Below, one piece after another: positions 1 to 64,000 of a DNA stretch of 64,000 nucleotides. The notes below the pieces were generated by a model. The model worked only from the letters and a program-made list of their open reading frames with translations, ran no database searches and was not told the DNA's origin. This stretch comes from Candidatus Enterousia sp. Lineage in GTDB: Bacteria > Pseudomonadota > Alphaproteobacteria > Rs-D84. A program made the position numbers and the translations under genes. The stretch spans positions 135,112 to 199,111 of the forward strand of contig JAZLAT010000005.1 in NCBI GenBank assembly GCA_045613345.1, in the 5' to 3' direction. Position 1 is the first letter of the stretch. Each line of letters begins with the position of its first letter.

Positions 1-376
1 TCTGCATAAGACACACACCACTTTCCGTATCACCATTCATGATTGCGGTTTTAATTGGCGACGGACCACGATACCGCGGCAACAAACTTGGGTGTAAATT
101 TATACATGGTGCCGACTTCAAAACATTATCACGCAATATCGCACCATATGCCGCAACAAAAACCATATTAGGGTGAAAATTATATTCACTTGGTTTATGA
201 TACACGGGAATATTTCGCGATTCCGCCCACGCATGCACCGGTGATTTAGTAACAATATGTTTCCGCCCAACCGGCTTTGGTACGCGCGTAAAGACCGCAA
301 TAACGTCATGCCGATTGGCTATCGCATCAAAGATTGGCACAATAAATTCTGGTGTTCCCATTAAAACAACTTTCAT
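1..376 (-). CDS. fmt: methionyl-tRNA formyltransferase, N-terminal part (gene runs off the window edge)
   Basis: Hand translation of the minus strand from ATG at 376-374 gives MKVVLMGTPEFIVPIFDAIANRHDVIAVFTRVPKPVGRK...NLHPSLLPRYRGPSPI, a formyltransferase N-domain pattern. ATGA start/stop overlap with def upstream (classic def-fmt pair). This frame is not in the ORF track. Confidence 0.85.
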   Translation of the reverse strand, partial: MKVVLMGTPEFIVPIFDAIANRHDVIAVFTRVPKPVGRKHIVTKSPVHAWAESRNIPVYHKPSEYNFHPNMVFVAAYGAILRDNVLKSAPCINLHPSLLPRYRGPSPIKTAIMNGDTESGVCLMQ

Positions 377-879
377 TTGTGCCGCCTTACCTTGCGCATG
401 ACCATTTCGCGCTTTGTGGGTGCCAAATAGTCGATAAACAAAATTCCATCCAAATGGTCTGTTTCGTGTTGCACAATGCGCGCCGCAATACCAGACATTT
501 CGGCAGCTTTTGATTTACCATATTCATCAGTCCATTCTACAACCACCGCCGCCGGCCGCGTTACATTTGCATATACTGGTAAATCATCCGGACCCAACAC
601 CGACAGACACCCTTCTTCGATAACCGCCAATTCTTCACTGCGCGATGTGATTTTCGGATTTATCATTTTAAATACTTCGCCCGTATCCGGATTCATCATA
701 ACCAAGAATCTTTTGGTAATTCCAACCTGGGGCGCGGCAAGCCCGACACCATTTTGCGCCTGCATCATTTTGACCATTTCGTTCATATTCTGCAAAATTT
801 CGGGCGTAATATCGTCCACGGGCGCACAATGCTCCCGCAATATCAAATCGCCACAAAGTTTCATTTGCAACATATACAA
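373..879 (-). CDS. def: peptide deformylase
   Basis: All three deformylase motifs are present: GVGLAAPQ, EGCLS, QHETDHL. 168 aa. Directly upstream of fmt. Confidence 0.9.
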   Translation of the reverse strand: MYMLQMKLCGDLILREHCAPVDDITPEILQNMNEMVKMMQAQNGVGLAAPQVGITKRFLVMMNPDTGEVFKMINPKITSRSEELAVIEEGCLSVLGPDDLPVYANVTRPAAVVVEWTDEYGKSKAAEMSGIAARIVQHETDHLDGILFIDYLAPTKREMVMRKVRRHK

Positions 880-918
880 ATCCTTTTATAATAAGAAATA
901 ATAGCAAAGGAAATCCAA

Positions 919-1797
919 ATGACAACTTATATTTTGATTGCGATGTGCGGGCTTATAATTTTGATGCTGGGGGCGTTACTGATGCGTCCGGCGCGAATCG
1001 ACATGTCGGCATTGCGCGAAGACAACACACGCCTGCGCGAAAGGCTTGCCGAACGGCTGGGCGTTTTGGCGCAAAATGCGGCGGAATTAAAGAACATCAG
1101 CGCGGATATCGCAAACTTTAAAAACATACTGATGGGCAACAAACAGGCACGTGGCACATTTGGCGAACGACAACTAACCGATTTAATAACAGACATAATG
1201 CCGCCCGAAACTTATGCTTTTCAATGTGTGATGGAAACAGGTGTGCGTCCCGATTGCATAATCCGCCTGCCCTATCCACCGGGCGACATGGTTATTGACA
1301 GCAAATTCCCACTGGAATCATATAACCGTATGACGGCGGGCGAAAACCCAGAAATGTATCGCAAGCAATTCGAACTGGACGTTCGCAAACACATTGACGC
1401 AATTGCCGAAAAATACATTATTCCGGGCAAAACCGCGGACACGGCAATGATGTTTATCGCATCTGAGTCTATATTCGAAACCCTGCACCGCGAATTTCCC
1501 GACACAGTTGAATACGGTGCACGCCGCAAAGTCTTTATTGTTTCGCCGTCAACATTATGGGCTACATTAAACACAATTCGCGCGATTTTGTCAGACATAA
1601 AAATCAAACGCGTTGCGGGAAAAATAAAGGCTGAATTAGATTTATTACTGACCGACCTTTCGCGGTTGGCGGACCGTGCCGCGCGAGTGCAAAGTCATTT
1701 CGCCCAAGCACAAACGGACATTGAACAATTACAAACATCGATAAACAAAATCGCGCCCCGCGCCGAAAAAATCAAAGAATTGGATTTCGAGAAATAG
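919..1797 (+). CDS. rmuC: DNA recombination protein RmuC family
   Basis: N-terminal TM helix, short coiled coil, then an RmuC-type core (FGERQLTDLI...RPDCIIRLP...VIDSKFPLESY...FIASESIF). Shorter (292 aa) than typical RmuC. Confidence 0.75.
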   Translation: MTTYILIAMCGLIILMLGALLMRPARIDMSALREDNTRLRERLAERLGVLAQNAAELKNISADIANFKNILMGNKQARGTFGERQLTDLITDIMPPETYAFQCVMETGVRPDCIIRLPYPPGDMVIDSKFPLESYNRMTAGENPEMYRKQFELDVRKHIDAIAEKYIIPGKTADTAMMFIASESIFETLHREFPDTVEYGARRKVFIVSPSTLWATLNTIRAILSDIKIKRVAGKIKAELDLLLTDLSRLADRAARVQSHFAQAQTDIEQLQTSINKIAPRAEKIKELDFEK

Positions 1798-1818
1798 AAT
1801 AGTGTTAACTGCAAACCC

Positions 1819-2415
1819 CTAGCGTGGTATGCCCGTGTTGGGGTTTATCCAAATTTGTTGGTCGGCGATTTCCATCATCGGCAAATCAGTTTTACTGTCT
1901 GAATAGGCACGCACCACATGCGGAATAAATTTGTGTTCTTTTGCCCATTCGTCCATCGCAATAACTTTATTTTTTCCCCAACACAGAAATTTATACTTCT
2001 GCGGATTTTTCGAATCCATTTTCGAACAGAGCACCGCATCAAATTTCATATCGCGCACCAATTCTGAAATAAGATAATCCGGTGTTGCGGTAATCAACAA
2101 AACCTTGTTTCCCGCGGCGCGTTCCGCGGCGACGCGTTCCGCCGCCCAACCGAATCGATTACGCCGATGTTCACGCACAAACCCGCGCATATGCTTTTTT
2201 ATCATATCCGGTGTCAAAAAACGCCGCATATGTTCCCGCCACCAAAATCCGCCCGGATTAAACAAACGCACTATTGCACACACACCCATCATTGGCAAAT
2301 ACAGCCACGGGCGCACACTGTGCCGCATACAATACCGCGCAAACGCAACATTAGAATCCGGCCAAGACAAAGTCCCATCGAAATCAAACAACACTACATC
2401 AACGGGTTTCAACAT
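1819..2415 (-). CDS. HAD-IB family hydrolase, YfhB/PgpC-like phosphatase
   Basis: HAD motif I DFDGTLS near the N-terminus. C-terminal YSDSKTDLPMM and CWGKNKV resemble my recollection of E. coli YfhB/PgpC (YSDSNQDNPLL, CLGHEKV). Confidence 0.55.
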   Translation of the reverse strand: MLKPVDVVLFDFDGTLSWPDSNVAFARYCMRHSVRPWLYLPMMGVCAIVRLFNPGGFWWREHMRRFLTPDMIKKHMRGFVREHRRNRFGWAAERVAAERAAGNKVLLITATPDYLISELVRDMKFDAVLCSKMDSKNPQKYKFLCWGKNKVIAMDEWAKEHKFIPHVVRAYSDSKTDLPMMEIADQQIWINPNTGIPR

Positions 2416-2494
2416 TTATAATCCTTTTGATTTTTTTGGGATTATAACGAATGAAAAAAATATATCAAATAAAATCGGGGCAAATGCCTCGACT

Positions 2495-5400
2495 TTACTT
2501 TTTTAATTTCTGGCGCATACGTTCCATCGCAAAGAACAACGCGGGCGTCAACGTGAATGTCCATATCAATGATGCCAACATACCACCAATCAAAACCGCC
2601 GCCATTGCCGTCTTCATACCGTCCGCACTCCACAGTTGCGGCAACATACCTGCCATAACCGCAATAGATGTCATCAACACCATATTCTTTTTATTGTTTA
2701 ATTCGTCCCACAACGCAACCTTTAAATTTTCGCCATTATTCACGCGCCGTATTGTTGGTTCCAACACCAAAATGTTATTGTTCACAACCAAACCAACCAA
2801 CATAACAAACGCCAACATCGCACCAACATTCATTGACGCGCCCGACAAGAACAGTAATATAAACACGCCGGCAAAACTGGTGATAATAGATGTCGCAATG
2901 GTGAACGGGTGAATCAAAGAGTTTAATATCGCCGCAAGCAACATAAATGTCAAAATTGCCGCCAATAAAAACGCTGTTCCAATTTCACCCGTGGTTTCAC
3001 TTTGAATTTCTGCCATACCACCGAATCCATACGAATATCCCGACCGCCATTCTATTTTATCCAATTCTGCAACTATCTTTTTTTGAACCGGACCACTGGT
3101 GGATTTACCGATATTTATATCGATTTCTGTGACACGGCTTTTGTCCAATCGATTGATGTTCGATGTCCCGGATTGCATTTTAATATCGCCAATTTGCGAC
3201 AGCGCAACCAAGCCCTTTTGCGAATTTACAAACACATCGTCAAACACGGCACGCCCCTTGAACGGACGCGCAAATTCCAAAACGATTGGGTATTCTTCGC
3301 CATTTTCTTTGTACTTATATGAATCATTTCCATAAAGCGCCGCGCGCAGAGTTGCCCCCGCATAAGAATTTTTTATACCCCAAAAATCCATCTTGTCCGG
3401 GTCGGGGACAAAGCGAATTTCATCGCCTGGTTTTTGTTGTGCGAATACCGCTGTTTGCACTTCGGGAATATTATTGATTGCGTCCAATGCCGCGATGGCA
3501 TATTCCGCACGCAACGCATCATCTTCGCCGTATATATTCAAAACAATATCCGATGATATCGCCGAAGAAACGCCCTCACCCGCCCTTATCTGGATTTCCG
3601 CATCAGGAATTTCGGCAAGTTTCGGCAATATACGACGCGCGATTTCTTTATCACTGACTCGACGTTTTGATTTATCAACCAATTTAATTTTCACCGCAAT
3701 ATTTTGCAAACCACGATTTCCAATTTTTACCGAATTTGATTTAACTTCGGGAAATTCCGACAACACTTTTTCTATGTCTGCCGCAATCGATTCAGACTTT
3801 TCGTACGTCGCACCCATAGGAGCACGCGCAGTAATATTTATCTCGTTCGCATCGGTTGATGGACTAAATTCATTCCCCGTAAATTGCATAAGGAACGAAG
3901 AAGCAATCAAAGCCAGCACCGCAAATAATATCACGCGCCCAGAATATTTATACTGATAGGCAAACCATTTTTCCATCAATGGTTGCTTTTGGTTCTTGGT
4001 TGCTTTGGTCGCGCGCTTTGTTTTAACCAAACGCAGAATTTTTGCAATCATCATAGGCGTCAATGTAAACGAAAACAATAAAGACAATAATGTCAAATAC
4101 ACAACCGTCAAACCAAATTGCATCATAAATTTACCGGCAATTCCCGCCATAAACGCCAATGGCAAGAACACAACGACATTTGTGCCGACACCCGCCAAAA
4201 CAGATACTGCGACGTTCTTGGTTCCGTCAATTGCGGCATTTTCCGGATCTTTTCCTGTATGCATTTGTTGTAATGCCGATTCAATAAGAATAATCGCGTT
4301 TGACACCAATGTCCCCAACGCCGATGAATACGCCAACAACGTCATCGCATTGATTGTGAAACCACTGCTGTTCACAAAGAACAAGCCCGCAATCAAAGAT
4401 GCAGGAATCACGACACCTGCGATAATTGTTGACCGCCAATTTCCTGTGAATGCCAACAGAACTATAATGGTAAATATAACCCCAAGAATTATCCCATTTA
4501 TGGTGCTGGACGTTTCGTTTGACACAACAATCGAAGAATCAGAAATTATTTCCATCGTCGCATTTGGAAAACGCGATTGCAAATCAGCATTAAATTCTGG
4601 CAATTTTTTATTCAATGCACGCGATATTTTAATCGCATTTCCGTCCGTTGCCTTGACAACCGAGGCAATAACAACACGGTCGCCATTAAACCGTGCACCG
4701 GTATCCAAATCGCGCACAGAATCAGTAACTGTGGCAACATCAGACAATTTGAACTTTTGCCCTTCCCCGGTTGTAATATGTAAATTTTTAATTGCGTCAA
4801 CCGATTCAAATTCACCAATAAATCTTACATTGGACGAATCGGCACCAACTTCTATTTTTCCGCCCGGGACATTCAAATTGTTCGCACCCATCGCCGCAAC
4901 AACATCCATAATCGTGACACCATGCGCCGCCATAGATTCCGGATTCAACGCAACCCGTATAGCACGCTTTTCACCACCAAATATCGATACACTTGCAACA
5001 CCATTCACAGATGTCAATTTATTAGATAAAACATTATCTGCATATTCTTGCAAATCACGCAATTCTGCCCCGCGCAAGACGATATCAACAACCGAAGTTT
5101 GTAAGGGATTTAACTTTTCAATAACGGGCTGTTTCATATCAGACGGAAACTCCGAAGCCAATGCATCAATCTTGGATTTAACTTCACTGGCTTTGTCATT
5201 AACATTGACCCCCAGGTTAAATTCTGCCATAACATATCCGCCGTTTTCAAACGCCTGGGATGTCAGTTTTTTAAGTTCTGGGACTTGGGACATCGCATCT
5301 TCGGCTTTTTTGATAATCTGGGACTCCATTTCAACTGGCGCGGCACCCGGATAAACAAATGTCGCCGTCACCATTGGAAAGTCCAATGCCGGAGTACGCT

Positions 5401-5497
5401 CCACATTCATCTTGGGGTACGCAACAATCCCCAAAACCACAAACAAAAGAACAAACATAACCGTCGTTACTGGTCTTTTAATAAAGAACTTTAACAT
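2495..5497 (-). CDS. RND family efflux transporter (AcrB/AcrD/AcrF-like inner membrane pump)
   Basis: 1000 aa with the typical N-terminus MLKFFIKRPVTTVMFVLLFVVLG and two large periplasmic loops between hydrophobic blocks. Downstream of the adaptor and TolC genes. Confidence 0.9.
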   Translation of the reverse strand: MLKFFIKRPVTTVMFVLLFVVLGIVAYPKMNVERTPALDFPMVTATFVYPGAAPVEMESQIIKKAEDAMSQVPELKKLTSQAFENGGYVMAEFNLGVNVNDKASEVKSKIDALASEFPSDMKQPVIEKLNPLQTSVVDIVLRGAELRDLQEYADNVLSNKLTSVNGVASVSIFGGEKRAIRVALNPESMAAHGVTIMDVVAAMGANNLNVPGGKIEVGADSSNVRFIGEFESVDAIKNLHITTGEGQKFKLSDVATVTDSVRDLDTGARFNGDRVVIASVVKATDGNAIKISRALNKKLPEFNADLQSRFPNATMEIISDSSIVVSNETSSTINGIILGVIFTIIVLLAFTGNWRSTIIAGVVIPASLIAGLFFVNSSGFTINAMTLLAYSSALGTLVSNAIILIESALQQMHTGKDPENAAIDGTKNVAVSVLAGVGTNVVVFLPLAFMAGIAGKFMMQFGLTVVYLTLLSLLFSFTLTPMMIAKILRLVKTKRATKATKNQKQPLMEKWFAYQYKYSGRVILFAVLALIASSFLMQFTGNEFSPSTDANEINITARAPMGATYEKSESIAADIEKVLSEFPEVKSNSVKIGNRGLQNIAVKIKLVDKSKRRVSDKEIARRILPKLAEIPDAEIQIRAGEGVSSAISSDIVLNIYGEDDALRAEYAIAALDAINNIPEVQTAVFAQQKPGDEIRFVPDPDKMDFWGIKNSYAGATLRAALYGNDSYKYKENGEEYPIVLEFARPFKGRAVFDDVFVNSQKGLVALSQIGDIKMQSGTSNINRLDKSRVTEIDINIGKSTSGPVQKKIVAELDKIEWRSGYSYGFGGMAEIQSETTGEIGTAFLLAAILTFMLLAAILNSLIHPFTIATSIITSFAGVFILLFLSGASMNVGAMLAFVMLVGLVVNNNILVLEPTIRRVNNGENLKVALWDELNNKKNMVLMTSIAVMAGMLPQLWSADGMKTAMAAVLIGGMLASLIWTFTLTPALFFAMERMRQKLKK

Positions 5498-5511
5498 CGT
5501 GCAACCCCCGT

Positions 5512-6120
5512 TTATTTTTTGATTTTTACTTTTGCCCCATTGTCTACTTTGGATACAATGACAACATCGCCTTCACTGATTCCACTTGCGACACATGCAA
5601 TTTCAGAATCTTGGATAACAACATTTACATTTTGCGAAACCGCAATATTACCTTGGGCAACCATAACAACCCCATCGCGCACAGCATACGCAGGCACACA
5701 AAAACCACTTGTTTGCACGAACACCATATTTAACCCGTCCTTGACCCCACGCGTCCGCACAATATACATTCCAGAATTCAAATCGATTCTCGATGACACA
5801 GAAATAATTTCTCCATCACCAATCTTTTGCCCCACCGCAAATTGACCGCGTCGCGCCCCAGAAACATATGCACGATTATCACGAACATCTATTGGTACTT
5901 TGACAATACTTGTATCATTATGGGCAACAACAGTATCGACCAAAATTCCGCTTTTTGCATTTTCGCGAATTGGATTAAACACAATCATTTGCGATTCAAT
6001 CGCAATCATAATAAAACGATATACAAACCAAATCACCAATCCAGCCAAAACCGCTGTATAGAGATTTTTTTTCAATTTATTATTGTCAAAACTTTTACCA
6101 AATATTTTCATTTTATTCAC
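5512..6120 (-). CDS. short membrane-anchored periplasmic adaptor (membrane fusion protein-like), apparently lacking the alpha-hairpin
   Basis: N-terminal TM anchor. C-terminal beta-rich segments typical of MFP barrel/membrane-proximal domains (VPAYAVRDGVVMVAQGNIAV..GISEGDVVIV). Position between tolC-like and RND genes, with an 8-nt overlap with tolC. Only 202 aa. Confidence 0.5.
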   Translation of the reverse strand: MNKMKIFGKSFDNNKLKKNLYTAVLAGLVIWFVYRFIMIAIESQMIVFNPIRENAKSGILVDTVVAHNDTSIVKVPIDVRDNRAYVSGARRGQFAVGQKIGDGEIISVSSRIDLNSGMYIVRTRGVKDGLNMVFVQTSGFCVPAYAVRDGVVMVAQGNIAVSQNVNVVIQDSEIACVASGISEGDVVIVSKVDNGAKVKIKK

Positions 6121-7447
6121 CCAATTTTTTCACCATCTCGGCGGACATCAAAATCTTGTATTTTGCATTCAACAACGCCATATCAAGCTGGTAAAGTCCC
6201 GCCGAAACATCTGCCAATTCTACCGCCGAAGTTTGACCCGCGGCAAATCTGTCGCGCGAAAAACCATATGCCCGCGCCGCCAAATTCCGTGCATTAGAAA
6301 GCCCCGCCAAATTTCCACAAAGATGATTATATTGCTTTATTGCATTTGCATATTTTTCCGATGTGATCTTCTTGGATTTGTCCAAATCTTGACGCACCGC
6401 TTCGGCATTCATCGCGTCAACCGTGGCATTTGCACGATTAAGGCCGCCACTGAAAATCGGCACCTGCAACGCCAATCCCCAATATGCCGATTGCGACGCA
6501 TCCGAATTAAACATGTTTTTAAAATCTTTATCCAATGTAACATAATTATAAGACCCAACTGCCGCCAATGTAGGATAACCATTTGCACGATTTGATGACG
6601 CCTTGGATTCATACATTTGCACCTGTTGATTCAACATATTCCATTCCGGAGTATCGGTCAATTTTTTGTTTTCCATTTCTGGGAAAGTTTCTGGGAACTC
6701 ATCGGTAAGGTTCAATGGTTCATCTACATCAATACCCGCCATTATTTTCAACATCCTGTGCGCCGTATCGCGATTAAATTCGGCATCAGACAAATTTATT
6801 TCTTTGGTTGCAATATCAGATTCTATTTTAACCAAATTGCCACGACTTGCGCGCCCCGCATTATTAAGTTTGCGTTTAGCACTAACCGCATCGTCCAAAT
6901 TTTTCTTGGAAATTTTGACAATTTCATCGGTCATTTTTGCCGTCCAATACAAATCTGTCGCGGCATATTTGACTTCACGCATAACCATTTCTTTGCTGTA
7001 TTCGCCTATTTTTACGGCATTCCGCATACTGTCCACTGCGTTTCCAATCTTGCCAAAAGTATAAATCGGTTGAGTAACTTTGACACCCGCCATAAAGATA
7101 TTATCGGGAATATCAATGTTATTCGGCAAAGACATTGTGTCCTGGGATATTTGTTGGACAAGTCCGCCAATTTCTGGTGGCAACTTTACATTATATGAAT
7201 CAAATGGTTTTTCGACATTTATCAAATTCATATATGTCACCGTTCCTTCGACATTAAACCAACGATGAGAATTTGCTATATCCAATGAAGCTTGGGCTTT
7301 TTTAATGTTTGCATCCGCCTTTTTCAAATCATTTGATTCAGCAACAATCTTTGTCACCGCATCATTCAAAGACAAATCCAAAGCAAAACCGTCTATACAT
7401 TGAAATCCGCTGTATAGAGCAAAAACAAAAGCAAAAATTTTACGCAT
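6113..7447 (-). CDS. TolC family outer membrane efflux protein
   Basis: Signal peptide, 444 aa, two-fold repeated coiled-coil/beta organisation, and the C-terminal region ...AGQTSAVELADVSAGLYQLDMALLNAKY typical of the OEP family. Operon context. Confidence 0.8.
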   Translation of the reverse strand: MRKIFAFVFALYSGFQCIDGFALDLSLNDAVTKIVAESNDLKKADANIKKAQASLDIANSHRWFNVEGTVTYMNLINVEKPFDSYNVKLPPEIGGLVQQISQDTMSLPNNIDIPDNIFMAGVKVTQPIYTFGKIGNAVDSMRNAVKIGEYSKEMVMREVKYAATDLYWTAKMTDEIVKISKKNLDDAVSAKRKLNNAGRASRGNLVKIESDIATKEINLSDAEFNRDTAHRMLKIMAGIDVDEPLNLTDEFPETFPEMENKKLTDTPEWNMLNQQVQMYESKASSNRANGYPTLAAVGSYNYVTLDKDFKNMFNSDASQSAYWGLALQVPIFSGGLNRANATVDAMNAEAVRQDLDKSKKITSEKYANAIKQYNHLCGNLAGLSNARNLAARAYGFSRDRFAAGQTSAVELADVSAGLYQLDMALLNAKYKILMSAEMVKKLGE

Positions 7448-7913
7448 TTTTATCCCCTATTTTCATCAAAATATTATGCATAGATTTGAAAGAACGAATC
7501 AATTCTTCTTCATCATTTTTATCAATATCTTTAAAGATTACCGCAATCGCATTATGCAGCATTTCAATAATCTTGCGCGCAAAATCCGCCCCCGCATCGG
7601 TCACAGAATACCAAGTATTACGCCGATCATTTTCATCAACCGTGCGCAATACAACGCCGTCGCGTTCCATCTTACGAAATGCCGCACAAATATTTGGCGC
7701 CGGCAAAAACTCTCGCGCGGCCAAGTCTTTTAACCGTACACGTCCCCCGACATACAAGCGCACCAGCAACTGAGCCTGGGTTCGTGAATAACCGCCAAAA
7801 TCTATTTGCGCCCGATTGATTCTTTCGGACAATTTTGCGAACAAAACGATATTTTTTTCCAACAGACCAATAAGTTCTTTTTTAACCATAAAACCACCTT
7901 TTATTAAAACCAA
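7440..7913 (-). CDS. MarR family transcriptional regulator
   Basis: Winged-helix MarR pattern (SRTQAQLLVRLYVGGRVRLKDLAAREFLPAPNICAAFRKMERDGVVLRTVDENDRRNTWYSVTDAG). First gene of the efflux operon. An alternative start MVKKE lies 8 codons downstream (7889). Confidence 0.8.
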   Translation of the reverse strand: MVLIKGGFMVKKELIGLLEKNIVLFAKLSERINRAQIDFGGYSRTQAQLLVRLYVGGRVRLKDLAAREFLPAPNICAAFRKMERDGVVLRTVDENDRRNTWYSVTDAGADFARKIIEMLHNAIAVIFKDIDKNDEEELIRSFKSMHNILMKIGDKNA

Positions 7914-7919
7914 AAATCA

Positions 7920-7941
7920 TTATAATTTTTAATAATTATAA
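7920..7941. promoter_or_regulatory. candidate operator: inverted repeat TTATAATT-N6-AATTATAA just upstream of marR
   Basis: 8-bp arms at 7920-7927 and 7934-7941, 7 nt upstream of the marR ORF start. MarR proteins usually bind palindromes in their own promoter. AT-rich context makes a chance palindrome plausible. Confidence 0.3.
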
Positions 7942-8010
7942 GTCAAGGGCAAAAAAATAGAAAATTTTATTATTGCAACTGTCTAAAATTATTCTATAAT
8001 ACAAGCACTT

Positions 8011-8084
8011 TTGGGGTGTCGTCTAATGGTAGGACAAGAGATTTTGGTTCTCTTTATCATGGTTCGAATCCGTGCGCCCCAACC
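8011..8084 (+). tRNA. tRNA-Gln (anticodon TTG)
   Basis: Hand-folded cloverleaf: acceptor TGGGGTG/CGCCCCA (U1-A72, as I recall for bacterial tRNA-Gln), anticodon stem AGAGA/TCTCT with loop TTTTGGT, T-arm CATGG-TTCGAAT-CCGTG, encoded CCA. Confidence 0.9.
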
Positions 8085-8120
8085 AATATTCAAACGCCCT
8101 TTATGGGCGTTTTAATATTG
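8082..8120 (+). terminator. rho-independent terminator after tRNA-Gln
   Basis: Nested hairpin CCAATATT-c-AAACGCCC-tttat-GGGCGTTT-t-AATATTGG followed by TTTT. Confidence 0.6.
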
Positions 8121-8123
8121 GTT

Positions 8124-8260
8124 TTGGGGCCACGAACAACATCTGCAACTTTGTTGCGGGTTCGAAACCAAGTAGATTTCACAAATGTAATGCAGTGAAA
8201 TCGTTACGGGTTGCGCGCAGCCGGCACCACAGTGCCGCGCGAGCGAATTGAGTGCGCCCC
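8124..8260 (+). other. tRNA-Gln-derived or tRNA-like structured element (att remnant or unknown ncRNA)
   Basis: It starts with TTTTGGGG (8121-8128), as the real tRNA does (8008-8015), and contains GGTTCGAA (8158-8165). It ends with GTGCGCCCCA (8251-8260), identical to the tRNA 3' acceptor end (8071-8080). Its ends can pair (TGGGGC/GCCCCA). Internal hairpins: GATTTCAC/GTGAAATC (8174-8201) and GGCAC/GTGCC (8222-8235). Locally GC-rich. Confidence 0.3.
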
Positions 8261-8518
8261 ATATATTTTTAATAGAGTTTTTGCCCTGCGGTTGATTATT
8301 GTTTATCAAGGGGCCGTAGCGCATTCCAAAGAGCAAAAAAATAAATTTTCATGAGTTCGAAAGTCAAATTTCGATTTTTTATCTTTTCAAATACACTTTC
8401 GAACCGCTTATAAATCACTAAAAAAATTCGAACTAAGCAAAATATTACAAAAACGACATAAAACCGCTCTATTTAGTATTTATATTCAATGTGGTTGTGG
8501 TGTGTGGGCAAAACAAAA

Positions 8519-9514
8519 TTAATATCTACGACTATCAATTTTTCTATATCTATTTGCTTTTTCAATCAGTTTCATTATGCCCCTTTTGAAAGCATTCGCT
8601 TTTTCTGATTCCATCAATCCTAATGTTGTCAATCTTTTTGTCACCTCTTTTTCAGACCAGTTATTTTTGACCGCCAATAATGCAATTTTAACTATTGATA
8701 ACTGTTTAATCTTTTCAGGATTTATCATAATATCAAGTCCTAATTTATCACTTAGGTAATTATATTGTTTAATCACCCTTTTCATAAAATTCCACGACAA
8801 CGATGGTGGCGAACCTACAAAATCCTCGTAAATATGCCCCTCTTCAATAGAGCCATCTTTTCCTGTAACACGTTCAAAATCAATGATACCTAGACGATTT
8901 TTGTTTTTATCGTATCTAATGTTACTATCTCGTAAATCACCATGTCTAATTGCAAAAATATTATCTGCAGTATCATTATTCAGCCGAACATACTTAATGG
9001 CATTTTGCACAACACCTCTAACATTTGTATCAGTAAAAACACTCATAACTTTATCAATTTGTTTTTTAACATCGGCATCTTTTAATTTATCGTCTTTTTC
9101 AAAAACCCTGTCCAATTCTTTTTTCAAAAGTATTTCACTATCCACAGCTTTAAATATTTTTGGAGTTCTTATCATATGCATAGCAATCATAAAAGTTGCC
9201 AAATCTTTTGCTAATTTGTCCTTTGTTTTATTATCTAGTGTTTTATAGGTATCAATATTAAAACCATCCCCAGAAACGATTGTCTCTTTAATTTCAGCAT
9301 TTTGCATACTTAAAGTTGAAGGTATATCAATATCAACCCCCATTTCTTTTACTCTTGTTGCAACAGCCGACATAATCTCACCAGCGCTTTTTTGGGTCTT
9401 CATATACTTTTGTATATCAATACCCTCTTTCGGAGTTTTAATAACATAGCCTAAATCGCGATAAAAATGAACTATCGAGCTATTTCCCTGTTTTATTTCA
9501 TCTGATTCTTTCAT
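8519..9514 (-). CDS. protein kinase-like fold phosphotransferase (APH/choline-kinase family)
   Basis: Catalytic loop HGDLRDSNIRYD and metal-binding IIDFERV, which match my recollection of APH/ChoK motifs (HGDLxxxN, IDxE/D). N-terminal VIKTPKEG supplies a candidate nucleotide-binding lysine. Start placed at MKESDEIK (ATG 9514); the ORF track extends to 9601. More AT-rich than its neighbours by eye. Confidence 0.6.
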   Translation of the reverse strand: MKESDEIKQGNSSIVHFYRDLGYVIKTPKEGIDIQKYMKTQKSAGEIMSAVATRVKEMGVDIDIPSTLSMQNAEIKETIVSGDGFNIDTYKTLDNKTKDKLAKDLATFMIAMHMIRTPKIFKAVDSEILLKKELDRVFEKDDKLKDADVKKQIDKVMSVFTDTNVRGVVQNAIKYVRLNNDTADNIFAIRHGDLRDSNIRYDKNKNRLGIIDFERVTGKDGSIEEGHIYEDFVGSPPSLSWNFMKRVIKQYNYLSDKLGLDIMINPEKIKQLSIVKIALLAVKNNWSEKEVTKRLTTLGLMESEKANAFKRGIMKLIEKANRYRKIDSRRY

Positions 9515-9723
9515 AACAAAACCTTTCGCCCTAATTCTATCATAAAAACAGCATGATAACAACTCGCGTTTCGCATGCACGCCTGTCGGACGCAGCACCA
9601 ATACGAGAATACATAATTAGCGGCCGTGCAAAAACGAACGACCGCTGAATAGAGAACCAGACATTTAAACATTGAAAAAAAACGCCATATATTGTATATT
9701 TATTCACGAAAAAAGGTTGCACA

Positions 9724-10896
9724 ATGAATAGAAAAACAAATATTATAATTGCACTGTTTGTCTTGTTATGCGCCGGCACAGGTTTGGCTTATTGGTTATC
9801 TGCCCCAAGTTTAGATAAAATGGTTGGTCAAATGATAATGACTGGTTTTCACGGTGATGGTAATGGTGAAAACCAAGAAAGTTTTATTGCAATCGAAGAA
9901 CAGATAAGAAAAGGTCATATTGGTGGCGTTATACTGTTTGATGTTGATGTATCCGGGCTGGTTGCCCAAGGCATGACTATACCAGAAGCAAAAAAACATA
10001 TTTTTTCGTCAAATATAAAAAATACGAATCAGGTCCAAGCATTGACAACGCATCTGCAATCTATTACTTCAACACCATTATTAATAGCCATCGACCAAGA
10101 AGGCGGCAACATTCAACGTTTAAAACCAGAACATGGTTTCTCACCCATTCCATCTGCAAAACAAATGGCAAAAACCGACGTAAAAACCACATATAATGTT
10201 GCGTACGATTTAGGGACACGTCTTTATAACCTGGGTATCAATGTTGATTTTGCGCCATCCGCAGATGTTGATGTGAACCCTAAATCACCTGCGATTGGGG
10301 CGCTTGAACGCAGTTTTTCATCCGACCCAAATATCGTAACAGAATTTGGAAAAGCCTTTTCTGATGGATTAAATGATGCGAACATAGTCAGTTCGTTTAA
10401 ACATTTTCCTGGTCACGGAAGTGCCACAGGGGATACACATGCCGGACTTACTGACATAACAAAAACTTATCAAGATTATGAATTAGAACCATGGAAAGCT
10501 CTTTTGACGAATGCTTCCCCACTAACAACAGTTATGGTTGCGCATGTTGTGAATAATAATTTTGATACTTTACCCGCGTCATTATCTGGTAGCACAATCC
10601 AAATGATACGCGATATGGGATTTGACGGTGTTATTTTCTCGGACGATATGGATATGGGCGCCATTGTAAACCAATATGGTCGTGAAAAAGCAATAGAAAT
10701 GGCAATAAACGCTGGTAATGACATATTGGTATTTGGAAACAATTTAAGTTTTGATGCAAATCGTGGTGAAGAAGTCAACAAAACAATTGTAAAACTGGTA
10801 CACCAAGGTAAAATTAAACGCTCACGAATTCGTCAATCATATAATCGTATTATGAACATGAAAAAACATATGCGTAACAAATCAAACAGCAGATAG
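9724..10896 (+). CDS. glycoside hydrolase family 3, NagZ-like beta-N-acetylhexosaminidase with N-terminal signal/anchor
   Basis: GH3 N-domain motifs DQEGGNIQRL, KHFPGHG, FSDDMDMGA. Hydrophobic N-terminus IIIALFVLLCAGTGLAYWL. Confidence 0.8.
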   Translation: MNRKTNIIIALFVLLCAGTGLAYWLSAPSLDKMVGQMIMTGFHGDGNGENQESFIAIEEQIRKGHIGGVILFDVDVSGLVAQGMTIPEAKKHIFSSNIKNTNQVQALTTHLQSITSTPLLIAIDQEGGNIQRLKPEHGFSPIPSAKQMAKTDVKTTYNVAYDLGTRLYNLGINVDFAPSADVDVNPKSPAIGALERSFSSDPNIVTEFGKAFSDGLNDANIVSSFKHFPGHGSATGDTHAGLTDITKTYQDYELEPWKALLTNASPLTTVMVAHVVNNNFDTLPASLSGSTIQMIRDMGFDGVIFSDDMDMGAIVNQYGREKAIEMAINAGNDILVFGNNLSFDANRGEEVNKTIVKLVHQGKIKRSRIRQSYNRIMNMKKHMRNKSNSR

Positions 10897-11039
10897 CACC
10901 TGACAAAAGCCATCAAACCAGTCATCGTTTGAATTTGTTCATGGTTAAAACTATTTCAAACATATCTGCTTGCAAAAAATGATTTGTGCTTTGCGTAAAT
11001 ATTTTCTAGGCATTTTGTCGTATAACATACGCAGTATTT

Positions 11040-11735
11040 TTGGTGTTATATTCACCCAACAAGAGGCGTATAATGTTGCACTTTATTTTGATTTATGGCC
11101 TTATGATAGTAAAATTGATTATGGCGATTGGTGCCGCGGTGCTGTTTATGCACATGTTCAACACATCGGGAACATTGAAACAAATGACACCGTTATCAGT
11201 TATCATAAACTTTCTTTTAAGTGCGATTTTATCTGAATTTATTTTGAACAAAGGCATTGATCTTTTGGAATTTGTTTTTGTTGTTTTAATATATGGTTTG
11301 CTTATCAGCATATTAAATCGTTTAACTTTTTATACAAATTTTGGACGCAGAATTTTCATCGGCAGCCCCCAAGTAATAATTCAAAACGGGCGATTAAACA
11401 CTGAAAAAATGCAGCAATTAAAAATATCTGGTCGTGACCTAGCGGTTGCTATGCGTCAACATAAAATTCATGCTATTGATGAAATCGAAATGGCACAAAT
11501 AGAACCAAATGGCGAATTAACCATTGTTAAAAAAGGCGACAAAAAATATCCAACTGTATTGATTGATAACGGAATAGTTGATGAATCTGCATTACAAAAA
11601 ATCAATAAAAACGACAAATGGTTACGCGCCGAATTGCGTGAAAAGAAAATCAAAAACATAGATGATATTTTTATCGCCCAATGGTATAATCGAAAATTAT
11701 ACATTGTTAAAAAACAAAAAGAACCCGAAAAATAA
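11040..11735 (+). CDS. DUF421 (YetF-like) membrane protein
   Basis: Three N-terminal TM helices, then a C-terminal domain of the YetF/DUF421 type as I recall it (VIIQNGRLNTEKMQQLKISGRDLAVAMRQHKIHAIDEIEMAQIEPNGELTIVKK). Likely real start MLHFILIYG at 11073. Confidence 0.55.
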   Translation: MVLYSPNKRRIMLHFILIYGLMIVKLIMAIGAAVLFMHMFNTSGTLKQMTPLSVIINFLLSAILSEFILNKGIDLLEFVFVVLIYGLLISILNRLTFYTNFGRRIFIGSPQVIIQNGRLNTEKMQQLKISGRDLAVAMRQHKIHAIDEIEMAQIEPNGELTIVKKGDKKYPTVLIDNGIVDESALQKINKNDKWLRAELREKKIKNIDDIFIAQWYNRKLYIVKKQKEPEK

Positions 11736-11791
11736 TATATTGTTTTATAAAAATTTTAAGTATGATATAATACATACACAAGGAGTCTGTT

Positions 11792-12169
11792 ATGAAAAAA
11801 ATATTTTTAATCTTTTGTTTGACAATAACACCTTTTTTAACCGCATGCACATCAGGTGACCCGGTTCACGAAGAACAATTGACCGTGGCTGCGGCGCAAC
11901 GCGAGATAAAAATTGGAATGTCTTCGGCAGATGTTGTTGCGGTTTTGGGTTCACCAAACATGATAACAACCGATGACCAACGACGCGAAACATGGGTATA
12001 TGACCGTGTATCAACAAATGTATCATCATCTTCATCGGGCGTATGGTTGTTGATTGCCGGCACATCAAGTACGAAATATTCACAAAATCAACGCACTTTA
12101 ACCATCATTGTTAAATTTGATGAAAACCAAAAAGTTCGTGATTTTGCATATCGCACATCTACATTCTAG
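11792..12169 (+). CDS. lipoprotein with SmpA/OmlA (BamE-like) domain
   Basis: Lipobox LTAC. IKIGMSSADVVAVLGSPNMITTDDQRRETWVY and IIVKFDENQKVRDFAY match the BamE/SmpA_OmlA pattern. Confidence 0.5.
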   Translation: MKKIFLIFCLTITPFLTACTSGDPVHEEQLTVAAAQREIKIGMSSADVVAVLGSPNMITTDDQRRETWVYDRVSTNVSSSSSGVWLLIAGTSSTKYSQNQRTLTIIVKFDENQKVRDFAYRTSTF

Positions 12170-12181
12170 GGAACACATAAT

Positions 12182-12703
12182 ATGAAAAAGTTCTTCATCA
12201 TCTGTTCTTGTGCGTTAGCATTATTTTCGTGCGCTTCATATGATAACTATTATAAACTGGATGAAAATTATTTGGCGCGCCGCCAGATGGAAACCGCGCA
12301 TTTCGATACAAACGACGAAGAACTTATCCTTTCCGCATCAGCGGGTGTGCTGCAAGACTTGGGATTCACTATTGACGAAAGCGAAACTAAACTTGGGCTG
12401 ATTACCGCATCAAAAAAACGCGAGGCAGGAAATACCGGTGCAAAAATTGCGCTTGTTATGTTGTCTGCTTTATCAAAATCAAATAATCCGCCGGTATATG
12501 ATACCGAACAAAAAATATATACTACACTGGTATCAACCAAAAGTCGAAATTCTGCTGGATACAATGTTCGCATAGAATTTGCGCGCATTATTTGGAACAA
12601 TAAAAACGAATCAAGAATTGAAAAAATTACAGATCCAAAAATTTATCAAGACTTCTTTGATAAACTCGGCCAATCGTTATTCTTGACGGCAAATTCTATA
12701 TAA
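12182..12703 (+). CDS. lipoprotein of unknown function (paralog of the next gene)
   Basis: Lipobox LFSC. Shares FDTND...LQDLGFTIDESETKLGLIT and the C-terminal YQDFFDKLGQSLFLTA motif with ORF 12714-13124. Confidence 0.5.
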   Translation: MKKFFIICSCALALFSCASYDNYYKLDENYLARRQMETAHFDTNDEELILSASAGVLQDLGFTIDESETKLGLITASKKREAGNTGAKIALVMLSALSKSNNPPVYDTEQKIYTTLVSTKSRNSAGYNVRIEFARIIWNNKNESRIEKITDPKIYQDFFDKLGQSLFLTANSI

Positions 12704-12713
12704 AGGAAAACAT

Positions 12714-13124
12714 ATGAAAAAAATTTTTATTATTTTATTTGGCATAACATTGATGGGCGGATGCGTTTCAACGCACCAAGATATCCTTGGTACTCAAAAT
12801 TCCCAAGTTGCGACCCGAAACTATCAATCACGTGCATTTGACAGTAATGATAAACAGATGGTTATGCGCAGTGTAATTGCGACCATGCAAGATTTGGGAT
12901 TTATAATTGATAAAGCCGATGAAACATTGGGCACGATAAGTGGCACATCTTTTGTTAACAATTCAAAAATGACGGTATCCATGCGTCCGTCCGGAAAATC
13001 ACAAATAATTGTGCGTGCAAATGCCACGGCGAACTTGCACGAAATAACAAATCCGATTGCATATCAAAATTTCTTCAATGCTTTATCACAATCATTGTTC
13101 TTGGATGCACATATGATAGAATAA
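12714..13124 (+). CDS. lipoprotein of unknown function (paralog of the previous gene)
   Basis: Lipobox MGGC. FDSND...MQDLGFIIDKADETLGTIS and C-terminal YQNFFNALSQSLFLDA. Confidence 0.5.
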   Translation: MKKIFIILFGITLMGGCVSTHQDILGTQNSQVATRNYQSRAFDSNDKQMVMRSVIATMQDLGFIIDKADETLGTISGTSFVNNSKMTVSMRPSGKSQIIVRANATANLHEITNPIAYQNFFNALSQSLFLDAHMIE

Positions 13125-13145
13125 GAACATAGCTTGTTATTTTCA

Positions 13146-13171
13146 AGACCGCAGAATTGCGGTCTTTTTTT
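13146..13171 (+). terminator. rho-independent terminator after the lipoprotein cluster
   Basis: AGACCGC-agaatt-GCGGTCT followed by TTTTTT. Confidence 0.7.
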
Positions 13172-13241
13172 GTATGAATACGAACCTAGTTATTTCCTGG
13201 TTTAAAAGTTATATACATTATACCAAGCAAAAGGAGAAAAA

Positions 13242-16200
13242 ATGAAACACCCCATTTATACAAACTTTCTTGGTATATCCGTGTTGCCGGCATTGGCAAT
13301 TATACCCGCCAACGCAGACCCAATAACAACACGCCAAGTAATAACAGAAAATACTACTTATACTGATTTAATTGCCGAAAATATTGCATCTACAACAGCA
13401 AACAACGGCGGAGTATTTTATATGATTGATGTTCCCGATGTCACATTGACTTTTGACGGAACAACACTGTTTAATGGCAACTCTTTAAATGACGGAGGTA
13501 TGGGCGGTGTAATTGGAAATGGATGGCTGTCATCACTTAATGGTGAAGGATACACGGTTGGCGGAAAAATCGTTTTCAACGGCACAACAAATTTTACAGG
13601 TAACAGCACAAACAACATAAACGGTGGCGGTGCAATATTTAACTATGGTAACGGCACCGCATCCACACCAGACATCACATTTAACGATTCGGTTAATTTT
13701 TCTGGAAATTCCGTAACCGGAACATCAACCAGTGTATATGTTGGTGGTGGCGCAATATATCATCGTGACGGAATGATTGTATTTAATAATTCGGCAAATT
13801 TTTCCGAAAACGCCTCTGCATCCAAAGGTGGCGCGATAATGACCGGTGGTGATATCATATTTGAAAAGTCTGCAACCTTTGACGGAAACAGTGCAGACAC
13901 ACAAGGCGGCGCAATCGCGGCACTTGGTGGCGATATAATCTTTAATGATTCCGCAACATTTACAAATAATTCCGCCGACAGCGCTTCGGCCATATTCAGC
14001 GGCGAAGATGCCGGCACAATTACCTTTAATTCCGGCGCATATTTTTCCAAAAATACTGGCATTGGCACAGTTTGGAACCATAATACGAATCGTGAAATAG
14101 TCTTTGCAAATGGCGCAACATTTAATGAAAATACAAATACTTTAAATGGTTCATTGATTAATGTTGGCACTATATCAATGACCGGTGGAAATTTGATATT
14201 CACAAATAATACAGGCAGCAACGGTGGCGGTCTGCAAAATGCGGGAACTGTCAATATTGAAACATATGGGAATATTTTATTCAGTGGAAATACAACAACC
14301 AGTTCCGCAGGAGCTTTTGATAATGGTGGCACAGTAACTTTTAATGCGACCCAGGTTTCATTTATAAACAACAAATCAAATGCGGGATATGGTGGCGCAA
14401 TATTTAATGCATCGGATTTAACTATATTAGGAAATGAAAATATCTTTAATGGCAACATCGCGTCTGATACAGGCACAACCAAAAGTGGTGGTGGGGCAAT
14501 ACACAATCGCGGCAATACCGGCACCACAGAATTGATCATTGGAACAAACGCCAGCACAAATACATTTACATCAAACACATCGTCTGCACACGGTGGCGCC
14601 ATCGTTTCGCGTGCTTTTGATGGCAACACACAAAATGCGATACTTGTAATAAACGGATCAACAAGTTTTTCGAATAACAGCGCAGCACTAAACGGTGGCG
14701 CAATATGGAACAGTGCCGCCGCATCAAGTGGCTCAACCGGAACAACCGAAGTCACATTAAACGGCACAAACAATTTTACAAATAATACATCGGGGAACCT
14801 TGGTGGTGCGATTTATAATAACAGTATTGTGAACCTGAACGGCACAAATACATTCAGCAATAATACTGCAAACGGAATCGCAAACGATATCTATAATGAC
14901 GGCACATTAAATATAAATGGAAACACAACAATCGATGGCGGAATCGATGGGGGCGGAATTTTAAACATATCGTCGGGCGCAACATTAAACATCGGCACAA
15001 CAACATTGACCCAAGATTCTGTACGACTTGACGGGACAATGATTGCGACTTTGCGCAGCGGTGCAGATGCACAATTTAATGTTGCCTCAGAATTCACCGG
15101 CAACGGCACATTGAAATTGGCATTGGAATCAGCGGGAACATATAATGTATTTGGCAATCAAACATTTGCCAATGTTGACCTGACCAATCCGATTTATAAC
15201 ATAACATGGGAAACATCAAGCGTAACCGCAGAATTAAAACCCGTATCTGATATCGCAACCGAAAATAATATCAGCACAAACGCCGCGACCACTGTCGCAA
15301 GCCTAGCCGAATCAACATCAACTGCACTAAACGAAGTTGCGGTATTGGTCCAAGAAACTTTGGCATCCGGAACAGACTCGGCAAAAACAGCAGTTGAACA
15401 CGCCACAACCGTTATCAATCCTGAAACACATCCTGTTATTCAAACCGTTGGTGCGGCAACACAAAATACTGTAACATCATTGGCATCGGCCCGTATGGGC
15501 GGTATGGGACGCAACGGCGGCGACGCATATATGAATGCCGGTGGAGTATGGACCCAAGGGATATACAACAAATCCAAATTAAACGACACCTTTAATGGAT
15601 ACACTTGGGGGATTGGTGCCGGTATTGATGGAACAATCAATGATATATTCACTTTGGGTGCCGGATATTCATTTACGCGTTCCAATATATCCGCCACATC
15701 GCGCGATATAGACATCGATTCTTCCACAATCTTTGTATACGGCGAATATCACCCCACAGGATGGTATTTGAACACGATTTTGAATTACACAATGGCTGAT
15801 TATTCTGAAAACGGTTCTGCATTGGGCGTTGGCGTAACATCTGATTATGATACAGACTCGTACGGTATCGCCGTTGCCACAGGCTGCAATTTCTTTGGCG
15901 ACATTGTCCCAGAATTTGGAATCAGATATTTGCATATCAATTCCACAGATTATAAAAATTCACTTGGCGTTGAAAACAAATTTGAAAAATCAGATTATAT
16001 GACATTATCATTGGGGACAAAATACGGAATGGATTTTTACCCGACACGGTTTTCAAAACTGCGCCCCGAAGCACACTATGCTTTGAAATATGATGTCATA
16101 TCTGACCGAACAAGTTTAACTGTAACAATGCCTGGTGTGAACGCGTACACTTTGGGTGGCGACCGTCTGTCGCGAATTGCCGGCGAAGTGGGATTAGGTT

Positions 16201-16307
16201 TAGTGATGAACTATCGCGGATTTGATGTATCATTGAACTATGATTTAGAAATGCGTCAAGATTATACATCACAAACAGGTCGCATAAAGTTCCGGTATAA
16301 TTTCTAA
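13242..16307 (+). CDS. autotransporter outer membrane protein with polymorphic-membrane-protein (Pmp)-type repeats
   Basis: Signal peptide. More than 15 iterations of GGAI(F/Y/W)N ... F.(G/N)N(S/T)A repeats (the GGAI/FxxN pattern of Pmp repeats). C-terminal beta-barrel translocator region ending RIKFRYNF (terminal aromatic residue). Confidence 0.85.
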   Translation: MKHPIYTNFLGISVLPALAIIPANADPITTRQVITENTTYTDLIAENIASTTANNGGVFYMIDVPDVTLTFDGTTLFNGNSLNDGGMGGVIGNGWLSSLNGEGYTVGGKIVFNGTTNFTGNSTNNINGGGAIFNYGNGTASTPDITFNDSVNFSGNSVTGTSTSVYVGGGAIYHRDGMIVFNNSANFSENASASKGGAIMTGGDIIFEKSATFDGNSADTQGGAIAALGGDIIFNDSATFTNNSADSASAIFSGEDAGTITFNSGAYFSKNTGIGTVWNHNTNREIVFANGATFNENTNTLNGSLINVGTISMTGGNLIFTNNTGSNGGGLQNAGTVNIETYGNILFSGNTTTSSAGAFDNGGTVTFNATQVSFINNKSNAGYGGAIFNASDLTILGNENIFNGNIASDTGTTKSGGGAIHNRGNTGTTELIIGTNASTNTFTSNTSSAHGGAIVSRAFDGNTQNAILVINGSTSFSNNSAALNGGAIWNSAAASSGSTGTTEVTLNGTNNFTNNTSGNLGGAIYNNSIVNLNGTNTFSNNTANGIANDIYNDGTLNINGNTTIDGGIDGGGILNISSGATLNIGTTTLTQDSVRLDGTMIATLRSGADAQFNVASEFTGNGTLKLALESAGTYNVFGNQTFANVDLTNPIYNITWETSSVTAELKPVSDIATENNISTNAATTVASLAESTSTALNEVAVLVQETLASGTDSAKTAVEHATTVINPETHPVIQTVGAATQNTVTSLASARMGGMGRNGGDAYMNAGGVWTQGIYNKSKLNDTFNGYTWGIGAGIDGTINDIFTLGAGYSFTRSNISATSRDIDIDSSTIFVYGEYHPTGWYLNTILNYTMADYSENGSALGVGVTSDYDTDSYGIAVATGCNFFGDIVPEFGIRYLHINSTDYKNSLGVENKFEKSDYMTLSLGTKYGMDFYPTRFSKLRPEAHYALKYDVISDRTSLTVTMPGVNAYTLGGDRLSRIAGEVGLGLVMNYRGFDVSLNYDLEMRQDYTSQTGRIKFRYNF

Positions 16308-16320
16308 CACCCCGAACAAA

Positions 16321-16347
16321 AAATCCCCGAAATAAATTCGGGGATTT
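16321..16347. terminator. bidirectional terminator hairpin between convergent genes
   Basis: AAATCCCCGAA-ataa-ATTCGGGGATTT, flanked by an A-run and a T-rich tail. Confidence 0.65.
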
Positions 16348-16368
16348 GTTATTTTATATTGAGTATTT

Positions 16369-16734
16369 TTATCTGCACCCAACAAACGCCCAATTATCTC
16401 CACCTTCAACAGGTTCCGCAATCATTGTGCGCACTGTAAAATCTTCTTTGCACCTATCCGGGTCATTCAAAGAAATCTCAACATACACATTTGCGGTATC
16501 AGCATACAATTCAGCCGGATTTAATTGACCACCCGCCCTGAACTTACCATTCGGTTCCATAGCTTTGACACCAGCAACCCATTCTTGATCTGCAGGACAT
16601 TTATACACCAAGTGTGCCTTGGTTGTTTCTATTCTTTCACACCCGGGTAATATTGCATCATATTTGCTATAATCTTGACCACAGGCAACCAGTGCCAATG
16701 CGCCAACAGACAACAGTGATAATATTTTATTCAT
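16369..16734 (-). CDS. small secreted protein or lipoprotein, unknown function
   Basis: Signal peptide with LVAC lipobox-like cysteine. 121 aa, 4 further Cys. Confidence 0.45.
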   Translation of the reverse strand: MNKILSLLSVGALALVACGQDYSKYDAILPGCERIETTKAHLVYKCPADQEWVAGVKAMEPNGKFRAGGQLNPAELYADTANVYVEISLNDPDRCKEDFTVRTMIAEPVEGGDNWAFVGCR

Positions 16735-16794
16735 GTTTTTACTCCTTTATTTATACATTTTCATAATACAAAAACATATAATAATGTGTCAATG

Positions 16795-17433
16795 TTATTT
16801 TTTTACAATCGGTTCCATGCAATCGTCGTCTGCGCAACACGCGAATTTCATTTGTGAAACTTCTTTAAACTTATATCCCGCACAGCAACCATACCTGTTT
16901 GGTTTTGCACCATCCGCACACAAGCCTTTTGCCAAATTTTCTGCGGCAACTTCGGCGGCGGCGGCTAATTCTGCTTCTATTTCTTCGGGTGTTTTTTCGG
17001 GTTCTGGTTCAACAACCGGTTCTTCGACTTCGGTGGCTTCCGGTTCCAAGACCTCTTCAACCGGCGGCATTTCCGCACCCGCAGCCGAACGAGCATTCAA
17101 ATAATTTCGCACCGGACGACGACTTGCAACCGGCGCACATTGGGAACGCCACCGCGCGGTCATAGCATTCAATTCGTCTTGAAATTCCGGATAACTTTTT
17201 ACATCTTCGCGCAAATTTGCAATGCGTTCATTTATATCGGCACAAGTCAAACGTTCAGACACACCACGCACTTCTTCGGTCATATATTCTTCATCATAAG
17301 CGTCGTCAATATCGTCATCTTCATATAAATCTTCTATTTCGATGAATTCTTGATATTCAACATCATCATCTGCAATCGCCGGCGCAACCAGCAAAGACAA
17401 CGCACCCAAAAAACATACAAACTTTAATTTCAT
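16795..17433 (-). CDS. secreted acidic protein with Cys-rich C-terminus, unknown function
   Basis: Signal peptide (LLVAPAIA), long D/E-rich stretches, a PVEE/PEPE low-complexity region, and the C-terminal segment CADGAKPNRYGCCAGYKFKEVSQMKFACCADDDC. Confidence 0.45.
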   Translation of the reverse strand: MKLKFVCFLGALSLLVAPAIADDDVEYQEFIEIEDLYEDDDIDDAYDEEYMTEEVRGVSERLTCADINERIANLREDVKSYPEFQDELNAMTARWRSQCAPVASRRPVRNYLNARSAAGAEMPPVEEVLEPEATEVEEPVVEPEPEKTPEEIEAELAAAAEVAAENLAKGLCADGAKPNRYGCCAGYKFKEVSQMKFACCADDDCMEPIVKK

Positions 17434-17443
17434 TTTTACTGCC

Positions 17444-18175
17444 CTATTCTTCTATGACACGTTGAAGTTCCATTATAAAGTCAATTCCGGGATCGACCAA
17501 CTTTTCAACTTTTTTAATATACTTTTTTGCTTCGTTTTGCATTTGCAATTTTTTATATGTATTCACCGTAGATAACATTTCACCTTTATCTATATCATTT
17601 TCATCAACACGAATACCTTCGGCAATTTGCAATTCATTTAACGCCATTTGAGCATACTTCTTTGCATTTTCCGGACAACCATCTTCCGCCATTTGTGAAT
17701 AGATTTTTGCATTACGCGAATGTCCATATGAATTCGCATACCCCGGCACTAATTCTTCGGTCAACTGTCTTTCAATAACTTGGCAAGGACGTTCCGCAAC
17801 CGTATTATTGAAAACTTCATCCATAGTGTTTAACAACATATGTTCGCGTACCGCCAATTCACTGAAACGCGCCCTATTATCTTCGCACCCACGCACAGAC
17901 AACACATTATATATTTTAAGGTTCTGTGCATAATCATCATCGGAAATATATTCCAACAATTTTTCTTCGATTTCGGCGCACGTTTGTTTATTTTTAACAC
18001 TGTCAGAAATGCTGTATACAGCGGATTCTGCTGACTGGACATGTTTATATCCCCACAAAGATATACCCGTCATCATGCCGCACAAAAATATACCAATCAA
18101 CGCAATCCACGCCAAAATCTTGTGCGTACGCGTGCAAACATAGCAATTATTTTTTACTTCGGTATATTTTTTCAT
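17444..18175 (-). CDS. membrane-anchored protein, unknown function
   Basis: Single N-terminal TM helix (ILAWIALIGIFLCGMMTGISLW) followed by a helical domain with repeated ...C(E/P)(D/E)N(A/R) motifs. Coding-like composition. Confidence 0.4.
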   Translation of the reverse strand: MKKYTEVKNNCYVCTRTHKILAWIALIGIFLCGMMTGISLWGYKHVQSAESAVYSISDSVKNKQTCAEIEEKLLEYISDDDYAQNLKIYNVLSVRGCEDNRARFSELAVREHMLLNTMDEVFNNTVAERPCQVIERQLTEELVPGYANSYGHSRNAKIYSQMAEDGCPENAKKYAQMALNELQIAEGIRVDENDIDKGEMLSTVNTYKKLQMQNEAKKYIKKVEKLVDPGIDFIMELQRVIEE

Positions 18176-18198
18176 TGTCTCTCTCCTTTGTTTTTTAT

Positions 18199-18909
18199 TT
18201 ATTTGACGATTCCGCCTTTGATTGTAATTTTTCTGTCTGCACGATTTGCCAAAGACATATCATGCGTGACAAACAGCATAGCCATCTTATTCTTACGCAC
18301 CAAATCTAACAGCAATTCAAACACTGCAACCGCATGATTTGGATCTAAACTTCCCGTCGGTTCATCCGCCAACAAAATATCAGGATTATTTGCCAACGCA
18401 CGCGCAACGGCGGCACGCTGTTGTTCGCCGCCCGACATTTGTCCCGGCAAGTGCGATGCACGATGGGCGACATTTGCCGCCTTTAACAATTTCATTGCCC
18501 GTGCCGCGGCAACATCTGGCGCGACACCATTTGCCAACATAGGCAACATAACATTTTCCAATGCCGTAAAGTCCGATAATAAATTATGCCGTTGATACAC
18601 AAAACCTAACTTGCGCCGACGAACCATTGTACGCATTTCATCATTCATAGTATGCACCGGCACGCCCGCGACCAAAATGCTGCCTCCGGATGGTTTGTCC
18701 AATAATCCCACACATTGCAACAGAGTAGATTTTCCCGAACCCGACGGTCCAACCAGTGCGACAATTTCCCCCCTGTGCAAATCGAACCCGCCACCCGTCA
18801 AGATATGCAACGGCTGGCCTCCTTCGACAAAGGTCTTTTTAATATCGCGCACCGACAAGACAACTTCGCCCTGCTTTGGTTTTGATAAAGAATTCAATAT
18901 CGACGCCAT
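18199..18909 (-). CDS. lolD: lipoprotein-releasing system ATP-binding protein LolD
   Basis: ABC motifs GPSGSGKST, LSGGEQQRAAVARAL, LLADEPTGSLD. Immediately downstream of a LolC/E-type permease. Confidence 0.8.
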   Translation of the reverse strand: MASILNSLSKPKQGEVVLSVRDIKKTFVEGGQPLHILTGGGFDLHRGEIVALVGPSGSGKSTLLQCVGLLDKPSGGSILVAGVPVHTMNDEMRTMVRRRKLGFVYQRHNLLSDFTALENVMLPMLANGVAPDVAAARAMKLLKAANVAHRASHLPGQMSGGEQQRAAVARALANNPDILLADEPTGSLDPNHAVAVFELLLDLVRKNKMAMLFVTHDMSLANRADRKITIKGGIVK

Positions 18910-18925
18910 CTATAAAATCCCTTTG

Positions 18926-20179
18926 CTATTCATTTCTCAACACCTCCACTGGGTCGGTGTTGGCGGCCTTCCATGCCGGATAAATTGTCGCCAAAAACGC
19001 CAGTGCAATCGCAATCACCGCAATTCCAATGACCGTTGCCGGTACAACCTTGGACGGCAATTCAGATAAATAATACAATTCCGCCGGAAACAAATCACGA
19101 CCAGTTGCCCATTGGAAAAATTGCCGAATCGGTTCAATATAAACTGCGACCACCAATCCCAAAATTGTTCCCAAAACTGCACCAATTACACCGATACTGG
19201 TACCCGACAAAATAAATATCTTCATCATTGAACGCCGCGACACACCAAAAGTGCGCAACACCGCGATATCGCGCGATTTATCTTTGACCAACATAACAAG
19301 CGACGATACGATATTAAACGCCGCCACAATCACGATCAGCATCAAAATCAAAAACATCACATTTGATTCAACCTGAAGTGCGCCAACGAATCCACGATTC
19401 AAATCACGCCAATCACGAACAACATAACCATCAGGTAAAATATTTATCAACGCATCGCGCACCGCATCAGTTTTTTCTGCGTCCCACAAGAACAAATCAA
19501 TATGCGTCACCGCGTCCCCAATATTCAGATATTTTTGCGCCGTGGCAAGTGGCATAAATATATATCCAGAATCATATTCATACATACCCATAAAGAACGA
19601 GCTCATAACCGGATAAGACATAATCCGTGGCATAGTTCCAAATGCGGTCGGTGTTGCACCGTTTGCCGAAACCAACGACACACTATCACCCATATGCGCA
19701 CCCAAGTTCCGCGACAAAGTCGCACCCATCACCAATTCTCCATCAGCAATTTGCGACAAATTCTTGCCATAAACACGTGTTCCATTTTTCGTTTTTGCAA
19801 TCAAATCATTCATACGAATACCGCGCACCATAGCCCCAGAATTATTACCATCATGCGTTACCATGACTTGACCTTCGGCAATCGGGACAATAGAATTCAC
19901 CGCATTTTTAACAGTATTACTTTGGCGCATTTTATCAATCAAGAAATCATAGTCCGCAATAGCACCATCTTGGTGATACACAACGACATGTCCGTTCATT
20001 CCAACAATTCTTGAAAGTAACGTATCATGAAAACCGCCCATAACCGACATAACAACAATCAGTGTCGCCACACCCAACATAATTCCAATCAAAGACACCC
20101 ACGACACCACTGACCCAAAGCCACGCCGCTTTGCGCCCAAATATCTAAATGCAATTTTTCTTTCCAGTTTACTGAACAT
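18926..20179 (-). CDS. lipoprotein-releasing system permease LolC/LolE family
   Basis: 417 aa with MacB/FtsX-type topology: N-terminal TM helix, large periplasmic domain, C-terminal FtsX-like TM bundle. N-terminus FRYLGAKRR is typical of LolC/E. Confidence 0.8.
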   Translation of the reverse strand: MFSKLERKIAFRYLGAKRRGFGSVVSWVSLIGIMLGVATLIVVMSVMGGFHDTLLSRIVGMNGHVVVYHQDGAIADYDFLIDKMRQSNTVKNAVNSIVPIAEGQVMVTHDGNNSGAMVRGIRMNDLIAKTKNGTRVYGKNLSQIADGELVMGATLSRNLGAHMGDSVSLVSANGATPTAFGTMPRIMSYPVMSSFFMGMYEYDSGYIFMPLATAQKYLNIGDAVTHIDLFLWDAEKTDAVRDALINILPDGYVVRDWRDLNRGFVGALQVESNVMFLILMLIVIVAAFNIVSSLVMLVKDKSRDIAVLRTFGVSRRSMMKIFILSGTSIGVIGAVLGTILGLVVAVYIEPIRQFFQWATGRDLFPAELYYLSELPSKVVPATVIGIAVIAIALAFLATIYPAWKAANTDPVEVLRNE

Positions 20180-20205
20180 TATGCTTCCTATTCTAACACA
20201 CCGAC

Positions 20206-21525
20206 CTAATTACGCAAGTAATTCCGTAATGCGTCACCAACCAATTGCGGCTCCGCGGGTATCTTGGCAGGGTCAACAATAGATACAATCCGCGGCGACA
20301 TAAACACAACCAATTCTGCGAACGGGCTTATCAATGTTTCCGGCGTTGTCACAAAAGAATGTGTCGGAATTCCAATTATGACATAGTTATCACCAATGCT
20401 GGACGGGATTGTGAACGAAGACAATTCGCCGTTACTGGTACGCAAAACAATCTTAGCATCAATCTTCTTTTTGCCCGCAAAATCGGCATATTTTGCGGTT
20501 GCACCAACAATAAGGTCTGTCTCTAAACGTTCTTCTTTGCTGCATTGACCAATATCGAATCGCGATTGCCACCCATCAGGCACCACAAATTGCCCTTGGG
20601 ACACCAATACAACATTAGCCTGTTGCGACAAGAATTCTTGCAAAGTTTTTGTATTTATCTCTGGACCAACAACCAAAGCACGCCCGACAACACCCGGCAC
20701 AGACATCTTTATATTCTTGTCCCCAAACGCCGGCAACAAATTCATCCATATAATCGGATTATCGGTCCGCGGATATACACGATACACATCCATATCCCAT
20801 GCCATCACATATTTTTTAGACGATATATCCGAAATTATACGCGCGACTTCGCGTTCTGTTTGATAATCGCCTTCGAACACCAAAGTATTATCCGCCCAAT
20901 CAACAATCATATTCCGCACATCTGCGCCATGCATCGCGTCCAAAAGCGCCATTACTATTGTATCATTATGCGGCATTTTAATAAGCCATTTTGCACGATT
21001 GAACAACTTTATTTCGCGCAAATCTGCATCATAAGAATAATACACGCGACCCAAACGCGTTATCAAATCAACCGCATCAGAAAGCGCACCCGAAGCAATA
21101 ACCCCCGACACCTTTTCGACCATTTGACCTTGTTCTATGACGGCAATATCGGTTCCTTCAAGTAATTTATTTAATGCCGCAGATACCGTTTGTTTCCTAA
21201 AATCATAATCGGACACGGTCAAATCATCCGGAAAAGCATCACCAACATTCAAACGCACAATTTCGATTTTTTCATCTGGCACCACAGATACGACCGATTG
21301 ATTATCCCAATTAACCGTGCAACGCCGTGGCAATTCAACCGAAAAACGTCGCGCAGTGTCCGTGGTCAAAGCCGCCTTTTTGGGAAATATCGGTACAGAA
21401 TTATCATCAATAACCAAATTATCAATCACTTGGACTGTATCATATTGCATTGTATTTATATCATCGGGCACTTGCATACACCCAACAACAAATATCGATG
21501 CAACCAAAGCAAATAATTTTTTCAT
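20206..21525 (-). CDS. outer-membrane lipoprotein, possible short secretin-like channel
   Basis: Lipobox VVGC. N0/N1-like segments (TVSAALNKLLEGTDIAVIE; VRNMIVDWADNTLVFEGDYQTEREVARIISDI). C-terminal segments resemble the secretin domain (VLVSQGQFVVPDGWQSRFDIG; NYVIIGIPT; ELVVFMSPRIVS). The functional call is inference only. Confidence 0.35.
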   Translation of the reverse strand: MKKLFALVASIFVVGCMQVPDDINTMQYDTVQVIDNLVIDDNSVPIFPKKAALTTDTARRFSVELPRRCTVNWDNQSVVSVVPDEKIEIVRLNVGDAFPDDLTVSDYDFRKQTVSAALNKLLEGTDIAVIEQGQMVEKVSGVIASGALSDAVDLITRLGRVYYSYDADLREIKLFNRAKWLIKMPHNDTIVMALLDAMHGADVRNMIVDWADNTLVFEGDYQTEREVARIISDISSKKYVMAWDMDVYRVYPRTDNPIIWMNLLPAFGDKNIKMSVPGVVGRALVVGPEINTKTLQEFLSQQANVVLVSQGQFVVPDGWQSRFDIGQCSKEERLETDLIVGATAKYADFAGKKKIDAKIVLRTSNGELSSFTIPSSIGDNYVIIGIPTHSFVTTPETLISPFAELVVFMSPRIVSIVDPAKIPAEPQLVGDALRNYLRN

Positions 21526-21539
21526 ATTTTTACCTTTTA

Positions 21540-21911
21540 TTATATATTCATTACTTTTTCAAACTCTTCCAATGTCATTTCATATATTGCCTTTTGCGAA
21601 GGTGTTGTCAAATCGCGAACATGTTCGAACTGTTTTTTAAACCTTTCGATAACATCCACAACATCAGGCGACACAGAATCCCCAGACTTTAACAACCTTT
21701 CACCATATTCTAGCACAAATTCCAAAACATCCGCCGCAAAAAAACGACCAACATAGTTTTCCATCGCAATTCCGCCCTTGGAAACACATATCGCAGACAT
21801 AATTTTTGCGGTCTGGTTATAGAAATTTGCAAGTTTAATAAAATTGTTCACATCTATTGCCATCTCTTTTCCCTCGATATTATTCTTACATATTATAAAA
21901 ACTATTGCCAC
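21540..21911 (-). CDS. hypothetical cytoplasmic protein
   Basis: ORF with coding-like composition. The more likely start is MAIDVNNF at 21863. No recognisable motif. Confidence 0.35.
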   Translation of the reverse strand: MAIVFIICKNNIEGKEMAIDVNNFIKLANFYNQTAKIMSAICVSKGGIAMENYVGRFFAADVLEFVLEYGERLLKSGDSVSPDVVDVIERFKKQFEHVRDLTTPSQKAIYEMTLEEFEKVMNI

Positions 21912-21940
21912 AAAAAGGCAATTAAATTATAATATGAAAT

Positions 21941-22330
21941 ATGAAAATAATGAAAATAATTTTATTCCTTGGATTTCTTGGGGTTTCGGCTTGTTCTTCG
22001 CCGAACGGTGGAAGCATTGATGACGCAACAATCCTTAATTGGGAAAACGAATCGGTCACGACCGAACAATTCGTTCGCGACCACAAGGCATGTTTGGGCA
22101 TAAATACACCATCATATATGCCGCGTTCACGACTTGCAAAATTACTCTCACCAAATCAAAGTGCACGCATGCCTGATTGGGATGGTCTTTGGGTGACATT
22201 CCAATCAAACGAATACAAAGATGTTGGTCAACGTGCTTTATTATCGGTTCCGCGCAATACAACATCAAAATCTGTTGGTTCTTATCGGCGCTGTATGTTT
22301 CGTCGCGGATACTTGTTGCGCGCGATGTAA
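21941..22330 (+). CDS. small lipoprotein, unknown function
   Basis: Signal peptide with lipobox VSAC. 129 aa. Confidence 0.45.
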   Translation: MKIMKIILFLGFLGVSACSSPNGGSIDDATILNWENESVTTEQFVRDHKACLGINTPSYMPRSRLAKLLSPNQSARMPDWDGLWVTFQSNEYKDVGQRALLSVPRNTTSKSVGSYRRCMFRRGYLLRAM

Positions 22331-22383
22331 AAATTTACTGTTCAACCTTTTATATTAAATAAAAATATGCTATAATACGCCAT

Positions 22384-23064
22384 ATGAAAAGGAATTTACT
22401 GTTTTGGCTGTATTTTATACTGGCGATATTGCTTGCCATTTATTTTGCGGCACGTATAGTAATGACATTTATGGGTTATGGACCAATTGCAACTGTGCGC
22501 AATATTTCCGTATCCGCAGATGCAAATGATAAAGACCTTACCACAATTGCGGCAACGGTTGGAATCGCACCCGGGACACACACACATTCTGTAAACCTTG
22601 AATTGGTAAACGAACGAATCGCACAAACCCCGGGGGTACGCAATTCGGCTGTGCGTCGTATGCCAAATGGGAACATGTCGGTGAAGATCCGTCTTTATCG
22701 CGCGGTTGCAGAATGGACCGATGGAACATATTATTATCCACTTTCTGCGGATGGAACAATTGTAAAAAAGCCCAATGAAGAACGTTCCCCTGGCGCGGTT
22801 GTATTTCGCGGACCGGTCCCAGACGATATCGGGGACATAACAAATGCGGCAACAAATTTAATCGGCGATCTTGAATATATGGAATGGATCGATGATCGCC
22901 GTTGGAATATTGGCATGCACGGTGGAATTGTCGTAATGTTGCCCGAATCTGACCCAAGCACGGCAATTGCAAACTTGGTTGTTTTGAATCAAAAGCATAA
23001 TATTTTATCCAAAGACATTCATGTAATAGACATGCGGGATTCTGCACGAATTTTGGTAAAATAA
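22384..23064 (+). CDS. ftsQ: cell division protein FtsQ (POTRA domain)
   Basis: N-terminal TM anchor, POTRA-like region (VRNISVS...), and position immediately upstream of ftsA with a 1-nt gap. Confidence 0.7.
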   Translation: MKRNLLFWLYFILAILLAIYFAARIVMTFMGYGPIATVRNISVSADANDKDLTTIAATVGIAPGTHTHSVNLELVNERIAQTPGVRNSAVRRMPNGNMSVKIRLYRAVAEWTDGTYYYPLSADGTIVKKPNEERSPGAVVFRGPVPDDIGDITNAATNLIGDLEYMEWIDDRRWNIGMHGGIVVMLPESDPSTAIANLVVLNQKHNILSKDIHVIDMRDSARILVK

Positions 23065-23065
23065 A

Positions 23066-24850
23066 ATGAATATGATGGATTCGGCTTTTTTATGTCTGGA
23101 TATTGGGACCGCCGGTGTTCGCGGTATTGCGCATCGCATAAAAAATGCCCAAATTGACCACAGTGCATATTATTCGATTGATGATTTTGATACCGTTTTT
23201 GCGCTAAAATCTGTAATTGATGAACTTGAAAAGCAAATTGGAACACGCTTTGATACGGCATATATTACGGGAAATTTTGGTTCGGCATATTTTACGATGA
23301 CACCGCAAAGCACAATTTGGGGAAACGAACATAAAATAACCGCCGCCGACATAAAATCACAAATTGCATCTATTCATGCACCCGAAGGTTTTTACCCTTT
23401 GCATATAATTCCTTTGCGATATGACACACCGAAAATTCGAAACATGTTATCACCCATTGGACATACAGACCGACAATTGGTTTCGGCTTTTGCGGCATTA
23501 TTTTTTGACAATGAATACATGCAAAAGTTTTTAACGAATTTGCGTCATGCACACATTCAACCCGCCGCATTCTATGCACCGCATTTCTTGATGAACGAAA
23601 CAATGAATAACAACAAAGAAACATTGGTGTTTATCGATTTTGGTGCGGAAAATACAACAACATCTATTTGGACGCGACGCGGGCCAGTGTTTTTTGATGT
23701 TTGTAAAATTGGCGGAAACGATTTAACACATGATTTATCGACAAGACTTGACATACCATTTTCAGAATCTGAGAAAATCAAGCTCCGTGTTGCAGATATG
23801 CGTGCAAATGACATGGCACGATTCAGTCCTGCTGACAGTGCTTATGCTTTTTCATGCGCCGAAGTAAACGACATCATTGTCCCCTTTTTAACTAATTTGG
23901 TTCAAGACATCAAAAATAAAGCACAAACTTATATTGAAAAATATAACCCATCAAAAATTATTTTAACGGGCGGCATAACAAAAATTCCGGGATTTTATGA
24001 ATTCATGGTCAATATGTTTGATTTGCCAATAGATGTATGCGATTCAGACGCAACTGTTCGCGCATTATCAGAATATATTTGGCAAGCCAATGCCGACCAT
24101 CGCAAGAAATATATTGGACGTTTGGAACGATGGGAATCGATACTTGATAAAGTATTTCGCATATTTCACAGACGCAAAAAAAAGAACAAAAAGATATTTA
24201 TTCCGATTATGCCAAGCAGCCTGTGCTTTGACATGAACGCCCCCGAAACATACAGCATGTTTTATTCTGGGGGGATATCGGCAATTCATGTTGATATAAT
24301 GGACGGATTTTATGTTGACAGAATCGCAGGCAGCATTGATGAATTGCGACATATTCGCGAATCTTGGACGGGACATCTGCATGTGCATTTAATGACCGAA
24401 GCACCATCAGAATGGGCACGCGATGCAATTGGTGCGGGGGCCGACACTGTTATACTTTCAACAAATACTGCGGGGTTACGCAATGCAATTCAAATTGCGC
24501 ATAACGCGAACAAGCGTGTTGGAATCGCATTAAATCCGGAATCTTCGATTACGCTTTTAAAAACTGTTCTGCGCGAACTTGACGAAGTTATGATAATGGC
24601 GGTCAAACCCGGCGCGGCGGGTCAAATGTTTGATAAAAGTGTGTTAAAGAAAATATCTGTTTTAAACGCAACACGAAAAAAATATGGATTAAAATTTATT
24701 ATATCGGTTGATGGCGGTATAAACGCCGAAACCGCCCCACTCTGTTGGGATGCGGGTGCGGATATATTGGTAAGTGGTTCGTATCTTGCGTCTGCGCCAG
24801 ACTTTCCTTTGGCGGTACAATCGTTATTAAAAAAGCAACCTAGTGAATAA
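23066..24850 (+). CDS. ftsA: FtsA-like actin-family cell division protein fused in frame to a ribulose-phosphate 3-epimerase domain
   Basis: aa 1-~375: actin-fold motifs LDIGTAGVRG, IDFGAENTT, GGNDLTHD, LTGGITKIPG and a C-terminal amphipathic helix WESILDKVFRIF. aa ~378-594: Rpe motifs IHVDIMDGFYV, HVHLM, MAVKPGAAGQ, SVDGG. No stop codon between the two parts. An internal ATG lies at 24209. Confidence 0.8.
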   Translation: MNMMDSAFLCLDIGTAGVRGIAHRIKNAQIDHSAYYSIDDFDTVFALKSVIDELEKQIGTRFDTAYITGNFGSAYFTMTPQSTIWGNEHKITAADIKSQIASIHAPEGFYPLHIIPLRYDTPKIRNMLSPIGHTDRQLVSAFAALFFDNEYMQKFLTNLRHAHIQPAAFYAPHFLMNETMNNNKETLVFIDFGAENTTTSIWTRRGPVFFDVCKIGGNDLTHDLSTRLDIPFSESEKIKLRVADMRANDMARFSPADSAYAFSCAEVNDIIVPFLTNLVQDIKNKAQTYIEKYNPSKIILTGGITKIPGFYEFMVNMFDLPIDVCDSDATVRALSEYIWQANADHRKKYIGRLERWESILDKVFRIFHRRKKKNKKIFIPIMPSSLCFDMNAPETYSMFYSGGISAIHVDIMDGFYVDRIAGSIDELRHIRESWTGHLHVHLMTEAPSEWARDAIGAGADTVILSTNTAGLRNAIQIAHNANKRVGIALNPESSITLLKTVLRELDEVMIMAVKPGAAGQMFDKSVLKKISVLNATRKKYGLKFIISVDGGINAETAPLCWDAGADILVSGSYLASAPDFPLAVQSLLKKQPSE

Positions 24851-25250
24851 TTATTTTGCGCCCCGAATCGTATTCTTCTATATCAATATGAATTGTATTA
24901 CTTGGCAACATATCACGCGCAATATCCGGCCATTCAATCAAAGTAATATCATTTTGAATTGCAAAATCCAAACCAATTTCAACCAATTCTGCTACATCAG
25001 CAATTCTATATAAATCAAAATGTGAAATTTTTTCATCACCCGTAACATAAGTTTGCACCAACGTAAATGTTGGACTTGGCACCACAGTGTCCGCACTACA
25101 AAGCGTTTGGATTATTGTGCGTGCAATTTCAGATTTTCCAACCCCCAAATCACCATGCAACGCGACCGTCACCGGTGCATGCAACCCCCGCGCAAAATCC
25201 CGCGCCCATGCACGTGTTTCATCAATATTTTTTGTTATAATTGTTTTCAT
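24840..25250 (-). CDS. tsaE: tRNA t6A37 biosynthesis ATPase TsaE (YjeE)
   Basis: 136 aa. P-loop LHGDLGVGKSEIAR and SPTFTLVQ motifs typical of TsaE. Confidence 0.8.
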   Translation of the reverse strand: MKTIITKNIDETRAWARDFARGLHAPVTVALHGDLGVGKSEIARTIIQTLCSADTVVPSPTFTLVQTYVTGDEKISHFDLYRIADVAELVEIGLDFAIQNDITLIEWPDIARDMLPSNTIHIDIEEYDSGRKIIIH

Positions 25251-25253
25251 ATC

Positions 25254-27242
25254 TTACTCCAACATCAATAAATCATCTTCCATTTTTCGAATTGCATCAC
25301 GCAATTGCGCCGCGGTTTCAAAGTCTAAATTTTCTGCCGATTTTTTCATCTGTTGCGTCATCTTTTTGATATCGCGCCGCAAAGTTTCGGCATCAACAAG
25401 ACCATCCTTGGTATACAAAAACCTGTTCTTTTTATCAAGTTTTTCTGATTTTTCGGTCACTTCATTAAACACTGCCTTGGTCACAGTTTTTGGCACAATA
25501 CCGTGCGCAACATTATACGCCATTTGCTTTTCACGCCGCCGTGCTGTCTCGTCCAATGCCGCCCGCATAGATTCTGTTATCACATCTGCATATAATATCA
25601 CACGCCCATTTGCGTTTCTTGCTGCCCGACCTATGGTTTGAATCAGCGAACGCGTTGACCGCAAAAAACCTTCTTTATCCGCATCCATAATTGCGACCAA
25701 TTCACATTCGGGAACATCCAAACCTTCGCGCAGTAAATTTATCCCAACCAACACATCAAATTTTCCCATTCGCAAATCACGCAACAGTTCGATACGTTCC
25801 AATGTTTCAATATCACTGTGCAGGTATCGTGCACGAACACCATTTTCACAAAGATAATCTGTCAATTGTTCTGCCATTTTTTTGGTAAGCGTCGTTACCA
25901 AAGCGCGACCTTTTATTGCACGAACACGTTCTAATAAATCATCAACTTGATTTTTAATTGGTTGCACAATACATTCAGGGTCCAAAAGCCCGGTCGGACG
26001 AATCACTTGTTCTGCAACAACGCCATTTGATTGATTTAATTCCCATTCTGCGGGCGTTGCCGAAACAAATATTGTTTGCGGTCGCATTTTATCCCATTCA
26101 TCAAAAGTCAATGGCCGATTATCCACACATGACGGCAAACGAAAACCATACTGTGCCAGTGTTTCTTTGCGCGCCCTGTCCCCGCGTGACATCGCACCAA
26201 TTTGCGGCACCGTTACATGACTTTCGTCGATAAACAATATTGCATCTTGCGGTAAATATTCAAACAGTGTCGGTGGTGGTTCGCCCGGGGCGCGTCCCGA
26301 CAAATACCGCGAATAGTTTTCAATTCCACGGCAAGTTCCGGTGGCTTCCATCATTTCGATATCCATACTGACGCGTTCACGCAACCGTTGCTCTTCAACA
26401 TATTTCATATTTTTACGAAAATATTCCAACCGTTCATCTAAATCCTTTTTTATTTGACCAATTGCACTGACCACCGAAGGCATAGGTATCGCATAATGTG
26501 TATTTGGATATACCGCAACACGATTTTGTTTGATAATTTTTGCACCCGTTAAAGTATCGAATTCCCAAATCTCTTCAATTTCATCACCCCAAAAAGAAAC
26601 CTTCCATCCACGATCTTGACTGTGTGACGGGAATATATCAATTGTATCACCACGCACACGAAAATCCCCGCGTGATGGCGCAACATCATTTCGTTTATAT
26701 TGAATATCAACCAATTCCCGAATAACATCGCCGGGGCCCATTTTGTCGCCAACATTCAAAACCAACTTCATTCCTGCATATTGCTCTGGGGTCCCAAGAC
26801 CATATATTGCCGATACCGAAGAAACAACGATAACATCGCGTTCTTCCAACATTGCGCGTGTCGCGCTGTGCCGCATTCGGTCCAATTGTTCATTTATAGA
26901 CGCATCTTTATCAATGTATGTATCGGTTGTTGGGACATATGCTTCGGGTTGGTAATAATCATAATAAGACACAAAATATTCCACATGATTATTCGGGAAA
27001 AAAGACTTCATTTCTGTATAAAGTTGCGCCGCCAATATTTTATTTGGCGCCATCAATAATGCCGGACGTCCCAATTCTGCAATTACATTTGCCATGGTAA
27101 AAGTCTTGCCCGATCCGGTAACACCCAATAAAACCTGGGAACGTTGTCCCGATTTTATTCCATCGACCAATTCCGATATAGCGGTTGGTTGGTCCCCCAT
27201 CGGTTTATAATCGCATACAAGATTAAATATTTTTTTATTCAT
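25254..27242 (-). CDS. uvrB: excinuclease ABC subunit B
   Basis: GVTGSGKTFTMA Walker A, helicase motifs (DESH, the region around QTIGRAARN), and a C-terminal UVR domain FETAAQLRDAIRKME. 662 aa. Confidence 0.95.
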   Translation of the reverse strand: MNKKIFNLVCDYKPMGDQPTAISELVDGIKSGQRSQVLLGVTGSGKTFTMANVIAELGRPALLMAPNKILAAQLYTEMKSFFPNNHVEYFVSYYDYYQPEAYVPTTDTYIDKDASINEQLDRMRHSATRAMLEERDVIVVSSVSAIYGLGTPEQYAGMKLVLNVGDKMGPGDVIRELVDIQYKRNDVAPSRGDFRVRGDTIDIFPSHSQDRGWKVSFWGDEIEEIWEFDTLTGAKIIKQNRVAVYPNTHYAIPMPSVVSAIGQIKKDLDERLEYFRKNMKYVEEQRLRERVSMDIEMMEATGTCRGIENYSRYLSGRAPGEPPPTLFEYLPQDAILFIDESHVTVPQIGAMSRGDRARKETLAQYGFRLPSCVDNRPLTFDEWDKMRPQTIFVSATPAEWELNQSNGVVAEQVIRPTGLLDPECIVQPIKNQVDDLLERVRAIKGRALVTTLTKKMAEQLTDYLCENGVRARYLHSDIETLERIELLRDLRMGKFDVLVGINLLREGLDVPECELVAIMDADKEGFLRSTRSLIQTIGRAARNANGRVILYADVITESMRAALDETARRREKQMAYNVAHGIVPKTVTKAVFNEVTEKSEKLDKKNRFLYTKDGLVDAETLRRDIKKMTQQMKKSAENLDFETAAQLRDAIRKMEDDLLMLE

Positions 27243-27290
27243 AATCCTTAGTATAATCTGTTATAATAAAAAAACAAGGGGACGAGAATT

Positions 27291-29768
27291 ATGCCAAAAA
27301 AACAAAAAAACAAACGCGGAATTTTATGGTGGGTGACAAGTATAATAACCACTATTATTATTGCCATTATAATTGCACCAACATTTATAAACTTGAACAG
27401 CCTTCGCGGGCGCATAGAATCCGCAATATTCAACCAAACCGGTGTAAAAATCGAAATCAATGGCGATATAAATTTCGGTCTTGTCGGACAACCGACTATT
27501 GTCGCGCATAATGTCCGCACCCCAAACGGGACAACCAAGACACTTGCAATTAAAATACCTTTTATTGGATTATTTGATATAACAAACACAAAACTTGATG
27601 GCGCGATATCCGCCACCGGTGCAAGAATTCATTTAAAATCACTGGAAACTTTGAACCTTGGGTATAATTTGGATGTGCGCGATTCGGTTCTGGAATTTAT
27701 GGGCAAAGAATACCAGATTATAGACGGCACTTTTGAAAACGGTGTATTTAATGGTCTTGTTCGCACGGGTCAACATAAATATAACATCCGTTTTAACGAT
27801 AAAAATTTTACCATAAAAAATAAAAATATGAATTTGGAAATAAATGGAGAACTTTATCCGTCGGGTGCGGCGGGGGGCACATTGGAAATAGCCACCGACA
27901 AGATAAACGAATGGTTTGAATTTAATGAACCAAAAATTACATCACACGTAAATTTAAGTACAGATTTTTGGTGGGACGGCGGATACGGATTCAGATTTTA
28001 TGATTTGGTTGCAAATAATGTTCGCGGGAACATAGAACTTGAACCAAATGGATGGCATACAATCAATCTTTATTCTGATGATACGCATTTTGATTTTTCT
28101 TTTTTGACGCGTCCGACAAAAATTCTTCGCAACACCCGTATGAACATAGATTTTTATGGCGATTTAACATTCGAAGATCGAACTTTTCATCATGTAAAAA
28201 TCGATACACTTGGAACAGATGACCATGTCCAAATACACAGCATTATTGCCGACAAGACAAGTTTTACCGGTGGCACAATGGATGCACGCGGCGGACATAA
28301 CATTATGATAAAAACCGAATACGAAGGCAAAAACCTTGAATGTCTGTTTTCTGGAACCCGTAAAGATTGGGAATGCCGACAATTTAAATACGGAGATATT
28401 GCGGGTCAAATAAAATACGACAAAAAAAATCTTATCGGCGAAATAACCGCAAATCGTACTGCAACAATTGACGAACTAGAAGAATATTTGGTGCGCCTTG
28501 GTGTCCGCAACGCAAACATAAAATTTAAATTTGCAAACATGGGTGGTCAATATATCAACAAAAATGGTCAAACAACATTGGAATATGATTATGTTTATGG
28601 AAAAACATTAAAATGGTTAAACCCGCATACGAAGCTTTTACCCAAATTTATGCTGGACGCACCGGGCAACATGGTATGGACAGACAATACAATGACCTTT
28701 ATTCCAAATTCAAATGAATGGTCTTTGACATTGCACGACAATTTCTTTTTCCTGACGGGGAACAGCATAAAAAAATGGTTTCCAAACATAGACTTGCGTT
28801 CCGTCAAAGATTTTGATTATACGGCTTCGGGCTTTTATAATAACCGTGGCGACATTTCCGATTTGACCGTTAAAATAGCAAACCATGTTTTTACCGGAAC
28901 CGCCAATTCAAATGGTGTCACTTTGCATACAAAAATATTGGAACTCGATTCGTTTTTGAACAGTGAATTTTTTAATAAATATGACGAGCTGGAATTTATT
29001 GCAAATGCGCCAATACTTGTTCCTTTTGATTTTGATACAAACATCTATCTTGATGCGGACAACCTTGTAATTGGCGACAACACATACAGAAATTTTGTTT
29101 ACGCATTAAAATCCGGAACCCAAACCTTTTCTGTGGATGATGCATCGCGCGGAAACATGTTGGCGACAATTATTCGCGAAAGATCTGAATATGATATATT
29201 TATTCAATTGAACCGATTTGTAATAAATGGCGAATTATTAAAAAGCGACTTTCCATTAAACATATTAAATACAACTATTACCGCAGAAATAACATTGCAT
29301 ACATCGGGACATATTGCACACGATATTTGGTATAACATGGTGGGCGATATGGATTTAAGTTTTGACGGCGGTTATATAAACGGAATCGGAATTGATGCTT
29401 TTTATGCGAACGCCGAAAACATAACGCGCACCAATGTCGAAGATACATTGATGGCGGCACTTGAAAATGGTCTGACAAGAATCAAAAACATGAGAATCAT
29501 CGGTAAATATAATAACGGCAATTTTGGAACAACCGAACCATTGACCATATCCATGCGACACACAGACGCAATTGGGACTTTATCAATTGAACACGGCGCA
29601 ATGACTGCAAAACTTAGCATGTCAATGCGCGGGACCGCACCCGATCCGGTGACCGTAAGTGTTGCCATCGCACCGAACGGAAAACGCGGATATTCGATAT
29701 CAGAAATTATGCGATACTTTGACCCGGCATTCATGCGCAGTTTCATACGAAATCACGACAAATTTTAA
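27291..29768 (+). CDS. AsmA-family large envelope protein
   Basis: N-terminal anchor followed by LNSLRGRIESAIFNQTGVKIEINGDINFGL, which resembles the AsmA N-domain. 825 aa and beta-rich. The family call is tentative. Confidence 0.45.
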   Translation: MPKKQKNKRGILWWVTSIITTIIIAIIIAPTFINLNSLRGRIESAIFNQTGVKIEINGDINFGLVGQPTIVAHNVRTPNGTTKTLAIKIPFIGLFDITNTKLDGAISATGARIHLKSLETLNLGYNLDVRDSVLEFMGKEYQIIDGTFENGVFNGLVRTGQHKYNIRFNDKNFTIKNKNMNLEINGELYPSGAAGGTLEIATDKINEWFEFNEPKITSHVNLSTDFWWDGGYGFRFYDLVANNVRGNIELEPNGWHTINLYSDDTHFDFSFLTRPTKILRNTRMNIDFYGDLTFEDRTFHHVKIDTLGTDDHVQIHSIIADKTSFTGGTMDARGGHNIMIKTEYEGKNLECLFSGTRKDWECRQFKYGDIAGQIKYDKKNLIGEITANRTATIDELEEYLVRLGVRNANIKFKFANMGGQYINKNGQTTLEYDYVYGKTLKWLNPHTKLLPKFMLDAPGNMVWTDNTMTFIPNSNEWSLTLHDNFFFLTGNSIKKWFPNIDLRSVKDFDYTASGFYNNRGDISDLTVKIANHVFTGTANSNGVTLHTKILELDSFLNSEFFNKYDELEFIANAPILVPFDFDTNIYLDADNLVIGDNTYRNFVYALKSGTQTFSVDDASRGNMLATIIRERSEYDIFIQLNRFVINGELLKSDFPLNILNTTITAEITLHTSGHIAHDIWYNMVGDMDLSFDGGYINGIGIDAFYANAENITRTNVEDTLMAALENGLTRIKNMRIIGKYNNGNFGTTEPLTISMRHTDAIGTLSIEHGAMTAKLSMSMRGTAPDPVTVSVAIAPNGKRGYSISEIMRYFDPAFMRSFIRNHDKF

Positions 29769-29776
29769 TAAAACAA

Positions 29777-29800
29777 ATCGCCCGCAAAAATGTGGGCGAT
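29777..29800. terminator. bidirectional terminator between asmA-like gene and aspS
   Basis: ATCGCCC-gcaaaaatgt-GGGCGAT hairpin between convergent genes. Confidence 0.55.
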
Positions 29801-29822
29801 ACTAAATCAACAACCACTAAAT

Positions 29823-31592
29823 TTAGTTCTTTTTACGAACTTGGATATGCACATCACGCAGTTGCTGTTCGGTAACCTCGTTCGGTGAACCCATCAGCAA
29901 ATCTTGACCGCGCTGGTTCGCCGGGAAAGCAACCGTTTCACGCAGGCTTTCACCCGTGCCCAAAATTTCGGAAATCAATCTGTCAATTCCGAATGCGAAC
30001 CCGCCATGCGGTGGCGCACCATATTTAAACGCGGTATAAAGCGCATTAAAGTTCTTTTCTACCGCCTCGATTGGGTATCCGGCGATATCAAAGCACTTTT
30101 TCATCACTTCGGGGTTATAGTTACGCAACCCGCCACTGCACATTTCGATACCGTTTATAACCATATCAAATTGCGCCGCCTTGATAGAGAACGGATCGCG
30201 CGTATCCAACTCTTCCAATGTTGCCAAAGGATATGAAAACGGATTATGCGTAAATGCGGGTGCCCCACTCCGTTCTTCATCGGGTTCAAAGAACGGGAAA
30301 TTATCAACCCAGCAAATTGCAAAATCGCGCGGATTTACCAAGCCCAAATCTGCGCCCAATTTATTCCGCAATTTCCCGGCGGCCTTGGACGCAGCATCCA
30401 CATTATCGCACACAAAGAACAATGACGAATTATCACCTGCAATTTTGTGCAACTTTTCAATGCGTTCCGCGTCCAGTTTTTTCGCAACCGGACCTTTTGG
30501 TTCATCGGCAAAAACGATATAGGCTAATCCGCCCATACCCAATTCTTTGACGGCATATTCGCCCAATTTATCAAACCAAGAGCGCGGTTTGTCGGCACTG
30601 TTCGGTGCCGGAATCGCACGCACAACCGCGCCATTTTCAATTGCATTGGCAAAGATTCCAAAATCCGACCCACGGAAAATATCCGTAACATCAGAAATCA
30701 AAATCGGGTTCCGCAAATCAGGCTTGTCCGAACCATATTTCAACATCGCATCGTCAAAAGAAATATGCGGAATATCCGGATAAATATTTGCGTCTGGGGC
30801 AAAAGTCCGAATCAGTTCCGGAATAACAACTTCGCCAACCTTTTGAATTTCGGGCAAATCGACGAACGACATTTCGACATCTAATTGATAAAATTCTAAC
30901 AACCGGTCGGCGCGTAAATCTTCATCGCGAAAACACGTGGCAATTTGGAAATAACGGTCAAAACCCGACACCTGTAACAATTGTTTGAACATTTGCGGTG
31001 ACTGGGGCAGCGAATAGAATTTTCCATGATGCAAACGCGACGGCACCAAAAAGCAACGTGCGCCTTCGGGCGAATCCGCCGTCAGCAACGGTGTTTGAAA
31101 TTCTGAAAAACCCAAATCCCACATTTTATCACGCAACCATTTAATAATCTTGTTGCGCATCAAAATATTATGGTGCAACTTTTCCCGTCGCAAATCCAAG
31201 AACCGATATTTATACCGTAATTCTTCACTGGTATCATCATCGCCAAACACTTGGAAAGGCAAAGTTTCTGCATTTGTCAAAACATTCCAAGATTTAACCT
31301 GAATCTCGATTTCGCCGGTTGGGATTTTGTCATTTATTTGTGATGCGTCACGCGCAACCACCGTTCCCACAACTTGCAACACAGATTCCGGACGCACACG
31401 TTCCAATTCATCATTTCCGCCGTCCATAACAATCTGGGTAATTCCGTAATTATCGCGCAAGTCAATAAATAACAAAGACCCATGATCACGCTTACGATGA
31501 ACCCAGCCCGACAACGTTACGGTTTCACCAACATTTTTCGCACACAGTTCCCCACAGGTATGCGTTCTGTATTTTGATTTCAGTGATAACAT
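29823..31592 (-). CDS. aspS: aspartate--tRNA ligase
   Basis: Class II aaRS motifs (FRDEDLRADR, GGFAFGIDRL) and an OB-fold N-domain (TLSGWVHRKRDHGSLLFIDLRDNYG). Start set at MLSLKSKYRTH (ATG 31592); the ORF-track extension to 31718 uses an upstream GTG and adds non-conserved residues. Confidence 0.95.
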   Translation of the reverse strand: MLSLKSKYRTHTCGELCAKNVGETVTLSGWVHRKRDHGSLLFIDLRDNYGITQIVMDGGNDELERVRPESVLQVVGTVVARDASQINDKIPTGEIEIQVKSWNVLTNAETLPFQVFGDDDTSEELRYKYRFLDLRREKLHHNILMRNKIIKWLRDKMWDLGFSEFQTPLLTADSPEGARCFLVPSRLHHGKFYSLPQSPQMFKQLLQVSGFDRYFQIATCFRDEDLRADRLLEFYQLDVEMSFVDLPEIQKVGEVVIPELIRTFAPDANIYPDIPHISFDDAMLKYGSDKPDLRNPILISDVTDIFRGSDFGIFANAIENGAVVRAIPAPNSADKPRSWFDKLGEYAVKELGMGGLAYIVFADEPKGPVAKKLDAERIEKLHKIAGDNSSLFFVCDNVDAASKAAGKLRNKLGADLGLVNPRDFAICWVDNFPFFEPDEERSGAPAFTHNPFSYPLATLEELDTRDPFSIKAAQFDMVINGIEMCSGGLRNYNPEVMKKCFDIAGYPIEAVEKNFNALYTAFKYGAPPHGGFAFGIDRLISEILGTGESLRETVAFPANQRGQDLLMGSPNEVTEQQLRDVHIQVRKKN

Positions 31593-31802
31593 TTTCGTTC
31601 CCTTTTTGGTTCGGGCGCAAAAGACTAAAATGTTTAGAATCTTGGCACCCATTGGTTTAATGTTTTCTTTTCGGGGCGCATAAAGTTGGCTATGCGCGGT
31701 GCCACCCGAATTTATCACTTTTTGTTTTTTGATTTGGCGATTCCGTGGTTGTTGGTCACATCAACACCCCCAAACCATTATGCAAACCAGATGATGAATT
31801 TC

Positions 31803-31876
31803 TGGTGCCCTAAGCAAGAATCGGACTTGCGACTCGTCCTTACCAAGGACGTGTTTTACCACTAGACTATTAGGGC
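31803..31876 (-). tRNA. tRNA-Thr (anticodon GGT)
   Basis: Hand fold: acceptor GCCCTAA/TTAGGGC, anticodon stem CGTCC/GGACG with loop TTGGTAA, T-arm GCAAG-TCCGATT-CTTGC, encoded CCA. The T-loop has C at position 55. The D-stem has one mismatch. Confidence 0.8.
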
Positions 31877-31927
31877 CTGTGCCAACCGATTATACCCGGC
31901 CCGCGACAAAAATCAAGAAAAAAGCAT

Positions 31928-32512
31928 TTATCGCACAAATTTTATCTGCGGTGCAATATCTTCATTTTCCTTTGGCTCGGGCGCGGCGGCGATTCCACCG
32001 AATGGCATTTCGGCCACCAAAACCCAAGATTCGGGCAAATTAAACATTTTTTGCACCATATCATCAATCACAGGATTATAGTGTTGCAAACTTGCACCTA
32101 TTCCGACATCTGCGAACGCCGTCCAAATTGCGAACTGTAACATCGCATTCGACTGCATTACCCAATCATGAAATTTATCGGCATAAAGTGCATATTTCTT
32201 TTTATATTCATTAACCACATCGCGATCATAGAAATAGAGTATTGTGCCATAGCCTTCCATAAAAGAATCTGTCCTGTCACGCGCAAACCGACCACCCGAC
32301 GCAACAACCAAACTGTCATAAACCGCATTCCAAAATTCGTAATTTTTATGCCCGATCACAACCACGACGCGTTGACTTTTCATATTGAAAGCATCGGGAA
32401 CATAACGCACCGCATCATTCACAATTTCCACGACTTTGTCTTCAAATATTGGTAAATTCTTGTCCAAGTTATAAACCGACCGCCGATTTTTAATCATTTC
32501 AATAAAGTTCAT
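31928..32512 (-). CDS. nitroreductase family protein
   Basis: N-terminal IKNRRSVYNL motif and 194-aa size typical of the NfsB/NfnB-like nitroreductase fold. Confidence 0.7.
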   Translation of the reverse strand: MNFIEMIKNRRSVYNLDKNLPIFEDKVVEIVNDAVRYVPDAFNMKSQRVVVVIGHKNYEFWNAVYDSLVVASGGRFARDRTDSFMEGYGTILYFYDRDVVNEYKKKYALYADKFHDWVMQSNAMLQFAIWTAFADVGIGASLQHYNPVIDDMVQKMFNLPESWVLVAEMPFGGIAAAPEPKENEDIAPQIKFVR

Positions 32513-32641
32513 TTCCCGCCCTTTTTTTACACATTATACAGTAATGTTGCAAAATCACAATTGGTATATATTCGGCAGAAAAAATTCTGGACTTTTTGGA
32601 CACGACGCGTTAGCATTAAATTAAATATCAAATAAGGTGTT

Positions 32642-32950
32642 ATGAAAATGATAGCAAATCCTGAAAACATTATTTCTTTAACAGATTTTAAGCGCAACGC
32701 AGCAGATGTTGTAAAGCGCATAAAAGATGACAAATCGCCAGCTGTCTTGACTGTCAACGGTGCTGCATCTGTGGTTGTGCTGGATGCGAACGAATATCAC
32801 AGGATTGCACGCGATGCAGAGATGGGCTCTATGATGCGCGGCATCGAAGATGGTTTGAAAAGCATGGAAGAAAATCGTGGTATGCTGTTAGATACCGCAT
32901 TTAAAACACTGAAACAATATATGCGAAACGCCTTAAAACGTCAAGGTTAG
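32642..32950 (+). CDS. type II antitoxin, Phd/YefM family
   Basis: N-terminal ISLTDFKRNAADVVKRIKDDKSPAVLTVNGAASVVVLDANEY is the Phd/YefM fold pattern. 3-nt gap to a RelE/ParE-type toxin. Confidence 0.7.
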   Translation: MKMIANPENIISLTDFKRNAADVVKRIKDDKSPAVLTVNGAASVVVLDANEYHRIARDAEMGSMMRGIEDGLKSMEENRGMLLDTAFKTLKQYMRNALKRQG

Positions 32951-32953
32951 ACA

Positions 32954-33256
32954 ATGGCAAAAAAATATTCAGTTATAGTTGAAGAGCGTGCATATAACGA
33001 TTTGCGTGATATATTTATTTATATCGCAAAAGATTCACCTTTGATTGCAGACAAAATATATGACGAACTTTTGGAACAGATGCATTCGTTGCAAGAATTT
33101 CCAAAAAAGCATCAAGTTATTATAATTGTTCGCGACCACGAGATAAGACATTTGGTATTCAAGAAAGGATTTCGAATAGTATATACGATACACGACAACG
33201 AGGTCCATATTTTGCACTGTTTCAGGTCAGAACAAATTTTGAAAGAATGTTTATAA
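32954..33256 (+). CDS. type II toxin, RelE/ParE family
   Basis: 100 aa. ...IRHLVFKKGFRIVYTIHDNEVHILHCF matches the ParE/RelE C-terminal pattern. Paired with the antitoxin. Confidence 0.75.
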   Translation: MAKKYSVIVEERAYNDLRDIFIYIAKDSPLIADKIYDELLEQMHSLQEFPKKHQVIIIVRDHEIRHLVFKKGFRIVYTIHDNEVHILHCFRSEQILKECL

Positions 33257-33365
33257 ATACTTTGATAGGATTGTAAAATTAACAAAAAACAATCTAAACG
33301 TCAACATAAAAAACTTGTAATCCCAGAAAACATGTATAATATAAGGCATAAACAAGGATCACAAC

Positions 33366-33947
33366 ATGAAATACGTAACAGAAATGAATTCAATCATTGC
33401 CGAATGGAAAAAAACATGCATATATAATTTAACTGTTGCTTTCCCAAAAGAAATTTTAAATAAACAACAATTGTCCACCAAATCTTGGACCGATATTATC
33501 AGTGCATCATATGATTTAATTCAAGAACCAGATACAATCTCTCGTGCTTACTCTACAAATTGCTTCATTCTTGGCGCGGCTGCTGGTCCTAATAAACTAG
33601 CAGGATTTGATAGGGACCAAAATGTTTATGCCTTTTATAAAAACACATTTGGCCCATCATTAAAATTTGCGACCGATTTATTAGACCAAAGCGCATTTGC
33701 AGCAGAACCAAATGCATATGTGATTTTACCAAGTGGAACACCATACAACAATGGATTACCAGCTAGTTTGCAATATATAACCCCACGTGCCATGATGATG
33801 CATACAGTGTCCAAAAACGAAAATGCACACAAAGTTGATGATATATTGTTCAGTAAACATTTAGGTATTGTTGTTATTAAAGCTGTACCAGAACTTCCAA
33901 AACCAGCATTGGATTGGGCTGCACAAAATAATGTAAAAGTATATTAA
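33366..33947 (+). CDS. hypothetical protein
   Basis: 193-aa ORF with a plausible start. No motif recognised. Confidence 0.35.
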   Translation: MKYVTEMNSIIAEWKKTCIYNLTVAFPKEILNKQQLSTKSWTDIISASYDLIQEPDTISRAYSTNCFILGAAAGPNKLAGFDRDQNVYAFYKNTFGPSLKFATDLLDQSAFAAEPNAYVILPSGTPYNNGLPASLQYITPRAMMMHTVSKNENAHKVDDILFSKHLGIVVIKAVPELPKPALDWAAQNNVKVY

Positions 33948-34217
33948 AATTTATCGAATTGCAGGATTTATTTGTGTAAACACCTGTGTATCAAATGTGT
34001 AGAGATTTTATCTATTTTGTCCGTCTGCGTTCACTTTGTTCACTACGCCGCGGCATCCGTTTCGCGTGATTAAAATCACATCGCTCCGCCCGATTGTACC
34101 ACTCGCAACGGTTTCGCTGCGCTGACGCTTGCAAAACCGGCTATCGTGTCGGACCCAGGGGTCCTTATCTTTCGCGACTATACCAAAAACAAAATCGGGA
34201 CAAGCCCGATTTAATTT

Positions 34218-34263
34218 TTGGTAGCGGCGAAGGGATTCGGACCCCTGACCAAAGGATTATGAT
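34218..34263. repeat. attL: displaced copy of the 3' half of tRNA(CAT)
   Basis: 46/46 nt identical to 38344-38389 (TTGGTAGCGGCGAAGGGATTCGGACCCCTGACCAAAGGATTATGAT). Confidence 0.9.
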
Positions 34264-34550
34264 AAGTTTGAGATAAAAACCAAATAACGCAGATTCTTGC
34301 GGCTTACAGCGATTTTTTAACCCATCAAATTTTTCTCTGTGTAGAGAATGTGTAGACTAAAAATTTCAACCAAAACAATATGCATTTGTAGCCAAAACCG
34401 CTTACTTCCCACTTCCCACAAAAAACCATTTCGAACAAAAAACAATGTCAAAAAAACTTAACACTATTGACAATTTTGGGATGTAATGGAACTGACAATG
34501 CAAAAGTCCTTTTTTATGATTTGTGCAGAACTAAACAAAAAGGATAAAAT

Positions 34551-35972
34551 ATGGATGATAAATTTATATCCCCACAACAACTGGCAGAATATTTGGGGAT
34601 GCCTTATTCTGCATTGGCTCAACACAGAAAAAAAGGAACTGGGCCAAAATATTTAAAAATAGGTCATCTTGTTCGTTACAGAATGTCTGATATAGAAAAT
34701 TGGCTCCAAGAACGCAAAGAAACCCCTATTGAATATAAAAAAAGCAAAAAACCAACTACGCATTGGAAATGTTATAAAAGAATGCTTGATGAATCATGGA
34801 TTAAATCATTAAAATCGGACGTAAATTTGTGCGTCACTGATACATGCATACCAGGTTTACAGATGCGATTTTATCATGATAGCGGTCATATATCTTTTTA
34901 TCTGGCCTATACAGCTAAAAACACCAGAATACAACGAAATCTATTTCTTGGAAAACATTGTGATTTTAAACTAGAAGAAATACGCAGAAGAGCAATGAAT
35001 TTTCGCCAGCAAGTATCAGACGGCAAAGATCCTTTTATGGATATTATCATAGAAAGAGAAAAACAGGCAGAGGAATATAGAAAAAGAATAAAAATATCAA
35101 AACTGTTGGACTTATACTTTCAAAAACATTGCATGGTTTACAAAAAACCAAATACACAAAGATCTGACAGTTTCATAATTAAATACATAAAATCAATATT
35201 GGGCAACCTATACATAACAGAATTGGATTTGCCAAAGTTGATAGATTTTTATCAACGAAAAGCAGCACAAACATCTTTTTCAACAGCAAACCATTATATC
35301 GCACTGATTTCAAATTTCTGGAATTGGTGTGAAACATATAACTACCTGCCATTAAACAGCAACCCTTGTCGCAAGATACCAAAAGGCAAAAATAAGAAGA
35401 CACCAGTAAAGCCATTAACACTGGACGAATACAAGCGACTATTACAAGCAATTGAAGATGGCTTTATATATTCGCCATATCATCCAAGAATGTTTCGAGC
35501 ATTAAAAGTGTTAATGTTAACAGGTTGCCGGACAACCGAAATAACAAAACTAAAAAAAGCAAATGTGGATTTGGAAAACGGATTCATATATTTGACCGAA
35601 AGCAAGAACAATGAAGAAAAACATCCACTGGGCCAACCCGCGATAAACGAATTACGAATTGCTTTGCAAGAGGCACCAAATGACAGCGAATACGTTTTCC
35701 CTGCTACACGTAGCGGGCCAAACACATTGTTAGATTTACGCAAGGCACACAGATGGGCGTTGGAACGTGCCGGGCTTTCACAGATGCGCAAACACGATTA
35801 TAGACATTCGTTTGTTAGTATAGGAACAGATACACTGGGAATGCCGATACAAGCAGTATCCAAAACCATAGGACATGCGGACATAGCAACAACGGCTATA
35901 TATTCACACATTTCGGACAAAACAAGATTGGAAACAGCAAACCGGATTGCGCTGGCAATAACCGGACAATAG
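34551..35972 (+). CDS. int: tyrosine-type integrase with N-terminal AlpA/excisionase-like HTH
   Basis: C-terminal catalytic residues in LTGCRTTE (R), HDYRHSF (H-x-x-R), GHADIATTAIYSH (H, Y). N-terminal SPQQLAEYLGMPYSALAQHRKKGTGPKYLKIGHLVRYRMSDIENWL is an HTH_17/Xis-like motif. Confidence 0.9.
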   Translation: MDDKFISPQQLAEYLGMPYSALAQHRKKGTGPKYLKIGHLVRYRMSDIENWLQERKETPIEYKKSKKPTTHWKCYKRMLDESWIKSLKSDVNLCVTDTCIPGLQMRFYHDSGHISFYLAYTAKNTRIQRNLFLGKHCDFKLEEIRRRAMNFRQQVSDGKDPFMDIIIEREKQAEEYRKRIKISKLLDLYFQKHCMVYKKPNTQRSDSFIIKYIKSILGNLYITELDLPKLIDFYQRKAAQTSFSTANHYIALISNFWNWCETYNYLPLNSNPCRKIPKGKNKKTPVKPLTLDEYKRLLQAIEDGFIYSPYHPRMFRALKVLMLTGCRTTEITKLKKANVDLENGFIYLTESKNNEEKHPLGQPAINELRIALQEAPNDSEYVFPATRSGPNTLLDLRKAHRWALERAGLSQMRKHDYRHSFVSIGTDTLGMPIQAVSKTIGHADIATTAIYSHISDKTRLETANRIALAITGQ

Positions 35973-36118
35973 TTTTTTATACATAAAATATGTACCGGTA
36001 TCACCCCGCCCGGCACATATTTATAAAACGATTCGTTTTAATAGTAAAATTTTGTCAATAATTTTAATATTTGTCCACATCTTGTTTTTTGTTGATTTTT
36101 TCATTTTTTTGTGATAAA

Positions 36119-36198
36119 GTTGCTAGCATAAACGCAAAGAAAATTTGCTAGCAACTAAGACCATCGTTTTTTGGTGGTTTTTTTTATCAAAAAACGAT
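36119..36198. promoter_or_regulatory. two 10-bp inverted repeats upstream of the island ATPase gene
   Basis: IR1: GTTGCTAGCA (36119-36128) / TGCTAGCAAC (36146-36155). IR2: ATCGTTTTTT (36163-36172) / AAAAAACGAT (36189-36198). They lie 63-142 nt upstream of ATG 36261. Confidence 0.35.
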
Positions 36199-36260
36199 AG
36201 AATAAACTTGAGAAACACTATTTATGTAGTATATTTCTTCTAAACATAAGGTATTTACAT

Positions 36261-37571
36261 ATGCAAATAACGTTAAAAAATGTTGGATACATAAAAGAAG
36301 CCAAAGTAGATTTGACTGGTCTAAATGTTATTGCTGGGCCCAACGGCACTGGTAAAAGTACCGTAGGCAAAACGGTTTTTTCTATAATAAAATCCATAAG
36401 CGAAAGAAATACTATTGTAAAAGAACACAGGGTTGATATTATAAAAGGGTTGTGTAGCTCGATCTTTTACGCTATTCAAAACAATTTAAATATAAAAAAG
36501 TTAGATCCTAAAGAAGCATCGTATAAAGATTTTCGAACTTTGATGGATAATTTTAATTATAGGCCTTTTGCTGCAACATTGTTAAAATGGTTAGATTCAA
36601 ATTCTTTTCTTGAAGCCAGGGATTTGGTAGTTAAAAATATATCTTTGGTTGAGGATATGGAGAGTTTGGATGATAAGAGCAAATTATCTATAAAAAGACT
36701 TTTGGATAACTTGTTGAGTGTTTTTGTAGAAATTAGTGATAATGACGCTGTAAAAAAATCTTTAGAATATATGTATCAAGAAATATTCAGAGAGCAGATA
36801 AATAATATTAACACACATGAAACGTCCGAAGTTTTATTTGAAAATAACGGTTACTCTTTAGAATACAAAGTCTCTAATAATTCGGAAATCTTACCTTTTT
36901 CTGAGAGACTAAAGATCGTTAATATTGATTCTTCGTTAAAGGAAAGTATTTTTCCAAAAGTAACATTTCTTGAAACCCCACTTGTTTTACAAGTTGCTGG
37001 ATGTAGCGGTTTACCTTTATATTGGAGTGATCTTATTGCTAAAATAAAGCTAGATATAACATCTACTAGCTCTGGTATTAACAAATGGGTTTATGATGAA
37101 ATATCTAAGGTTCTTAATGGAGAACTGATCCACATATCGGAAAAACAAGAATTTTTCTTCGTTCCTAAAGGTACAGATAATAAATTGTATGTTAATAATA
37201 TGGCATCCGGTGAAAAATTGTTCGGTATTCTACAAAGATTATCTAAAACAGGTTCGTTGTCTTCAGATCATTTGCTGATATTTGATGAACCAGAAAATCA
37301 TTTACATCCACAGTGGCAAGTAAAGCTCGCTGAAATATTAACATCTCTTGTAGAAAATAATATTTCCATATTATTGACAACACATAGTTCTACACTAATA
37401 AGTGCATTAAGACAATTTGCAAAAGCTAAAGATATAGTCAAAAAGACAAAGTTTTATTTTGCCGATCTAGATAGTAAAACGATAAAAAACGTTAATTCAC
37501 TCAATGAAAAAGGTGAAGACGTTATTTATAAATCATTCTATGATTCTAAGAACTTTTTACCAGAGTTTTAA
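36261..37571 (+). CDS. ABC/SMC-type (AAA_15/AAA_21-like) ATPase, candidate defence-system sensor or motor
   Basis: Walker A GPNGTGKST (aa 26-34), signature-like NNMASGEKLF, Walker B/D-loop LLIFDEPENHLHPQWQ, H-loop LLTTHSS. A helical insertion of roughly 270 aa lies between Walker A and the signature. Confidence 0.85.
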   Translation: MQITLKNVGYIKEAKVDLTGLNVIAGPNGTGKSTVGKTVFSIIKSISERNTIVKEHRVDIIKGLCSSIFYAIQNNLNIKKLDPKEASYKDFRTLMDNFNYRPFAATLLKWLDSNSFLEARDLVVKNISLVEDMESLDDKSKLSIKRLLDNLLSVFVEISDNDAVKKSLEYMYQEIFREQINNINTHETSEVLFENNGYSLEYKVSNNSEILPFSERLKIVNIDSSLKESIFPKVTFLETPLVLQVAGCSGLPLYWSDLIAKIKLDITSTSSGINKWVYDEISKVLNGELIHISEKQEFFFVPKGTDNKLYVNNMASGEKLFGILQRLSKTGSLSSDHLLIFDEPENHLHPQWQVKLAEILTSLVENNISILLTTHSSTLISALRQFAKAKDIVKKTKFYFADLDSKTIKNVNSLNEKGEDVIYKSFYDSKNFLPEF

Positions 37572-37575
37572 TAAG

Positions 37576-38118
37576 ATGAAAAAATCAACACCAATTTGTC
37601 CTTTTTGTAACAGTGATAAATCATTGTGTGGTTGTTGCGAAGCAGAAAATATCATTTCTGATAAAAATTGGTATTGCAAAGAAAAAGGACACCACGCTTT
37701 TTTGAACCAATGTATTTTTTGTGACGGAAAACATTTGTGTAGAAATGGGGCTAATCCTGATTGTATTTATAAATACAATAATGAATGTGTTATAGCTATA
37801 GAAATAAAAGATCAACCAGAGAATAGTATAGATTACGACAATCTCGTAAATAAAATAAAAAATTACTATGATTATGCAACAAACCAAGGATTAACCCCAT
37901 CGTTGTTTATTTTACAAGTTTCAAGCATTAAAAATGTCGAAAACGGTTTGTATACATTACAAGATTCATGCGAATACGGATTGGGCAAACGAGGATTAGT
38001 AATAGGACAAGGGGATAAATTATTCAGCCCTTTCGACGAATTATCGCATATCAATTGTAAATTTCGTGTTGTAAAATGCTCCGAACTAACAGAGGATTTG
38101 TTCACACAACTTTTATAA
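37576..38118 (+). CDS. Cys-rich small protein with PD-(D/E)xK nuclease-like motif, candidate effector
   Basis: ATG 4 nt after the ATPase stop. N-terminal Cys clusters CPFC..CGCC...C...CIFC..C (zinc-ribbon-like). NPDCIYKYNNECVIAIEIK fits PD...ExK with 14 residues between D and E. The ORF-track start at 37504 would overlap the ATPase gene and is less likely. Confidence 0.55.
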   Translation: MKKSTPICPFCNSDKSLCGCCEAENIISDKNWYCKEKGHHAFLNQCIFCDGKHLCRNGANPDCIYKYNNECVIAIEIKDQPENSIDYDNLVNKIKNYYDYATNQGLTPSLFILQVSSIKNVENGLYTLQDSCEYGLGKRGLVIGQGDKLFSPFDELSHINCKFRVVKCSELTEDLFTQLL

Positions 38119-38343
38119 GTCAACTTTGAATTATATCTAATTTTTAGAATTAAATTCAACCACAATTAGAACCATACTCAAAACCTCTCCACAAACCCCA
38201 TTTGTAACAAGAACTATTTTGCGACAAAATCGCCGTGTAAATTTCGTGTAAGCGATATGTAAGAACCATGTAAAATTTCAGCTCTGGTGGTAAATTTAGA
38301 TACAAAATCAACAAAATAAAAAGTCCCGGGAATCCGGGAAAAC

Positions 38344-38389
38344 TTGGTAGCGGCGAAGGGATTCGGACCCCTGACCAAAGGATTATGAT
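38344..38389. repeat. attR: 3' half of the intact tRNA(CAT)
   Basis: Identical to 34218-34263. Confidence 0.9.
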
Positions 38390-38419
38390 TCCTCTGCTCT
38401 ACCACTGAGCTACGCCGCC
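38345..38419 (-). tRNA. tRNA with CAT anticodon (elongator Met or Ile2)
   Basis: Hand fold: acceptor GGCGGCG/CGCCGCT, D-arm GCTC-AGTGGTA-GAGC, anticodon stem GAGGA/TCCTT with loop ATCATAA, T-arm AGGGG-TCCGAAT-CCCTT, encoded CCA. The T-loop has C at position 55. Confidence 0.85.
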
Positions 38420-38503
38420 ATAAAACCTGCCTAGGTGCCAACGCATTATAACATGCAATTTTCCAAATGCAAGGATTTCATTTGGATATCATTCCCTTTG
38501 GTT

Positions 38504-39457
38504 TTATTGACCTGATGGCAAATATACATATGCCGCCGGCCCCGCAACCACAGGAATATCTCCAACCGATTGCAAAAATCTTTCTCTTACAATATCATAC
38601 ATACCTATGGCACCATCACTATCACGAATTGCAGGCACCCCATAAAACAGTGGTGTATCATTTGCACCCCATATCTTTGCCCAATATATTTTGCCTTTAA
38701 ATGAACTATCTACTGTTCCAATAGAACCAATCAAACAATAATGCTCAGAAGAAACAAAATTTTGTTGTTCCGGGCTAGCAACCAATTCATTATTCACATA
38801 TAACCCTTGTTGAGAATATTTAATAACCAAATCTTTGTTTGTTTCATAACTATATGTGGCATTAAAAGAACCAAATCTGTTATACCCGGGAAAAATTTGA
38901 AAACTTTGTGTTGCTGGACCCCAAGAATCGTAATGTCCCATTACCCCACGATAATCAGTAGCATTAACCTTTACTTCTATGGTGTGTTCATTGCTAAGAT
39001 AAATTCCCGTATTTATATAACCATCATCATACCTACCATTATTTGATGGATTATCAAACACCAGATATTCCAATGCGGTATAGCCATTTGGTAATTTTTC
39101 TTTAGATTTAATATTCCACCACCAACAATCTGTTGGATTGTCTGGGTCATAAAGCACACATTCAAATTCACCGTTTATCGCCATCTGAACTGCTGCATTA
39201 GCCGTTGTCGCCGTCACCAATGCATCTTTCTGTGATGCGTACGACGCGGTCTCGTCATAGATTGGTTTCGTACCGATTCCGTCGTCTGCGCCACTATCAA
39301 AGGTCATAACAACATTGTTCCCCTGTGCCGGAATTGTTGGTTGTTTCGTTGCAACCGCCGCATCAACATATTCTTTGGATGTTGCCGCATTTTCATTTTC
39401 CGCATACGCACCAACCACACCAAACACACACATAATTGCAATTATAAATTTTTTCAT
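38504..39457 (-). CDS. secreted protein with tail-fibre/lectin-like features, unknown function
   Basis: Signal peptide (VVGAYA). N-terminal SKEYVDAAVATKQ and C-terminal KGKIYWAKIW...GMYDIVRERF resemble phage tail-fibre/collar and jelly-roll lectin proteins as I recall them. Tentative. Confidence 0.4.
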   Translation of the reverse strand: MKKFIIAIMCVFGVVGAYAENENAATSKEYVDAAVATKQPTIPAQGNNVVMTFDSGADDGIGTKPIYDETASYASQKDALVTATTANAAVQMAINGEFECVLYDPDNPTDCWWWNIKSKEKLPNGYTALEYLVFDNPSNNGRYDDGYINTGIYLSNEHTIEVKVNATDYRGVMGHYDSWGPATQSFQIFPGYNRFGSFNATYSYETNKDLVIKYSQQGLYVNNELVASPEQQNFVSSEHYCLIGSIGTVDSSFKGKIYWAKIWGANDTPLFYGVPAIRDSDGAIGMYDIVRERFLQSVGDIPVVAGPAAYVYLPSGQ

Positions 39458-39796
39458 GATTTACTCCTTTTGTTTTTAATCAAAATAAACCGATGTCGCG
39501 CACGACATGTCGGGGTGTTCAAAAAATCATAGTCCTAATGATCCCAATGGCCTTTTGCAAAGCATTATAACCAAAGGCACCCCAACACGGGGAAAACACA
39601 ATAACGGTGCAAAAACATCTGGAAATCATTATAAATTAACGATGCCATGCACCGAGGACTATGGGCTTTTTGACGACCCAGAATCAAACCGTCATTTGAT
39701 TCATTTTCATCCTAGCAAAAAAACAAGAAATCCGTCAAGCAACAAATTCCAAGAAAATTTGAATCCAACCTTAAAATAGTGTATAATACTTTAACG

Positions 39797-40363
39797 ATGA
39801 GAATGTTTATTGCAATTTTGGCGATATTTATCACTACCACCCTGCCCGCCGCGGCCGCGGACAAGTGGAACGCTTTCACCGGGTACGCAAAAAACCAAAT
39901 TGCATTCAATATCGGCCAAGGTTTTGATACTGGTTTCTTGTTACCACCGCCAACACGCCCTGTGCCATTCTATTTATTGCATCTGCAATATTCTCAACCG
40001 ACAACATTTTTCGGGCTTCCGGCGCGACAATCTTTGAACATTGCCGAAACATTAGGTTTTGGAAGAAAATACGGATGGAATTGGGATGATTATACGATTC
40101 CCATGGTGTTTTTATCGGGCGATGTGCGTCTTTCAGAATATCGCGGGCTTTATGTTGCGGCGGGTGCGGGTGTTGGTCTGCAAGCCCAAGAAAACGAACG
40201 ATTGGGCGCGAAATTGCTGTTTCAATTCAAGTTGTTGGCGGGATATCATATAAATTGCCGATGGGGTATCGAAGCGTATGTTAGTCACTTTTCAAATGCG
40301 AACACCGCACCAGAAAATTATTCCTATGCTTTTTACGGTATGGGTGTGACTTACAGTTTCTAA
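39797..40363 (+). CDS. lipid A 3-O-deacylase (PagL)-like outer membrane acyloxyacyl hydrolase
   Basis: Signal peptide, beta-barrel-like alternating pattern, the HFSNA motif (matching my recollection of the PagL His-x-Ser-Asn catalytic region), and terminal YSF. The GTG at 39779 overlaps a TATAAT box, so ATG 39797 is preferred. Confidence 0.6.
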   Translation: MRMFIAILAIFITTTLPAAAADKWNAFTGYAKNQIAFNIGQGFDTGFLLPPPTRPVPFYLLHLQYSQPTTFFGLPARQSLNIAETLGFGRKYGWNWDDYTIPMVFLSGDVRLSEYRGLYVAAGAGVGLQAQENERLGAKLLFQFKLLAGYHINCRWGIEAYVSHFSNANTAPENYSYAFYGMGVTYSF

Positions 40364-40388
40364 TGCCCGATAACAAAAGGACAAAAAA

Positions 40389-41303
40389 ATGAAAAAAATT
40401 ATTATATGTCTTGTTACGATATTTATGAACATATATTCGCATCATTGTTATTCATCTGAGATTGTAAGTAGAGTCAGTAACGAGGTCAAATTAAAAAAAG
40501 CATGGGAAGTAAGTGATTCCGCAGGCATCGCAATATCTCCTGTTCATAAAAACTCTATATTTCAAACCGAAGAACACAATTATTCAAGTAACGGGGGACG
40601 CCAGGCTTATATTTCTGCAGCCGTGGAAATATACGAAAATGGTGCAAAGTTTTGCAATATGCTGTTGCAACATATTGATGGAGTATGGAAACCATGGGTG
40701 AACACAAACACGTGCCATGTGTTTTGTAAAAATGGGAAACACGGTCAATATTGCGAACAAGACCAACCAACAAATGTCTGTGATGATAGTGACATTAACA
40801 ATATCTTTGACAAACAACTTGGGAATTCGGCATCAAACAGAAGCATTACGACATTTGGTGTAAACACATGGGGAATTATTCCTTTGGCCATAGTTGATAA
40901 AAAAGAGCACGCTATCCAAGTTGGAGCGATATGGCTGGGCACAAAATCAGGGTCACCAAATGATATATCTGAGGCTTATTATCACGGCAGCACCCAATGG
41001 TTATGCGCCGAAGGATACGAAGGCAACGAAGGAAATTGCAAAAGAACCGCATCATGTAAATCATTATGCCCCGCGGGTCAAGGATATCCGGACATGTATC
41101 ACAAAACATGCCAAACCTGTGGTGATGGAACCAGACGTTTTGGGACCGATTATGACGGGGTTTGCCACGAGTGTGAAAAGGGTCAAATTTTTAATAACAA
41201 CGAATGTCAACAAGCAAGAATAGTATCCGCGGAAAAAATGCGCAATTGTTATAAAAATACAAACATTTTGAATTTTAAAGATTGCGCCAATGGACAAAAC
41301 TAG
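40389..41303 (+). CDS. secreted cysteine-rich protein with EGF-like module(s)
   Basis: Signal peptide. More than 20 Cys. The C-terminal half CAEGYEGNEGNCKRTASCKSLCPAGQGYPDMYHKTCQTCGDGTRRFGTDYDGVCHECEKGQIFNNNECQ resembles EGF/furin-like Cys-rich repeats. Confidence 0.45.
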   Translation: MKKIIICLVTIFMNIYSHHCYSSEIVSRVSNEVKLKKAWEVSDSAGIAISPVHKNSIFQTEEHNYSSNGGRQAYISAAVEIYENGAKFCNMLLQHIDGVWKPWVNTNTCHVFCKNGKHGQYCEQDQPTNVCDDSDINNIFDKQLGNSASNRSITTFGVNTWGIIPLAIVDKKEHAIQVGAIWLGTKSGSPNDISEAYYHGSTQWLCAEGYEGNEGNCKRTASCKSLCPAGQGYPDMYHKTCQTCGDGTRRFGTDYDGVCHECEKGQIFNNNECQQARIVSAEKMRNCYKNTNILNFKDCANGQN

Positions 41304-41311
41304 ACATTAAA

Positions 41312-41980
41312 TCACCAATCAATCGGAATACCGCCGTGCGCAACGATATATTCGTTTGCGCGGGAAAAATGTTTACACCCGAAAAATCCACGATACGCCG
41401 ACAGTGGCGATGGATGCGCGGATTTTAAAACAAGGTTTTTTGACCCGTCAACAAATTCCGCCTTGTGTTGAGCATATGACCCCCACAACATATAAACCAC
41501 ACCATCGCGCCGACTTGCCAATGCACGAATGACCGCATCGGTAAATTGTTCCCACCCGCGACCCGCATGCGATGCCGCCAAATGCGCCGCCACCGTCAAT
41601 GTAGAATTTAACAGCAACACACCCTGACGCGCCCATGCCGTTAAATCACCATGTGTTGGACTTGGGCGACCCAAATCGGTTTCGATTTCGCGATAGATAT
41701 TTACCAATGATGGTGGCGGGGTCACACCATCCGGCACGGAAAAGCACAGCCCCATCGCCTGACCCGGTTCATGATATGGGTCTTGTCCAATAATCACAAC
41801 ACGCACATCGTCAAACGGACACATATTAAACGCATTAAAAATATTTTTTGGTGCGGGATAAATTTTCTTGCCCGCCATGTATTCCGCGCGCACAAAATCG
41901 GTCAGTTTGATAAAATAATCTTTATCAAATTCATCCGCCAAAACCCGTTTCCAAGATTCTTCTATTTTTACATCGACCAT
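41312..41980 (-). CDS. ung: uracil-DNA glycosylase
   Basis: Family 1 UDG motifs VVIIGQDPYH, GVLLLN, HPSPLSA. 222 aa. Confidence 0.9.
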   Translation of the reverse strand: MVDVKIEESWKRVLADEFDKDYFIKLTDFVRAEYMAGKKIYPAPKNIFNAFNMCPFDDVRVVIIGQDPYHEPGQAMGLCFSVPDGVTPPPSLVNIYREIETDLGRPSPTHGDLTAWARQGVLLLNSTLTVAAHLAASHAGRGWEQFTDAVIRALASRRDGVVYMLWGSYAQHKAEFVDGSKNLVLKSAHPSPLSAYRGFFGCKHFSRANEYIVAHGGIPIDW

Positions 41981-42073
41981 CGTTCACTCCGTTCACTTAA
42001 TTCCCCTTCCATCAATTTTCTAAAATTGATTTATATGTGATGATTGCGCCGCGTAGAACATACATGACCGAAA

Positions 42074-42721
42074 TCAACGCAAGCAGGCATCCATAGAAAT
42101 CAATTTTAACTGACACGCCTTCCACAAAACTACATCGATATACCCCCGCGGTAAATTTGTTTCACGCACCATATGCGCGAACATATCATCACATGCATGC
42201 TTTGTTTCATCGGTCAAATCATCGTCTATACAACGGATTCCGCTGTATAGAGCACCAAGACGCCGAATCCAAATATCATATTTTACAATATCAACACCCA
42301 AATTTCGCGCCAAATGATTCGCAGTAATTTTTCCAATATGTGGCAATCGCGCCAGATATTCAATTCGTGCCGCATCCGATTCACAATCATAAAAACCGTC
42401 GCACAGCACGGCGCGATTTTCCCAAATCTTGCAAATCGCCGACACTTTGTTTTTATTATGAAACATCCCAAACAATGCATCAAAATCTGCACCATTTTTA
42501 TAGACATATTCCATAATTTCTTTGTGAATTCGCTTTGCGGTTTTTTGCGAAAAACCGCCCGCCAAAATCACATACGCACACATAGTCGCGAACTCGTCTG
42601 CCGAAAACCGCCGCGGGTGTGCCAACATTTCGCGAATTTCATCAAAAGATTGGGCGTCAGAATCTGCGCCCAATTCGCGAATTTTCCGTTCCAAATCAAA
42701 GAACCATTGTGCGGTAAACAT
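42074..42721 (-). CDS. hypothetical protein with helix-hairpin-helix-like motif (possible HhH DNA glycosylase superfamily)
   Basis: LARLPHIGKITANHLARNLG resembles the HhH motif (LPGIGxxTA). Adjacent to ung. Otherwise unrecognised. Confidence 0.3.
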   Translation of the reverse strand: MFTAQWFFDLERKIRELGADSDAQSFDEIREMLAHPRRFSADEFATMCAYVILAGGFSQKTAKRIHKEIMEYVYKNGADFDALFGMFHNKNKVSAICKIWENRAVLCDGFYDCESDAARIEYLARLPHIGKITANHLARNLGVDIVKYDIWIRRLGALYSGIRCIDDDLTDETKHACDDMFAHMVRETNLPRGYIDVVLWKACQLKLISMDACLR

Positions 42722-42724
42722 ACT

Positions 42725-43057
42725 TTATTTTTTTCCACCGTTGCGATTTTTAAAATCCGCAACCAAATCCCAAAAGTGTTTATCATCAGATTCTTTTGTT
42801 TTATCAGATAATTCTGTTAAAAAATTTGATGCCTGATTAAAAACATCTTTTGTATCTGGGATACCGAGAATCTTTCTTAATTCATGATAACGCGCAACTT
42901 TGACCGGGTCATCAGTATGATGTGCAATACTGTTGACAACATCGTGCTCCAAAGCGGCATATTCCGCCATCAATTCATCTTTCTTGGTCTTTTCTTGTTT
43001 TTGCCCGTTTTTAAAAGTTATTATCCCATCGTCATCTATTTCAAAAACATCGGACAT
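42725..43057 (-). CDS. hypothetical small acidic protein
   Basis: ORF downstream of gyrB. Start set at MSDVFEIDDDG (43057) to avoid overlap with gyrB. Confidence 0.3.
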   Translation of the reverse strand: MSDVFEIDDDGIITFKNGQKQEKTKKDELMAEYAALEHDVVNSIAHHTDDPVKVARYHELRKILGIPDTKDVFNQASNFLTELSDKTKESDDKHFWDLVADFKNRNGGKK

Positions 43058-43073
43058 ATCGTTCCTCTTTTTA

Positions 43074-46157
<3,084 letters not shown>

Positions 46158-46453
46158 TGGCGGTTTTCCAACCAATATCTTGCATAATCTGATTGCTTAA
46201 TATACAAATGATACCGATAAACTCGTGTTTTGACATTTTGTAATTTGGATTGTCGCAATAGAAACTTAAAATCGCACGCATTAATTGCGTTTTATCAATT
46301 GCATCAAAAAATCTGCGCCAAAATTCTTGGTCTTCCATTTTCAATCCTTTTTTATTTACAACAATAAAAAACCGTCTGAAAGAATCAAAACGGTTGGAGG
46401 TTAAAGAACTATTACATCAGAAATAGGTAGGCCTTATTCTTTTTATTCGGCCC

Positions 46454-46479
46454 CCTCCAACCACAGGTTGGAGGTTTTT
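46454..46479 (+). terminator. strong rho-independent terminator hairpin
   Basis: CCTCCAACC-aca-GGTTGGAGG followed by TTTTT. Confidence 0.6.
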
Positions 46480-46617
46480 AATGTCCCCACGGACACTGAT
46501 GTAAAACAAGGTTTCTTTAACACCCATCAACGGAACACCCGCTGACAAACTAACAATATCAGTAAAAATACAAAAAATCAAATATAAAAAATATCACTAA
46601 TCACTTACACTAACACC

Positions 46618-47688
46618 CTAACTCAAAAATGCTGTGATTTGGTCTTGCATTTGGAATGTGCCCATGACAATCCATGCAATCACTGCGGATATCAACAAAA
46701 TTCCAATCGTGTTCAACGCATTTGATACAGACTCTATTTTCTTGACCGAATTTTCCAAATAGTCATTCGAAATCTGGGTCAGGTTTTTATCAAACTCTGT
46801 CATATCGGCATAGATGGTTAAATCACCAATCAATTCAGCATTTGGAAAATCCATACCTGTATTTTCCAGTGCATTCCCTAAATTATCGCCGTTCGCAATA
46901 TAGTGCAATGTTTCGTCCAAGATACGCCGCAAATATCGATTTGAATTATCTGCCAATATTCGCATCGCATCGGGAATCGCCACACCCGATGACACCATCG
47001 CGGCAAGTGACATCATCCAACCAACCGACAATCTTATTTTATAAATATTCCACGGCGGCAATTTATCCAACACAACGCGCAACCGCCCAGACAATCGTGG
47101 CAAAGACCACCAAACAAAAAATCCAAGTATCACAAAAGCCGCCGCAACAATATGCCAATACCGCGCAGATAATTCTGACAACCATATCAATGACGCCGCC
47201 CAACCCGTCCAAACCATATTTTCACCGGCGACTTCTGCCAATGGCGGGACAAGATAAAGCCCCACCATAATAATTATACCAAACACCAAAACCAATAATA
47301 AAAGCGGATATGCCACTGCGCCAAACACGGCACTGGTGATTCTTTTGTTTGCGGTAATAATGTGACCAACATTTTCCAGCGCGACAATCAAACTAGACAT
47401 ATTGCCACTGGTCAACAACAGTGTTTCTTCGGACGGAATCCAACCACGTGTAGCCTCGGCAAAACTTTTACCGCGTTCAAGGTTTTTTTCCCATTCGCGC
47501 ATACAAATCGCAAAAGGCTCATTCGGTTTCGCGCCGCCATGCGATTCTATCATCTGTAACCGGTTCAGCGCGTTCACCAAAGTAAAATCGTTCTTTAACA
47601 AAGATACCAATTTGCGCCAAATAGATATTCGTTTTTCCTTGCTGAAACGACAGACCATTTTGGCATAGAATATTTCAAGTTTATTCAT
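46618..47688 (-). CDS. GspF/PilC-family polytopic platform protein (R64 PilR / TcpE / BfpE-like)
   Basis: 356 aa with cytoplasmic helical domains alternating with TM helices in the T2SS-F arrangement. ATG lies 1 nt after the stop of the upstream GspE-type ATPase. The ORF-track start at 47748 overlaps the ATPase gene. Confidence 0.7.
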   Translation of the reverse strand: MNKLEIFYAKMVCRFSKEKRISIWRKLVSLLKNDFTLVNALNRLQMIESHGGAKPNEPFAICMREWEKNLERGKSFAEATRGWIPSEETLLLTSGNMSSLIVALENVGHIITANKRITSAVFGAVAYPLLLLVLVFGIIIMVGLYLVPPLAEVAGENMVWTGWAASLIWLSELSARYWHIVAAAFVILGFFVWWSLPRLSGRLRVVLDKLPPWNIYKIRLSVGWMMSLAAMVSSGVAIPDAMRILADNSNRYLRRILDETLHYIANGDNLGNALENTGMDFPNAELIGDLTIYADMTEFDKNLTQISNDYLENSVKKIESVSNALNTIGILLISAVIAWIVMGTFQMQDQITAFLS

Positions 47689-47689
47689 A

Positions 47690-49327
47690 TCAATAAACCC
47701 CCGGTCTGTCCAATAACCCAACCCAGCGTTCCAATTCATCAACACCAATAATCCCGCGCAACATCAATTCGCACGCGGCTTCTTTTAATGTGCGTCCGTC
47801 CATTTCTTCCAACCAGTATTTAACGGCGGCATCTGTTTCGCCCGCCAGTGCCAAGCGCAAAAATTCACTGTTGGTTATAATAATCTCTCCCGCCTTGATA
47901 CGACCATGAGTTCCTGTGCCATCACAGTGTTCACAACCCGCACCACGAACATAAACCTGATCCAAACCAATTTCACCAAACGCTTCTTTGACACGCGCGT
48001 ACTCTGGGAATTCCGGATGATTTGATAATTTTTCACGACAATGTGGACACAGCCGTTTGAACAAACGCATAGAAACCAATCCACGCATCATCGTTTCTTC
48101 TTTTAATTTAAATGCTTCGACACCCATATCCAATAACCGCACCAGTGCCGCCATCGCAGAATTCGCATGCAAAGTTGTCCAAACATTATGCCCCGACAGT
48201 GCACCTTTGACCGTCAATTGCGCCGCCGCCAAAGTACGAATTTCACCAACCATTAATGTATCAGGGTCACTGCGCAACGCCGCCGCCAAAGCCTCGGTAT
48301 ATTCCTCTTCTCGTTGTTCTTCACTGGCATTACTGACCACTGGGATTTGATTCGCACCAAATATTTTCTGTTCAACCGGGTCTTCCACAGTTATCAAATT
48401 TATTTCATAATGATGCTCTTTCAACATCAAAGCCATATTGCGAACCAATGTTGTTGATTTACCCGAACTTGTCGGACCCGCGACAACAACCAAACCGGTT
48501 GGATAAGAACGCAACCGCCGCAACAATGTTTGTTCATATTTTCCAAATTCTTGTTCGGTTGTAATACTTTCCGATGGGTTATCATAAAGCAATCGCATAA
48601 CCACATAACGCGACCCAAAAGCAATTGGATTAAATTGCATTCTGATACCCAAAACACCCGCAGGCAAATATAAATCTTTGGTTCCACGCAATGGGGTGCG
48701 ACCGTCTTTTTGTGCGGATTGATATTCGTTTTGCGCATAGTTCGCATTTGAAATATCGGCGGAAGCGAACGCGGCACGAACAAAAGATTCACCCCACCCT
48801 GAATTAAACTCTAATACGGGCTGCATACTTCCATCTATACGAAAGAAAATTGTCGTTTGGTCGGCAACCTTGATATGAATATCAGAAACTTTTTGTGCGG
48901 CGGCACGTGCAACAATATCGACAAAATCTTTCTGCATTTGGTTGTTAAAGTCCACACGCGAACGCGTTCCATCACCCAATTTGTTTTCAAAATATTTATA
49001 TATCGCCGATACCAAACCTAAATCAGAATAAAACGGAATTCTGACCGGACGATTTTTGCGTTTCAATAAATCAACAAAGGCTAAAACACGCCCATCATAT
49101 TTGTGTGTTCGCGAAATAATAATGCAACCGCCCGAAAAATACGCCAATAAACCTTGGGTTTCTTTTGGTAATTCAAATTCACCCCCGGGCGCGGTAAGCA
49201 ACCTGTTCCCTTCGGAAAACAAATATTCAACAATTTCATCATTATCGGCATGCTCCAACCCTGCGGGCACCGAAGGTTTGTCCGATGTTGGGATATTATC
49301 AAAAATTTCGTTCTCTTGATTTTTCAT
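47690..49327 (-). CDS. GspE/PilB-family secretion ATPase (R64 PilQ-like)
   Basis: Walker A GPTSSGKST, Asp box ITVEDPVE, Walker B DPDTLMVGEIR, His box GHNVWTTLHAN, tetracysteine motif CPHC...CEHC. Confidence 0.85.
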   Translation of the reverse strand: MKNQENEIFDNIPTSDKPSVPAGLEHADNDEIVEYLFSEGNRLLTAPGGEFELPKETQGLLAYFSGGCIIISRTHKYDGRVLAFVDLLKRKNRPVRIPFYSDLGLVSAIYKYFENKLGDGTRSRVDFNNQMQKDFVDIVARAAAQKVSDIHIKVADQTTIFFRIDGSMQPVLEFNSGWGESFVRAAFASADISNANYAQNEYQSAQKDGRTPLRGTKDLYLPAGVLGIRMQFNPIAFGSRYVVMRLLYDNPSESITTEQEFGKYEQTLLRRLRSYPTGLVVVAGPTSSGKSTTLVRNMALMLKEHHYEINLITVEDPVEQKIFGANQIPVVSNASEEQREEEYTEALAAALRSDPDTLMVGEIRTLAAAQLTVKGALSGHNVWTTLHANSAMAALVRLLDMGVEAFKLKEETMMRGLVSMRLFKRLCPHCREKLSNHPEFPEYARVKEAFGEIGLDQVYVRGAGCEHCDGTGTHGRIKAGEIIITNSEFLRLALAGETDAAVKYWLEEMDGRTLKEAACELMLRGIIGVDELERWVGLLDRPGVY

Positions 49328-49333
49328 CTGTCT

Positions 49334-50038
49334 TTAATTTTTTGAACCGATATTCAAAGTTTGCACATCATCGCCATTTACAAAAACCACACCTTCATCC
49401 AAAGATATGGATTTAACGGTGAATCCATCAAGTTTTTTACCAACGGACAATTTTTTATTTTGACCGCTTGCTAAATCTTGAACTGTCGCCTGCAATTGCG
49501 AACCCGCACCAAAGACATTTATCAATTTATATTGTTTTTCTATTTCCGTTGGTTCTTTTGGTTTTTCTTCAACCGGTTCTATCACGCGTGCCGCAGTTGC
49601 CGCCGAAACAATTGCACCCGTTGTCGGCACAGATTCCGCCGGATTAGACAACGCTTCACGTTCGCGTTCTAATTTTTTTGCTTCAGTTTCCAAACGCGCC
49701 ATTTCGGTTTGAATTTCTGCCTGTTGTTGTTCGGCACGCCCCGACAGTGTATCAATTTCCATATGCAGTTTTATTTTTTCCGCTGCAAGCCTGTCCAAAT
49801 CAAGATTTAATTGCGCGCGTTCTTTTTCTAATTGCATCAAAATTTTTTCTTGTTCCAAATCGGTAATTTGTTGGAACAGCGAACCTTCGACTTGATAATC
49901 TTCAATTGCGTCCGCAGAAATATCTTCGGGATTTTCGTCAACAACGACAACTTCATCAAGCGCAAAATCATCTGCATAAGATGCACTGATTAAACCCAAA
50001 AAAACGAATATCGATAAAAAATTAAATTTGATTTGCAT
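49334..50038 (-). CDS. secreted coiled-coil protein with PilP/GspC-HR-like C-terminal domain
   Basis: Signal peptide, central coiled coil, and C-terminal YKLINVFGAGSQLQATVQDLASGQNKKLSVGKKLDGFTVKSISLDEGVVFVNGDD, which resembles the secretin-binding domains of PilP/GspC. Position just upstream of the ATPase. Confidence 0.45.
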   Translation of the reverse strand: MQIKFNFLSIFVFLGLISASYADDFALDEVVVVDENPEDISADAIEDYQVEGSLFQQITDLEQEKILMQLEKERAQLNLDLDRLAAEKIKLHMEIDTLSGRAEQQQAEIQTEMARLETEAKKLEREREALSNPAESVPTTGAIVSAATAARVIEPVEEKPKEPTEIEKQYKLINVFGAGSQLQATVQDLASGQNKKLSVGKKLDGFTVKSISLDEGVVFVNGDDVQTLNIGSKN

Positions 50039-51374
50039 AGATTATCACCTCATAGTTCCATGTTTTTCTTGTTGCATTCCATGCCGCACGGGTCATGTAC
50101 ACGCCACCAAATCCATCGAATATCTGCATAAATTGGTATGGAACCAATTTAGAATCCGCAGACACTTCGACAACATACAGTTCTGCCGATTGTGTCGCAT
50201 TTGATACAATATCAACAACAACTGTAATATTCGCATTTAATTTTACTGCCTGGAAACGACTGGTTAATTCGCGCACCAAATCATCAGGGTTTCTTTCATC
50301 GCGCGAATGAGACAAAATTCTTTCGGGTAATTTTGCACGAACAGTTATTTCATCATCACTTATTTCTTGGACAAACACCCCCGGCATAATATTTCCAACA
50401 ACACTATAAAAATCATCCAATGTTCCAAAAGACCGTTTAAATGTTGCAAAGGCATGCGTTTCACCGCATTCCGCCGATGTTTGATTCCACCCCGCAACCG
50501 GTTGCATTAAAAACGCAATCGCGCGATAGCATAAATCCGCACGTTCATTAAAGTCAGGCAACGCATCAAAAGGCATTTCCAAAGGTTCAAGCACAGGTTC
50601 TTGGCGAATATTATATTCTTTATCCAGCTCTTTATTTTTTTCTTCTATTTGGCGTTTATATTCCGCCACCAATTCGGGATTTATTTTTGCAATTTGCGGC
50701 TTTGGCGCAACAATTTGATTTATTGGTTCACGGAATAAATAAAGGAATAAAATACCAAACACCAATAACATCAAAAGCGATACTGCGCCTGCACCAACAC
50801 GACTTATTGGGTGCAACACCCCATGATTGTTTGCCGATATAATGTCAATCAAATCGCGTTCAACCGCACGCGGCATCGCCCATTCTGCAGGCGCAAATCG
50901 CGCATTCCAATCCGGAATTTCGGCAAGTTCGGCATATTTTTTTCGCGCCTCTTCTTCATTTTCAAATAATAAATCATATAAAATAACGCCATTACGCACC
51001 GCAATCAAAGCATATTTACCATCAACCGCAAAAGCGCACAGCATAGACGAATATCCCGGCAATCCTTCGATAACTTCGACCGCCAACGACGGCATGCCCG
51101 ACTTTTGTCCATATGCACGCGCACCAAGACCAATCATTCCAGAATACGAAATAAAACGATTTAATTTGTGGTCAATTCCACGCGCCAACTTATACGCGTA
51201 TGCACGTGGCGTAAAACCCGAAACCATCGGCTGCCACACAAGACCTGCGGCATATTTTTTCCGTTTAATATGTACATATTGATTTGGCAAAATTCTCTCT
51301 CTTAAATTTACCTGTGATGTATTATAACACAAAACCGAATATGAATTCCAGTGTAAAAAACCGTTATTTTTCAT
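50022..51374 (-). CDS. type IVb pilus biogenesis PilO-like (R64-type) protein
   Basis: 450 aa with one central TM segment (GAGAVSLLMLLVFGILFLYLF) and N-terminal KKYAAGLVWQP. The call rests mainly on size and on the order PilO-PilP-ATPase-platform seen in R64-type pil clusters. Confidence 0.35.
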   Translation of the reverse strand: MKNNGFLHWNSYSVLCYNTSQVNLRERILPNQYVHIKRKKYAAGLVWQPMVSGFTPRAYAYKLARGIDHKLNRFISYSGMIGLGARAYGQKSGMPSLAVEVIEGLPGYSSMLCAFAVDGKYALIAVRNGVILYDLLFENEEEARKKYAELAEIPDWNARFAPAEWAMPRAVERDLIDIISANNHGVLHPISRVGAGAVSLLMLLVFGILFLYLFREPINQIVAPKPQIAKINPELVAEYKRQIEEKNKELDKEYNIRQEPVLEPLEMPFDALPDFNERADLCYRAIAFLMQPVAGWNQTSAECGETHAFATFKRSFGTLDDFYSVVGNIMPGVFVQEISDDEITVRAKLPERILSHSRDERNPDDLVRELTSRFQAVKLNANITVVVDIVSNATQSAELYVVEVSADSKLVPYQFMQIFDGFGGVYMTRAAWNATRKTWNYEVIIYANQI

Positions 51375-51408
51375 AACGGCTTTTTATTTTATAAAAATTT
51401 ATTTAAAG

Positions 51409-51777
51409 TTATTCTTTTGCATCACCCGAATGCCCAGTTTTAACATTTAACAAGTTCGGACAATCATAAACATTTGCAGTCAAAACAAAAGAACGCTCTG
51501 GACCGAACATTGTCCATTCGTTTGGTTTTGTGCGTTCCGAAACAATCCAATATGCATTTCCCGGACGCGCTTGGTCGGCAATACTGTTTTCCAAATACCG
51601 CCGCGCATCATCCGCATCATACACCGAAACCGAAGATTCTATTTTATACAAAAATGTGCAACCAATCGGTTCAACGTCCAATTGTTTAATATTTTCACTG
51701 CCGTTTTCATTTTTAATATAACCGCCACATGCACACAAACCTAACCCAACCAAAGACATATATATGTATTTCTTCAC
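51409..51777 (-). CDS. small lipoprotein (DUF4156-like), unknown function
   Basis: Lipobox GLCAC. 122 aa. Located between lpxC and the pil-like genes. Confidence 0.4.
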   Translation of the reverse strand: MKKYIYMSLVGLGLCACGGYIKNENGSENIKQLDVEPIGCTFLYKIESSVSVYDADDARRYLENSIADQARPGNAYWIVSERTKPNEWTMFGPERSFVLTANVYDCPNLLNVKTGHSGDAKE

Positions 51778-51781
51778 TTTA

Positions 51782-52735
51782 TTACCTTTGCATATATATT
51801 ATATCATAATTGTTCGGATTTTTGAACAGTTTCTTAAGCAAGAATGTATTTAACGCATGGCTTCCTTTGTATGATTCAATATTACCGATAATCATACCTT
51901 CGGACAAAAACATATCGCCAATCAAATCTACGATTTTATGACGCACAAATTCATCGGGCCAATAAAGTTCATTCATTGTCCCATCACCCTTTTCATTTAC
52001 AACGATAACATTTTTTTCGTTTGCGCCACGCGCCATACCCATTTCTTTTAACTTTTCCCATTCGTCATATCGACCAAAAGTCCGTGCACGTGCGATATTT
52101 TGAACAAAATTATGCACTGAACCAGACCCCGGTACAAAATCATAGCAATATGTTTGCCGACCAATAATTTTATTTGGATAATCTAATGTAGCCTTGATAT
52201 GCATTGCGATATCATCAGACGGACTTATACGAACAAAGCCATCGAATTTACGCCCAGTAAAAAAGTTTATAAACCGAACCAAACTTCTTTTCCACCACGG
52301 CATTTTTTTCAATATACTGTCCGCACGAACTTCGATAGTTTTACGCACAACAATTTGTTTTAAAAATCCGTTTGTTTTTCCCGCTTTGGAAATTTTATCA
52401 TAAAATTCCGCCGCACTGCCGTCCATAATTGGAACTTCGGGTCCATCAATTTCAATCAAAGCACTGTCTATGCCCGCCATAAAGAATGCCGCCATCAAAT
52501 GTTCGATTGTTTTAATATTCGTTCCATCGCGTTTTCCGATTGTTGTATTACGCATACTGGTATCACATACATTACCATAACGCGCCGTCACCAAATTTTG
52601 TTGATTATCCGGAATATCTGTGCGTTTGAATAAAATTTCATGTTTTTTACCCAATGGTTTAATAACCATATTCACTTTATCCCCAGAATGAATTCCGACC
52701 CCAGAAAATTTAATAATTCGTCTAACTGTTGGCAT
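51782..52735 (-). CDS. lpxC: UDP-3-O-acyl-N-acetylglucosamine deacetylase
   Basis: N-terminal TVRRIIKFSGVGIHSGDKV, HLMAAFFMAGIDSALIEIDGPEVPIMDGSA, and C-terminal GSHALN motifs. Confidence 0.9.
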   Translation of the reverse strand: MPTVRRIIKFSGVGIHSGDKVNMVIKPLGKKHEILFKRTDIPDNQQNLVTARYGNVCDTSMRNTTIGKRDGTNIKTIEHLMAAFFMAGIDSALIEIDGPEVPIMDGSAAEFYDKISKAGKTNGFLKQIVVRKTIEVRADSILKKMPWWKRSLVRFINFFTGRKFDGFVRISPSDDIAMHIKATLDYPNKIIGRQTYCYDFVPGSGSVHNFVQNIARARTFGRYDEWEKLKEMGMARGANEKNVIVVNEKGDGTMNELYWPDEFVRHKIVDLIGDMFLSEGMIIGNIESYKGSHALNTFLLKKLFKNPNNYDIIYMQR

Positions 52736-53630
52736 TTAATTTCTCCTTTAACCAATCAAAGAATTTGTGGTCTATGACCGTTTCCAGTTTTGCAAATTTT
52801 ATTTTCTCGCGCATATCTTTGGGTAATCGCACCCAATCTTTTTCCGTAGTAATCAATTTTGCTTTCTTTTTATCCGCCAATTTCATCAAGTTTTCTATAT
52901 CTTGTTTGCTGTATTGATAATGATCACCAAAAGCACGACGCGCAACAACATTTGATAAAGAATTAAAGAACTTTTTTGGATACCCAATTCCGGCAAACGC
53001 AACCCATCTTTTACCATTTGGCATAACCGTTTTATTTTCGGCAAAGAAAATTGGAATACCAACCGGCAAATTAAACTTTTTCTTTTTCCGCGAATTTTTT
53101 ATAATAATAACAGCATCTGCACGCGATGCATGCCTTGCCGGCTCACGCAAAGGTCCCGCCGGCAATAAAAAACCATTTCCAAAGCCCAAACTTTCATCAA
53201 AAACCAATACAGAAATATCCTTTTTAATTGATGGATTTTGCAAACCATCGTCCATAAGTATCGGTGTATTTTGCCCCTGTTGGCGATTCAGCAGCATTAT
53301 ATTGCTTTTTCGATCACCAACATGAACCGCAATGCCATCCCGCATCAGCATTTCTGCTTCATCACCAATATTTCCAGTATCCGCAGTACGTTTATATCCG
53401 CGCATAACAACCGGCGCATCAAGGTATTTCGCAATTACCCGAACAACAGGGGTTTTACCAACACCACCGGCAAACAGACCACCAACACAAACTATTTTAC
53501 GGCGAGATTTATATGTGAACATTTTACGCACCGAATAAACAGTGCGCGAAACAAGATAATAAATCCAAGACAATGGCACCAAAATAAATGCCAAAGGAGT
53601 TTTATGTAAAAACCACCAAGGCGTTTTCAT
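52722..53630 (-). CDS. lpxK: tetraacyldisaccharide 4'-kinase
   Basis: P-loop VCVGGLFAGGVGKTPVV, 302 aa, 14-nt overlap with lpxC. Confidence 0.85.
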   Translation of the reverse strand: MKTPWWFLHKTPLAFILVPLSWIYYLVSRTVYSVRKMFTYKSRRKIVCVGGLFAGGVGKTPVVRVIAKYLDAPVVMRGYKRTADTGNIGDEAEMLMRDGIAVHVGDRKSNIMLLNRQQGQNTPILMDDGLQNPSIKKDISVLVFDESLGFGNGFLLPAGPLREPARHASRADAVIIIKNSRKKKKFNLPVGIPIFFAENKTVMPNGKRWVAFAGIGYPKKFFNSLSNVVARRAFGDHYQYSKQDIENLMKLADKKKAKLITTEKDWVRLPKDMREKIKFAKLETVIDHKFFDWLKEKLNANS

Positions 53631-53631
53631 T

Positions 53632-54411
53632 TTATTTATACCTTTTCTCTAATTTTGGTTCACAACCTGCCCTTTTTGCTTTTTTAAATTCCGCGGATGT
53701 TAAATCCTGTTCTGCATAATAAAGGTTAAATTCTGCATCTAATTCGCGTAATTGTTTTACCATAATATCTTCCAATTCTTGGCGTTTTTTTTCAAAATCT
53801 TCACTTGATATCTTGGAATCAATAAAGATTGGTTCACCCACGATACACTTTATTTTCGTAAAAGGATATACCAATAAATACCTATCCCACCGATTTTGCA
53901 TCCAAACATGCCGCGCCGAAAAGCACACCGGAATAATAGGCGCCCCAGTCATTTTTGCGAAATAAAGCGCACCTTCTTGGACACGCAACGACGGTCCCCC
54001 CGGACCATCAGGCGAAATACACAAAGAATGGTCACCACGTCGCAACATTCGCACACCATCGCGCAAAACCGATAAACCGCCATTATGGGAACTTCCATAA
54101 ATAGCCCGCAAACCGAATAAATGCTGTAATTTCGCCATCATACGACCATCTTTATGGCGACTTGTTATCGCATAAGATCTCATACCGCCCAAACACACCA
54201 ACGGCGACAGCATCAAACTGCGCCCATGCCAAAAAGCAAAAATTGCGGGCTTGTTCCGATATTTTCGGAAAGTTTCATAATTTATCACTTCGCGCCGCGA
54301 TGTAAGGTAAATAAACCACATCAAAGCCGCCATCACCGTGGCAATAATCCATTGAAACCCGGAAAACCCAAGTATCGGTTCCCAAAACTTTTTCCAAATC
54401 TTCCTGAACAT
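53632..54411 (-). CDS. DUF374 / lysophospholipid acyltransferase-like protein
   Basis: N-terminal TM helix, FAFWHGRSLM and ISPDGPGGP motifs that match the DUF374 family as I recall it. 1 nt upstream of lpxK. Confidence 0.6.
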   Translation of the reverse strand: MFRKIWKKFWEPILGFSGFQWIIATVMAALMWFIYLTSRREVINYETFRKYRNKPAIFAFWHGRSLMLSPLVCLGGMRSYAITSRHKDGRMMAKLQHLFGLRAIYGSSHNGGLSVLRDGVRMLRRGDHSLCISPDGPGGPSLRVQEGALYFAKMTGAPIIPVCFSARHVWMQNRWDRYLLVYPFTKIKCIVGEPIFIDSKISSEDFEKKRQELEDIMVKQLRELDAEFNLYYAEQDLTSAEFKKAKRAGCEPKLEKRYK

Positions 54412-54533
54412 AGCGATTGAATCATAGCAATAAAAAAACCATATTTCAAGCGAACATTGGGAAGAATATCATATAAAAAAACATCTTTATAAAAACCTTA
54501 TTTTTGTGTAAAATAATCCCCAAGAGAGAATAT

Positions 54534-54890
54534 ATGAAATACCTGTTCCAATTTATGATTGTTTTGGTGTTCGTTTTTCTTGGTGAATTATGCGAACATT
54601 TTATACCATTACCAATCGCAGGCAGTATTTATGGTCTGCTGTTATTATTTATCGCACTTTGGACGGGTATTGTAAAATTGCACTGGGTTGCGGATATAGC
54701 CGATTGGTTTCATGGTGTAATGGCACTATTCTTTGTTGCACCGGCGGTTGCGGTTATTGATATATGGGCCGAAATATCTGGGATTTGGTATTACTTGGTG
54801 ATTTTATTGGTCGTGGCATATTTCGTCACAATGGTTATTACCGGAAAAACATCAGATTTTTTCCTTGAACGCGGACGGAACAAGAAATGA
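54534..54890 (+). CDS. lrgA: CidA/LrgA family holin-like protein
   Basis: 118 aa with four TM helices. 4-nt overlap with an LrgB-type gene. Start at MKYLFQ (54534) is preferred over the ORF-track start at 54504. Confidence 0.7.
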   Translation: MKYLFQFMIVLVFVFLGELCEHFIPLPIAGSIYGLLLLFIALWTGIVKLHWVADIADWFHGVMALFFVAPAVAVIDIWAEISGIWYYLVILLVVAYFVTMVITGKTSDFFLERGRNKK

Positions 54891-55588
54891 CTGAATTGAT
54901 ATTAAATTCAACATATTTTGGCGCGGCAATAACTGTCGCAGCATTTATATTGGCAACAATTATAAACAAGCGATGGCAAAATCCTTTTACAACACCATTA
55001 TTTTTGGCAACTATATTCGTTATTGCTGTATTACTGTTGGGAAAAATAGAATATAAAACATATAACGAAAGTGCAAAGTATTTAACATATTTCTTGGTTC
55101 CGGTAACAGTATGTTTTGCGGTGCCGATGTATCGACAATTACCATTATTAAAGAAACATATCTGGACAATATTATTTGCAATGTTTGTCGGCGTTGTTGC
55201 ATCGGTTGTATCTGTATGTATAGTTGTAATATTATTAGGATTGACAGATATAATTGCGCGTTCTTTGGTATCTATATCGGTGACAACAGCACTTGCAATA
55301 GGAATTACAAGAAAACTTGGCGGTTTGGTGTCATTGACGGTATCTGCGGTAATAATCACCGGAATACTTGGTGCATCGGTCAGTGATAAACTGTGCAAAT
55401 GGATGAAATTAAAAAATCCTATATCACGCGGACTTGCAATTGGTAATGCATCACATGCCGCCGGCACGGTCAAAGCCATGGAAATGGGTCATATCGAAGG
55501 TTCATTCAGTAGTCTGGCTATTGTTATTTCCGGCCTTATGACCGCCGCAATCGCGCCAATTGCAATATGGATTTATTTCGGGGGTTAA
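54887..55588 (+). CDS. lrgB: LrgB/CidB family membrane protein
   Basis: 233 aa, polytopic. RGLAIGNASHAAGT motif typical of LrgB. Confidence 0.8.
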   Translation: MTELILNSTYFGAAITVAAFILATIINKRWQNPFTTPLFLATIFVIAVLLLGKIEYKTYNESAKYLTYFLVPVTVCFAVPMYRQLPLLKKHIWTILFAMFVGVVASVVSVCIVVILLGLTDIIARSLVSISVTTALAIGITRKLGGLVSLTVSAVIITGILGASVSDKLCKWMKLKNPISRGLAIGNASHAAGTVKAMEMGHIEGSFSSLAIVISGLMTAAIAPIAIWIYFGG

Positions 55589-56199
55589 ACCATTAACTGG
55601 CACTTGTTTAATTCTTCGTTTGTTTCGTTTTGGTCAATACGTTTATTACGAATTTCAACCGCACTATTTATTTTTTGTTTTATTAAAATTACATCTGGGT
55701 GTGATTGAATTTCTGTATTCATTTTTTCAATTGCTGAATCCAAATCTTCACGTTTTGAAACAAATACCGGCATCACAGAATTTGCCGCATTTATCACGGA
55801 ACTTTCTATGTCAAATTTCAAATCATCTATGACCGATAAATATGCATTCATATGTTTTTTTTCATGATTCAAAACTGCATTATATTCGCAAGATTTACGA
55901 ATATTTGAATTATCTATTTTAATTTCAAAATCGCTATACCCTATTTCTGCATTGATACTTTTTATTGCGACACAATATCCATCACCAACCGCGATTATAT
56001 CAACAAATAAATCAAAATCTTGAATCAATGTAGCAACAATATTTCCATGATATTTGTTCATTGGTTCTTTTGGCTGAACTATTGTTGCGCTGTATTCAGG
56101 TGTTTTTACTTTTGCGGTTGGTACCATTTTATATTGCAAACATTCACCCGCATAAACATTTGTGCCAAAAAACAAGAAAAACAAAAATTTCTTGAACAT
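55585..56199 (-). CDS. secreted protein with HExxH motif (possible DUF922-like zinc protease)
   Basis: Signal peptide (FFGTNVYA). HEKKH within VLNHEKKHMNAY. 1 nt downstream of virB4. Confidence 0.35.
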   Translation of the reverse strand: MFKKFLFFLFFGTNVYAGECLQYKMVPTAKVKTPEYSATIVQPKEPMNKYHGNIVATLIQDFDLFVDIIAVGDGYCVAIKSINAEIGYSDFEIKIDNSNIRKSCEYNAVLNHEKKHMNAYLSVIDDLKFDIESSVINAANSVMPVFVSKREDLDSAIEKMNTEIQSHPDVILIKQKINSAVEIRNKRIDQNETNEELNKCQLMV

Positions 56200-56200
56200 A

Positions 56201-58618
56201 TTATATATTGCCCGCGCCAGATTTTTTCAAATATTCTGCAACAAAAGCCGAACCATATTGGCGATAAAGTTCTTCTGCCAACAATACCGATGAACGGCCC
56301 GATTCAAACAATCGAAGCAAACTTCCCAAACCACCAAGTTCAGTGTTTAAAATCACAGATTCATTATTTACCGGACGCGATAACAACACTGCGCGTTTAA
56401 GGTTCGGATAAGCCTTGCCTTGGATAAATGCCATTTCCAGTGGATTCAAATTCCAATGTTCATAATCTGATGCATCCGCCGCCGGATTACGGAAAAATAT
56501 TATCGTTTGTGCTTGGCCACGGACAACATCACCAATCCCAAGTTTATCCAAAACATTTGCGCGTTGGAATGCAACCATATATGCCTGACGATTTTTACGA
56601 CCTTCTTGTAATCCGGTTATAAAGTTATCACGGAACATTTTGTTTTCCAACATCGGTGCGGTTTCATCAATCATAATCAAAGATGGATTTCCACCAGACA
56701 CAGTTGTATTATTTATGCGATGCAATATATATGATATAACCGCGGGCGACAAAGTCGGGTCTTGCAGAATATCTGTAAAATCAAAAGTTGTAAGTCGCGA
56801 TTCTAAATCAAGAGTATCCGCTTCTTCATTAAATATTTCACCATATTGTAACGGGTCAACCCACTTTTTTAATGCCGCGCGCATAGTCCCAGACGATGAA
56901 AAACAACTTTCCCAAAGATTTTTTAACATACGGTCTTTATCTGATAAATAATCGAAATTTACCGACACTGCACGCGCAATTTCATCTGCAGAATTTGCGT
57001 CACTTTGTTCTGTAATCATCGCAAACCAACGACGCAAGAAAGCACGATTTGCAACCGTATCAGGCATCTTTAATGGATTAAGGTGTGTTAAAAATTCTGT
57101 ATCAGATTTTTCTTTACCCTGCATAGTTATATATTTTCCACCGACCGCAAGTGTGAATATTTCTGCACCTTTGTTACGGTCAAAGAAAAATGCTTTTAAT
57201 TTTTTATGACGCAAAGATTGTGCAATTAAAAATGAAAATAATGTTGTTTTACCACCACCCGTTGGTCCAATAGTCAAAGTATGTGCAACCGCCGCAGGTT
57301 TATCAGATACATGGAATTGAAATTGATATGGTGTTCCTTGGGCGGTGGGGAATATAACCAATGGACCTTCGCCCCAATCAGAATTTGTTACACCACGTGG
57401 TGTATTCGACATTGGTATACTGATCGCCGCGGCGCGCGAAAGCATTTTAAAACTTCTTGGAAAAGTATCAAAACCCGGAATCATTGAAAACCATGAAACT
57501 TTTGTTGCAAAATTTTCAACAATTGGCACAACACCAAATGATGCGGATATCTTTTTAAATTCATCAACATATTCTTTTAATTCATCACGTGTTTTACCAA
57601 ATACCATAAACAGCGGATAATAATTTACCAATGTTTGATTTCCCGAAACATTTTCATCCATTACTGATTCTGCATCTGATATTTGTTCTTCGGTTGAATC
57701 ATTTTCTTTTGATGCAACACTGCGGCGTTGACGTATAACCGCGTCAACTGCGCCGGCACCCATAATACGAAAACTGTTCATACAAATCATTTCTGTTTGT
57801 ATAGTATTTACAGAATTAAAGAAATCCTCATCTAAATAATCTGGCGCGGCACGAAAAGATATCAACGATGCAAAATATTCGCGTTCACCACTTATATACC
57901 TAACCGAACCATCTGATAAAAATTCAACATCATCAACCGTTGCAAGTTGCGTTATTTTATTGTCACATACGGCGGGCGACGGTTTTGTAATCGGCGAAAG
58001 TAAACGACCGAAAAATTTCGCCATATTATTTCTTGAATCATTTTTCAACACACTTGGTTTATACGGCGCAAGTATAGATTCAATATAATTTCCATACTGA
58101 TTTAATCTGTCACGCGAATTCGCACCACGCACAGATATAACAATATAATAGTTATTTAAAAATATCTTTAAACCTTGGGATTTCCATTTATCATATATTT
58201 TCTGTAACACAGGTTGGTCAAATTCATAATCTGTATTTTCACCAACCGCATCACGCATAGTAAAAAATCTTAAAATAACATTTGGGTCATGAATTTGATT
58301 GAATAATTGGGCGCGTAAATCCAAAAATTTTGCACGTTGTTCTTCGGTTTGCATACTGGTTTGAACCCCAGATATACTGTAAACCCGTACCAAACATCCA
58401 TCATCAAGTTCAATTGAATTATCATTATATACGGTTGTAAATGGTATATATTCTGCATAGTGTTTATATCCAAAACGCGGAAATACATGTTTTATTATTG
58501 TTGGAATATACATCATTAAAACCACAAAAACACAAACAACCGCAATAACCATAACAGTCATTGTCACAGTAGTATTAAATCCCATACCGGCAAAATATTT
58601 AAAGAAATTTTCAATCAT
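56201..58618 (-). CDS. virB4: type IV secretion system ATPase VirB4
   Basis: 805 aa. Walker A GPTGGGKTT, Walker B-like LIMIDETAPML. N-terminal region ELDDGCLVRVYSISGV is typical of VirB4/TrbE. 4-nt overlap with virB3. Confidence 0.85.
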   Translation of the reverse strand: MIENFFKYFAGMGFNTTVTMTVMVIAVVCVFVVLMMYIPTIIKHVFPRFGYKHYAEYIPFTTVYNDNSIELDDGCLVRVYSISGVQTSMQTEEQRAKFLDLRAQLFNQIHDPNVILRFFTMRDAVGENTDYEFDQPVLQKIYDKWKSQGLKIFLNNYYIVISVRGANSRDRLNQYGNYIESILAPYKPSVLKNDSRNNMAKFFGRLLSPITKPSPAVCDNKITQLATVDDVEFLSDGSVRYISGEREYFASLISFRAAPDYLDEDFFNSVNTIQTEMICMNSFRIMGAGAVDAVIRQRRSVASKENDSTEEQISDAESVMDENVSGNQTLVNYYPLFMVFGKTRDELKEYVDEFKKISASFGVVPIVENFATKVSWFSMIPGFDTFPRSFKMLSRAAAISIPMSNTPRGVTNSDWGEGPLVIFPTAQGTPYQFQFHVSDKPAAVAHTLTIGPTGGGKTTLFSFLIAQSLRHKKLKAFFFDRNKGAEIFTLAVGGKYITMQGKEKSDTEFLTHLNPLKMPDTVANRAFLRRWFAMITEQSDANSADEIARAVSVNFDYLSDKDRMLKNLWESCFSSSGTMRAALKKWVDPLQYGEIFNEEADTLDLESRLTTFDFTDILQDPTLSPAVISYILHRINNTTVSGGNPSLIMIDETAPMLENKMFRDNFITGLQEGRKNRQAYMVAFQRANVLDKLGIGDVVRGQAQTIIFFRNPAADASDYEHWNLNPLEMAFIQGKAYPNLKRAVLLSRPVNNESVILNTELGGLGSLLRLFESGRSSVLLAEELYRQYGSAFVAEYLKKSGAGNI

Positions 58619-58917
58619 GCCGATAATCTCCGTGGAATTTTATTTTTCATCATTTTTATTTTTGCCATTAAAACCTGGCCCAGTTGCATATCATTTTTCG
58701 TAAAACGTGCAAAAAACATATGAACCACACATACAGATATTAAAAAATACAAAGGATTTAAATAATCAACAATATCACCACCAAAAAACAATAACCCGGC
58801 AATAAAAAGAATCATAAAAATACCGAACTGAATCATAAAATTCAGAACCGCCAGTGTATAAGGCACACCAAACAATTGCGACGGATTCGCCAAAGCTTTC
58901 AGCACTTGTTGCTTCAT
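58615..58917 (-). CDS. virB3: type IV secretion system protein VirB3
   Basis: 100 aa. ALANPSQLFGVPYTLAVLNF followed by two TM helices. Position directly upstream of virB4. Confidence 0.65.
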   Translation of the reverse strand: MKQQVLKALANPSQLFGVPYTLAVLNFMIQFGIFMILFIAGLLFFGGDIVDYLNPLYFLISVCVVHMFFARFTKNDMQLGQVLMAKIKMMKNKIPRRLSA

Positions 58918-58953
58918 TTTACTAAAAATCCCTCCATGGATGTTTCTATTATA

Positions 58954-59196
58954 ACAATTTCAACAATTTTCAACAAGCATAAAAATTAAAAATCTTAAAT
59001 TGTTAAAAATGTTGAAAAACATAAAAGTTATTATAATTTTTTAAACATATATATTTTTTTAACAAAAGTATCAAAAACAGCGGAAAAATAACAAAAAATT
59101 GTTAAAAACTTTGTTAAAAACCAATTTTCAACAATTTCAACAGTACCAATAAAAACAACAAAAAAATAATAATATTATTTGATTTTTGTTAAAAAC
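58954..59196. promoter_or_regulatory. AT-rich intergenic region packed with TTGTTAAAAA(C) and TTT(T)CAACA/TGTTGAAAA motifs
   Basis: TTGTTAAAAA at 59000, 59099, 59111, 59186 and inverted at 59056-59065. TTT(T)CAACA at 58958, 58967, 59125, 59135 and its complement TGTTGAAAA at 59010. Lies between divergent virB3 and rpmJ. Confidence 0.35.
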
Positions 59197-59229
59197 CGTT
59201 TATAATAACCCCATCAAAAAGGATTTGAT

Positions 59230-59364
59230 ATGAAATTTTTAAGTTCTTTACGTGCATGGAAAAAGCGCGGAAATATTAAACAAATTCGTCGTGGTAAACA
59301 GGTTATTCTGATTGACCCCGATAATCCAAAGTTCAAGGCAAAACAAGGTTTTAAAAGAAAATAA
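59230..59364 (+). CDS. rpmJ: 50S ribosomal protein L36 (non-zinc type)
   Basis: Hand-translated 44 aa: MKFLSSLRAWKKRGNIKQIRRGKQVILIDPDNPKFKAKQGFKRK. This matches the Cys-less L36/YkgO-type pattern (MKV.SSL...V.RRG...VI...NP.FKA.QG) as I recall it. AAGGA lies 6 nt upstream of the ATG. Too short for the ORF track. Confidence 0.8.
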   Translation: MKFLSSLRAWKKRGNIKQIRRGKQVILIDPDNPKFKAKQGFKRK

Positions 59365-59384
59365 TTATCCTTGTTTATGTCTTT

Positions 59385-59412
59385 GGTGTTTGCTTGCAAG
59401 CACCTTTTTTTT
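59385..59412 (+). terminator. terminator after rpmJ
   Basis: GGTGTTTGC-tt-GCAAGCACC palindromic hairpin followed by TTTTTTTT. Confidence 0.6.
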
Positions 59413-59413
59413 A

Positions 59414-60100
59414 TTAAAAAAGGTCAAAATCATTTATAAAAGATTCTTTCATTATTTTTTGAATTTCGATGCCACTAAGTCCGGCGGTGCGTAAATAATT
59501 ATCTTGTTCGGGTTTTGTATGGAATATATATGCACTGTGATCGGCATATTCGGGGGTCGATAGAATCCTTTGTTGTGGAATAAGTCTTAATTTTGCAGAA
59601 TTATCCGCGCCATATCCCGCAATTTGAATATTTGATTTTGAATCTGTGCAATTAGGATTTATTATTGCCGTTCCAACCACACGAGAATAAGTATTTTGAT
59701 TACCAATAATTTTTGTATTTAATAAAATACTACTTTGTGGTGCATCATGTTCCGCCACAATTTTAACGGATAAATCAGACGAATTTTGACACAAAATATG
59801 CCCACGAATTTCAGAATTTTTCCCGGCATTTTTGATAAAAATGTTCAAAAAAGCCGGGAATTTATTTTTTACATTTACACTTAAAAACACCGGTTGTGAT
59901 TCTGTCATTAAATTTATATTTAATGTATTTTCGCGCGCGATATCGCCAACATATATAATATGTATAGGTAAATCGTATTTATCATATATATATTCTGATT
60001 CTTCCATTGTTGAAAAATCGGGTTGATAATTACCGTCCATATAAACCAAAGTTTCAGACGGAAAAGTTTTTATATTGAAATCGTCCCATATGTATGACAT
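59414..60100 (-). CDS. SufB/SufD-family beta-helix protein (short, stand-alone)
   Basis: C-terminal AKLRLIPQQRILSTPEYADHSAYIFHTKPEQDNYLRTAGLSGIEIQKIMKESFI follows the SufD/SufB C-terminal pattern (...P.L.I..DDV.C.H.A..G....EQLFYL.SRG...). No sufB or sufC nearby. Confidence 0.45.
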   Translation of the reverse strand: MSYIWDDFNIKTFPSETLVYMDGNYQPDFSTMEESEYIYDKYDLPIHIIYVGDIARENTLNINLMTESQPVFLSVNVKNKFPAFLNIFIKNAGKNSEIRGHILCQNSSDLSVKIVAEHDAPQSSILLNTKIIGNQNTYSRVVGTAIINPNCTDSKSNIQIAGYGADNSAKLRLIPQQRILSTPEYADHSAYIFHTKPEQDNYLRTAGLSGIEIQKIMKESFINDFDLF

Positions 60101-60127
60101 ATTACATATATTATAAAGGATTTTATT

Positions 60128-61207
60128 ATGGGTTTCAATTGCGGAATTGTTGGATTACCAAATGTTGGAAAATCTACATTATTTAATGCATTGACACAGA
60201 GTGCTGCGGCGGACGCGCAAAATTACCCTTTTTGCACGATTGAGCCGAATACAGGACGTGTCGTTGTGCCGGATGAAACACTGCATAAATTGGCGGCGGT
60301 GGATAATTCAGCCAAAATTATACCGACTCAATTAGAAATAGTTGATATTGCGGGTCTGGTTCGTGGTGCATCAAATGGTGAAGGTTTGGGAAACAAGTTT
60401 TTGGGAAATATATTGGAAACCGACGCAATTATTCATGTTGTTCGCTGCTTTGAAAACGATGATATTGTGCATGTAGATGGGCGAATTGACCCGATTTCTG
60501 ATATTGACACAATCGAAACAGAACTGATGCTGGCGGACCTGGAAAGTCTAAATAAACAGATAAAAAACCTTGAAAAAAAGGCGCATGGTTTGGATAAAGA
60601 GGCGATAAAATTATTGGCTGATGCAAATATTATTCGGGAAAATCTTGAAAAATCTGTACCGGCACGGGAAAGTGGTATTGATGCAAAACCTTTTGATTTA
60701 TTGACCGCAAAACCGGTGATATATGTTTGTAATGTTGATGAAGCATCTGCGGCAACCGGGAATAAATATTCTGAAATGGTGCGTGAAAAGTTTTGTGATA
60801 AAAACCCAGTTTTGGTAATTTCTGGAAAAATAGAGATGGAAATTGCACAAATTGTTGACCCATCGGAAAGAAAAATGTTTTTAGAAGACCTTGGGTTAAA
60901 ACAATCCGGGTTGGAACAAGTTATAAAAACAGGATATGAAACATTGGGGCTTCAAACTTTTTATACGGTTGGTCCCAAAGAAGCCCATGCATGGACAATA
61001 ACGCGTGGTATGACTGCACCAATGGCGGCGGGTAAAATTCACACTGATTTTGAGCGCGGTTTTATTCGTGCCGAAGTTATTTCGCCCGCGGATTATATTG
61101 CACTTGGTGGCGAAGTAGCGGTTAAAGAGGCGGGAAAAATGCGCCTTGTTGGTCGTGATTATGTTATGCAAGAAGGCGACATATGCCATTTCTTGTTTAA
61201 TAATTAA
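60128..61207 (+). CDS. ychF: ribosome-binding ATPase YchF
   Basis: G1 motif GLPNVGKSTLFNALT, DIAGLV, and a C-terminal TGS-like domain (FIRAEVI...GKMRLVGRDYVMQEGDI). Confidence 0.9.
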   Translation: MGFNCGIVGLPNVGKSTLFNALTQSAAADAQNYPFCTIEPNTGRVVVPDETLHKLAAVDNSAKIIPTQLEIVDIAGLVRGASNGEGLGNKFLGNILETDAIIHVVRCFENDDIVHVDGRIDPISDIDTIETELMLADLESLNKQIKNLEKKAHGLDKEAIKLLADANIIRENLEKSVPARESGIDAKPFDLLTAKPVIYVCNVDEASAATGNKYSEMVREKFCDKNPVLVISGKIEMEIAQIVDPSERKMFLEDLGLKQSGLEQVIKTGYETLGLQTFYTVGPKEAHAWTITRGMTAPMAAGKIHTDFERGFIRAEVISPADYIALGGEVAVKEAGKMRLVGRDYVMQEGDICHFLFNN

Positions 61208-61234
61208 ATAAAAAAACAGATATACTGGTCAATC

Positions 61235-61267
61235 CTTGTGGTGAACCACCTTACTTCGGTGATTCAA
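61235..61267. repeat. direct repeat A1 (33 nt, 1 mismatch to A2)
   Basis: CTTGTGGTGAACCACCTTACTTCGGTGATTCAA here versus 62126-62158 CTTGTGGTGAACCACCTTACTTCAGTGATTCAA. Confidence 0.85.
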
Positions 61268-61382
61268 ACCCAACACAACACACATATTGCAGTGTGTGCA
61301 GTTCCCGAGCCGAATTATTGGAAATAACTGAAGACTTGCAAAATTTATGTTATAATATTCACGATGATAGACAGGAGTAAAA

Positions 61383-61946
61383 ATGTTAAAACTTGTAAAA
61401 CCATCAAAAAAATATCTAAATTCTTTTTTAAAGGCTGTTAATGATTACGAACAGGATGAAAATCAATTCAAAGATGTCGCGATTAAACCTTTAATAAAGT
61501 CTATAGCAGAAAATAAATTGGAAGAATGTTTTAAACAAATGGATGATTATTCCAAAGGTAAAAACTTACCAGATGGTTATGTTCCTGGGACTACGTTTTG
61601 GCTGATTGATGATAAAGAATTTGTTGGAACTTTTGTTATAAGACATTATTTAACACCAAAATTAGAAGAACAAGGTGGACACATTGCAGCAAATATATCA
61701 CCAAAATATCGTGGAAAGTATTCGAGTTTTATAGGTGTAAAACTGTGTTTGGAAGAAGCAAGTAAATTAGGATTAAAACGTGTTTTAATGACGTGTGATG
61801 AAAAAAACTCTACTTCGTATCGTGGAATAACAGGTTTGATGAAATTATATGGTGGTGAAAAATTGCCTGATACTTTTGTAAATGGTCATGGTGAACACAG
61901 AGTATGGGTTAATACGCCAAAAAGTTCAAAAACAGTAGAAAAATAG
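61383..61946 (+). CDS. GNAT family acetyltransferase
   Basis: 187 aa. FWLIDDKEFVGTFVIRHYL...GGHIAANISPKYRGKYSSFIGVKLCLEEASKLGLKRVLMTCDEKN fits the GNAT core (beta4-alpha3 acetyl-CoA site). Confidence 0.6.
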   Translation: MLKLVKPSKKYLNSFLKAVNDYEQDENQFKDVAIKPLIKSIAENKLEECFKQMDDYSKGKNLPDGYVPGTTFWLIDDKEFVGTFVIRHYLTPKLEEQGGHIAANISPKYRGKYSSFIGVKLCLEEASKLGLKRVLMTCDEKNSTSYRGITGLMKLYGGEKLPDTFVNGHGEHRVWVNTPKSSKTVEK

Positions 61947-62002
61947 CCTTTTTCAAAAAGACCACTTTTGAACTTTTTGTGGGTATTGCGAATCTAACAA
62001 AA

Positions 62003-62025
62003 AACCGCCCTTGTGGACGGTTTTG
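62003..62025 (+). terminator. terminator after the GNAT gene
   Basis: AACCGCCC-ttgt-GGACGGTT followed by TTGT. Imperfect stem. Confidence 0.5.
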
Positions 62026-62032
62026 TAAATCT

Positions 62033-62047
62033 TGGTTGCGGGGGATG
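62033..62047. repeat. duplicated 3' end of tRNA-fMet (att-like remnant)
   Basis: TGGTTGCGGGGGATG is identical to 62214-62228, the CCA end, acceptor strand and start of the T-stem of the tRNA. Similarity continues with a 1-nt indel (GATGATTT vs GATGGATTT). Confidence 0.75.
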
Positions 62048-62125
62048 ATTTCGCGAAAATAAAATTTTCGCGGCAACTGCGCTCATCGCCCTTTGGGCGA
62101 CCGCCATACTTCCGTCTGGCTTTCG

Positions 62126-62158
62126 CTTGTGGTGAACCACCTTACTTCAGTGATTCAA
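62126..62158. repeat. direct repeat A2
   Basis: See A1 at 61235-61267. Confidence 0.85.
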
Positions 62159-62175
62159 CCATCATAACTATTAAA

Positions 62176-62206
62176 ACAAAAAATACACCGCGTGGTGTAT
62201 TTTTTA
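62176..62206 (-). terminator. terminator hairpin downstream of tRNA-fMet (bidirectional)
   Basis: ATACACC-gcgt-GGTGTAT, flanked by an A-run on one side and a T-run on the other. Confidence 0.6.
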
Positions 62207-62213
62207 TTTTAAC

Positions 62214-62290
<77 letters not shown>

Positions 62291-62348
62291 ATAGACGGGG
62301 ATATTATATATCATATTTTTTAATTGTCAACTTTTTAGTTGTTATATA

Positions 62349-63962
62349 TTACACTAACAATTCAAATTTTTCTCGCATACGGGTCAATTCATCGTCTATA
62401 CAGCGGATTTCGTCGCGTACATCATTTTCACCCGATATGCCGCGAACCATTAAATCATGTTTTTGTTTTTCAAGACTTTCAATATATTTTTGCAACTTTA
62501 ACGAAACCAAATACTTTTCCGCAGATTTAAAGTCCAGGTTAAAATCGTTTGTCGCCCCGGAATCAAAATCCAAATTAAATCGACCAATAAAATCACCGTA
62601 TCGTTCTGCTAGTTCTGGATATTTATTTACAATATAAACAAGAGTATTTTTTATCACATTATTTATTTCGGGAACTTCTATACATTGTATTTCTGGCGTT
62701 TTTTTCCATTTATGCCATTGATTAAATTTGCGCGAATCATATTCATGTTCGTATTCTGCGCGTAATGCTTTATCGGTAATTTTTTCTAATTCGGTGTGCA
62801 AGAATTTTTCCGCCCGTGTTCGCCCCGCCGGAGTGTTGGTAACAAAATTTGTATTTGCAATTTGCCACAAGAAATCAACCAAAGGCATCGCATTATTTAT
62901 AATTTTTTCCATATCCCCCACACCGCCATTACGCAGTATTTCATCGGGGTCTTTACCACCCGTGACAAATGCAAATCGTACATCAGAATTATCGCGCAAG
63001 AACGGTAAAATAATACCACATGCGCGTGCCGCCGCCTTTTGACCCGCCCCGTCGCCATCAAAACAGAAAACAATATTACGATTTGCTTTACACAGTATTG
63101 CAATATGATCTTCGGTCAATGCGGTGCCAAGTGGCGCAACAGTTTCACCAAAACCGTGACATTGCATTTGAATTGCATCAATTTGTCCTTCGACAATAAT
63201 GGCACGATTTGCACGATGTATTGATTCTCGCGCAAAGTTAAAACCAAACAATGTTTGCCTTTTATGGAACATTTCGGTGTCAGTGGTGTTTATATACTTT
63301 GGCTCGGACCCGTCCAGTGAACGACCTGAAAAAGCAACAATTTGACCGTGTGCATTAAATATTGGAAACATCAATTTATCACGGAAAAAATCATACAAAC
63401 CATATTCTCCGCGGCGCACAAGCCCTGTGGCAATCAATTTATCTTGGTGTGTATTTACAAATTTGTTTGCGACGATATTATTTTTTGGTGCATATCCAAT
63501 GCCGTATTTTTTTATCATTTCATCACTGAATCCGCGACCACGAATATAAGATAAAGCGTGTGCACCATCGGGTGTGAATAATTTTTCGGCATAAACGCGC
63601 GCCGCAGCCGCCGTGATATTTATATATGATTCTTCGGATTCAATTTGTTTTTGTGTTTTGGGTTTGTATTCTGGCAACTTTAATCCCGCCATATCTGCCA
63701 ATTCAGAAATAGCCGTTTTAAAATCCACATGTTCTGATTCCATAACAAATGAAATAATATCGCCGTGTTTTCCGCAACCGAAACAGTGGAAAAATCCCTT
63801 GTCTTCACTGACCGAAAAAGAAGGCGTTTTTTCATTATGAAATGGGCAACAACCCCAATAATTTTGACCGCGCTTTACCAAAGGCACACGCCGTGATACA
63901 ACATCAACGATGGATAATCGCTGGCGTAATTGGTCGGTAAAATTATTATCGAACTTTGCCAT
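62349..63962 (-). CDS. dnaG: DNA primase
   Basis: Zinc finger CPFHNEKTPSFSV...FHCFGCGKHGD. TOPRIM motifs IIVEGQIDAI and FDGDGAGQKAA. Confidence 0.9.
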   Translation of the reverse strand: MAKFDNNFTDQLRQRLSIVDVVSRRVPLVKRGQNYWGCCPFHNEKTPSFSVSEDKGFFHCFGCGKHGDIISFVMESEHVDFKTAISELADMAGLKLPEYKPKTQKQIESEESYINITAAAARVYAEKLFTPDGAHALSYIRGRGFSDEMIKKYGIGYAPKNNIVANKFVNTHQDKLIATGLVRRGEYGLYDFFRDKLMFPIFNAHGQIVAFSGRSLDGSEPKYINTTDTEMFHKRQTLFGFNFARESIHRANRAIIVEGQIDAIQMQCHGFGETVAPLGTALTEDHIAILCKANRNIVFCFDGDGAGQKAAARACGIILPFLRDNSDVRFAFVTGGKDPDEILRNGGVGDMEKIINNAMPLVDFLWQIANTNFVTNTPAGRTRAEKFLHTELEKITDKALRAEYEHEYDSRKFNQWHKWKKTPEIQCIEVPEINNVIKNTLVYIVNKYPELAERYGDFIGRFNLDFDSGATNDFNLDFKSAEKYLVSLKLQKYIESLEKQKHDLMVRGISGENDVRDEIRCIDDELTRMREKFELLV

Positions 63963-64000
63963 TATTTTTCATAAATCTTTTTACTGGTTTTTTATTATTT

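Follow-up and report, generated by a model that had tools for sequence, protein, structure and literature searches.

A tRNA-Met island carrying a predicted two-gene defence module of an ABC-type ATPase and a small PD-(D/E)xK nuclease candidate

The window analyzed here, a stretch of 64,000 nucleotides from Candidatus Enterousia sp., contains a 4.1-kb island in a tRNA-Met gene, whose only contents are an integrase and a two-gene ATPase/nuclease module. The best explanation for this gene pair, to which we assign a probability of about 0.72, is that it represents an anti-phage or anti-mobile-element module in which an OLD-like ABC ATPase would serve as the sensor and a small PD-(D/E)xK nuclease as the effector. 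Judged by sequence comparison, the pair appears to be a divergent relative of the systems HEC-02, WonAB, and PD-T4-4 with a predicted role in defence, and not a new kind of system. The features of the island are as follows.

34218-34263, no strand assigned: distal att repeat, a displaced copy of the tRNA-Met 3' half that forms the left island border (direct repeat, read from the sequence)
34551-35972, plus strand: tyrosine integrase of 473 aa with an N-terminal HTH_17 (excisionase-like) and an Arm-DNA-binding domain (Pfam)
36157-36181, plus strand: terminator-like hairpin with T-run, 3' of the integrase gene (consensus scan)
36208-36235, plus strand: sigma-70-like promoter candidate TTGAGA-16-TATATT, 26 nt upstream of gene 1 (consensus scan)
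36261-37571, plus strand: gene 1, OLD/PtuA/Rad50-like ABC ATPase of 436 aa (Pfam, PADLOC, PHROG, AF2, Foldseek)
37576-38118, plus strand: gene 2, small PD-(D/E)xK-type nuclease candidate of 180 aa (motif conservation, AF2 core, profile links)
38345-38419, minus strand: tRNA-Met(CAT), the integration target (ARAGORN)

The island is delimited by a perfect direct repeat of 46 nt (34218-34263 and 38344-38389, spaced by 4126 nt), and the 3' 45 nt of tRNA-Met come from the island-proximal copy. With an integrase and a flanking direct repeat of the tRNA 3' end, the segment qualifies as a tRNA-integrated island. Pfam assigns the integrase to Phage_integrase (4.3e-24), HTH_17 (6.6e-8), and Arm-DNA-bind_3 (1.3e-6). 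An earlier note on this DNA had called the pair the sole cargo of a tRNA island, and this is correct because our scan between the repeats revealed no further ORF with homologues besides the integrase and the pair. The lower GC content that the note had described was likewise seen, with values of 0.29-0.31 in the cargo vs. 0.37-0.48 in the flanks. The number of terminator-like sites was not above the shuffle expectation, so that the hairpin downstream of the integrase gene is only suggestive, and a consensus match such as that of the promoter candidate is by itself not above chance.

Gene 1 shows the complete motif set of an ABC-type ATPase. It contains the Walker A motif GPNGTGKST at residues 26-34 (K32), MASGEK at 314-319 including the signature ASGEK (315-319), LLIFDEPENHLHP at 338-350 with the Walker B residues D342-E343, and TTHS at 373-376 with the H-loop histidine H375. 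Across 55 homologues, G26, N28, G31, K32, S33, T34, A315, G317, K319, D342, E343, H347-H349, and S376 are invariant and H375 is conserved in at least 90%. Gene 1 matches AAA_21 (1.8e-17) and AAA_15 (1.7e-13) in Pfam and phrog_14430 (7e-49). Its top PADLOC match is HEC-02A (2.5e-26), and the defence ATPases PD-T4-4_A, NsnB, and AriA are among the best. The AF2 model (pLDDT 90.7) adopts an ABC fold, and Foldseek places it nearest to the solved structures of Rad50, of PtuA from Septu and retron effectors, and of SMC heads (E 1e-7 to 1e-5). Together, these data support the assignment of gene 1 to the AAA_15/AAA_21 ABC-type ATPases and its resemblance to defence-system ATPases, as had been proposed. 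The proposed helical insert of roughly 270 aa between Walker A and the signature turned out to be too long, since in the model a compact insert of 135 aa spans only residues ~46-180, whereas the rest consists of a beta-sheet extension and the Q-loop region. According to per-region conservation, this insert and the C-terminal tail (401-436) are the most variable regions of the protein; the tail is the least conserved of all and is modeled with lower pLDDT.

Gene 1 ends with TTT TAA, followed by TAAG and the ATG of gene 2, and the ORF coordinates thus agree with the tight coupling reported before, with 4 nt between stop and ATG. Gene 2 runs from the ATG at 37576 to the stop codon at 38116-38118. 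An alternative in-frame ATG at 37504 would yield a protein of 204 aa, but we place the start at 37576 because conservation among homologues begins at MKKST, which also fits the partner in the homologous locus L008, whose called start lies 1 nt past the stop of the ATPase gene. The protein contains CPFC at residues 8-11, CGCC at 18-21, CIFC at 46-49, and NPDCIYKYNNECVIAIEIK at 60-78; every motif of the two proteins quoted in the earlier note was found. The PD-(D/E)xK-type motif proposed for gene 2 holds up, as alignments of 11 and 18 sequences show conservation of D62, E76, and K78, its putative catalytic residues. In the AF2 model, which reaches a moderate pLDDT of 73.5 and is poor over residues 1-57, the core is ordered beta(63-67)-beta(71-78)-alpha(87-103)-beta(107-115), with D62 at the start of the first strand and E76-x-K78 within the second. 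This order of secondary structure elements fits the alpha-beta-beta-beta-alpha-beta core of PD-(D/E)xK enzymes, in which the D and the (D/E)-x-K are placed on successive strands, and the predicted fold has PD-(D/E)xK topology.

Direct annotation of gene 2 gave no significant match in Pfam, PADLOC, NCBIfam, PHROGs, or PDB sequence profiles, and phage genomes searched by tblastn yielded nothing either. The Pfam and PADLOC searches that the earlier note had suggested hence identified gene 1 (AAA_21, HEC-02A) and left gene 2 without a match. A structural comparison, also suggested there, recovered the topology described above but no significant Foldseek match (best E 0.15 in the PDB and 0.022 in BFVD, with residues 1-57 at low confidence); these non-significant lists consist mostly of PD-(D/E)xK proteins such as N.BspD6I, McrC, Can2, Mus81, FAN1, RecU, and cap-snatching endonucleases.

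The N-terminal 60 residues of gene 2 are rich in cysteines, which had been read as zinc-ribbon-like clusters. This reading is weak. Within the close gene-2 family only C18-x2-C21 is conserved; CPFC and CIFC are absent in relatives at 41-48% identity and the CPFC pair is gone already at ~59%, and the two conserved CxxC knuckles of a zinc ribbon are therefore not present. A different type of metal site, formed by C18, C21, C34, C55, C63, and C168, is conceivable. Across 76 downstream partner ORFs, the number of cysteines in the first 60 residues varies from 0 to 7. N-terminal Cys clusters showed no association with a Cys beside the catalytic Asp (Fisher p 0.3). Their association with C-terminal cysteines (p 0.003), which is uncorrected for phylogeny, is only a hint.

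Gene 2 has only ~20 detectable relatives, and when the gene-2 family profile was run exhaustively against 1.84 billion representatives, just 12 proteins were returned. Since this family is tiny, we approached its homology through the neighbours of ATPase homologues instead. The survey of co-occurrence, another check that had been proposed, gave a clear result: in GTDB species genomes from many phyla, 76 of 80 ATPase loci have a partner ORF of 156-266 aa on the same strand, with its start between -77 and +74 nt relative to the stop of the ATPase gene, and in one more locus the partner is broken by an in-frame TAG. The motif D-x(10-16)-h-h-[EQ]-x-K, which can also be written S-x-D...h-h-E-x-K, is present in 67 of the 76 partners. 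For eight ATPase clusters from metagenomes or MAGs we also inspected the contigs, and every one showed this arrangement. ATPase and partner thus co-occur almost without exception, which supports an obligate pairing. A 648-aa homologue (P0106) was considered as a possible Rosetta-stone fusion of ATPase and nuclease, but its N-terminal extension lacks the nuclease motif.

The clade of pairs to which the window pair belongs is represented by at least 331 loci in GTDB species genomes, in addition to phage and plasmid copies. It extends over Bacteroidota, Pseudomonadota, Elusimicrobiota, Campylobacterota, Bacillota, some archaea, phages, and small plasmids. Its hallmarks are the motifs DATFIETPL and FDEPENHLHPxWQ in the ATPase and S-x-D-[AC]-[IL]...E-[FI]-K-[ND]-Q in the partner.

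We then compared these proteins with validated systems at the profile level, using a partner-superfamily profile built solely from partners of related ATPases. This profile matched the tested HEC-02B of Dickeya with an E-value of 2.6e-7 and the motif in register, and at E <= 1e-3 it recovered 59 of 121 HEC-02B relatives and 10 of 12 WonB/"novel REase" proteins, whereas reversed and shuffled controls reached a best E of 1.2. In hhalign, the partner superfamily reached a probability of 91.5% against WonB (P 8.8e-7) and of 72% against HEC-02B, and the ATPase profile matched WonA with 1.1e-26 and HEC-02A with 1e-25. The gene-2 family alone gave weak direct hhalign results (P 0.004 vs. WonB and 0.001 vs. 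HEC-02B), and its best HMM E-value against 12 WonB-type sequences, drawn from the supplement of PMC12137116, was 0.026. The link of gene 2 to WonB and HEC-02B therefore appears convincing only via the wider partner superfamily, and the comparison supports membership in a superfamily with WonB/novel REase, but not in the same family. At the profile level, the window proteins are distant homologues of HEC-02 and WonAB. Gene 2 and the related partners also show the WonAB-type trait of a small adjoining protein with a PD-(D/E)xK triad, including the equivalent of WonB K71. The published wonB qPCR primer found no match in IMG/VR.

Matches to individual system components follow the same pattern. The PADLOC match of HEC-02A to gene 1 (91 bits) comprises two stretches, mainly profile positions 154-299 of 337, and the profile spans only the C-terminal half of gene 1 plus Walker A; the BLASTP alignment of gene 1 with the tested HEC-02A covers 121 aa at 28% identity. 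At E <= 1, no PADLOC profile, HEC-02B included, matches gene 2, and a partner from the 40%-identity clade (L015) is the only one that matches HEC-02B there (0.004). PD-T4-4_A matches gene 1 partially (1.8e-21), and gene 2 does not match PD-T4-4_B. AriA profiles match gene 1 (3.3e-19), but the partner contains neither Toprim nor DUF4435 and the island has no other ORF that could supply a PARIS effector. Likewise, PtuA profiles and structures match gene 1, and no HNH protein as in Septu is present in the island.

The genomic contexts of the family are diverse. Among about a dozen annotated contexts from which we judged defence-gene neighbourhoods, pairs adjoin a type I R-M system and an integrase (L013), an Eco57I-type MTase and ResIII (L015), or McrB (L103). 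Recombinases lie beside the pair in L003, L101, and L103, housekeeping contexts were found in L017, L019, and L102, and L006 places the pair on a phage contig. A homologous pair is encoded at 3382-5347 on a mobilizable 5.9-kb Klebsiella plasmid (NZ_CP103616.1), beside a RelE/ParE toxin-antitoxin system. A tRNA lies within 4 kb in 4 of 60 family loci and an integrase, sought with five seed sequences, is detectable in 3 of 80, which rejects the tRNA/integrase context as a family-wide trait. The defence-island logic invoked in the earlier note accordingly applies to the clade of the window pair but not to the wider family, where this context is rare. In L008, two ORFs of 218 and 207 aa were considered as a split integrase but showed no tblastn similarity.

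A sister island in a related genome (L041) reveals how the cargo differs on a common backbone. Its integrase is 75% identical to that of the window at the amino acid level, and positions 36025-36374, which cover the promoter candidate and the Walker-A region, are 85% identical at the nucleotide level; from 36055 onward, L008 is 78% identical. In contrast, the L041 ATPase is just 36% identical to gene 1 and its partner could not be aligned to gene 2 by BLAST. By this comparison, the pair behaves as a swappable cassette on a shared island backbone.

For the mechanism, we propose that the two genes would be co-transcribed and, given the 4-nt gap, translationally coupled. The ATPase would assemble into an ATP-sandwich ABC dimer. 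By analogy with related systems, its fast-evolving helical insert (~46-180) may sense infection and its fast-evolving C-terminal tail may hold the small nuclease. A phage cue would then lead to ATP binding or hydrolysis, which would license the nuclease with its putative D62/E76/K78 active site to cut nucleic acid. As a consequence, phage development would stop and the cell would be lost, i.e., the infection would be aborted. If WonAB is taken as a guide, RNA of the translation apparatus is as likely a target of the nuclease as DNA.

Alternatively, the complex might recognize and cut invading DNA while the host survives, as in Septu, Gabija, or Rad50-Mre11. The fold neighbours of gene 1 (Rad50, SMC, PtuA) are DNA-handling ATPases, most of the weak structural matches of gene 2 are DNA endonucleases, and R-M genes are often found next to such pairs. 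However, WonAB as the best-studied relative blocks translation and leaves genomic DNA intact, and the ORF list of the island holds no methyltransferase or other self/non-self marker; we regard a restriction-like system of this type as unlikely. A role in housekeeping or in upkeep of the island, in which a Rad50/SbcC-like ATPase and a nuclease would serve recombination, repair, or replication of the element, would fit the similarity of gene 1 to Rad50/SMC heads and the recombinases next to several pairs. Yet gene 1 has no coiled coil in its AF2 model and carries the compact insert instead, its closest sequence families in PADLOC are all defence ATPases, and most loci have no recombinase nearby. 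The distribution of the pair is patchy and horizontally mobile, with a fast-evolving insert, tail, and partner, and we consider housekeeping most improbable.

The pair might also stabilize the mini-island or plasmid that carries it, with the nuclease acting as a toxin, the ATPase as its regulator, and phage defence as an incidental effect. Pfam names AAA_21 a "putative AbiEii toxin, Type IV TA system", the pair is the sole cargo of a tiny island and occurs next to RelE/ParE on the 5.9-kb plasmid, and WonB is toxic when overproduced (PMC12137116). But this toxicity needs active WonA, which disfavours simple antitoxin sequestration. Moreover, many family members are chromosomal, 56 of 60 loci lack a tRNA and 77 of 80 a detected integrase, and both HEC-02 and WonAB protect strongly against phage (10.1101/2024.01.29.577857; PMC12137116). 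An addiction function is, in our view, quite improbable, and an ATPase sensor with a nuclease effector in defence remains the preferred reading.

If active, the pair would add a broad, taxonomically diverse branch to the supergroup of ABC-ATPase + PD-(D/E)xK defences, one that present detection profiles overlook, as the window partner has no match in PADLOC, Pfam, or NCBIfam. The 4.1-kb island would then be about the smallest self-mobile defence vehicle that can be built from an integrase, a sensor, and an effector. The pair opens no new mechanistic category. The L041 comparison provides a concrete natural case of cassette replacement within a conserved backbone. We also entertain a more far-reaching proposal, which we hold only tentatively and think somewhat doubtful: the pair may represent a distinct, widespread, uncatalogued clade of ABC ATPase and small REase with its own trigger and target, whose nuclease in this lineage acquired an N-terminal module that is rich in Cys and probably binds metal, and whose sensor insert, C-terminal tail, and effector would be exchanged as a unit between minimal integrase/tRNA-Met islands, with the breakpoint just after Walker A. 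If this unit exchange is true, it would constitute a natural "plug-in" route for swapping defence specificity.

The combination of an ATPase with a PD-(D/E)xK partner had been put forward as a candidate undescribed system, on the ground that known ATPase-led systems use only HNH (Septu) or Toprim (PARIS) effectors. At the level of kind this is wrong because two-gene defences of ATPase and PD-(D/E)xK nuclease exist, of which HEC-02, WonAB, and PD-T4-4 are validated. Judging from sequence, the pair rather stands for a sister clade that has not been catalogued, with a Cys-rich N-terminus specific to its lineage.

HEC-02 (Hma-embedded candidate 02; PADLOC-DB 2.0) was described in Dickeya dianthicola by Payne et al., and its defence requires both genes (10.1101/2024.01.29.577857). 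It resembles the window pair as a two-gene operon in which an ABC ATPase precedes a small NERD-like PD-(D/E)xK protein (169 aa) with D-x12-IEVKD, and in PADLOC gene 1 and all other family members that we tested match HEC-02A best. In contrast, HEC-02A comprises 342 aa vs. 436 aa for gene 1, HEC-02B lacks a Cys-rich N-terminus, and HEC-02 is known from within Hma systems whereas the window pair resides on a tRNA island.

WonAB is carried by the WASA-1 prophage (Adams et al., Nat Microbiol 2025, PMC12137116); according to this paper, the "OLD-ABC ATPase + novel REase" operon was first noted by Krishnan et al. 2020. [quoted passage not shown] Like the window pair, it is located on a mobile element and pairs an OLD-like ABC ATPase with a small PD-(D/E)xK protein encoded directly after it. 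This protein, WonB, has 141 aa, and its catalytic K71 lies in ...FIELKG; some WonB-type proteins start with CxxC and have a Cys beside the catalytic Asp. The window-type partners, however, carry S-x-D-[AC]-[IL]...E-[IF]-K-[ND]-Q instead of C-D...E-L-K-G and are longer (160-215 aa vs. ~140-150). In the portion of the hit tables of PMC12137116 that our comparison covered, a single window-type ATPase is listed, owing to its position next to a genuine WonAB-like pair, and window-type partners are absent.

PD-T4-4 from E. coli ECOR58 (Vassallo et al. 2022) likewise combines a P-loop/ABC ATPase with a PD-(D/E)xK nuclease in two genes. Among the PADLOC matches of gene 1, PD-T4-4_A ranks third, and for a phage-borne homologue its match is near-full-length, but none of the partners tested, including gene 2, matches PD-T4-4_B. 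Related operons, PD-T4-4 among them, differ in the inserts and C-terminal extensions of their ATPases, and some have a distinct nuclease (PMC12137116). PARIS (AriA/AriB) and Septu (PtuA/PtuB) are ATPase-led two-gene defences of the same AAA_15/AAA_21 ABC class; both ATPases match gene 1 by sequence and PtuA is among its best structural matches, but their effectors are Toprim/DUF4435 (AriB) or HNH (PtuB) proteins and not PD-(D/E)xK nucleases.

The predicted ABC ATPase (gene 1) and its partner, the putative PD-(D/E)xK nuclease (gene 2), lie next to a tyrosine integrase gene at a tRNA-Met gene. The relevant features are listed below.

Features of the island and its borders (window positions)
34218-34263 and 38344-38389: perfect 46-nt direct repeat
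34551-35972: tyrosine integrase, 473 aa (Pfam 4e-24; HTH_17 and arm-binding domains)
36157-36181: terminator-like hairpin 3' of the integrase gene (consensus match)
36208-36235: promoter-like site (consensus match)
36261-37571, plus strand: gene 1, 436 aa, intact ORF
37576-38118, plus strand: gene 2, 180 aa, intact ORF
38345-38419, minus strand: tRNA-Met(CAT)

The direct repeat includes the 3' 45 nt of tRNA-Met, and the integrase gene, gene 1, and gene 2 are the only supported ORFs inside the two copies. The repeats thus delimit an integrase island of 4.1 kb. The pair is its sole cargo, as the earlier note had proposed from the sequence. The tight coupling described there, with 4 nt between the two ORFs, and the low GC content of the cargo (0.29-0.31 vs 0.37-0.48 outside) were likewise found. 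The promoter-like site and the hairpin upstream of gene 1 fit a separate transcription unit, such consensus matches being no more than expected by chance in this AT-rich DNA. Another terminator-like hairpin (38324-38339, minus strand), located 3' of the tRNA-Met 3' end, falls within the island, so that both the 3' part of tRNA-Met and its apparent terminator come from island DNA. The genes of an antitoxin (Phd/YefM, 7.6e-11) and a toxin (ParE, 1.6e-9) form a pair at 32642-33256, about 1 kb left of the island border, and an unannotated 193-aa ORF (33366-33947) separates them from the att repeat.

The gene 1 product is an ABC ATPase and falls in the OLD/PtuA/AriA class, which is associated with defence. 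It shows full-length Pfam matches to AAA_21 (1.8e-17) and AAA_15 (1.7e-13), its top PADLOC matches are HEC-02A (2.5e-26), PD-T4-4_A, NsnB, PDC-M47A, and AriA, and phrog_14430 matches over the full length (7e-49). In 55 homologues, G26, N28, G31, K32, S33, T34, A315, G317, K319, D342, E343, H347-H349, and S376 do not vary, and H375 is kept in at least 90%. AlphaFold2 models the protein with high confidence (pLDDT 90.7, pTM 0.89), and the closest solved structures are the heads of Rad50 and SMC proteins and PtuA as found in Septu and retron complexes (E 1e-7 to 1e-5). Pfam, PADLOC, and fold matches therefore bear out the assignment to AAA_15/AAA_21-like defence ATPases, and all motifs that had been quoted for the two proteins are present. 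The helical insert (about residues 46-180) is compact and forms no coiled coil. Together with the C-terminal tail (401-436) it is the least conserved part among homologues, with majority-residue fractions of 0.34 and 0.37, respectively, vs 0.60-0.69 in the catalytic core.

Direct searches leave gene 2 an orphan, but its product shows hallmarks of a PD-(D/E)xK enzyme. Pfam, PADLOC, NCBIfam, PHROGs, and PDB sequences yielded no match, relatives numbered only 11 among 5.8 billion proteins, and a search with a family profile against 1.84 billion representatives returned only 12 proteins. Across 18 aligned sequences, E76 and K78 never vary, and D62 is kept wherever the sequence covers that position. 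The model is of moderate confidence overall (pLDDT 73.5; about 85 across residues 60-180). In it, D62 opens one strand, the following strand holds E76-x-K78, and a helix and a further strand come after these; this predicted order is that of the canonical PD-(D/E)xK core. Foldseek gave no significant match against PDB or BFVD; both match lists nonetheless consisted mostly of PD-(D/E)xK nucleases. Of the N-terminal Cys clusters pointed out previously, only C18-x2-C21 is kept in the close family, whereas CPFC and CIFC are not. All seven of C18, C21, C34, C55, C63, C132, and C168 are invariant in this close family, C168 in 18/18 relatives, and across partners a C-terminal Cys tends to accompany the presence of at least three N-terminal Cys (naive p 0.003). 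The pattern hints less at a classical zinc ribbon than at a site for a metal or cluster that would join the two termini.

At E <= 1e-10, relatives of the ATPase number more than 680. In all metagenomic and MAG contexts examined, which cover ATPase identities between 83% and 29%, an unannotated ORF of ~166-202 aa directly follows the ATPase gene. A GTDB scan with one genome per species gave 331 confirmed ATPase loci, 80 of which were fetched; 76 of these carry a same-strand ORF of 156-266 aa starting -77 to +74 nt from the ATPase stop. One of the four exceptions is a contig end, L087 has just an ORF of 73 aa, after which comes a second ATPase-like ORF of 487 aa, and L031 has a convergent gene directly after the ATPase and lacks a same-strand ORF. 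At the fourth, L089, the partner is present with one in-frame TAG. The motif D-x(10-16)-h-h-[EQ]-x-K occurs at about residues 35-87 in 67/76 partners, usually as [AS]-S-[PV]-D-[AT]-[IL]...[FI]-[VI]-E-[FI]-K. Many partners are detected by the gene-2 HMM (L029 1e-12, L073 6e-11, L026 7e-8, L017 4e-7) and are thus homologous to gene 2. The ATPase-partner pairing is obligate and much wider than the gene-2 family. Since the 76 partners have 0-7 Cys in their first 60 residues, the abundance of Cys at the gene 2 N-terminus is a feature of its lineage. In the L089 partner (5275-5847 of this Candidatus Methanimicrococcus MAG locus), the TAG falls between ...PPSCDLLH and IDDEWYLVEFKGG; it could represent pyrrolysine read-through in this Methanosarcinales archaeon or a fresh pseudogene.

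Some homologous pairs neighbour R-M systems, McrB, Fic, or recombinases and others housekeeping genes. A tRNA is nearby in only 4/60 loci and an integrase detectable in 3/80, the tRNA/integrase setting being particular to the present alphaproteobacterial lineage from gut and rumen. The goat-omasum MAG Alphaproteobacteria RGIG2769 (L041, JAFRSV010000002.1) carries the same island type at tRNA-Met. Comparison of its positions 1976-6079 with window positions 34551-38419 revealed 75% amino acid identity for the integrase and 85% nucleotide identity for the upstream region together with the initial ~110 nt of the ATPase gene, vs just 36% for the ATPase overall (insert 24%, tail 19%), and its partner gives no BLAST alignment with gene 2. 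From these sequences, this looks like a cassette replacement with a breakpoint just past Walker A. In a close relative (JGI Ga0307249_10000134, L008 3609-8380), the pair is 78% nucleotide-identical, including about 200 nt upstream, and is flanked by tRNA-Met on one side and, on the other, by a degenerate copy of the 3' half of this tRNA gene. This locus has no homologue of the window integrase, whose place is taken by unrelated ORFs of 218, 207, 56, and 51 aa without Pfam match; L007, L009, and L010 group with this variant. On a Bacteriophage sp. contig from human faeces (MT835532.1, L006 3950-5876), the gene for a 453-aa homologue of the ATPase (26% identity) is overlapped by that for a 192-aa partner with SIDTLYY...FVEFKNG; the family is also phage-borne, in agreement with phrog_14430. 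The mobilizable 5.9-kb MOBP plasmid pMB6975_2 of Klebsiella pneumoniae (NZ_CP103616.1, L104 3382-5347) carries a window-type ATPase (27% identity) with an overlapping 222-aa partner (SVDTIVY...LIEFKEG), adjoining a RelE/ParE toxin-antitoxin; it offers a handy enterobacterial homologue for experiments.

Three validated two-gene systems have exactly the architecture of the window pair. HEC-02 consists of an ABC ATPase and a small NERD-like PD-(D/E)xK protein, both required for defence (10.1101/2024.01.29.577857), and PD-T4-4 of a PD-(D/E)xK nuclease and a P-loop NTPase (Vassallo et al. 2022). WonAB from the V. cholerae WASA-1 prophage combines an OLD-like ABC ATPase with the 141-aa PD-(D/E)xK protein WonB; protection is lost in ATPase-motif mutants and in WonB K71A, and the system leads to abortive infection and translation arrest with intact gDNA (PMC12137116). 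WonB is Lon-labile and its toxicity needs active WonA (PMC12137116). The suggestion of an undescribed system type is therefore not supported. The underlying observation is correct, well above chance, and homology to validated systems makes a defence role of the pair a reasonable reading. In Oligella urethralis DSM 7531 (L055 5992-7697), a second ATPase (395 aa) and a small protein (173 aa) lie directly 3' of a window-type pair, and in strain FDAARGOS_329 this ATPase adjoins a WonAB-like REase and ATPase pair (supplement, PMC12137116), so that related systems are found in tandem.

By homology and analogy, the pair most likely acts through an ATP-dependent ABC dimer of the ATPase, whose variable insert would sense infection and whose variable C-tail would dock the nuclease. 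ATP binding or hydrolysis would then license the D62/E76/K78 active site, with abortive infection as the outcome. The substrate may be RNA, as suggested for WonB (PMC12137116), or DNA.

For comparison with these systems, we used the published sequences of the tested HEC-02A/B and of 12 WonB-type proteins and iterated a profile on partners of window-type ATPases alone (95 sequences). In the tested HEC-02B, this profile matches about 120 residues at E 2.6e-7, and the catalytic motifs are in register; at E <= 1e-3 it matches 59/121 HEC-02B relatives and 10/12 WonB-type proteins; reversed and shuffled controls reached a best E of 1.2, and the best non-self match among all window ORFs was 0.042. 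The hhalign probability is 91.5% for WonB-type proteins and 72% for HEC-02B, and the ATPase profile matches WonA (1.1e-26) and HEC-02A (1e-25). By those families' own models the window clade is outside HEC-02 and WonAB: neither the HEC-02B nor the PD-T4-4_B profile matches gene 2, the alignment of the gene-2 family by itself with WonB is weak (P 0.004), and the stored part of the WonAB/novel-REase hit tables holds no window-type partner (PMC12137116). The profile matches make the window clade a sister branch in one supergroup, roughly equally far, by sequence, from WonAB and HEC-02. The chief value of the pair lies in broader detection models and in its example of a minimal island and cassette swap; as a new and uncatalogued member or clade, it joins the ATPase plus PD-(D/E)xK kind of system to which HEC-02, WonAB, and PD-T4-4 belong.
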